Virus record (IMG/VR): IMGVR_UViG_2522572023_000006
DNA from: a virus
Lineage: Duplodnaviria > Heunggongvirae > Uroviricota > Caudoviricetes
Strand: one strand, 5' to 3'
Length of the DNA stretch: 50,140 nucleotides
The notes beneath the pieces are model-generated. The model did no database searches. It was not told the DNA's origin and worked only from the letters and a program-made list of their open reading frames with translations. Both the position numbers and the translations under genes were made by a program. Below are positions 1 to 50,140 of the stretch, in pieces; position 1 is the stretch's first letter, and the number at the start of each line of letters is the position of its first letter.

Positions 1-10166: not shown

Positions 10167-10807
10167 TTTTCGGAATACCTCTCCCGTTTACTCAGTTGTT
10201 CAGGCAGATGGTGAAGCAGTTCACCGTTGCCGCAGTATATGGCGGCATGATTGGCCACCGATGCGCCAAAGCAGCACAGCAGGATATCGCCAGGCTGTGC
10301 GGAAGGCAGGGAAATCCTGTAAAAACCAGTCGCCTCCATATTGTCCAGGTACAGGTTCTGACCATTGCGCCACCAGTCATCCTCACGCTCAAAATCCGGC
10401 ATATCAATTCCCGCCAGATGGTACGCATCCCGGAACAGGGTGTAACAGTCCGTCACCCCGTGTTCAAAGCGCCGTCCGGTCAGGTGCGGAACGCAGCGGA
10501 ATTTGTGAATGTCACCCCGGCAGACCAGCCACCAGGACAGTGCACTTTTTATCTGCAGCCGCCGGTCGGCCTCGCTCAGCCAGGGCAGACCACCGGGATG
10601 ACTGTGGACCAGTGCCACAATCTCCCCCTGCATCTCTGCCCGCAGCCAGTCTTCCGGTGCAATACGAAAATACGCCTCCGGCTCTGCAGAGATATTCACA
10701 CAAGGGATATACCGCTCCCCCTCCGGCGTTCTCACCACGAAGCCGCACGACTCCGCAGGCACACACCGCCGTGTGTGTGCCAGAATCACTGATTCTGTCT
10801 GTGTCAT
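10064..10807 (-). CDS. K: Tail assembly protein K
   Basis: 247-aa ORF matching lambda K, with a JAB/MPN-like HSHPGG motif and an NlpC/P60-like C-terminal part. Confidence 0.85.
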   Translation of the reverse strand: MTQTESVILAHTRRCVPAESCGFVVRTPEGERYIPCVNISAEPEAYFRIAPEDWLRAEMQGEIVALVHSHPGGLPWLSEADRRLQIKSALSWWLVCRGDIHKFRCVPHLTGRRFEHGVTDCYTLFRDAYHLAGIDMPDFEREDDWWRNGQNLYLDNMEATGFYRISLPSAQPGDILLCCFGASVANHAAIYCGNGELLHHLPEQLSKRERYSEKWQRRTHSVWRHRHWHASAFTGIYNDLAAASACM

Positions 10808-10812
10808 TGGAT

Positions 10813-11511
10813 TTACTGCGAAAGTTTGTTAATGGAAAGGAAACCGCCAAAATTAGCCACCATGCCGCGCATCTCACACCCGCGCATGCACTTGCTGCAT
10901 CTGTCCTTACGGATATCCGTGGTGGGGTTGTCGAACTCATCCGCCACCGCAGGACCGTTATACCCGCATTCATCTCCCCGGTAATCCCACATACAGGTGT
11001 TCGCCAGCATGATGCGACCGGGAAACAGCGCCCCGTCCGTCTCGGTCGGTGTGGCCAGCACAAACGAGGCCGTCATGGCCGTCAGCGATGACATCTGCTC
11101 CACCACCCAGCGGTCTCTCAGCTCCTGCTCCGGGTCCGCTTCCGGATTGCCTGCCACAAAGTTCACCGCATCCAGAAAACGGGCATACACCCGGCGGCGG
11201 ACCACCGTGGCACCCACCAGGCTCTGCAAATCCTCCGCCATCCCGGTGACAAGACCGAACAGATTGGACACCGTCAGCGACGGGCGGGCACTGCTGCCCT
11301 TTCCGTTCATCTCAAAGCCACTCCCCTCAATCGGGTACGCCTGATATTCACGCCCCTGCCAGGTCACCGGCTCCCCTTTTTCATTCAGCTCATTGCAGAA
11401 AAAATACCGCTCACCGCCCTGCACCGTCAGGTCGATTTCCCAGAGTACCACCCGCGGTGACTGCTCTGACTTAACCGACTCGTTAAGAGTTTCTTCGTGA
11501 ATATCCTGCAT
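10813..11511 (-). CDS. L: Tail assembly protein L
   Basis: 232-aa ORF matching lambda L, including a C-terminal Cys cluster. Confidence 0.85.
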   Translation of the reverse strand: MQDIHEETLNESVKSEQSPRVVLWEIDLTVQGGERYFFCNELNEKGEPVTWQGREYQAYPIEGSGFEMNGKGSSARPSLTVSNLFGLVTGMAEDLQSLVGATVVRRRVYARFLDAVNFVAGNPEADPEQELRDRWVVEQMSSLTAMTASFVLATPTETDGALFPGRIMLANTCMWDYRGDECGYNGPAVADEFDNPTTDIRKDRCSKCMRGCEMRGMVANFGGFLSINKLSQ

Positions 11512-11840
11512 CAGTTCACCACCTGCTTAAACTCCGCGCTGAACTCAACGCGCAACATCCCGACCCGCGCAGACCACCCGGCACAGGTCACCTTTATCTG
11601 CCGGTATGCATAGGGTGGCTTCCACAAAAATGCCTTCCAGCCTCCGTGCTCTGCCAGGAACGCTTCCAGATGCCGGGCCTCCTCCCGGGTCACGGAAAGC
11701 GTCACACGGTATGTTTTCAGGTCAGCATTCAGCCCTGCCGCCATACGCTGTGAGTACCCGTCACCAAAACGCACTTCACGCACCGATGGCTGCGAGTTCA
11801 CCTCCATATCCGGCTTCACTTTCCAGCGAAAGGTTTTCAT
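11511..11840 (-). CDS. M: Minor tail protein M
   Basis: 109-aa ORF matching lambda M; start overlaps the end of H. Confidence 0.85.
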   Translation of the reverse strand: MKTFRWKVKPDMEVNSQPSVREVRFGDGYSQRMAAGLNADLKTYRVTLSVTREEARHLEAFLAEHGGWKAFLWKPPYAYRQIKVTCAGWSARVGMLRVEFSAEFKQVVN

Positions 11841-14449
11841 CGCCCGCTCCCTGATAACATACCGCCATCACGCAACTGCAGCCGGAGTTCATCCTGCGCC
11901 CCCTTGCGGGCCATGTCATACACCGCCTTCATCAGCTGCGGTCCCGCCTGTCCGTTGATACCGTCGTTCTGAATCACCACGTGATTGTTCTGATTAAAAT
12001 TAATGCCTTCCGCCCGCCGCATCTGCGCCGGACTTCCGGCACCACCCACATAACCACCTTCCGCATAGCCGCGCATCAGACGGTAAAGATTCCCCACACC
12101 TATCCGGCTGGTTGCCTCTTTCGTGAAAACAAACTCCCCGCGGTGAACTATCCCCGCAGGCTCATATTTGCCGCCCGTCCCCGTAAATCCTCCGGTCGCG
12201 AAATGGAAGTTCGCCGCCGCAGCCTCAATGGCCGTCCCCGAGGAAGCAGATGCACCACCACCGAAAGCACCGCCAATGGCGCTGCCGATACGCCCGACAA
12301 TGCCCACCATGGCCTGTTTAAGCAGGATTTCTGTCATCATGGACAGCACCGAACGGGTGAATCCCCGCCAGTCTGCCTCTGCACCGGTCAGCATCGCCGC
12401 CATATTCTGTGCAATACCGTCAAAGGTCTGCGTGGCAGCACTTTTAACCTGCGAAAAACTGTCCGTCGCACTTTCCGCCCACTCGCCCCAGCCGGACTTC
12501 AGCCCGGCCATCCAGCTTCCACGAAGCTGCTCCTCCGCAGACCAGGTGTTCTTCAGTGCCGATGTGGCCTTCGCCAGCGCAGCCGGATTATCACCGTACA
12601 CGTCCCGAAGACGCTGCGCTTCAGACTCCCGCTGCGCCTGACGGTCAGTGAGACCGCGGGCTTTTGCGCTGATGGCGGCCTGCTTCGCGCTCTGTTGCTC
12701 TTCAAACCGCACCGCCTGCTGTGCCAGCTCATTCAGGCGTTTCTGGTATTCAACCTTGTCGCCCAGCTCAGCCAGCTGGCGTTTGTACTCCAGCGTCTCG
12801 TCTTTATGCGCCAGCAGGGATTTTTCCTGCTCAGATAACTGTCGTTTCGTGGCAGCCTCTTTCAGGACCGCATACTGACTTTCCGCCTTCCATAAATCAC
12901 GGCGCTGCCGGCTGATTTTCTCATTCGCACCGCTGTGTTTTTCCAGCGTCCTGAGCTCAGCTTCAAGGGCAAGCAGAGCCTCTCTTGCCTGCTCCTCTTC
13001 CCTCTCCCCGGCAGAGCGCGTTTTCGGTGATGTATGCTTTTTACCTGTCAGCTCTTCAGCCAGACGGCTGACGGCTTCCTGCTGCCCTGGACCTTTGCTG
13101 ACGCCTGTTGCACGCGAGCGGTTGATGTACCCCATTTCCCCCTGGCGTATACGCGCATCCCGTTCCGCAATGGATTTTCTCAGCGCCAGTTCATCGCGTT
13201 TTGTTTTCTCAATAAATACGCGGTTCTCTTCTGCCAGTTCACCAAACAACGCACCAACGCCGGGCACATTCTTTGTCGTTTCCCAGGCTGACTGAATAAA
13301 TTCAGCCAGCGCCAGATCCCCCTGCACAAGCAGCAGCTTCACTTGTTCAACGGTTCCGGCCACCACGTCAGTGATCAGACTGAGTGCCCCCAGTGTATGA
13401 TCACCTATCCATGCCCATGCGTCAGAAGTCCAGGTTTTAACATCGTCCCAGATTTTTTCCACCGGCGTGGCCGCTTTATCAAGTTGCTCCAGACGTGCAT
13501 TCATGACATCCGCAAACAGGGACATCGCCTCCGTCACCGCAGCCTGTTTACCTTTCGTGCGCTCAAGCTCATCAATATGGCGTAACTGGGAAACGCTCAG
13601 GAAGTTATACTGCTGATTCAGGGAGGCCAGCGCCTTCACCGGATCTGCTGCAATCCCTTCAAAGGCTTTTTCCACCTTCCCGGCATCGTCCCCCACCGTC
13701 TGCAGCCATCTCTGAGAGGTTTCCCCCATGATCCGTAGCTGCCCGGCGGTATATTTCCCGCTTTCTGCCAGACGGGCCAGATTTTCTGCCGCCTGTCTGA
13801 TACCACCACCGGCTTCATCGCTGATCACCCCGGCCATTTTCCACAATTCTGCCGTTGTGGTGGCAGCCGCCCCTCCGGTCAGGATCAGTGAACGCAATAA
13901 GGCCCGGTCAGCCTGCTCTGCCTGCCAGGCGGCGGCAGCAAGCGCGGCCAGTACGGCAACCCCGCCACCTGCCGCCACACGGGCCACCGACATAAATCGT
14001 CCCAGCTCACCGGCATTCCGGGCATTTTCAGCCAGTGCATTTGCCGTATCTGACAGCGACTCCTCTGATGATTCAGAGGCATCCCTGATCCCGAGAAGTT
14101 CCTCCTTCAGCAGGGTAAGCAGGCTGAGCGGTCCACCGAATGAATCGCTGATCTGCCCCCCCTGCTGCAGCATGATAAGGAAGGGATTCTGACCACCGGC
14201 AAGCTGAGTGACAATATCCGTGAACTGTGCGGGCAGTGTGCGCATGGCAGCCTTATACTGTCCGACTGATATCCCGGCTTTTTGTGCCGCCAGCGCCTGT
14301 CGGCTCAGCCCCTGTTCAACAGTACTGGCGGTTTTTCTGGCATCCGCCTCCAGACTGGAAAAATGACGGCGTACCCGGGCCATCTGTTCATCAAACCGGG
14401 CCGCATCCAGACTCAAATCAATAACCAGATCACCCGCTGGCTGGGACAT
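11837..14449 (-). CDS. H: Tail tape measure protein H
   Basis: 870-aa ORF, Ala/Gln-rich and coiled-coil-like; N-terminus and C-terminal third match lambda H. Confidence 0.9.
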   Translation of the reverse strand: MSQPAGDLVIDLSLDAARFDEQMARVRRHFSSLEADARKTASTVEQGLSRQALAAQKAGISVGQYKAAMRTLPAQFTDIVTQLAGGQNPFLIMLQQGGQISDSFGGPLSLLTLLKEELLGIRDASESSEESLSDTANALAENARNAGELGRFMSVARVAAGGGVAVLAALAAAAWQAEQADRALLRSLILTGGAAATTTAELWKMAGVISDEAGGGIRQAAENLARLAESGKYTAGQLRIMGETSQRWLQTVGDDAGKVEKAFEGIAADPVKALASLNQQYNFLSVSQLRHIDELERTKGKQAAVTEAMSLFADVMNARLEQLDKAATPVEKIWDDVKTWTSDAWAWIGDHTLGALSLITDVVAGTVEQVKLLLVQGDLALAEFIQSAWETTKNVPGVGALFGELAEENRVFIEKTKRDELALRKSIAERDARIRQGEMGYINRSRATGVSKGPGQQEAVSRLAEELTGKKHTSPKTRSAGEREEEQAREALLALEAELRTLEKHSGANEKISRQRRDLWKAESQYAVLKEAATKRQLSEQEKSLLAHKDETLEYKRQLAELGDKVEYQKRLNELAQQAVRFEEQQSAKQAAISAKARGLTDRQAQRESEAQRLRDVYGDNPAALAKATSALKNTWSAEEQLRGSWMAGLKSGWGEWAESATDSFSQVKSAATQTFDGIAQNMAAMLTGAEADWRGFTRSVLSMMTEILLKQAMVGIVGRIGSAIGGAFGGGASASSGTAIEAAAANFHFATGGFTGTGGKYEPAGIVHRGEFVFTKEATSRIGVGNLYRLMRGYAEGGYVGGAGSPAQMRRAEGINFNQNNHVVIQNDGINGQAGPQLMKAVYDMARKGAQDELRLQLRDGGMLSGSGR

Positions 14450-15292
14450 ATCTCACACCTCCGGAAATCCCCGCTGAAGCCATCATTAATGCAACATCAT
14501 CCTCGCTGACATCCACCACATCCGCAGAAGGTGAAATATCGCGCCCTCCGTCCCCTCCGAACCGGACGCCTCCGGCAACTCCTGTCGCTTTCTGCATCAG
14601 CATTTCTTCCTCGTCCGGCATCTCCGTCTGCTCTTCCTCACACGCTGGAGCAAGCAGACTGAAATCCGCCGGATGCATATCCGGATCGCCAAAAAACAGG
14701 CTGAGTACGGCGTACATCAGCCCGGAAAAATGAGCGTCCAGTTGGGTATCCTGAAAATAATGCGTGCAGTAAAAACGTCGCCAGTCGGCATATTCGGTGG
14801 ATGTCATCCCGGCAAGCATGGCGCGCCAGTCGGGTCTCCCCATCTCTCGCGCCAGTTTCAGGACAAAGTTCAGCTCGCCTTCGAATGCTTTTTTGATGTT
14901 ACCGGCTCAGTCGCTTCTGCTTTCCCGGTTTGTTCAGGATCGGCATCGTGCCGGTTATCCAGCATACCTGAAAGATAAAGCACCCGGTTCGTTGCCTGAT
15001 TCAGTGCATCAGCAGGCCATCCCAGCATCACTTCACGGCGGATCTGCTGCATCTCTGTCTCCGGAGAGGCCAGAGTGCCTTTGAGGGAATGGGAATGCCA
15101 TAGCGACATCGCCACAAGCAGGGATGCCGTTTCCAGATATCGCTGGTTAATGTGCACGACATAATGCTTCGTTGTCTCCTGTTGTTCTGCGTCTGAAACA
15201 AACTTTATATAATCAAACCGCTGCAGCGCAGACAATTCGGAAAGCGTGACGGACACACCGTTATATTCAAATTGTTCTGTTTTCAGAAACAT
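14430..15292 (-). CDS. Tail assembly chaperone G-T fusion made by -1 programmed ribosomal frameshift
   Basis: The T reading frame (ORF 14430-14843) is open in the -1 frame back through the 3' end of G; slippery heptamer GGGAAAG at 14921-14927. Confidence 0.7.
14870..15292 (-). CDS. G: Tail assembly chaperone G
   Basis: 140-aa ORF matching lambda G; contains the G GGA AAG slippery site near its 3' end. Confidence 0.85.
   Translation of the reverse strand: MFLKTEQFEYNGVSVTLSELSALQRFDYIKFVSDAEQQETTKHYVVHINQRYLETASLLVAMSLWHSHSLKGTLASPETEMQQIRREVMLGWPADALNQATNRVLYLSGMLDNRHDADPEQTGKAEATEPVTSKKHSKAS
14921..14927 (-). other. -1 frameshift slippery heptamer G GGA AAG
   Basis: Located at G codons Gly123-Lys124 by frame arithmetic; conserved position in lambda-like tail chaperone genes. 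Confidence 0.7.
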
Positions 15293-15305
15293 GTATTACC
15301 TCCGT

Positions 15306-16058
15306 TTACCCTGCAGCGCCCGCTTCAGTAACGGTGACTTCAGCCACTGCGGCGAACTGACCATTTCCGCTCACCACAGGGATCTGCACCTTACCTGTCG
15401 CCACGCCGTTTACCGTAATTGTCATATCTTTCACACTAATGGTGGCTTTCGACGGATCGGCGGAAACCGCTCTGAACGTCTTGTCGGTTGCACTTTCCGG
15501 CTCAAAAGAAACCGTCAGGGTGGTTGTTTTCCCTTTTGCCACCGTACCGGATGTCGGCGTCACCTTAATCGCAGTGACCGGCGTAATTTTGCTGCGTTCT
15601 TCCGCTACAGAAGGTTTGCCCACGTTGGTCACTTTCACCGTGCGGGTGATCACTTCTTTCGCCGTCACGGCCTTACCGATACTGCTGACCCAGCCACGGA
15701 ACACATCCACCGTGCCATTTGGGAAACGGATTTTATAGGCCCGCACATCCCCGCTTTCAAACCAGCCTATAAGCCATTTCTGACCTTCTTCTCCCGGTTT
15801 CCAGGCCAGCGTAAAACTGGTATCTCCTGCAGACTTCTGCCCCTGCCCGGTCGCGGTCCAGTCCGCGTCTTCATCATCCAGGTAGTTATCATCGTAGGGT
15901 TCTGCCGTCATCTCGCCCGGCGTCAGATCCTTCACCTTAGCCAGTCGCTGCCAGTCATCGTCTGACAACGGGTTTGCATAAGCATCACCCTTGCCGTTGT
16001 AAACCCACAGAGTGGTACCGGCACCTTTTACCGGCTCAAGGGGATTTGGTGTTGCCAT
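15306..16058 (-). CDS. V: Major tail protein V
   Basis: 250-aa ORF; N-terminal two-thirds match lambda V; C-terminal Ig-like (Big_2-type) domain. Confidence 0.85.
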
Positions 16059-16065
16059 ATCGTCC

Positions 16066-16461
16066 TCACATCTCGTATGTAATGGAATAAGTCAGATCTG
16101 CAGAACTCCATAACGCCATATCGTCATCACGACGATACTCATAGCCCTGCGTAACCATCGTGGTAATCAGTCCTGCCAGTGCCGGGATATCGCTCATCAC
16201 CGGATAAATCCGGGACTCCATCCACGCATCCAGCTCTGAATCCGGCACCTGAGCAGGCAGGAAAACTTCAATATGCAGCTCCGCCTGCCAGGTATCGCTG
16301 TCCAGCTCTTCGCCCGTGTATTCAGCGCCGGTGAGATAAACGGCAACTGCCGGAAAATCCGCCTCATCAAAAACAGCGGGGCGACCATCAAAAAGCGTCG
16401 CCCCGGTGTCATGCTTCTCCAGTGCATCCAGTACGGCTGCACGGAGTTCAGTATGTTTCAT
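16066..16461 (-). CDS. U: Tail terminator protein U
   Basis: 131-aa ORF matching lambda U. Confidence 0.85.
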
Positions 16462-17036
16462 CGCTTTATTACCATTCTCAGTTGATGCTGCAGCGCATAG
16501 CCCAGCTCTTTCGGAAGACGTTCACGCCGTATCCGTTCAATATTCTGTTTAAACGCCGTGGTAAGCGGCACCGCCATCGGGATTTTCACCACATCAATGG
16601 GGTAACGGTTTTTCCCGGCCACACGCTGCATGACATGCCACCGCCCATTTTTCAGTTGCTGAATAAACGCGCCGGGAATACGACGGTTACCCACCACAAG
16701 CACGCTGCCGCCACCTTTCAGGGATGAACGCTGCCCCTTTTTACGACGCCTGCGTCGGGACAGGACAACCCGCGCATTCCCCAGCTTGATTACGGGCAAA
16801 TCCCCCCGGTTAACCCTGATTCTGGCCTGCGGATTTTTAACCGTGGCCCTTTTCAGCCTGGCCCTTTCCTTTACCAGTTTCCGGCGTACCTTTGTCTCAC
16901 GGGCAACCTGTGACGCAGACTGCGATATCGCGGATGAAGCAACGCGGTTAATGGCCATTGCTGACGCACCGGGCACCGCCGTTTTGCTGATACGGCTGAG
17001 GTTTTCAACGGCCTGCTCAAGACCTTTTATGGCCAT
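16458..17036 (-). CDS. Z: Tail completion protein Z
   Basis: 192-aa ORF matching lambda Z. Confidence 0.85.
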   Translation of the reverse strand: MAIKGLEQAVENLSRISKTAVPGASAMAINRVASSAISQSASQVARETKVRRKLVKERARLKRATVKNPQARIRVNRGDLPVIKLGNARVVLSRRRRRKKGQRSSLKGGGSVLVVGNRRIPGAFIQQLKNGRWHVMQRVAGKNRYPIDVVKIPMAVPLTTAFKQNIERIRRERLPKELGYALQHQLRMVIKR

Positions 17037-17047
17037 ACATCCCCCTT

Positions 17048-17401
17048 TCAGCGGCGACGGTTAACGGCAGGCGGCACGCCACGCCCAAGCCAGAGATGAC
17101 AGCTTCCGCCATCATCCGGCGAAATCCGGTCTATCCAGAAGTTTTCCTCACCGATGGTCAGCGTGTCTCCACGCCGCAGTTGCCGCACATCATCAGTCCG
17201 GACAAACAGGGACGGGCTGGAGCCTTCAACGCGCACGCCCTGTCCGGCATAGCTGATATTTTCAGGGTCATCAAAAACACCACGTATTACTGCGCCGGAC
17301 TGCTCACCGGATGTCATGGTGGCTGACGTTCCCATGTACCCGCGTATCGTTTCATCGGCGCGGGCAATGGCAGCATCGAACAGGTTATCGAAATCAGCCA
17401 C
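17048..17401 (-). CDS. Head-tail joining protein FII
   Basis: 117-aa ORF matching lambda FII. Confidence 0.85.
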   Translation of the reverse strand: MADFDNLFDAAIARADETIRGYMGTSATMTSGEQSGAVIRGVFDDPENISYAGQGVRVEGSSPSLFVRTDDVRQLRRGDTLTIGEENFWIDRISPDDGGSCHLWLGRGVPPAVNRRR

Positions 17402-17412
17402 AGCGCCTCCCG

Positions 17413-17808
17413 TTATTGCATTCTGGCCAGGCCACGTTCTGTCATTTCGGCTGCCACACCGGCAGAGACACGGAACGCCGTTCCCGGCAGCACAAATGCC
17501 ACAGGTTCATCCCGCGTGGCGTGAAGTGCATCGGTATGCAGCGTCACCAGTGCCACAACCGTGACCAGAGCAGCCGTATCAGTCACGGTATCCGTCTGTG
17601 CTGATACCACCTCATTTTCATGTCCGGTCAGCGCATTTTCCGGGCTGACAGACGTGTCCTGACCGGCTGCGTCATCCGTGTCATCAAGCTCCTCTTCCAG
17701 CTCTGCCACACGGAGCGCCAGTTCTTCTTTCGTCCCCGTCAGGCTGACATCACGGTTCAGTTGTTCACCCAGCGAGCGGAGACGGGCAATCAGTTCATCT
17801 TTCGTCAT
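17413..17808 (-). CDS. DNA packaging protein FI
   Basis: Start MTKDELIARLRSLGEQL as in lambda FI (internal start of ORF 17413-17847). Confidence 0.8.
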   Translation of the reverse strand: MTKDELIARLRSLGEQLNRDVSLTGTKEELALRVAELEEELDDTDDAAGQDTSVSPENALTGHENEVVSAQTDTVTDTAALVTVVALVTLHTDALHATRDEPVAFVLPGTAFRVSAGVAAEMTERGLARMQ

Positions 17809-17849
17809 GGACTCATCCACAGAGAAACAATGGCCCCGAAGGGCCATAA

Positions 17850-18875
17850 TTACGCCAGTTGTACGGACACGAACTCATCAGGGTCAGCCAGCAGCATCAG
17901 CGGTGCTGACTGAATCATGGTGAACTCTCGCGCCGGATCGCCGGTAGTCACCCAGTTTTTCGGGTAACGGGCAGAGGCGTTAATGCCTTCGCGCTGTGCG
18001 TCCGCATCCTGAATACAGCCATAGGTACGCAGACCGCGTGCCTGAGTGTTCCCCAGCACCATCGTGTTGTCCGGCAGGAAGTTCTTTTTGACGCCGTTTT
18101 CCACGTACTGTCCGGAATACACGACGATGGCCACATCGCCATACATTCCCTTATAAGACACCGCTTTGCCCAGGTCTTTTACCGCTGTCTCCAGCTCGGA
18201 ATGAGAGCCGCGACGGGTATCCAGCTTATCCCTGACGGCTTTGAAGGAACGGAACAGCGCCCATCCTTTCGGATCAAACACGATGATATTCACCACGCCG
18301 CTGGCGTTCAGCGCGTAGGCTTCGATATCGTCGGTCGGGTCATACGTGGACTTGTCACGCTTGCTCCACTCCGTGCCACCGGACTGTGTGATGTTGTTTG
18401 CCGCACTGCGGCCCATATCCACCTCAACCGGATCAAAGGCTTCACCGGTCATGGTGTATTTGCCCTTAAGCACGGCAGAAACTGCCTGCATCTCTTCGAC
18501 CTGGGCAATGGCCAGCTCTTCGTCACGCATGTTCTGCATGATGATGCGACGGCGGCGGTAAGCCGGGTCCGCCAGATTCTGCGGATCTTCATCCGGCAGG
18601 CGACGCAGGGTCATCTGCGGATTCACCTCATGCTTCGGCTTGACATATCCCGGCGTAAATTCAGAGGTGGAGCCGCCACGGGAACGGATAACCTCACCGG
18701 AAACAATCGGCGAAACGTACAGCGCCATGTTTACCAGTCCCGGAATTTGTGAGAGATAGACTTTCTCCGTGGTGAAGGGATAGCTCTCACGGAAAAAGAG
18801 ACGCAGAAACAGCGGATCAAACTTAAATTTCTGCTCATTTGCCGCCAGCAGTTGGGCGGTTGTGTACATCGACAT
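17850..18875 (-). CDS. E: Major capsid protein E
   Basis: 341-aa product from MSMYTTAQLLAANEQ, near-identical to lambda E. Confidence 0.9.
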   Translation of the reverse strand: MSMYTTAQLLAANEQKFKFDPLFLRLFFRESYPFTTEKVYLSQIPGLVNMALYVSPIVSGEVIRSRGGSTSEFTPGYVKPKHEVNPQMTLRRLPDEDPQNLADPAYRRRRIIMQNMRDEELAIAQVEEMQAVSAVLKGKYTMTGEAFDPVEVDMGRSAANNITQSGGTEWSKRDKSTYDPTDDIEAYALNASGVVNIIVFDPKGWALFRSFKAVRDKLDTRRGSHSELETAVKDLGKAVSYKGMYGDVAIVVYSGQYVENGVKKNFLPDNTMVLGNTQARGLRTYGCIQDADAQREGINASARYPKNWVTTGDPAREFTMIQSAPLMLLADPDEFVSVQLA

Positions 18876-18930
18876 AAAAAAATCCCGTAAAAAAAGCCGC
18901 ACAGGCGGCCTTTAGTGATGAAGGGTCAGG

Positions 18931-19263
18931 TTAAACGATGCTGATTGCCGTTCCGGCAAACGCGGTCCGTTTTTTCGTCTCGTCGCTGGCAGCCTCCGGC
19001 CAGAGCACATCCTCATAACGGAACGTGCCGGACTTGTAGAACGTCAGCGTGGTGCTGGTCTGGTCAGCAGCAACCGCAAGAATGCCAACGGCAGCACCGT
19101 CGGTGGTGCCATCCCACGCAACCAGCTTACGGCTGGAGGTGTCCAGCATCAGCGGGGTCATTGCAGGCGCTTTCGCACTCAATCCGCCGGGCGCGGTTGC
19201 GGTATGAGCCGGGTCACTGTTGCCCAGCGGCTGGTAATGGGTAAAGGTTTCTTTGCTCGTCAT
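18931..19263 (-). CDS. D: Head decoration protein D
   Basis: 110-aa product from [12 protein letters not shown], matching lambda D. Confidence 0.9.
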
Positions 19264-19272
19264 AAACATCCC

Positions 19273-20572
19273 TTACACTGGTGTGTTCAGCAAATCGTTA
19301 ACGGCATCAGATGCCGGGTTACCTGCAGCCAGCGGTGCCGGTGCCCCCTGCATCAGACGATCCAGCGCAGTGTCACTGCGCGCCTGTGCACTCTGTGGTG
19401 CTGCGGCCAGAATGCGGCGGGCCGTTTCCACGGTCATACCGGGGGTTTCTGCCAGCACGCGTGCCTGTTCTTCGCGTCCGTGAGCCTCCTCACAGTTGAG
19501 GATCCCCATAATGCGGCTGTTTTCTGCCGCAACCGCTGCGGTGATCTGCGCGTTCACGTCCGGCTGCGCCGCGCTGGCGTTTTCGCCCTCCGTCGCTGGC
19601 ACCACGTCAGTAACGTCAGCCTGCGAAGCAGTGGCTGAAACAGTTGTTGATTGAGTCTCTTTGGTCATTCGCCCTCCTGAGAGACGGGATTTACGTGCAT
19701 CCAGTGCATCACGCATAACGGTGATCGCATCGGTGCTGTTGACAAGTTCATCAGCCAGTCCGGCATCAATGGCCTCCTGACCGCTGTACACTGCAGCCTC
19801 GGTATCCAGCACAGCCTGCACGGACAGGCCGGTATATGCCGACACCTTCTGCGCAAACATCCGGCGGGTTGCATCCATCCGGGACTGCAGTGTTTCCCGG
19901 ACATCACCCGGTAGATGGCTGTAGGGGTTGCCATCCACCTTATGGCTGCCGCTGTAAATCAGCGTGATTTCCACGCCCTGTTTCTCCAGCGCAGCACCGT
20001 AATTACTGTGAGCCATCATGACGCCGATGGAGCCTGTCCGGGCGGTCTGCGTGACCAGACGCCGGGAGGCGGCGCTGGCAAGCAGCTGACCTGCACTGCA
20101 GTTCATGTCGTTGGCCAGCGCCCATACCGGTTTTATGTCTCGCACACGGGCGATGATGTCAGCACAGTCAAATGCTCCCGCCACCATCCCGCCCGGTGTG
20201 TCCATATCCAGCAGAATGCCGTCCACCATCGGATCGCTGGCAGCCTGTTGCAGACGGGCGATAATGCCGTTGTAACCGGTCATTCCCGAATACGGCTGCA
20301 GCGCCCGCGTCCGGCTGACCAGCGTACCGGACACCGGCAGCACGGCGATGCCGTTCATGACCTGATAACTGCGGGCCTGTCGTGGTCCGTCATCATCACC
20401 GGATAACGCCAGCGCCGTGGGTGCCTCTCCGGCAGTCAGGCTGTCGCCGGACACCGCATCCGTCAGGCGGCTGATCCCAAGCTGGCCTGCAAGCGCACAA
20501 AAGAAAACCCGCGCATAGGCGGGTTCAAGCATCAGCGGCTCATTAAAAGCCATGCTGGCAATATGCGGGAGA

Positions 20573-20592
<20 letters not shown>
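19273..20592 (-). CDS. C: Capsid assembly protease C, with nested in-frame scaffold Nu3
   Basis: Lambda C-like sequence beginning at TAELRNLPHIASMAF; the start is probably a non-ATG codon upstream of that; overlaps the end of B. Confidence 0.8.
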
Positions 20593-24273
<3,681 letters not shown>

Positions 24274-24299
<26 letters not shown>

Positions 24300-24819
24300 T
24301 CAGCAACCCCGGTATCAGTTCATCCAGCGCGGCTGCTTTGTTCATGGCTTTGATGATATCCCGTTTCAGGAAATCAACATGTCGGTTTTCCAGTTCCGGA
24401 AAACGCCGCTGCACCGACAGGGGGATCCCGTCGAGAATACTGGCAATTTCACCTGCGATCCGCGACAGCACGAAAGTACAGAATGCGGTTTCCACCACTT
24501 CAGCGGAGTCTCTGGCATTTTTCAGCTCCTGTGCGTCGGCCTGCGCACGCGTAAGTCGATGGCGTTCGTACTCAATAGTCCCTGGCTGGAGATCTGTCTC
24601 GCTGGCCTGCCGCAGTTCTTCAACTTCCCGGCGCAGCTTTTCGTTCTCAATTTCAGCATCCCTTTCGGCATACCATTTTATGACGGCGGCAGAATCATAA
24701 AGCACCTCATTACCCTTGCCACCGCCTCGCAGAACGGGCATTCCCTGTTCCTGCCAGTTCTGAATGGTACGGATACTCGCACCGAAAATGTCAGCCAGCT
24801 GCTTTTTGTTGACTTCCAT
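24274..24819 (-). CDS. nu1: Terminase small subunit Nu1
   Basis: 181-aa ORF near-identical to lambda Nu1 (MEVNKKQLADIFGASIRTIQNWQEQGMPV); overlaps the start of A. Confidence 0.9.
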
Positions 24820-24996
24820 TGTTCATTCCACGGACAAAAACAGAGAAAGGAAACGACAGAGGCCAAAAAGCCCGTTTTCAGCACCTGTCGTTTCCTTTCT
24901 TTTCAGGGGGTATTTTAAATAAAAACATTAAGTTACGACGAAGAAGAACGGAAACACCTTAAACCGGAAAATTTTCATAAATAGCGAAAACCCGCG

Positions 24997-25008
24997 AGGT
25001 CGCCGCCC
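24997..25008 (-). other. cos site: 12-nt cohesive end GGGCGGCGACCT (cosN), with cosB toward Nu1
   Basis: The minus strand reads CAGGTTACG-GGGCGGCGACCT-CGCGGGTTTTCGCTATTTATGAAAATTTTCCGGTTT, the lambda cos junction and left-end sequence. Confidence 0.85.
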
Positions 25009-25214
25009 CGTAACCTGTCGGATCGCCGGAAAGGACCCGCAAAATGATAATAATTATCATCTACATGAGGTTTATCACGACATGTGTGTACGCCATCAAA
25101 CCACGAGAAATAATCAATTATTACGCAGGTATCGTATTAATTGATCTGCATCAAATTAGCGTAAAAGCAACTTCAGATAATACAAATCAGCGACACTGAA
25201 TACGGGGCAACATT

Positions 25215-33730: not shown

Positions 33731-34780
33731 TTACCCAAGCACGCCAGTTGCAAAGGCGTGATCAAGAAAACGAAAAATTAAATCAACCTGAGAACCATGC
33801 TTTTCTTCGAACGCCAGCGGATCCGCATGAAGCTCGTTGTGATGCTCCCGACACAGCGGTAGCGTGAAAATATCGTGAGATTTTGTCCCCATTCCGCCCT
33901 GACCATGACCAATCAGGTGATGGGGATCGTCGGCTGGCTTACCACAACACGCACACGGCTGTGTCTTTACCCAGCGTGTGTATTTCTCATTTACCCAGCG
34001 GCGACGTTTAGGTCGTTTCATGAAGGATTCCGGAGACTCCGGATCAACGGCAATGCTGACCACCGTCTTTTCCTGTGGTGGGTTCTGTTGCTGGTGGGTG
34101 TGAGACGGTAGCGCAATATTTTTTGTGCGCTGCTTCAGTATGCTGGTGGCGGTCTGTTCTCCCGGTATGATGTCGCTTTCACGGTATACGGAGCGGATTT
34201 TTTCCGCACGCAACCCCAGCGAACGACGTAATACCGCTTCCGGTAGCGCGTCCGCCACCTGATTGCGGACCGCCCACCAGGATAATTCAGCCAGAGATAA
34301 TTCACGCTCCTGTGCGCCATTCATTGCGTGACGGATGATGTCAATCATCCAGGCGGCCAGATTCTGTTGAGCAAGTTGATCCAGTGAATCAGATGTCTGC
34401 TCCCGCAGCTGGTTGTCGCAGTGCCAGCACAACACCATCGCGCCGGTACCGTAACGGTGAATGACGGTTTCGCTGTGATGATAATCACCGTGTAGCCACT
34501 GGCAGGATTTCACGTGACGTAATAACCAGTCAGACAGTGCACCAGCGCCACCCGCAGCACGGATCACCCGCTCATCGCTGAAAAATGGCAGTAGTGATTT
34601 ATCTTCCGCCAGCGGCTGGTGAACGGCAGGTACAACCCCGGACGGCAGAGCTCGCATGCTTTTTGGTTCCGGCTCCACCAGTATTCTGCCGTTATGGAAT
34701 GCTGACATTGATTCACGGCCTGGCTTAACGATAACCAGACCGAGTTCCGGTACCAGAACAGGTCGAAGTAATACCCGCAC
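33731..34780 (-). CDS. DUF968-type protein with C-terminal HNH-like nuclease motif (YdfU-like)
   Basis: 349-aa ORF; C-terminal CxxC ... HHLIGHGQGG ... CREHHNELH zinc-finger/HNH signature; true start may be an internal Met. Confidence 0.6.
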   Translation of the reverse strand: MRVLLRPVLVPELGLVIVKPGRESMSAFHNGRILVEPEPKSMRALPSGVVPAVHQPLAEDKSLLPFFSDERVIRAAGGAGALSDWLLRHVKSCQWLHGDYHHSETVIHRYGTGAMVLCWHCDNQLREQTSDSLDQLAQQNLAAWMIDIIRHAMNGAQERELSLAELSWWAVRNQVADALPEAVLRRSLGLRAEKIRSVYRESDIIPGEQTATSILKQRTKNIALPSHTHQQQNPPQEKTVVSIAVDPESPESFMKRPKRRRWVNEKYTRWVKTQPCACCGKPADDPHHLIGHGQGGMGTKSHDIFTLPLCREHHNELHADPLAFEEKHGSQVDLIFRFLDHAFATGVLG

Positions 34781-34781
34781 A

Positions 34782-35060
34782 TTACCTCCAGATCCGTTGC
34801 TGGAATGTGCGGGACGGACGCGGTGGCCGTTCGGAGTAAGGGGGCCTGACGGAGATTATCCAGTGACGGTAGTCGAGGCTAAGGGCTTTTTTAACCTCGA
34901 ATCCGCGCCTGCGGTAACACTGAATGAGCCATTCGGCCTGTTCTTCAGTGCATGGGGGATGCTGGTACCAGTCAGATTTGAATGCGTGAAAACACCGTCC
35001 GCGCCTGCTGGCAAAGACGGCAGAATCATCAGAATTGTGTAATTTGGTATCGTGCGCCAT
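34782..35060 (-). CDS. Hypothetical protein (Rem-like)
   Basis: About 92-aa product from MAHDTKLHNSDD (internal ATG); between the DUF968 gene and hok. Confidence 0.35.
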   Translation of the reverse strand: MAHDTKLHNSDDSAVFASRRGRCFHAFKSDWYQHPPCTEEQAEWLIQCYRRRGFEVKKALSLDYRHWIISVRPPYSERPPRPSRTFQQRIWR

Positions 35061-35227
35061 CGGCTGTCTCTGCTGGCGCAGCAGGTGCCAGTTGTTCAGG
35101 CTGGCGTGCGAATTGTAAACCAGAATGCCAGGAAAAAACAAAACCCGCCGAAACGGGTTAAGTGCGGGTGCGTTGAGGATGCCTGACACATCAGAGGTGG
35201 CGAGGGATTTCTCCCCCGCCTGGTCTC

Positions 35228-35383
35228 TTACTCCTCAGGTTCGTAAGCTGTGAAGACAGCGACCTCCGTCTGGCCGGTTCGGATTCGTACCTCGCAGAGG
35301 TCTTTCCTCGTTACCAGTGCCGTCACTATGACGGTTAAACAGATGACGATCAGGGCGATTAACATCGCCTTTTGCTGCTTCAT
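35228..35383 (-). CDS. hokD: Hok-family type I toxin (HokD/RelF-like)
   Basis: 51-aa product MKQQKAMLIALIVICLTVIVTALVTRKDLCEVRIRTGQTEVAVFTAYEPEE; single TM helix and conserved Hok C-terminus; an in-frame upstream extension exists in the ORF track. Confidence 0.8.
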   Translation of the reverse strand: MKQQKAMLIALIVICLTVIVTALVTRKDLCEVRIRTGQTEVAVFTAYEPEE

Positions 35384-35629
35384 AGCCTGCTTCTCCTTGC
35401 CTTTCGGCACGTAAGAGGCTAACCTACGTTTGTGAAGCATAGATTGGGCCTCAGATTAATGTTAAACGTCTTGCAGGACGCGTAATGTTAACTGGGGCTT
35501 TTCTCTATCTGCCTTTTGGTGTTCATGCCTGAGACAGATAGCCTCAAGCACCCGCAGCAATTCTACTTAACTCTCGCTTTACCGCAAACCGTTTTTACCC
35601 GATATGGGAATTCCCATATCGTAATGAAT

Positions 35630-35734
35630 TCAGTTCCCTAGTCGATCCATCAAAAACACAACCAGGCAGTAAACGCCCACAACAGCAATAACAGCCAGCG
35701 CACCTTCCATTGCCAGTGAAATATCATCCGACAT
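35630..35734 (-). CDS. Unannotated 34-aa hydrophobic peptide with strong RBS
   Basis: ATG preceded by AAGGAGGG at 4-nt spacing; product MSDDISLAMEGALAVIAVVGVYCLVVFLMDRLGN has one predicted TM helix; below the ORF-track length cutoff. Confidence 0.4.
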   Translation of the reverse strand: MSDDISLAMEGALAVIAVVGVYCLVVFLMDRLGN

Positions 35735-35849
35735 ATTCCCTCCTTTGGTGTGAATCCCGGCGAACGTTTTTACCCCCACCGACAAATAACATATACTAAA
35801 AAATCAATAGCTATAGCAACGCCTGTAATTGCAAAGGCTTCAGGCCAGA

Positions 35850-36563
35850 TCATTGGCGCACCTCCTGCGGCGGTTCTGGTAGCGGCATCCAGTCGGTTAC
35901 ATTGCGGCTCTGTGTTTCGAAAAATTCATCACCATTACGGACTACATCAAAAAACTCACCGTCTCGATATTGCGCATAAAGAACGAATGCGCCATCACAT
36001 AAAATAATTACGTGCTGACCATCATCCGGCATTCGCTCACTACAGCTTATCCAACCATCCGGAGTTACCGGATAGTTGGTTGACGTTTCCGAGATTTCCC
36101 GAAAATTATTGGTTGACGAACCCTTATTTTCCCGAAAGTTTCCAGCCTGAAGCATGGCGGCGCGGCAGGCGTTCCATATTTCGGCAGCAATATCGCGCTC
36201 GCTATCGGTTAATTTGTACGTTGAAACATAGCCAGAGAGCATTTCTACGTTTTCCGGAGTTGCTTCTTCAGGCACTACCGGTGCTGGCTCACGTATTACA
36301 GGCTCGCCCATGCGTGATTCTCCCTGCGCCTCTTTCACCATGTGGTCATTGATTTGCTCCAGTCGCCGAACGTGCTCATCAGCTTCAAGCGCTCGCCGTT
36401 TCCAGATGGACAGGTCTTCACGAGCGCCCTGATATGCGTCACCGTATTCGCCGTTAAATACTGGCGCTGGCGGGGCGATGCGTCCAAGCAACTTATTTAC
36501 CTCTTTCGCCATCGCGTCATATTTATCTAAATAGCGATTAGCTTCTAAGCAGACTCGGTGCAT
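35850..36563 (-). CDS. Ea22-like / DUF551-domain protein
   Basis: 237 aa; C-terminal DUF551-type signature (TDWMPLPEPP) with acidic coiled-coil N-terminal part. Confidence 0.5.
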   Translation of the reverse strand: MHRVCLEANRYLDKYDAMAKEVNKLLGRIAPPAPVFNGEYGDAYQGAREDLSIWKRRALEADEHVRRLEQINDHMVKEAQGESRMGEPVIREPAPVVPEEATPENVEMLSGYVSTYKLTDSERDIAAEIWNACRAAMLQAGNFRENKGSSTNNFREISETSTNYPVTPDGWISCSERMPDDGQHVIILCDGAFVLYAQYRDGEFFDVVRNGDEFFETQSRNVTDWMPLPEPPQEVRQ

Positions 36564-36763
36564 CTGATCTGAGTTAACTCGTTTAACTGGATCTGCTTCC
36601 AGCTATGCCAGTGCAATTTTGAATAACTCGCCCTATACCCGTGCCATCCCTGAATTGGGGTAGCATTTCGCAATCGCTATTTTTAATTTGGCTTCTTCGA
36701 TTAATTTCTCTTTGGTTAATTCAGTCACTTTTCATTACCGCCCTTTCGGGCGGCCTCCTGACA

Positions 36764-36976
36764 TTAATCGTTGTGATAACTCATAGCTTCATTTGCAGCA
36801 TCAACTGGATCAACATCCCACCAGCAATAATTTGGGTCGACACCTTCAGGTGTCCACGGCTCTAATTCATTTTTTGCCGCATTCTCGTCGCCAGTAATTT
36901 TAAAAATCTGCTCTGAGAACTTTTTCACCCACTCGTTATATTTTTCAGCGTTAATAACTTTCTGTGCGTTTGACAT
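36764..36976 (-). CDS. Hypothetical small acidic protein
   Basis: 70-aa ORF in the early-right operon; followed by a CCGCCC-tttc-GGGCGG hairpin at 36738-36753. Confidence 0.4.
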   Translation of the reverse strand: MSNAQKVINAEKYNEWVKKFSEQIFKITGDENAAKNELEPWTPEGVDPNYCWWDVDPVDAANEAMSYHND

Positions 36977-37024
36977 TGATATACCTCCGGTTAAGGATTA
37001 AATTTTTAACAGAGCTAAATTTAA

Positions 37025-37381
37025 TTATTCAGTTCTGGATTTTGTCACCCTGCGTATCCGCGCTTTCACGTTACGCTCAATCTGAATTAGCTTTTCTATA
37101 TTTCTCCGCCTTTCCCGTTCCTCCTGGCGCAAGATCCTTACATCATCTGCCAGTCTGGTTTCTCTTTTCGCCACAGAGAGCATCCAGTCAAATGGCTCCA
37201 CAACTGCACCGCAGATTTTACAGCGGACCTGACGCTCTTTTTCGTCAACCCGGACAGAGGCGTGATGGCAATATGGTCTTTCCGATGGCTCATAGAGAAA
37301 ATTAACCTGATTACGTGGGTCATCCTCTTTTACCGGAAATAAAACGATATTGCTTAACTCATCTTCTGGTTTTATTTCCAT
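37025..37381 (-). CDS. Hypothetical protein with putative zinc-ribbon and basic coiled-coil tail
   Basis: 118 aa; C-H-H ... C-x2-C cluster (CHHASVRVDEKERQVRCKICG); Arg/Glu-rich C-terminus. Confidence 0.4.
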   Translation of the reverse strand: MEIKPEDELSNIVLFPVKEDDPRNQVNFLYEPSERPYCHHASVRVDEKERQVRCKICGAVVEPFDWMLSVAKRETRLADDVRILRQEERERRRNIEKLIQIERNVKARIRRVTKSRTE

Positions 37382-38077
37382 GCTCCTCTCCTTTGATGCG
37401 AATGCCAGCGGCGCGGATTGCAGCGATGACTTCAGAAACTTTGTATGCCATTACCGTTTGGTAATCATCGTGAAAATCTGTTCGATGAAGCATGCTGCTA
37501 CGTTCTGGGAGCGATATTTCCCGTGCTTCCAGTTCTGCAATGCGATTCTCTGCGGATTCCAACGCCGCAACCAATTCGTCTACAGTTCCGGCAGCTTGCA
37601 GTGCGTAATCGGTAATAGCCATCTCATGATCAATTTCAGTACCGTTCTCATTCGTTGAGGTGATAGCAAAATAATCAGAGTCGATTTCGTTATCAGCTAA
37701 GTGGCGTAGCGTATCGGCAACAAGCCGGCCGTTTTCGATTAGCAGCTTCCCTTCCGTAAGCGCAATCTCCTCGTTCTCCTGGTCGCGTGATTTGATGTAT
37801 TGCTGGTTTCTTTCCCGTTCATCCAGTAGTGCCAGCGCAACATTTGGATTAAAGGCAGCAATAAATTCAGCGTTTGCGTAAGCCTGAGCATCTGTTTCAA
37901 CCAGGCAGTTAACGTGACATTCTGCAATTACGCCACCGGGTTCTCCTTTCCATTTTTGACAAAAAAAACTCCTGTTATATTCCCATGCTGATTGCCCGAT
38001 GTATGCCCTACGATGTAGCATCCTTTAGTTGCTTTCTCTGCTGCTTCACGAAGCGCCTCATAGTTAACCTCTCTCAT
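37359..38077 (-). pseudogene. Ea22-like gene split by a frameshift at a T8 homopolymer
   Basis: An ATG at 38077 overlapping the upstream stop (ATGA), with AGGAGG RBS, opens a 47-codon frame that ends shortly after a T8 run (plus-strand A8 at 37961-37968); the Ea22-like C-terminal ORF 37359-38021 continues in another frame across the same run. Confidence 0.5.
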
Positions 38078-38370
38078 TGAGCCACCTCCTGATAAATCAC
38101 CGCATGTCCCAGTTTCTCCGCCAGTGCCAGCTCTGCCTTAGCGCCCGCTGACCGCTGCCAGCCATTCAGCATGTAAATCGCATCCACGCAACGAATCATT
38201 GCCATGCAAATATCCATGTAGTGCGGCTGTGTCAGCCCGTCCGGAAGTACTGCCGGGTTTAAGACGGTATGCCCTTCCCGTTTCAGTTCCTCTTCCGCCT
38301 TGTGAAACGCCTCACGGTTGAAATTTTCATATCCCGTCATTGGACCGGCAATATAAACTCTCACCCTCAC
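38074..38370 (-). CDS. DUF4406-like protein (nucleoside 2-deoxyribosyltransferase-like fold)
   Basis: Conserved N-terminal YIAGPMTG motif; probable GTG start preceded by AGGAGG; exact start uncertain (38364 or 38370). Confidence 0.5.
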   Translation of the reverse strand: MRVRVYIAGPMTGYENFNREAFHKAEEELKREGHTVLNPAVLPDGLTQPHYMDICMAMIRCVDAIYMLNGWQRSAGAKAELALAEKLGHAVIYQEVAQ

Positions 38371-38759
38371 TCCATCACCTCCTGAAAGTTTCCCCGATAG
38401 AACGCCAGCACACGCTGCATAACTTCGCTCTGGCGGCACTCACGACAAATTATGTTCTGCCGTCTGTTGTAACGACGTATTTCTCCGTCAGGTAACTTTC
38501 GAATCAGTGTCGGGTCAGCAGCCTTCTCCGGTGTCTTACGCCATACGCGATACGCCTGCTCTGATGGAAATACCCCGCAACCAGAGAGCCAGACATCACC
38601 ACTGGCCGCAAGCGCACCAGATAAACGACGAATAGCGGTCTTACTGACACCCGTTTTATCTGCCAGTTGTCGAAAAGTTTCTCGTCCGCTCAGGCGCACG
38701 AATTCCACAATGCGCGCCGTCACTTCTTCCCGATCTTCTGGTGTAAATACTTTTGCCAT
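38367..38759 (-). CDS. Hypothetical HTH-containing protein
   Basis: 130-aa product from MAKVFTPEDRE with RBS GGAGG; helix-turn-helix-like segment (FRQLADKTGVSKTAIRRL) and CxxC near the C-terminus. Confidence 0.45.
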   Translation of the reverse strand: MAKVFTPEDREEVTARIVEFVRLSGRETFRQLADKTGVSKTAIRRLSGALAASGDVWLSGCGVFPSEQAYRVWRKTPEKAADPTLIRKLPDGEIRRYNRRQNIICRECRQSEVMQRVLAFYRGNFQEVME

Positions 38760-38774
38760 AAGCGCCTCCGGCAA

Positions 38775-39545
38775 TCACTTTTCCGATACAACACGGCGGG
38801 AAGAATCAGTAATCTGTCGAACAATATCCCGGTGCTTGTTCAGCTCCCGCAGCGCGGCGCAGACACGCTCCCACTTCTGAACCTGACCTTTTGCCCGGCG
38901 CAGCTCGCGGTTAGCCACATGCAGCGATGGTAAAATCAGACCATCCGGATGCTTTCTGGTGAACGACGGCTGTGACTGCACTGTGACCGCCACACTTTCC
39001 GTTTTTATTTCTTCCTGTGTTTCCGCTTCCCGGACTGGTAACGCAACACCTGTTGGCTGAGGAAAGGCTTTACTATCGGTTTCCGTTACCGATGCAGCTT
39101 CCGGCTCTGCCGGTAAATCAGCGCCCGGTATGCAGTAACGAAATTTACCGTTCTGATTAACGCGTGCCAGCCGCCCCGTTGCGGTTACCACCGCCAGCGT
39201 GGAGGCAACCTTGCGAGTACTGACGCCGAACTTACCCGCCAGTTCCTCACACGTTTTAGCACCATCCTGACCGATAAACTCAATCATCATGTCTGCGGTA
39301 ACTTTTTGTTCGACCTCCCCGGTCAGCATATCCTGTGCTTCAGATTTTACTGGCCGCTCTTCGGTTACCCGGGATTCACCTTCGCCAGCCAGAAACCAGG
39401 TGTGACCCGTTTTATCAACAACGCCATTTTTTTTGAGTTCCCACAGTTCGTTGAGAACTTCTTCACGGCTGATATCAAGCCGCGCCGCCAGTTCAACAGA
39501 ATTGGCTTTACCCATCGCTTTCAGTGCATGCAATACGGTTTCCAT
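38775..39545 (-). CDS. Hypothetical protein with two tandem winged-helix-like domains
   Basis: 256 aa; two repeats of a DNA-binding-like module (SVELAARLDISREEVLNELWELKKNGVV and TCEELAGKFGVSTRKVASTLAVVTATGRLARV); RBS GGAGGA. Confidence 0.45.
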   Translation of the reverse strand: METVLHALKAMGKANSVELAARLDISREEVLNELWELKKNGVVDKTGHTWFLAGEGESRVTEERPVKSEAQDMLTGEVEQKVTADMMIEFIGQDGAKTCEELAGKFGVSTRKVASTLAVVTATGRLARVNQNGKFRYCIPGADLPAEPEAASVTETDSKAFPQPTGVALPVREAETQEEIKTESVAVTVQSQPSFTRKHPDGLILPSLHVANRELRRAKGQVQKWERVCAALRELNKHRDIVRQITDSSRRVVSEK

Positions 39546-39574
39546 TAAAACTTCCTCCGGATAAAAATTACTTC

Positions 39575-40315
39575 TCAGTTCCTGTGCTGGCTGACGTTCG
39601 GACGCCAGCTCTCCCAGTTAAACGTCACCCAGCGACCACCGTTCATGGACATGCGGTCCATCACCCGCTCGCCGAGAAGTGTATTCATCGCTGCATGGTT
39701 AAGATTTGTCAGCATCCCCACACTGAGTAACGATGCCGTTCTGCGGTCAACAATCTGATTCAGCGTGACCTGCTCATTACGCGTATCCCGTTGCATGCCA
39801 ATTTCATCCAGTACCAGCAGGTCAACGCCACACAATCCCTGCAAAAATTTTTCGCCCGAGTTTTTGTTGTCGTAGCTGCCATGTAACGCCAGCATCACAT
39901 CCGCCACTGTTATCACAATCACACTGCGACCTTTCGCCAGAAGGTGGTTGCCAATAGCCGCCGCCAGGTGGTTTTTTCCTGTGCCAGGCCTGCCACTGAA
40001 AACAAAATTCGTACAGCCGCCTTCCAGCTCTGCCGCAATGGATTTCGCCTGACTCAGGGCATGGCGCTGACCATCGTTCTGCACCCGGTAGTTACCGAAC
40101 GTACACTTCCGGTGAAGCGGCTGGATACCGGAGCGGTTAATGATTTTTTCAACCCGCGTCTGATGATTCAGACGATTAACCTCCTCGCTTCGCTTACGCC
40201 CTTCAGCAAGCTGCCATTCCCGCCACTCCGCCACCGTACGGTACGGAGGGATTGCATCCTGCGGCACAAATCTGCTGACTCTTGCCAGAACACCACCTGA
40301 CGTAATGTTTTTCAT
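39575..40315 (-). CDS. Replicative helicase loader (DnaC/IstB-like AAA+ ATPase; phage P-equivalent)
   Basis: 246 aa; Walker A GRPGTGKNHLA and Walker B LLVLDEIG; immediately downstream of the O-like initiator. Confidence 0.8.
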   Translation of the reverse strand: MKNITSGGVLARVSRFVPQDAIPPYRTVAEWREWQLAEGRKRSEEVNRLNHQTRVEKIINRSGIQPLHRKCTFGNYRVQNDGQRHALSQAKSIAAELEGGCTNFVFSGRPGTGKNHLAAAIGNHLLAKGRSVIVITVADVMLALHGSYDNKNSGEKFLQGLCGVDLLVLDEIGMQRDTRNEQVTLNQIVDRRTASLLSVGMLTNLNHAAMNTLLGERVMDRMSMNGGRWVTFNWESWRPNVSQHRN

Positions 40316-40321
40316 GGTGCG

Positions 40322-41290
40322 CTACCCCCTGAAACCCGGCGGAATTTCGGTATCCGGTTCAGAAATATGATTCACGCAACGCTGCGCGGGCGAACGCCCC
40401 AGGCGGATAACCAGTTCATCCCATTTTTCCCGGAGTTTTGCCGGACTCATGATGTTTTTTACCCAGAACGAATCCCGTTGAACACGCCCAAACATTTCAC
40501 AAATCTGTCGGTGACTACGTCCATCCAGCATACGCATCATGCGCACATCATTCGCCCAGGTCGTCCAGTTAGGCTCTCTGGGGCGTGATACCTCCCCATC
40601 ATCACTGGCGGCCTGTTCATACAACGCAACAACCCGTCCCCAGATCCACTGTGCACACGTCAAATCCTCCCGGGTTCCCCACTGTCGCTTTGGTACATTC
40701 CAGGTATGCGCATCCGGGTGTTTCTCCAGAAATCGCTCGACCGGTGATGCTTGTTTTTCGTCCGGCAGTGAAACGTCCGGACAAGAAGATCTTTTATCTG
40801 ACGGATCAGGTTTTAATACTGACGGATCGGGGTCAATCATCGCCCCCCTAATCGGCAGTTTTTTATCAACAGTTGATCCATCAAAATTTGACGGGTCAAC
40901 CGTTGAGGGGTCAATATTTGACGGGTCAACTGTTAACGGGTCATTTTTTGCCGGGCTAATTTTTCTTTTCGGTTTATATGACTCACGCGCCGCCGCCGCA
41001 GCTGCTTCGAGTTTTTCCACATTAAGCCGATAGATATTGCTTACATTACGCCCACCGACCTTACGCTCTTCCTTCGTCAGCCAGCCCTCTTTCGCCAGTT
41101 CTGCAATAGCCGATTTCACTGTGGATTCACTTCTTGCACCGATCTGACGCCGGATAGTTTCAATGGCAGGCCATGACACGCCCTCGTCATTGCTGTAGTC
41201 TGCAAGACGGGCCATAACCGCCACCCTGGATAAGATCATGCCGGTGAAGGCGCACCCTTCCCAGACAAGACCATGAAGCTTGCTGCTCAT
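40322..41290 (-). CDS. Replication initiator (lambda O-like) with origin iterons inside the gene
   Basis: N-terminal HTH-like region; central repeated peptide (DPLTVDPSNIDPSTVDPSNFDGSTVD) encoded by DNA iterons; start assigned to internal ATG with G-rich RBS. Confidence 0.7.
   Translation of the reverse strand: MSSKLHGLVWEGCAFTGMILSRVAVMARLADYSNDEGVSWPAIETIRRQIGARSESTVKSAIAELAKEGWLTKEERKVGGRNVSNIYRLNVEKLEAAAAAARESYKPKRKISPAKNDPLTVDPSNIDPSTVDPSNFDGSTVDKKLPIRGAMIDPDPSVLKPDPSDKRSSCPDVSLPDEKQASPVERFLEKHPDAHTWNVPKRQWGTREDLTCAQWIWGRVVALYEQAASDDGEVSRPREPNWTTWANDVRMMRMLDGRSHRQICEMFGRVQRDSFWVKNIMSPAKLREKWDELVIRLGRSPAQRCVNHISEPDTEIPPGFRG
40820..40945. repeat. Origin iterons (about 15-bp-periodic GACGGGTCAA-type repeats)
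   Basis: TTTGACGGGTCAAC occurs exactly at 40887-40900 and 40917-40930, with degenerate copies on both sides, followed by a T-rich tract. Confidence 0.65.
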
Positions 41291-41312
41291 AAAACCCCCG
41301 AACACCGTGCTT

Positions 41313-41738
41313 TTAGTGCATCACCACAGCATTCCCTGCCGGGCCGCCGCGATTCATCTGGTCATACAAAACAACCGCTGACGCAACAAAATCATCGACA
41401 TCCTTCACCAGCCGATCCCTCCGTTCGACGATCTCACGGTAATATTCAGAACTGTGGCTGCGCATACGGGCCACCAGCAAAGGCGGCATCGCCTTTTCGA
41501 TCGCCGGTAACAGAGCCTGCATTTTTTCAACAGCATCAGGGGTGTCTTTCTCTACCCAGCGGAAAATTTTCTGGGTATTGCGAGCCAGGGCTTCCGGATG
41601 GCTGTCGTCATACAGTTCTGGGAACGTCATACCCAACTCAAAATAAGCCTGGGTTATTCCAGCTGCTGGAACTTTTTCGCCATCAGGACGCGCCCAGGCA
41701 TTCATCGCCATGCGGATGTGTTCATGCTTGATTTTCAT
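41313..41738 (-). CDS. YdaT-like protein (CII-position gene of Rac-type immunity region)
   Basis: 141-aa ORF directly downstream of the Cro-like gene; RBS AGGAG; assigned by recall of Rac YdaT. Confidence 0.5.
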   Translation of the reverse strand: MKIKHEHIRMAMNAWARPDGEKVPAAGITQAYFELGMTFPELYDDSHPEALARNTQKIFRWVEKDTPDAVEKMQALLPAIEKAMPPLLVARMRSHSSEYYREIVERRDRLVKDVDDFVASAVVLYDQMNRGGPAGNAVVMH

Positions 41739-42003
41739 GAATCAAGCTCCTAGAAAGTGGTTGTGTTAACGTTTTGGTATCTTCCAGCTCGGGCCAAATA
41801 TTCATCCAATCAAAAGGCCTTAGTTGCTGACGTGTAACTTCACCATTACTGGCTCGCTCAATAAGGACACATAACGATGCCCCTAACACTTGACCTTTAC
41901 TCAATGCCTTTCTTAGATAACCGATGCTGGTACCACACTCGCATGCAAACATACGCTGTTCATCTGACGAAAGAGAATTGAGAAATATTCTTAATTCTTC
42001 CAT
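41722..42003 (-). CDS. Cro-like transcriptional regulator (YdaS family)
   Basis: 93 aa; HTH-like segment (GTSIGYLRKALSKGQVLGASLCVLIERAS); divergent from the repressor; RBS AAGGAG. Confidence 0.6.
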   Translation of the reverse strand: MEELRIFLNSLSSDEQRMFACECGTSIGYLRKALSKGQVLGASLCVLIERASNGEVTRQQLRPFDWMNIWPELEDTKTLTQPLSRSLIHENQA

Positions 42004-42103
42004 AGCTACTCCTTAGTAAACACAGCAAAGAATACCCACAGGTAAACAAAAGTCAATACCCACAGGTTGTTTACCTTGCGGTAATCGCATCTATTATTTA
42101 CCT
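42004..42103. promoter_or_regulatory. Immunity-switch intergenic region with operator-like repeats and divergent promoters
   Basis: Direct 12-bp repeat ATACCCACAGGT at 42032-42043 and 42056-42067; inverted element CAGGTAAACAA / TTGTTTACCT; -35-like GTTTAC (42069-42074) and -10 TATTAT (42092-42097) ending 6 nt before the repressor ATG. Confidence 0.55.
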
Positions 42104-42523
42104 ATGGACAAATATGAATTTAGACGACAGCAACTCATCAAAATTCGTGATGAGAAATGCGATGGTAAAGCGGTTAACGTGGCCAGAAAGATCGGGCGCG
42201 AGCCTTCTTATGTATCAAGAATGTTGTACCCAGAGGGGAAAAAGGGAAAAAAACGGATCGCTGATGATATGGTGGAGATTATCGAAGAGTCCTTTGGGTT
42301 ACCCCGGGGATGGATGGATGGTATCGTTTCATCATCAACGAACACAGCCTCCAGTTATGAAACAAGGGTTCTAACGCCACGACAACGTATTTTTTTAGAT
42401 CTCTTAGACGAACTGCCAGAAAGTGAAGCGGATAAATTATTAAAAACTCTTGAAGAGAAAAAACAGTATTACAATATGATCTACGAAGAAATCCGTAAAA
42501 AGAAAGCACAAAACGCATCATAG
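42104..42523 (+). CDS. Prophage repressor-like HTH regulator (RacR/DicA-like position)
   Basis: 139 aa; N-terminal HTH-like region (GKAVNVARKIGREPSYVSRML); divergent from the Cro-like gene; no SD upstream of the ATG. Confidence 0.55.
   Translation: MDKYEFRRQQLIKIRDEKCDGKAVNVARKIGREPSYVSRMLYPEGKKGKKRIADDMVEIIEESFGLPRGWMDGIVSSSTNTASSYETRVLTPRQRIFLDLLDELPESEADKLLKTLEEKKQYYNMIYEEIRKKKAQNAS

Positions 42524-50140: not shown

Follow-up and report, generated by a model that had tools for sequence, protein, structure and literature searches.

A 34-codon open reading frame beside a canonical hok/mok/sok locus is probably a genuine mini-protein gene of lambda-like E. coli prophages

The 34-codon open reading frame (ORF) that lies immediately upstream of hok in this prophage is likely to be a genuine gene of lambda-like E. 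coli prophages, one that encodes an accessory inner-membrane mini-protein and stands outside the control of hok. Both the gene and its translation have been reported before, and the neighbouring hok locus is canonical, with nothing out of the ordinary in its organization. What is new is the finding of purifying selection on the ORF, the narrowness of its family, and its usual setting between a 27-codon ORF and hok.

The window, by which we mean the whole stretch of 50,140 nucleotides that was analysed, is a complete lambda-like prophage that is read on the minus strand. The gene order in the region of interest is a DUF551 gene (36563..35850), the 27-codon ORF, the 34-codon ORF, hok, a hypothetical gene, a DUF968 gene (34780..33731), RusA and Q. 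The 34-codon ORF belongs to the early-right 'nin' region, with the replication genes on one side and the antiterminator gene Q on the other. An identical stretch with the same annotation is found in E. coli 95-3192 and in other O145:H28 and O157:H7 genomes. The features of the locus are collected in Table 1.

Table 1. Coordinates of the two mini-ORFs, the hok/mok/sok locus and the repeats associated with them
Feature	Position	Strand	Basis or remark
27-codon membrane ORF, MIWPEAFAITGVAIAIDFLVYVICRWG	35770..35853	-	ATG overlaps TGA of upstream DUF551 gene (ATGA)
Direct repeat GGGTAAAAACG, 11 bp, upstream copy	35765..35775	-	
Shine-Dalgarno AAGGAGG of 34-codon ORF	35739..35745	-	4 nt before ATG
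34-codon ORF, WP_001278450.1 / ECs_5710 / XECs145; product MSDDISLAMEGALAVIAVVGVYCLVVFLMDRLGN	35630..35734 (ATG 35734, TGA 35632-35630)	-	Acidic N-tail, one transmembrane helix, short C-tail
Perfect 22-bp palindrome CGATATGGGAATTCCCATATCG	35600..35621		Between 34-codon ORF stop and hok promoter
Direct repeat GGGTAAAAACG, 11 bp, downstream copy	35590..35600	-	
hok promoter, TTGCGG, 16-nt spacer, TAGAAT	35560..35587	-	7 nt before hok mRNA 5' end; read from the sequence
Full-length hok mRNA, 421 nt	35133..35553	-	Rfam match, fold, terminator
Predicted Sok antisense RNA	35432..35502	+	Homology to annotated sokW of 933W
Predicted Sok promoter, TTGCCT, 17-nt spacer, TAACCT	35397-35402 and 35420-35425	+	Read from the sequence
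mok frame, 70 aa, overlaps hok	35228..35440	-	PHROG 251 'MokW-like', 7.7e-33
hok, 51 aa	35228..35383	-	Pfam PF01848, 3e-23
hok terminator hairpin	35159-35142	-	T-run after hairpin

In the predicted 34-residue product, which carries a net charge of -3, an acidic N-tail (MSDDISLAMEG) precedes an 18-residue helix and a short C-tail. Its single hydrophobic segment spans residues 12-29, with a mean Kyte-Doolittle value of 2.89 for the best 18-residue window. The Shine-Dalgarno sequence is unsequestered, as the local fold of the 5' region resembles that of shuffled sequences (z = -1.16), and 247 bp separate the stop codon of the ORF from the hok ATG at position 35383. The coordinates, the spacing of the AAGGAGG element, the single helix and the distance of about 250 bp to hok are all as described in the original prediction. 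No promoter of the ORF's own emerged from a sequence scan. Taken by itself, the AAGGAGG motif is no commoner than chance predicts, being found three times in the window where 5.3 occurrences are expected, and the ORF is judged to be real on the strength of the cross-locus comparison and of published ribosome profiling.

The ORF had been presented as unannotated, which is incorrect. It is present in RefSeq as the 'hypothetical protein' WP_001278450.1 and in the current Sakai record as ECs_5710, which is located in prophage Sp6. The Sp6 copy encodes the identical 34 residues and is likewise situated between a DUF551-type gene and hok. The two ORFs do not differ and are copies of one gene in different prophages. 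Hucker et al. 2017 (PMC5597208) described this sequence, with a longer extension at its 5' end, as the novel translated gene XECs145. In that study, the reads for which may be pooled over approximately three copies per STEC genome and may stem from a minority of induced cells, growth in LB gave a transcriptome RPKM of 79.1, a translatome RPKM of 346.1, a ribosome coverage value of 4.35 and an ORF coverage of 0.99, and growth in BHI gave 121 and 150 for the two RPKM values and a ribosome coverage value of 1.14. Translation was nearly nil in cold and osmotic stress, the product was predicted to localize to the inner membrane, and the classifier returned the verdict 'real' (PMC5597208). The frame called in 2017 is 5'-extended and begins with a non-ATG start codon (PMC5597208). 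Both the RefSeq annotation and the conservation of the Shine-Dalgarno element favour the 34-codon form over this extended frame. Literature searches of main texts gave no match to the accession or to the peptide sequence, and the match came from the supplementary tables of Hucker et al. 2017. Together, the published RIBOseq data and the comparative evidence bear out the proposal that a real, translated gene for a single-helix peptide resides beside hok.

Our collection comprises 128 IMG/VR loci, 29 of metagenomic origin and several taken from complete genomes, and together they include 16 distinct alleles of the ORF. Many of these loci are near-identical STEC prophages and so they are not independent samples. 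Among the 16 alleles, the numbers of variable sites at codon positions 1, 2 and 3 are 6, 6 and 18 (binomial p = 0.0025), and the amino acid replacements are conservative (I/V, A/V, D/E and F/L, among others). The dN/dS values of the divergent alleles range from 0.06 to 0.24 in the annotated frame, whereas the two alternative frames give 0.67 and 0.94. Allele L008, the most divergent one (dS ~0.8), has a diverged upstream spacer but an unchanged AAAGGAGGGAAT-ATG arrangement. Similarly, the Shine-Dalgarno sequence is retained in 29 of 29 metagenome matches, which were collected with a search pattern that excluded this element. Truncated or altered copies of the ORF are few among the 128 IMG/VR loci, nearly all of which have it intact. 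The 34-codon ORF is thus under purifying selection.

The family is narrow. Homologues recovered by a protein homology search, for which a 51-residue in-frame extension of the peptide was used, come exclusively from E. coli or other Enterobacteriaceae. When 1.84 billion representatives were searched exhaustively by HMMER with a fused 74-residue form of the two mini-proteins, nothing outside their own family was found; two matches to proteins of 1397 and 699 residues (E ~1e-5) involve low-complexity hydrophobic stretches and were discounted. Neither the 34-residue nor the 27-residue peptide has a significant match in Pfam, PHROGs, NCBIfam or PADLOC, and the sub-threshold matches to SecE (0.069), Cmr5 (0.023) and phrog_38566 (0.01) are regarded as noise. 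Proteins of 137 and 183 residues that also begin with 'MSDDI' are chance matches to a degenerate pattern in unrelated high-GC phages. The region is carried by approximately 756 of 5426 complete E. coli genomes (~14%). The carriers are mostly Shiga-toxin-producing strains and they usually have several copies. No example of the ORF was found in the isolated phage genomes of the phage collection.

This very narrow taxonomic range, the lack of distant homologues and the absence from isolated phages are what might be expected if the ORF were a non-functional by-product that is simply carried along with the hok cassette, and the fact that it is naturally deletable, as seen in phage 933W and in the PPompW phages discussed below, could be viewed in the same way. 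However, a by-product should not exhibit dN/dS values well below 1 in the annotated frame only, nor a conserved Shine-Dalgarno sequence, nor an ORF that has stayed intact in almost all of 128 loci, and ribosome footprints cover 99% of its length (PMC5597208). We consider it extremely unlikely that the ORF is without function.

The 34-codon ORF is almost always preceded by the 27-codon ORF and followed downstream by hok. The shorter ORF is a second membrane-protein ORF, still unannotated, that is located just upstream and is also present in phage 933W. It is translationally coupled to the preceding DUF551 gene, and the ATGA overlap of its start codon with the preceding stop codon is kept in six different upstream contexts. 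Its dN/dS values are 0.06-0.37 in frame versus approximately 1 off frame. It is annotated neither in RefSeq nor in 933W, and it falls outside the 2017 translatome list because it is below the 30-residue cut-off of that list. Both 933W and an Escherichia sp. genome have the 27-codon ORF without its 34-codon neighbour, and a scan of genome contigs (P0009) gave one locus only, in which the match is to the 27-codon part. The remaining novelty of the region is this STEC-enriched and well-supported pair of prophage mini-proteins.

There are rare in-frame fusions of the two peptides, 74 residues in length, which arise from a run of six G residues in place of five or seven T residues in place of six. 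Their sources are a Logan short-read assembly and a single-contig genome, and the 128 loci derived from IMG/VR include none. For these one-base homopolymer variants, mutation or sequencing error is the more likely origin. Two other ideas were rejected on the same evidence, namely that an ancestral two-helix protein of 74 residues was split by a frameshift, and that programmed -1 frameshifting occurs at a GGGGG-TAA site.

A small hydrophobic peptide that adjoins a type I toxin gene invites the suggestion that it is itself a type I toxin, perhaps silenced by an antisense RNA that has escaped discovery. The peptide resembles Hok, Ldr, TisB, Ibs and ZorO in being short and hydrophobic, and it also adjoins a type I locus. 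There are also two weak promoter-like sites on the plus strand (9/12 matches), antisense to the region at 35710-35737 and 35769-35797, from which an RNA of this type could conceivably originate. However, these sites are located inside constrained sequence (the first codons of the ORF and the 27-codon ORF) and are not followed by a terminator, and the only RNA family detected on either strand between positions 33000 and 38000 is the sok of the hok locus. To our knowledge, the established type I toxins of the Hok, Ldr, TisB and Fst families have basic tails, whereas this peptide is acidic, with its net charge of -3. Likewise, unlike the toxins listed above, it has an unsequestered ribosome-binding site with a consensus Shine-Dalgarno sequence in a 5' region without significant structure, and it is translated in growing cells. 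Ribosome coverage is high in healthy cultures (4.35 in LB; PMC5597208), and the peptide has no sequence relation to any toxin family represented in Pfam, PHROGs, NCBIfam, PADLOC or the HMMER search. The toxin suggestion made in the original prediction is therefore unsupported, given an acidic and well-translated product, an open Shine-Dalgarno sequence and the failure to find an antisense RNA in the searched interval, and we regard a toxin function as very unlikely.

The evidence is more consistent with a constitutively translatable, 34-residue, single-pass inner-membrane protein, encoded by the second of two tandem mini-membrane ORFs. Its translation, which starts from an unsequestered ribosome-binding site of consensus sequence, takes place in ordinary lysogens during growth. 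Its acidic N-tail suggests that the protein may insert with its N terminus out and its C terminus in, by analogy with acidic-tailed mini-proteins such as the Pf3 coat protein. Among bacterial proteins of up to 50 residues, most of those that have been characterised bind a larger membrane protein. The product of the 34-codon ORF might similarly act as an accessory protein of the 'moron' type that binds a larger membrane protein of the host or the phage, a proposal made by analogy only because no homologue of known function exists among the matches. The peptide is like the small enterobacterial inner-membrane proteins AcrZ, MgtS, MgrB and CydX and the Pf3 coat protein in size, in having a single helix and in its strong ribosome-binding site. 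It differs from them in that it is encoded by a prophage and has no sequence relation to any of them. Expression of these small proteins is harmless to the cell. The 34-residue protein would probably be harmless as well, rather than a self-poisoning toxin. Its gene is well supported as a real one and would be a sensible subject for functional work on small proteins.

The original prediction also held that hok stands alone and that its control is unclear, which is mistaken. There is a complete hok/mok/sok locus at positions 35133-35587, wherein a canonical mok/sok leader is found unchanged directly upstream of hok, an outcome that the original prediction itself had named as removing this point. 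The segment from 35553 to 35378 matches the sok family of Rfam (RF01794) with 118.5 bits and an E value of 1.8e-27, where the gathering score is 59. The 421-nucleotide hok mRNA is predicted to fold with a free energy of -168 kcal/mol (z = -7.51). In both the minimum-energy and the centroid folds, the tac element GGGTGCTTGAGGC (35553-35541) pairs with the fbi element CCTCAACGCACCC (35178-35166), such that the 5' end of the mRNA, GGGTGCTTGAGG, is paired with CCTCAACGCACCC at 35178-35166. A 5'-3' lock of this kind between tac and fbi is typical of hok mRNAs. The Hok protein is 100% identical to HokD of K-12 (tblastn) and is intact in nearly all related loci, and the mok frame is unbroken in nearly all of them. 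Genes of the hok family are enriched in prophages (bioRxiv 10.1101/2025.08.07.668861).

One of the nearest known counterparts is hokW-mokW-sokW of phage 933W and Sakai Sp5, which shares 94% nucleotide identity with the window from the hok promoter to fbi. In 933W the overlap of mok, the position of Sok and the 5'-3' fold-back are all shared with the window, and both hexamers of the hok promoter are identical. The two cassettes differ in location, as that of 933W lies near attR and that of the window in the nin region, and in the C-terminal tail of Hok, which is TAYEPEE in the window and VDYESEK in 933W. Also, 933W is without a 175-bp segment that bears the 34-codon ORF and the palindrome, and the homology of the hok cassette begins at position 35597. 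The hokW-sokW locus of 933W/Sp5 is an experimentally validated type I system that aids the release of Sp5 (PMC8621323). Since this cassette works without the 34-codon ORF, the ORF is not considered to be part of hok control. It lies immediately upstream of, and yet outside, a self-sufficient hok/mok/sok unit with its own promoter, mok, Sok and 5'-3' fold-back.

The relB-relE-hokD arrangement in the Qin prophage of K-12 had been taken as the reference for this locus, a comparison that is best reversed, with K-12 as the derived state and the window as holder of the intact form. The Hok proteins are identical, and the downstream DUF968 gene (ydfU) and Q of K-12 are homologous to those of the window. 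However, the match of K-12 to the window is confined to 35397-35134 and begins just 14 nucleotides ahead of the hok ATG. In K-12, relBE has taken the place of the mok start, of Sok with its promoter, of tac and of the hok promoter, whereas the window keeps all of these elements. Since everything upstream of hok position -14 has been lost, the K-12 form is derived and rearranged, and this truncated derivative is unfit as the reference architecture for hokD. Pedersen and Gerdes reportedly noted in 1999 that hokD has been inactivated by a major rearrangement. The absence of relB and relE from the window, which had been noted correctly, extends over all 50 kb (tblastn E > 6).

There are 109 loci with enough downstream DNA to establish the spacing between the 34-codon ORF and hok. 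In 100 of them the hok mRNA starts 179-181 nucleotides after the ATG of the ORF and the hok ATG is located 348-352 nucleotides after it; one outlier has a distance of 360 nucleotides, hok is truncated in five loci, and it is lacking in three. Such regularity could mean that Hok and the two mini-proteins of 27 and 34 residues constitute one functional membrane module, in which the acidic 34-residue peptide might dampen or help Hok as a protein, or the two mini-proteins might operate as a pair. The three genes maintain their order at fixed spacing in these 100 loci although the outer flanks vary, the arrangement is kept even in the most divergent allele (dS ~0.8), and rare 74-residue fusions of the two mini-proteins exist. 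On the other hand, every partial combination of the three genes exists. In 933W the 27-codon ORF is directly followed by the hok promoter, with no 34-codon ORF between them. One locus (L012) has the 34-codon ORF and hok without the 27-codon ORF, three others (L114, L118 and L075) have both mini-ORFs without hok, and in the PPompW phages only the last codons of the 34-codon ORF, the palindrome and hok remain. In addition, the fusions are one-base homopolymer changes seen in none of the 128 loci and may be sequencing errors, the block spans only about 0.7 kb such that its linkage may be purely physical, and hokW-sokW functions without the 34-residue peptide (PMC8621323). These observations make a single module unlikely.

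A more specific version of the three-peptide arrangement, which we rate as quite unlikely, is that the acidic 34-residue peptide acts, as a protein, on Hok itself or else on some membrane protein of the host. Perhaps the peptide would then serve as a 'safety catch', or would help when Hok assists in lysis and in the release of phage. If true, a toxin-antitoxin system regarded as controlled purely by RNA would gain a layer of control by protein. Our preferred reading remains that of an accessory mini-protein outside hok control. The linkage of its gene to hok is read as mostly physical, and room is left for a functional tie because the distance between them is fixed in 100 of the 109 loci.

The perfect palindrome located between the ORF and the hok promoter is largely conserved among the related loci, with some variants, and is predicted to fold. 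It was considered as an intrinsic terminator and rejected, as it lacks a T-run and was not called by the terminator scan. The stop codon of the 34-codon ORF (35630-35632) sits only 8 nucleotides from the palindrome (35621-35600), and one possibility is that the ORF is a cis-acting leader whose stopped ribosomes control formation of the hairpin and, with it, read-through from the early operon of the phage into the hok promoter region, in which case the peptide itself would be irrelevant. However, purifying selection acts on the amino acid sequence over the full length of the ORF, and this is not what is usually seen in a pure leader. Furthermore, the hairpin has no U-tract and the palindrome persists without the ORF in the PPompW phages. 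We give almost no credence to a leader function, and we continue to favour a gene whose protein product matters.

The two copies of the direct repeat GGGTAAAAACG bracket the 175-bp unit that is missing from 933W. This unit was evaluated as a miniature transposable element, an idea that was rejected because it has no terminal inverted repeats and because the divergent allele L008 is without the upstream repeat copy. Deletion mediated by the short repeats explains its absence better. The arrangement in the PPompW phages fits a similar event, in which a deletion would have occurred between 'CGCCAGG' repeats.

An 11-bp direct repeat flanks a 175-bp unit that holds the ribosome-binding site, the 34-codon ORF and a palindrome. 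In phage 933W, which carries hokW-sokW, the arrangement is otherwise homologous to that of the window and precisely this unit is missing, including the palindrome. The presence or absence of the unit is probably the outcome of a short-repeat-mediated indel. The palindrome (35600-35621) is not accompanied by a T-run, and in the PPompW phages, which lack the 34-codon ORF, both it and hok are kept. The palindrome may form a hairpin in RNA, or it may be a site where a protein binds.

Features of the hok region and its flanks
Feature	Window position	Strand	Remarks
27-codon hydrophobic ORF, MIWPEAFAITGVAIAIDFLVYVICRWG	35770-35853	minus	start codon and DUF551 stop codon overlap as ATGA
11-bp direct repeat, GGGTAAAAACG	35765-35775 and 35590-35600		flanks the 175-bp unit
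Perfect 22-bp palindrome, CGATATGGGAATTCCCATATCG	35600-35621		about 57 bp separate its centre from the downstream start of hok transcription
ORF downstream of hok	34782-35120	minus	phrog_1212 match (labelled unknown function), 8.4e-34

The 27-codon ORF retains its ATGA overlap with the preceding stop across six different upstream contexts, and its dN/dS is 0.06-0.37 in frame versus about 1 off frame. There is also a copy, without annotation, after L0139 in phage 933W. Rare in-frame fusions join this ORF to the 34-codon ORF as 74-residue forms (P0009 at locus L164 and P0005 at L166, aligned to window 35770-35800), wherein a homopolymer has gained either one extra G (6 versus 5) or one extra T (7 versus 6). 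These fused forms are likely to be sequencing errors or sporadic mutations.

Window 35134-35397 aligns to K-12 NC_000913.3 1645024-1645288 with 98.5% identity. K-12 hokD has only the hok coding region and 14 nucleotides upstream in common with the window, and relBE has replaced the mok start, Sok, tac and promoter seen here. In several prophages (among them IMG/VR loci L028, L037 and L059), unrelated sequence truncates hok directly after its ribosome-binding site, about 330 nucleotides past the ATG of the small ORF, where the sequence reads …CAAGGAG before the break and ATGTATGGGTCCACC… after it. Sok and the leader region are retained in these prophages.

At the ORF downstream of hok, RefSeq places a 92-residue hypothetical protein, and the 82.6% DNA homology with K-12 reaches into the unannotated ydfU-rem gap. 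In the E. coli 95-3192 prophage, which is otherwise identical to the window, an IS3-family element splits the Q antiterminator gene (L001 9132-10541); the counterpart in the window (about 32673-33368) is an unbroken 231-codon ORF.

Follow-up and report, generated by a model that had tools for sequence, protein, structure and literature searches.

A DUF1627-DUF977-DUF4406 block in the early-right region of a Rac/Stx-type lambdoid prophage probably comprises three separately inherited accessory genes

In the 50,140-nt stretch of prophage DNA analysed here (the window), three minus-strand open reading frames exactly span positions 38074-39545, as given by the ORF listing. A first-pass annotation made from the sequence alone had set this interval apart as a block of three genes, and both the number of genes and their limits were borne out, all three products giving Pfam matches far above the cut-offs. 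The block and the neighbouring features to which we refer below are as follows:

38775..39545, minus strand: DUF1627/YdaW-family gene, 256 aa (sequence reading and RefSeq annotation; PF07789, phrog_630)
38367..38759, minus strand: DUF977/Ren-like gene, 130 aa, ATG start (sequence reading and RefSeq; PF06163, phrog_142)
38074..38370, minus strand: DUF4406 gene, 98 aa, GTG start, product WP_001266130.1 (sequence reading and RefSeq; PF14359, phrog_355)
38367..38370, minus strand: GTGA in which the DUF977 stop overlaps the DUF4406 start, preceded by CAGGAGG (sequence read directly)
38074..38077, minus strand: ATGA in which the DUF4406 stop overlaps the ead (Ea22-like) start (sequence read directly)
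39575-40315, minus strand: DnaC/YdaV-like loader (phrog_50, E 4e-79; RefSeq annotation)
40322-41290, minus strand: O/YdaU-like initiator (phrog_391, E 5.5e-107; RefSeq annotation)
39575..41290, minus strand: upstream replication module (loader plus initiator), which shares the transcription unit of the block
42029..42056, minus strand: candidate pR equivalent, promoter-like, upstream of the cro-like gene (consensus scan)
37928-38077 and 37359-38021: PF13935 matches; the ead/Ea22-like gene carries a frameshift in the window
31053..32111, minus strand: DNA amino-methyltransferase of the prophage (PF01555, E 6.7e-44; Pfam match and annotation)

The block is not new as an annotation: RefSeq already carries it under the DUF1627, DUF977 and DUF4406 names, and its DNA is 100% identical to prophage DNA in E. 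coli O145:H28 RM12761. For DUF977, sequence reading and RefSeq agree on the ATG start, a longer TTG-start ORF not being the CDS. The DnaC-like gene is separated from DUF1627 by 29 nt and DUF1627 from DUF977 by 15 nt, both spacers containing GGAGG, and from there on the genes overlap. The GTGA shared by DUF977 and DUF4406, together with the CAGGAGG before it, indicates that the translation of these two genes is coupled, as the first-pass annotation had proposed. In the homolog alignment, the peptide encoded at this junction, FYxGNFQEVM(E/A), was kept even where the rest of DUF977 was only about 50-60% identical. The ATGA overlap links DUF4406 to the ead/Ea22-like gene in the same manner, so that coupling would extend past the three genes. 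The idea that these form one operon holds in part: co-transcription and translational coupling stand, but the block is an internal part of a long early-right (nin-like) unit lying between the DnaC-like loader and Q, and is not an operon of its own. A consensus scan found no promoter-like or terminator-like sites inside or directly beside the block, and an internal promoter or terminator that would set off a three-gene operon was rejected on that basis. Upstream of the block, the only minus-strand match of the scan was the promoter-like site at 42029..42056; since the number of promoter-like matches was not above chance, this site is named candidate pR by its position. Rfam mapping placed no family in or near the block (a retron ncRNA would be detected in this way only if Rfam models it), and the sole find of a repeat scan was one 18-nt pair, at chance level.

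In E. coli O145:H28 RM12761 the order of genes is cro-like, YdaT, O-like, DnaC-like, DUF1627, DUF977, DUF4406, ead and, further on, hokD, DUF968, RusA and Q. Phage Rac-SA53 presents the identical order, with ydaW-lygF-rac19 after ydaV, and these three genes belong to the same families as the block, the DUF977 counterpart being annotated LygF. Co-occurrence of the three genes across prophages, a check that the first-pass annotation had put forward, was examined in 75 informative IMG/VR loci with a DUF4406 at least 91% identical to that of the window. The full trio was the commonest arrangement near this DUF4406 allele (35/75), while 25 of the 75 loci carried DUF977 and DUF4406 without DUF1627, and the remaining 15 had DUF1627 and DUF4406 with a different HTH gene, of 84 aa, replacing DUF977. 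Moreover, POCJ13 carries DUF1627 and Ren without DUF4406, pPE4 carries DUF1627 alone, and DUF4406 homologs about 49-62% identical were found in Mu-like phages, in stretches next to recombination, Dam and integrase genes, and in other contexts, with neither partner present. The upstream replication proteins varied across loci with the same downstream genes (O-like 52-100% and DnaC-like 74-100% identity). The components of the supposed three-gene system are thus not co-inherited, since all partial combinations were seen; taken with the distant DUF4406 copies in unrelated contexts, this argues for three independent modules and not for a dedicated system. Some functional interplay within the trio is conceivable, the trio being the commonest arrangement. 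Among complete E. coli genomes, the block was found at 80% or more query coverage in 363 of 5426 (~7%), and parts of it in 2791 (about half). As a genome feature it is therefore ordinary, a mosaic nin-like stretch of E. coli lambdoid prophages.

We believe that the most plausible explanation for these results, with a probability of about 0.6, is that three separately inherited accessory genes make up the block, which sits within the early-right operon, in the nin-like part of a lambdoid prophage of the Rac/Stx type, and that these genes encode a YdaW-like (DUF1627), a Ren-like (DUF977) and a DNPH1/NDT-like (DUF4406) protein. The observations made here concern the structure of the genes, their families, the predicted folds, the residues conserved and the co-occurrence; the biochemical activities and phenotypes proposed below are what we infer from them. 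After induction or infection, the block would be transcribed within the early-right operon, which would run from the cro-like gene through the replication genes to Q, and its translation would be coupled, first across the short spacers with GGAGG and then through the GTGA and ATGA overlaps. The first-pass annotation had seen no clear phage role for the block, and the literature agrees: none of the three genes has a demonstrated role, and our searches found neither a demonstrated biochemical activity nor a functional study for members of DUF1627, DUF977 or DUF4406.

The DUF1627 protein matched PF07789 (E 2.8e-87, 290.8 bits; cut-off 28.1) and phrog_630 (E 7e-135). The two tandem winged-helix-like domains predicted for it earlier were supported by sub-threshold HTH matches at residues 3-50 and 87-137 in the HMM search, and by wHTH topology at 1-52 and 84-138 in the AF2 model (block pLDDT 72-90). 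The model, whose confidence is low except in the C-terminal helix and the two winged helices, further depicted disordered acidic linkers and, at residues 204-255, this long and conserved helix. Foldseek retrieved only generic tandem winged-helix proteins (SelB, ScpB, ESCRT-II and MarR). The homologs found were almost all from E. coli, Shigella and Salmonella, with identities of 64-99%, and the alignment is for this reason not deep. The two winged helices may bind nucleic acid or protein, and the C-terminal helix probably oligomerises. YdaW of the K-12 Rac prophage (b1361) is 58% identical to the DUF1627 protein over 154 aa, which are the first 154 residues of YdaW; however, the Rac deletion cut YdaW off after the second winged helix, so that it lacks the C-terminal helix, and the DUF977 and DUF4406 genes were lost from K-12 Rac. 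Judged by its sequence, the DUF1627 protein is the full-length, intact form of Rac YdaW. In a genome-wide screen, overexpressed K-12 ydaW was a blocker of RcaT, the toxin of retron-Sen2 (preprint 10.1101/2020.06.22.160242). The block thus supplies the intact form of the protein that, as a truncated copy, came up as a retron-toxin blocker in that screen. As a separate observation, the second winged helix of the DUF1627 protein weakly resembles the N-terminus of Ren/DUF977 proteins (phrog_142 at 6e-6).

For the DUF977 protein, the match to PF06163 had an E of 1.7e-40 (138.6 bits; cut-off 22.1). It also matched phrog_142, "Ren-like exclusion protein", at 2e-42, the value of lambda Ren for the same PHROG being 1.6e-41, and a BLASTP alignment with lambda Ren gave 29% identity (E 3e-9). 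On this PHROG model and one pairwise alignment, we regard the DUF977 protein as a homolog of lambda Ren; the Pfam DUF977 model does not detect lambda Ren at E 0.01. Each is a small protein whose N-terminus forms a winged helix, each gene lies in the pR unit shortly downstream of the replication module, and the two proteins have in common the C-terminal motif ECRQSxxMxRVLAxY. In the DUF977 protein, the conserved C-terminal motif reads NIIxxExRxSxxMQRVLAFY, and the C-terminal helix is conserved as well. The two proteins differ in length (130 aa in the DUF977 protein and 96 aa in lambda Ren), the DUF977 protein having extra residues between its winged helix and this motif. Whereas in lambda the order is O-P-ren, with ren directly after P, in the window it is O-like, DnaC-like, DUF1627 and DUF977, DUF1627 standing between the loader gene and DUF977; in 25 of the 75 loci, DUF977 is the gene next after the replication genes. 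The first-pass annotation had described an HTH/CxxC protein, and both elements are present, but the CxxC (CRECRQ) is variable, the homologs having CRESRR, CLECQK or FRECRQ and lambda Ren KECRQ. A zinc-binding CxxC was ruled out, since the homologs do not keep the motif.

Toothman and Herskowitz reportedly found in 1980 that lambda ren gives escape from Rex exclusion. Lambda ren is dispensable, and by homology the DUF977 protein would act in the same way, as a non-essential protein encoded beside the replication genes that gives escape from Rex-type exclusion. Ren-like genes are thus widespread in Stx- and Rac-type prophages, which makes them testable against Rex-like exclusion. A two-hybrid study reported interactions of Ren with Rex proteins, alongside O, and called ren likely related to DNA replication (preprint 10.1101/2021.04.19.439022). 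This bears on a different reading, according to which DUF1627 and DUF977 serve as auxiliary factors in replication, with the origin or the replication proteins as their binding targets, and DUF4406 supplies or balances nucleotides, the block then being an extension of the O-like/DnaC-like module and not a set of morons. Consistent with it are the tandem winged helices of DUF1627 and the position of the genes, which in every E. coli-type locus is fixed, right behind the gene for the helicase loader or initiator. However, lambda ren can be dispensed with, the presence or absence of the three genes is independent of the allele of the replication genes, as the identity ranges given above illustrate, and in other phages DUF4406 is also found far from replication genes. 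We consider this reading rather unlikely.

The HMM and structure searches that the first-pass annotation had likewise suggested identified the families PF07789, PF06163 and PF14359 and predicted an NDT/DNPH1 fold for the DUF4406 protein, in keeping with its description as a DUF4406-like protein with YIAGPMTG and an NDT-like fold. It matched phrog_355 and, over 2-91 of 91 and including YIAGPMTG, PF14359 (E 9.9e-38, 128.9 bits; cut-off 22). Its AF2 model had a pLDDT of 92.7, and the top Foldseek PDB matches were all NDT, DNPH1, MilB and BcmB, with a probability of 1.0 and TMq of 0.63-0.75. Prediction, together with Foldseek searches of PDB and BFVD, therefore confirms a minimal NDT/DNPH1-like (flavodoxin-like alpha/beta) fold. 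DNPH1/Rcl is a 2'-deoxynucleoside 5'-phosphate N-hydrolase, and MilB and BcmB are CMP N-glycosidases. Sequence similarity to this superfamily was marginal (Pfam Nuc_deoxyrib_tr, E 0.085; profile against PDB 2a0k, E 0.003): single-sequence searches of the PDB with the three proteins gave nothing significant, and the DUF4406 profile reached T. brucei NDT only, at E 0.003. NCBIfam yielded no informative matches for the three proteins.

The motifs of the DUF4406 protein are Y7, G10, G14, NPAxLPDG and S75-x-G77-x3-E81. In alignments of 26 and 11 sequences, E81, S75 and G77 were invariant, Y7 invariant or nearly so, and G10-P-M-T-G14 nearly so. In the profile alignment, E81 fell on the Glu of the T. 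brucei NDT sequence "GTAFEVG", and that enzyme has Asp at the position of S75. The spacing of Y7/G10/G14/S75/G77/E81 is that of human DNPH1 Tyr24/Gly27/Gly31/Ser98/Gly100/Glu104, and in DNPH1 the 5'-phosphate is bound by Ser98, Gly100 and the 29-31 loop (PMC10483697). The DNPH1-type phosphate-binding pattern, that is, Ser-x-Gly six residues before Glu plus a Gly-rich loop after Tyr, is therefore found in the primary structure of DUF4406. The protein would most likely bind a nucleoside 5'-monophosphate via the G10-x3-G14 loop and S75/G77, and Glu81, positioned by Tyr7, would cleave the N-glycosidic bond. The third catalytic residue, about 24 residues before the Glu, is Asp80 in DNPH1 (PMC10483697) and Asn77 in DmtZ (PMC12884076). 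In DUF4406, D54 is variable, the residue that our reading of the sequence register places at Asp80 is the mostly conserved Cys56, and the invariant D45 of NPAxLPDG, a motif that sets DUF4406 apart from DNPH1, MilB, BcmB and NDT, might substitute for it. Moreover, DUF4406 has about 98 residues and four strands, whereas DNPH1/Rcl, MilB/BcmB and NDTs have about 130-160 residues and five. It ends 17-18 residues past E81, while DNPH1 Ser128 lies 24 past Glu104, and it thus lacks the C-terminal segment that completes the active site of the neighbour subunit (Ser128' in DNPH1, C-terminal residues in NDTs). Because this segment is missing and no third catalytic residue is clearly conserved, DUF4406 could be a binding protein and not an enzyme. 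In phages, DmtZ, a dAMP-specific N-glycosidase/deoxyribose-5-phosphate transferase of PurZ0 phages, belongs to the NDT superfamily and edits the nucleotide pool, and it is linked or fused to a dNTP pyrophosphatase, as are some DUF4406 proteins (PMC12884076). However, DmtZ has about 145 aa, a full Tyr6/Asn77/Glu103 triad and no Pfam model, and it occurs in Z-genome phages, whereas this prophage depicted no sign of a modified genome.

The NDT-like fold has a counterpart in bacterial defence, since the effectors of type II retrons (RcaT of retron-Sen2 and the Ec86 effector) join an NDT-like domain and a DNA-binding domain of the winged-helix type within one protein (PMC7736814); in the block, adjacent genes encode these two folds on separate, phage-derived proteins, and the annotation of the 19.6-kb stretch examined around it includes no reverse transcriptase. 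It could be proposed on this ground that the trio is one counter-defence module against abortive infection (Rex-type exclusion and type II retrons), in which DUF4406 would play the part of a decoy or poison subunit and YdaW would block the toxin. The homology to Ren ties DUF977 to escape from Rex, the RcaT-blocking ydaW is an N-terminal, two-winged-helix fragment of a DUF1627 protein, the likeness between the second winged helix and the Ren/DUF977 N-terminus would fit, and so would the frequency of the full trio. Nevertheless, each gene is found without the others in many phages, ydaW was one among many hits of the screen and had no follow-up in that preprint, and DUF4406 occurs in thousands of phages whose hosts are unrelated to these defences. 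PADLOC returned nothing for DUF4406 and only generic HTH-level matches for DUF1627 and DUF977. We hold this explanation to be improbable.

Beyond this locus, DUF4406 is a family of about 21,600 clusters at 50% identity, with a match in 344 GenBank phage records. The block led us to an association of wider interest: N6/N4 DNA methyltransferases lay within 1 kb of DUF4406 in 18 of 48 clusters, an enrichment of about 12-fold (P 2.5e-6), and in 12 of the 48 a same-strand methyltransferase was at 300 bp or less. At least four Pfam families of methyltransferases are involved, far above expectation. It can be suggested, as a doubtful possibility, that DUF4406 is a huge family of minimal DNPH1-like nucleotide N-glycosidases or binders that partner phage N6-adenine/N4-cytosine methyltransferases, and that the copy in the window partners the PF01555 enzyme of the prophage. 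That enzyme, which is on the same strand, is 5.96 kb downstream of DUF4406 and after Q, hence not adjacent; by analogy with the other phages, it is a possible functional partner. DUF4406 could then destroy N6-methyl-(d)AMP from methylated DNA, as DNPH1 does with 5hmdUMP, or possibly remove the by-product S-adenosylhomocysteine.

The first-pass annotation had gone further and proposed, as a speculation, a joint role of the three genes in DNA modification or anti-restriction. Spelled out, this would mean that the NDT-like enzyme makes or swaps a modified base and that the two DNA-binding proteins direct it to its target. For DUF4406 alone, its N-glycosidase/transferase fold, the strong linkage to DNA amino-methyltransferases in other phages and the presence of a PF01555 methyltransferase in this prophage give the modification idea some indirect support. 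For the block as a unit we found none: the three genes are not consistently together across loci, and the two HTH proteins are unlinked to DUF4406 outside E. coli-type lambdoid phages. In addition, the characterised enzymes of the NDT superfamily use free nucleosides or nucleotides and not DNA (PMC10483697; PMC12884076), the 19.6-kb stretch around the block has no annotated base-exchange or hypermodification genes, the methyltransferase is some 6 kb off, and wholesale base replacement is unlikely in a prophage that is passively replicated by the host. We therefore regard joint modification of phage DNA as very unlikely.

On the preferred reading of three separate accessory genes, DUF4406 would be a nucleotide-pool enzyme, plausibly for adenine or N6-methyladenine nucleotides, since in other phages it is linked to N6-adenine methyltransferases. 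Should this linkage prove functional, a new step in nucleotide-pool metabolism, connected with the methylation of phage DNA, would be defined. In ten long DUF4406-containing representatives, no fused Pfam domains were found besides DUF4406, and their extensions are probably gene-call read-through. Other neighbours or fusions of DUF4406 belong to nucleotide-pool metabolism, and include a dUTPase, a dNMP kinase, a gene annotated MazG-like and a dATP/dGTP diphosphohydrolase domain.

The interval 38074-39545 was filled exactly by three genes, all on the minus strand, with CDS limits and starts taken from reading of the sequence and families from Pfam:

38775-39545, minus strand, DUF1627 gene (YdaW family, 256 aa; E 2.8e-87)
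38367-38759, minus strand, DUF977 gene, ATG start (Ren-like, 130 aa; E 1.7e-40)
38074-38370, minus strand, DUF4406 gene, GTG start (98 aa; E 9.9e-38)

PHROGs concurred, naming the DUF977 gene "Ren-like exclusion protein" and the DUF4406 gene "nucleoside 2-deoxyribosyltransferase". A 15-nt spacer with GGAGG precedes the DUF977 start. GTGA holds both the stop of DUF977 and the start of DUF4406, and ATGA both the stop of DUF4406 and the start of an ead/Ea22-like gene; the first-pass annotation was right in every structural detail. The block DNA matched a prophage of E. coli O145:H28 RM12761 with 100% identity, and there RefSeq gives the three proteins these DUF names. Of 5426 complete E. coli genomes, 2791 contained parts of a 1.6-kb query and 363 at least 80% of its length. 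The block is common in the early regions of lambdoid prophages, where it forms a mosaic stretch, and it had been annotated before. The ead/Ea22-like gene itself (37359-38077, minus strand) is split by a frameshift into ORFs of 49 and 220 aa; in related phages the gene after DUF4406 is an Ea22 variant that is intact or of a different type.

From upstream to downstream the genes are cro-like, YdaT-like, O/YdaU-like initiator, DnaC/YdaV-like loader, DUF1627, DUF977, DUF4406 and ead/Ea22, then small ORFs, DUF551, hokD/sok, DUF968, RusA, Q and a DNA methyltransferase. This stretch corresponds to lambda O-P-ren-nin-Q, which is transcribed from pR. A consensus scan of the coding strand, weak as negative evidence because its counts were at chance level, placed no promoter-like or terminator-like site inside or directly flanking the block, and its sole upstream promoter-like candidate was before the cro-like gene. 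The three genes therefore sit inside a long operon, and the proposal of one operon holds for co-transcription and coupled starts and fails for an operon of their own, the coupling running past the block into ead. Phage Rac-SA53 has the order ydaV-ydaW-lygF-rac19-ead, in which the three gene families of the block recur, whereas K-12 Rac keeps of the block only a truncated ydaW.

Downstream in this early-right region, a hokD toxin ORF with sok antitoxin RNA (Rfam RF01794, 118.5 bits) lies at 35228-35553 (minus strand). The DUF551 gene (35850-36563, minus strand), a few genes downstream of DUF4406, has a like place relative to DUF4406 in an unrelated Mu-like phage (L086, 6602-7543), and may be another recurrent DUF4406 neighbour or merely a common early accessory gene. 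A 118-aa protein (37025-37381, minus strand) matched phrog_1621 strongly and a TFIIB-type zinc ribbon weakly, below threshold (residues 36-73); it co-varies with the DUF4406 allele of the window in many IMG/VR loci (92-100% identical). According to a 2026 preprint, DUF1627 serves as a marker gene near Pas sRNAs. The RNA genes noted in the window were:

30557-30618, plus strand, AgvB small RNA
30619-30827, minus strand, STnc100 small RNA
30947-31006, minus strand, tRNA
44140-44191, plus strand, DicF small RNA

Co-occurrence was examined in 80 IMG/VR loci with a DUF4406 at least 91% identical to that of the window, 75 of them informative. The complete trio was present in 35/75, DUF977-DUF4406 directly after the replication genes in 25, and DUF1627, an unrelated 84-aa HTH gene (phrog_323) and DUF4406 in the other arrangement, found in 15. 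In Shigella Stx phage POCJ13, DUF1627 and the Ren-like gene are present without DUF4406, and phage pPE4 has only DUF1627. DUF4406 homologs at about 49-62% identity occupied several unrelated settings (a Mu-like early region; next to recombination (RecT/YqaJ or ExoX-like), Dam and integrase genes; other, unannotated contexts), with neither DUF977 nor DUF1627 in any. The upstream neighbours vary (DUF977 49-100%, DUF1627 59-100% identity) while DUF4406 stays at 91% or more, the usual lambdoid mosaic with exchange at gene junctions. Judged by the refutation test proposed at first pass, the outcome is mixed: the genes are together often, not obligately, and one corresponds to a known gene, ren. The suggestion of a coherent DNA-modification or anti-restriction module was not supported. 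We favor, with a probability of roughly 0.6, a reading in which the accessory proteins are independent of one another: the first a tandem winged-helix protein of YdaW type, the second a homolog of Ren and the third a putative minimal DNPH1-like nucleotide enzyme.

The 84-aa protein in the DUF977 slot (L033, 5603-6007, and 14 other IMG/VR loci) has two HTH-like repeats, is described in PHROGs as "transcriptional regulator, D5-like", and its gene also ends in a start/stop overlap with DUF4406. When window 38367-38400 was compared with the homologous junctions in phage loci L004-L083, the last ~10 codons of DUF977 (FYxGNFQEVM, with the DUF4406 Shine-Dalgarno) were nearly invariant, the alleles being otherwise only about 50-60% identical; this stretch is likely a recombination junction or held by translational coupling.

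The tandem winged helices and NDT-like fold proposed at first pass were borne out by the predicted folds. The DUF1627 protein was 58% identical to K-12 YdaW across the first 154 YdaW residues; YdaW ends after the second winged helix, whereas the window protein continues to a long C-terminal helix. Its AF2 model (mean pLDDT 64; shallow alignment of sequences 73-93% identical to it) folded residues 1-52 and 84-138 as winged helices (block pLDDT 72-90), left 56-79 and 146-204 as disordered linkers and formed a single long helix (204-255) bearing the best-conserved family motif (ELRRAK..KWERVCAALRELNKH), and Foldseek matched only generic tandem winged-helix proteins. The family appears limited to E. 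coli, Shigella and Salmonella prophages. The one functional hint is that ydaW of K-12, when overexpressed, counted as one of the blockers of RcaT, the toxin of retron-Sen2 (preprint 10.1101/2020.06.22.160242). The second winged helix (residues 73-124) is weakly similar to the N-terminal one of DUF977 (5-55; BLASTP E 1e-4, phrog_142 6e-6), a hint that a domain was long ago duplicated or exchanged between these neighbours.

Both the DUF977 protein and lambda Ren matched phrog_142 at about 1e-41. In a pairwise alignment the two are 29% identical (E 3e-9), and they have in common the C-terminal motif ECRQSxxMxRVLAxY and the position directly after the replication genes. Because lambda Ren reached no match to the Pfam DUF977 model, the relationship is remote but consistent. 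Of the description "HTH/CxxC protein", the winged helix stands; the CxxC is not conserved (CRESRR, CLECQK and FRECRQ in homologs, KECRQ in lambda), and a zinc site is therefore unlikely. Ren is dispensable for lambda growth, and ren allows lambda to escape Rex exclusion. According to a preprint (10.1101/2021.04.19.439022), Rex proteins interact with O and with Ren in two-hybrid assays, and ren is likely replication-related.

The DUF4406 model was confident (pLDDT 92.7, pTM 0.86), and its top PDB matches (probability 1.0, TMq up to 0.75) were nucleoside 2-deoxyribosyltransferases, human and rat DNPH1 and the CMP N-glycosidases MilB and BcmB; many viral DUF4406/NDT models also matched (TM about 0.9). 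Alignments across diverse members left Y7, A9-G10-P11, G14, N39-P40-A41-x-L43-P44-D45-G46, S75, G77 and E81 invariant or nearly so, with E81 aligned to the T. brucei NDT Glu in the family profile. The spacing Y..G..G plus S-x-G-x3-E equals that of human DNPH1 Tyr24, Gly27, Gly31, Ser98, Gly100 and Glu104, where the 5'-phosphate is bound by Ser98, Gly100 and loop 29-31 and Glu104 acts as nucleophile (PMC10483697), and points to a nucleoside 5'-monophosphate rather than a nucleoside as the probable ligand. Its length of only 98 aa speaks against full membership, as do the missing C-terminal stretch, by which an adjacent subunit's active site would be completed, and the lack of a clearly conserved equivalent for catalytic residue three; the protein is therefore best described as minimal DNPH1-like, with putative activity. 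The family is very large: it comprises 21,633 clusters at 50% identity (E <= 1e-3) and occurs in 344 GenBank phage records, with Vibrio, Arthrobacter, Mycobacterium, Aeromonas, Pseudomonas and other hosts.

DNA methyltransferases repeatedly adjoined DUF4406 in the contexts sampled, and adjacency was assessed in 305 DUF4406 loci grouped into 48 clusters (85% identity of the DUF4406 protein).

Amino-methyltransferase-like ORFs per 10 kb, by distance from DUF4406
0-1 kb: 1.89
1-3 kb: 0.74
3-6 kb: 0.26
6-10 kb: 0.16

The density is ~12-fold lower by 6-10 kb than within 1 kb, as detected with HMMs seeded from DUF4406 neighbours, to whose finds an unbiased motif screen added few further cases. A methyltransferase lay within 1 kb in 18/48 clusters, on the same strand in 17 of the 18 (binomial P 2.5e-6, the clusters not being phylogenetically independent), and within 300 bp on the same strand in 12/48; clustering at 70% gave 12/28 within 1 kb (P 2.3e-4). 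The loci include L091, L096, L102, L103, L107, L142, L151 and L160. At least four Pfam families were represented (PF05869 Dam, PF05063 MT-A70, PF02086 D12-class, PF01555 N6_N4), plus one PF02384-like case, and no C5-type methyltransferase was detected among the neighbours. Early accessory regions may simply collect both kinds of gene, and that DUF4406 is functionally coupled to amino-methylation of phage DNA seems to us possible but less likely than not. The PF01555 methyltransferase of the window (31053-32111, minus strand) is 5.96 kb downstream of DUF4406, so that a link here would be by analogy only. Elsewhere DUF4406 has nucleotide-pool links, namely a dUTPase gene that overlaps it, a dNMP kinase close by, a MazG-like annotation on an actinophage copy and fusions with a domain of dATP/dGTP diphosphohydrolase type; DmtZ, the nearest characterised phage enzyme of its superfamily, hydrolyses dAMP (PMC12884076).
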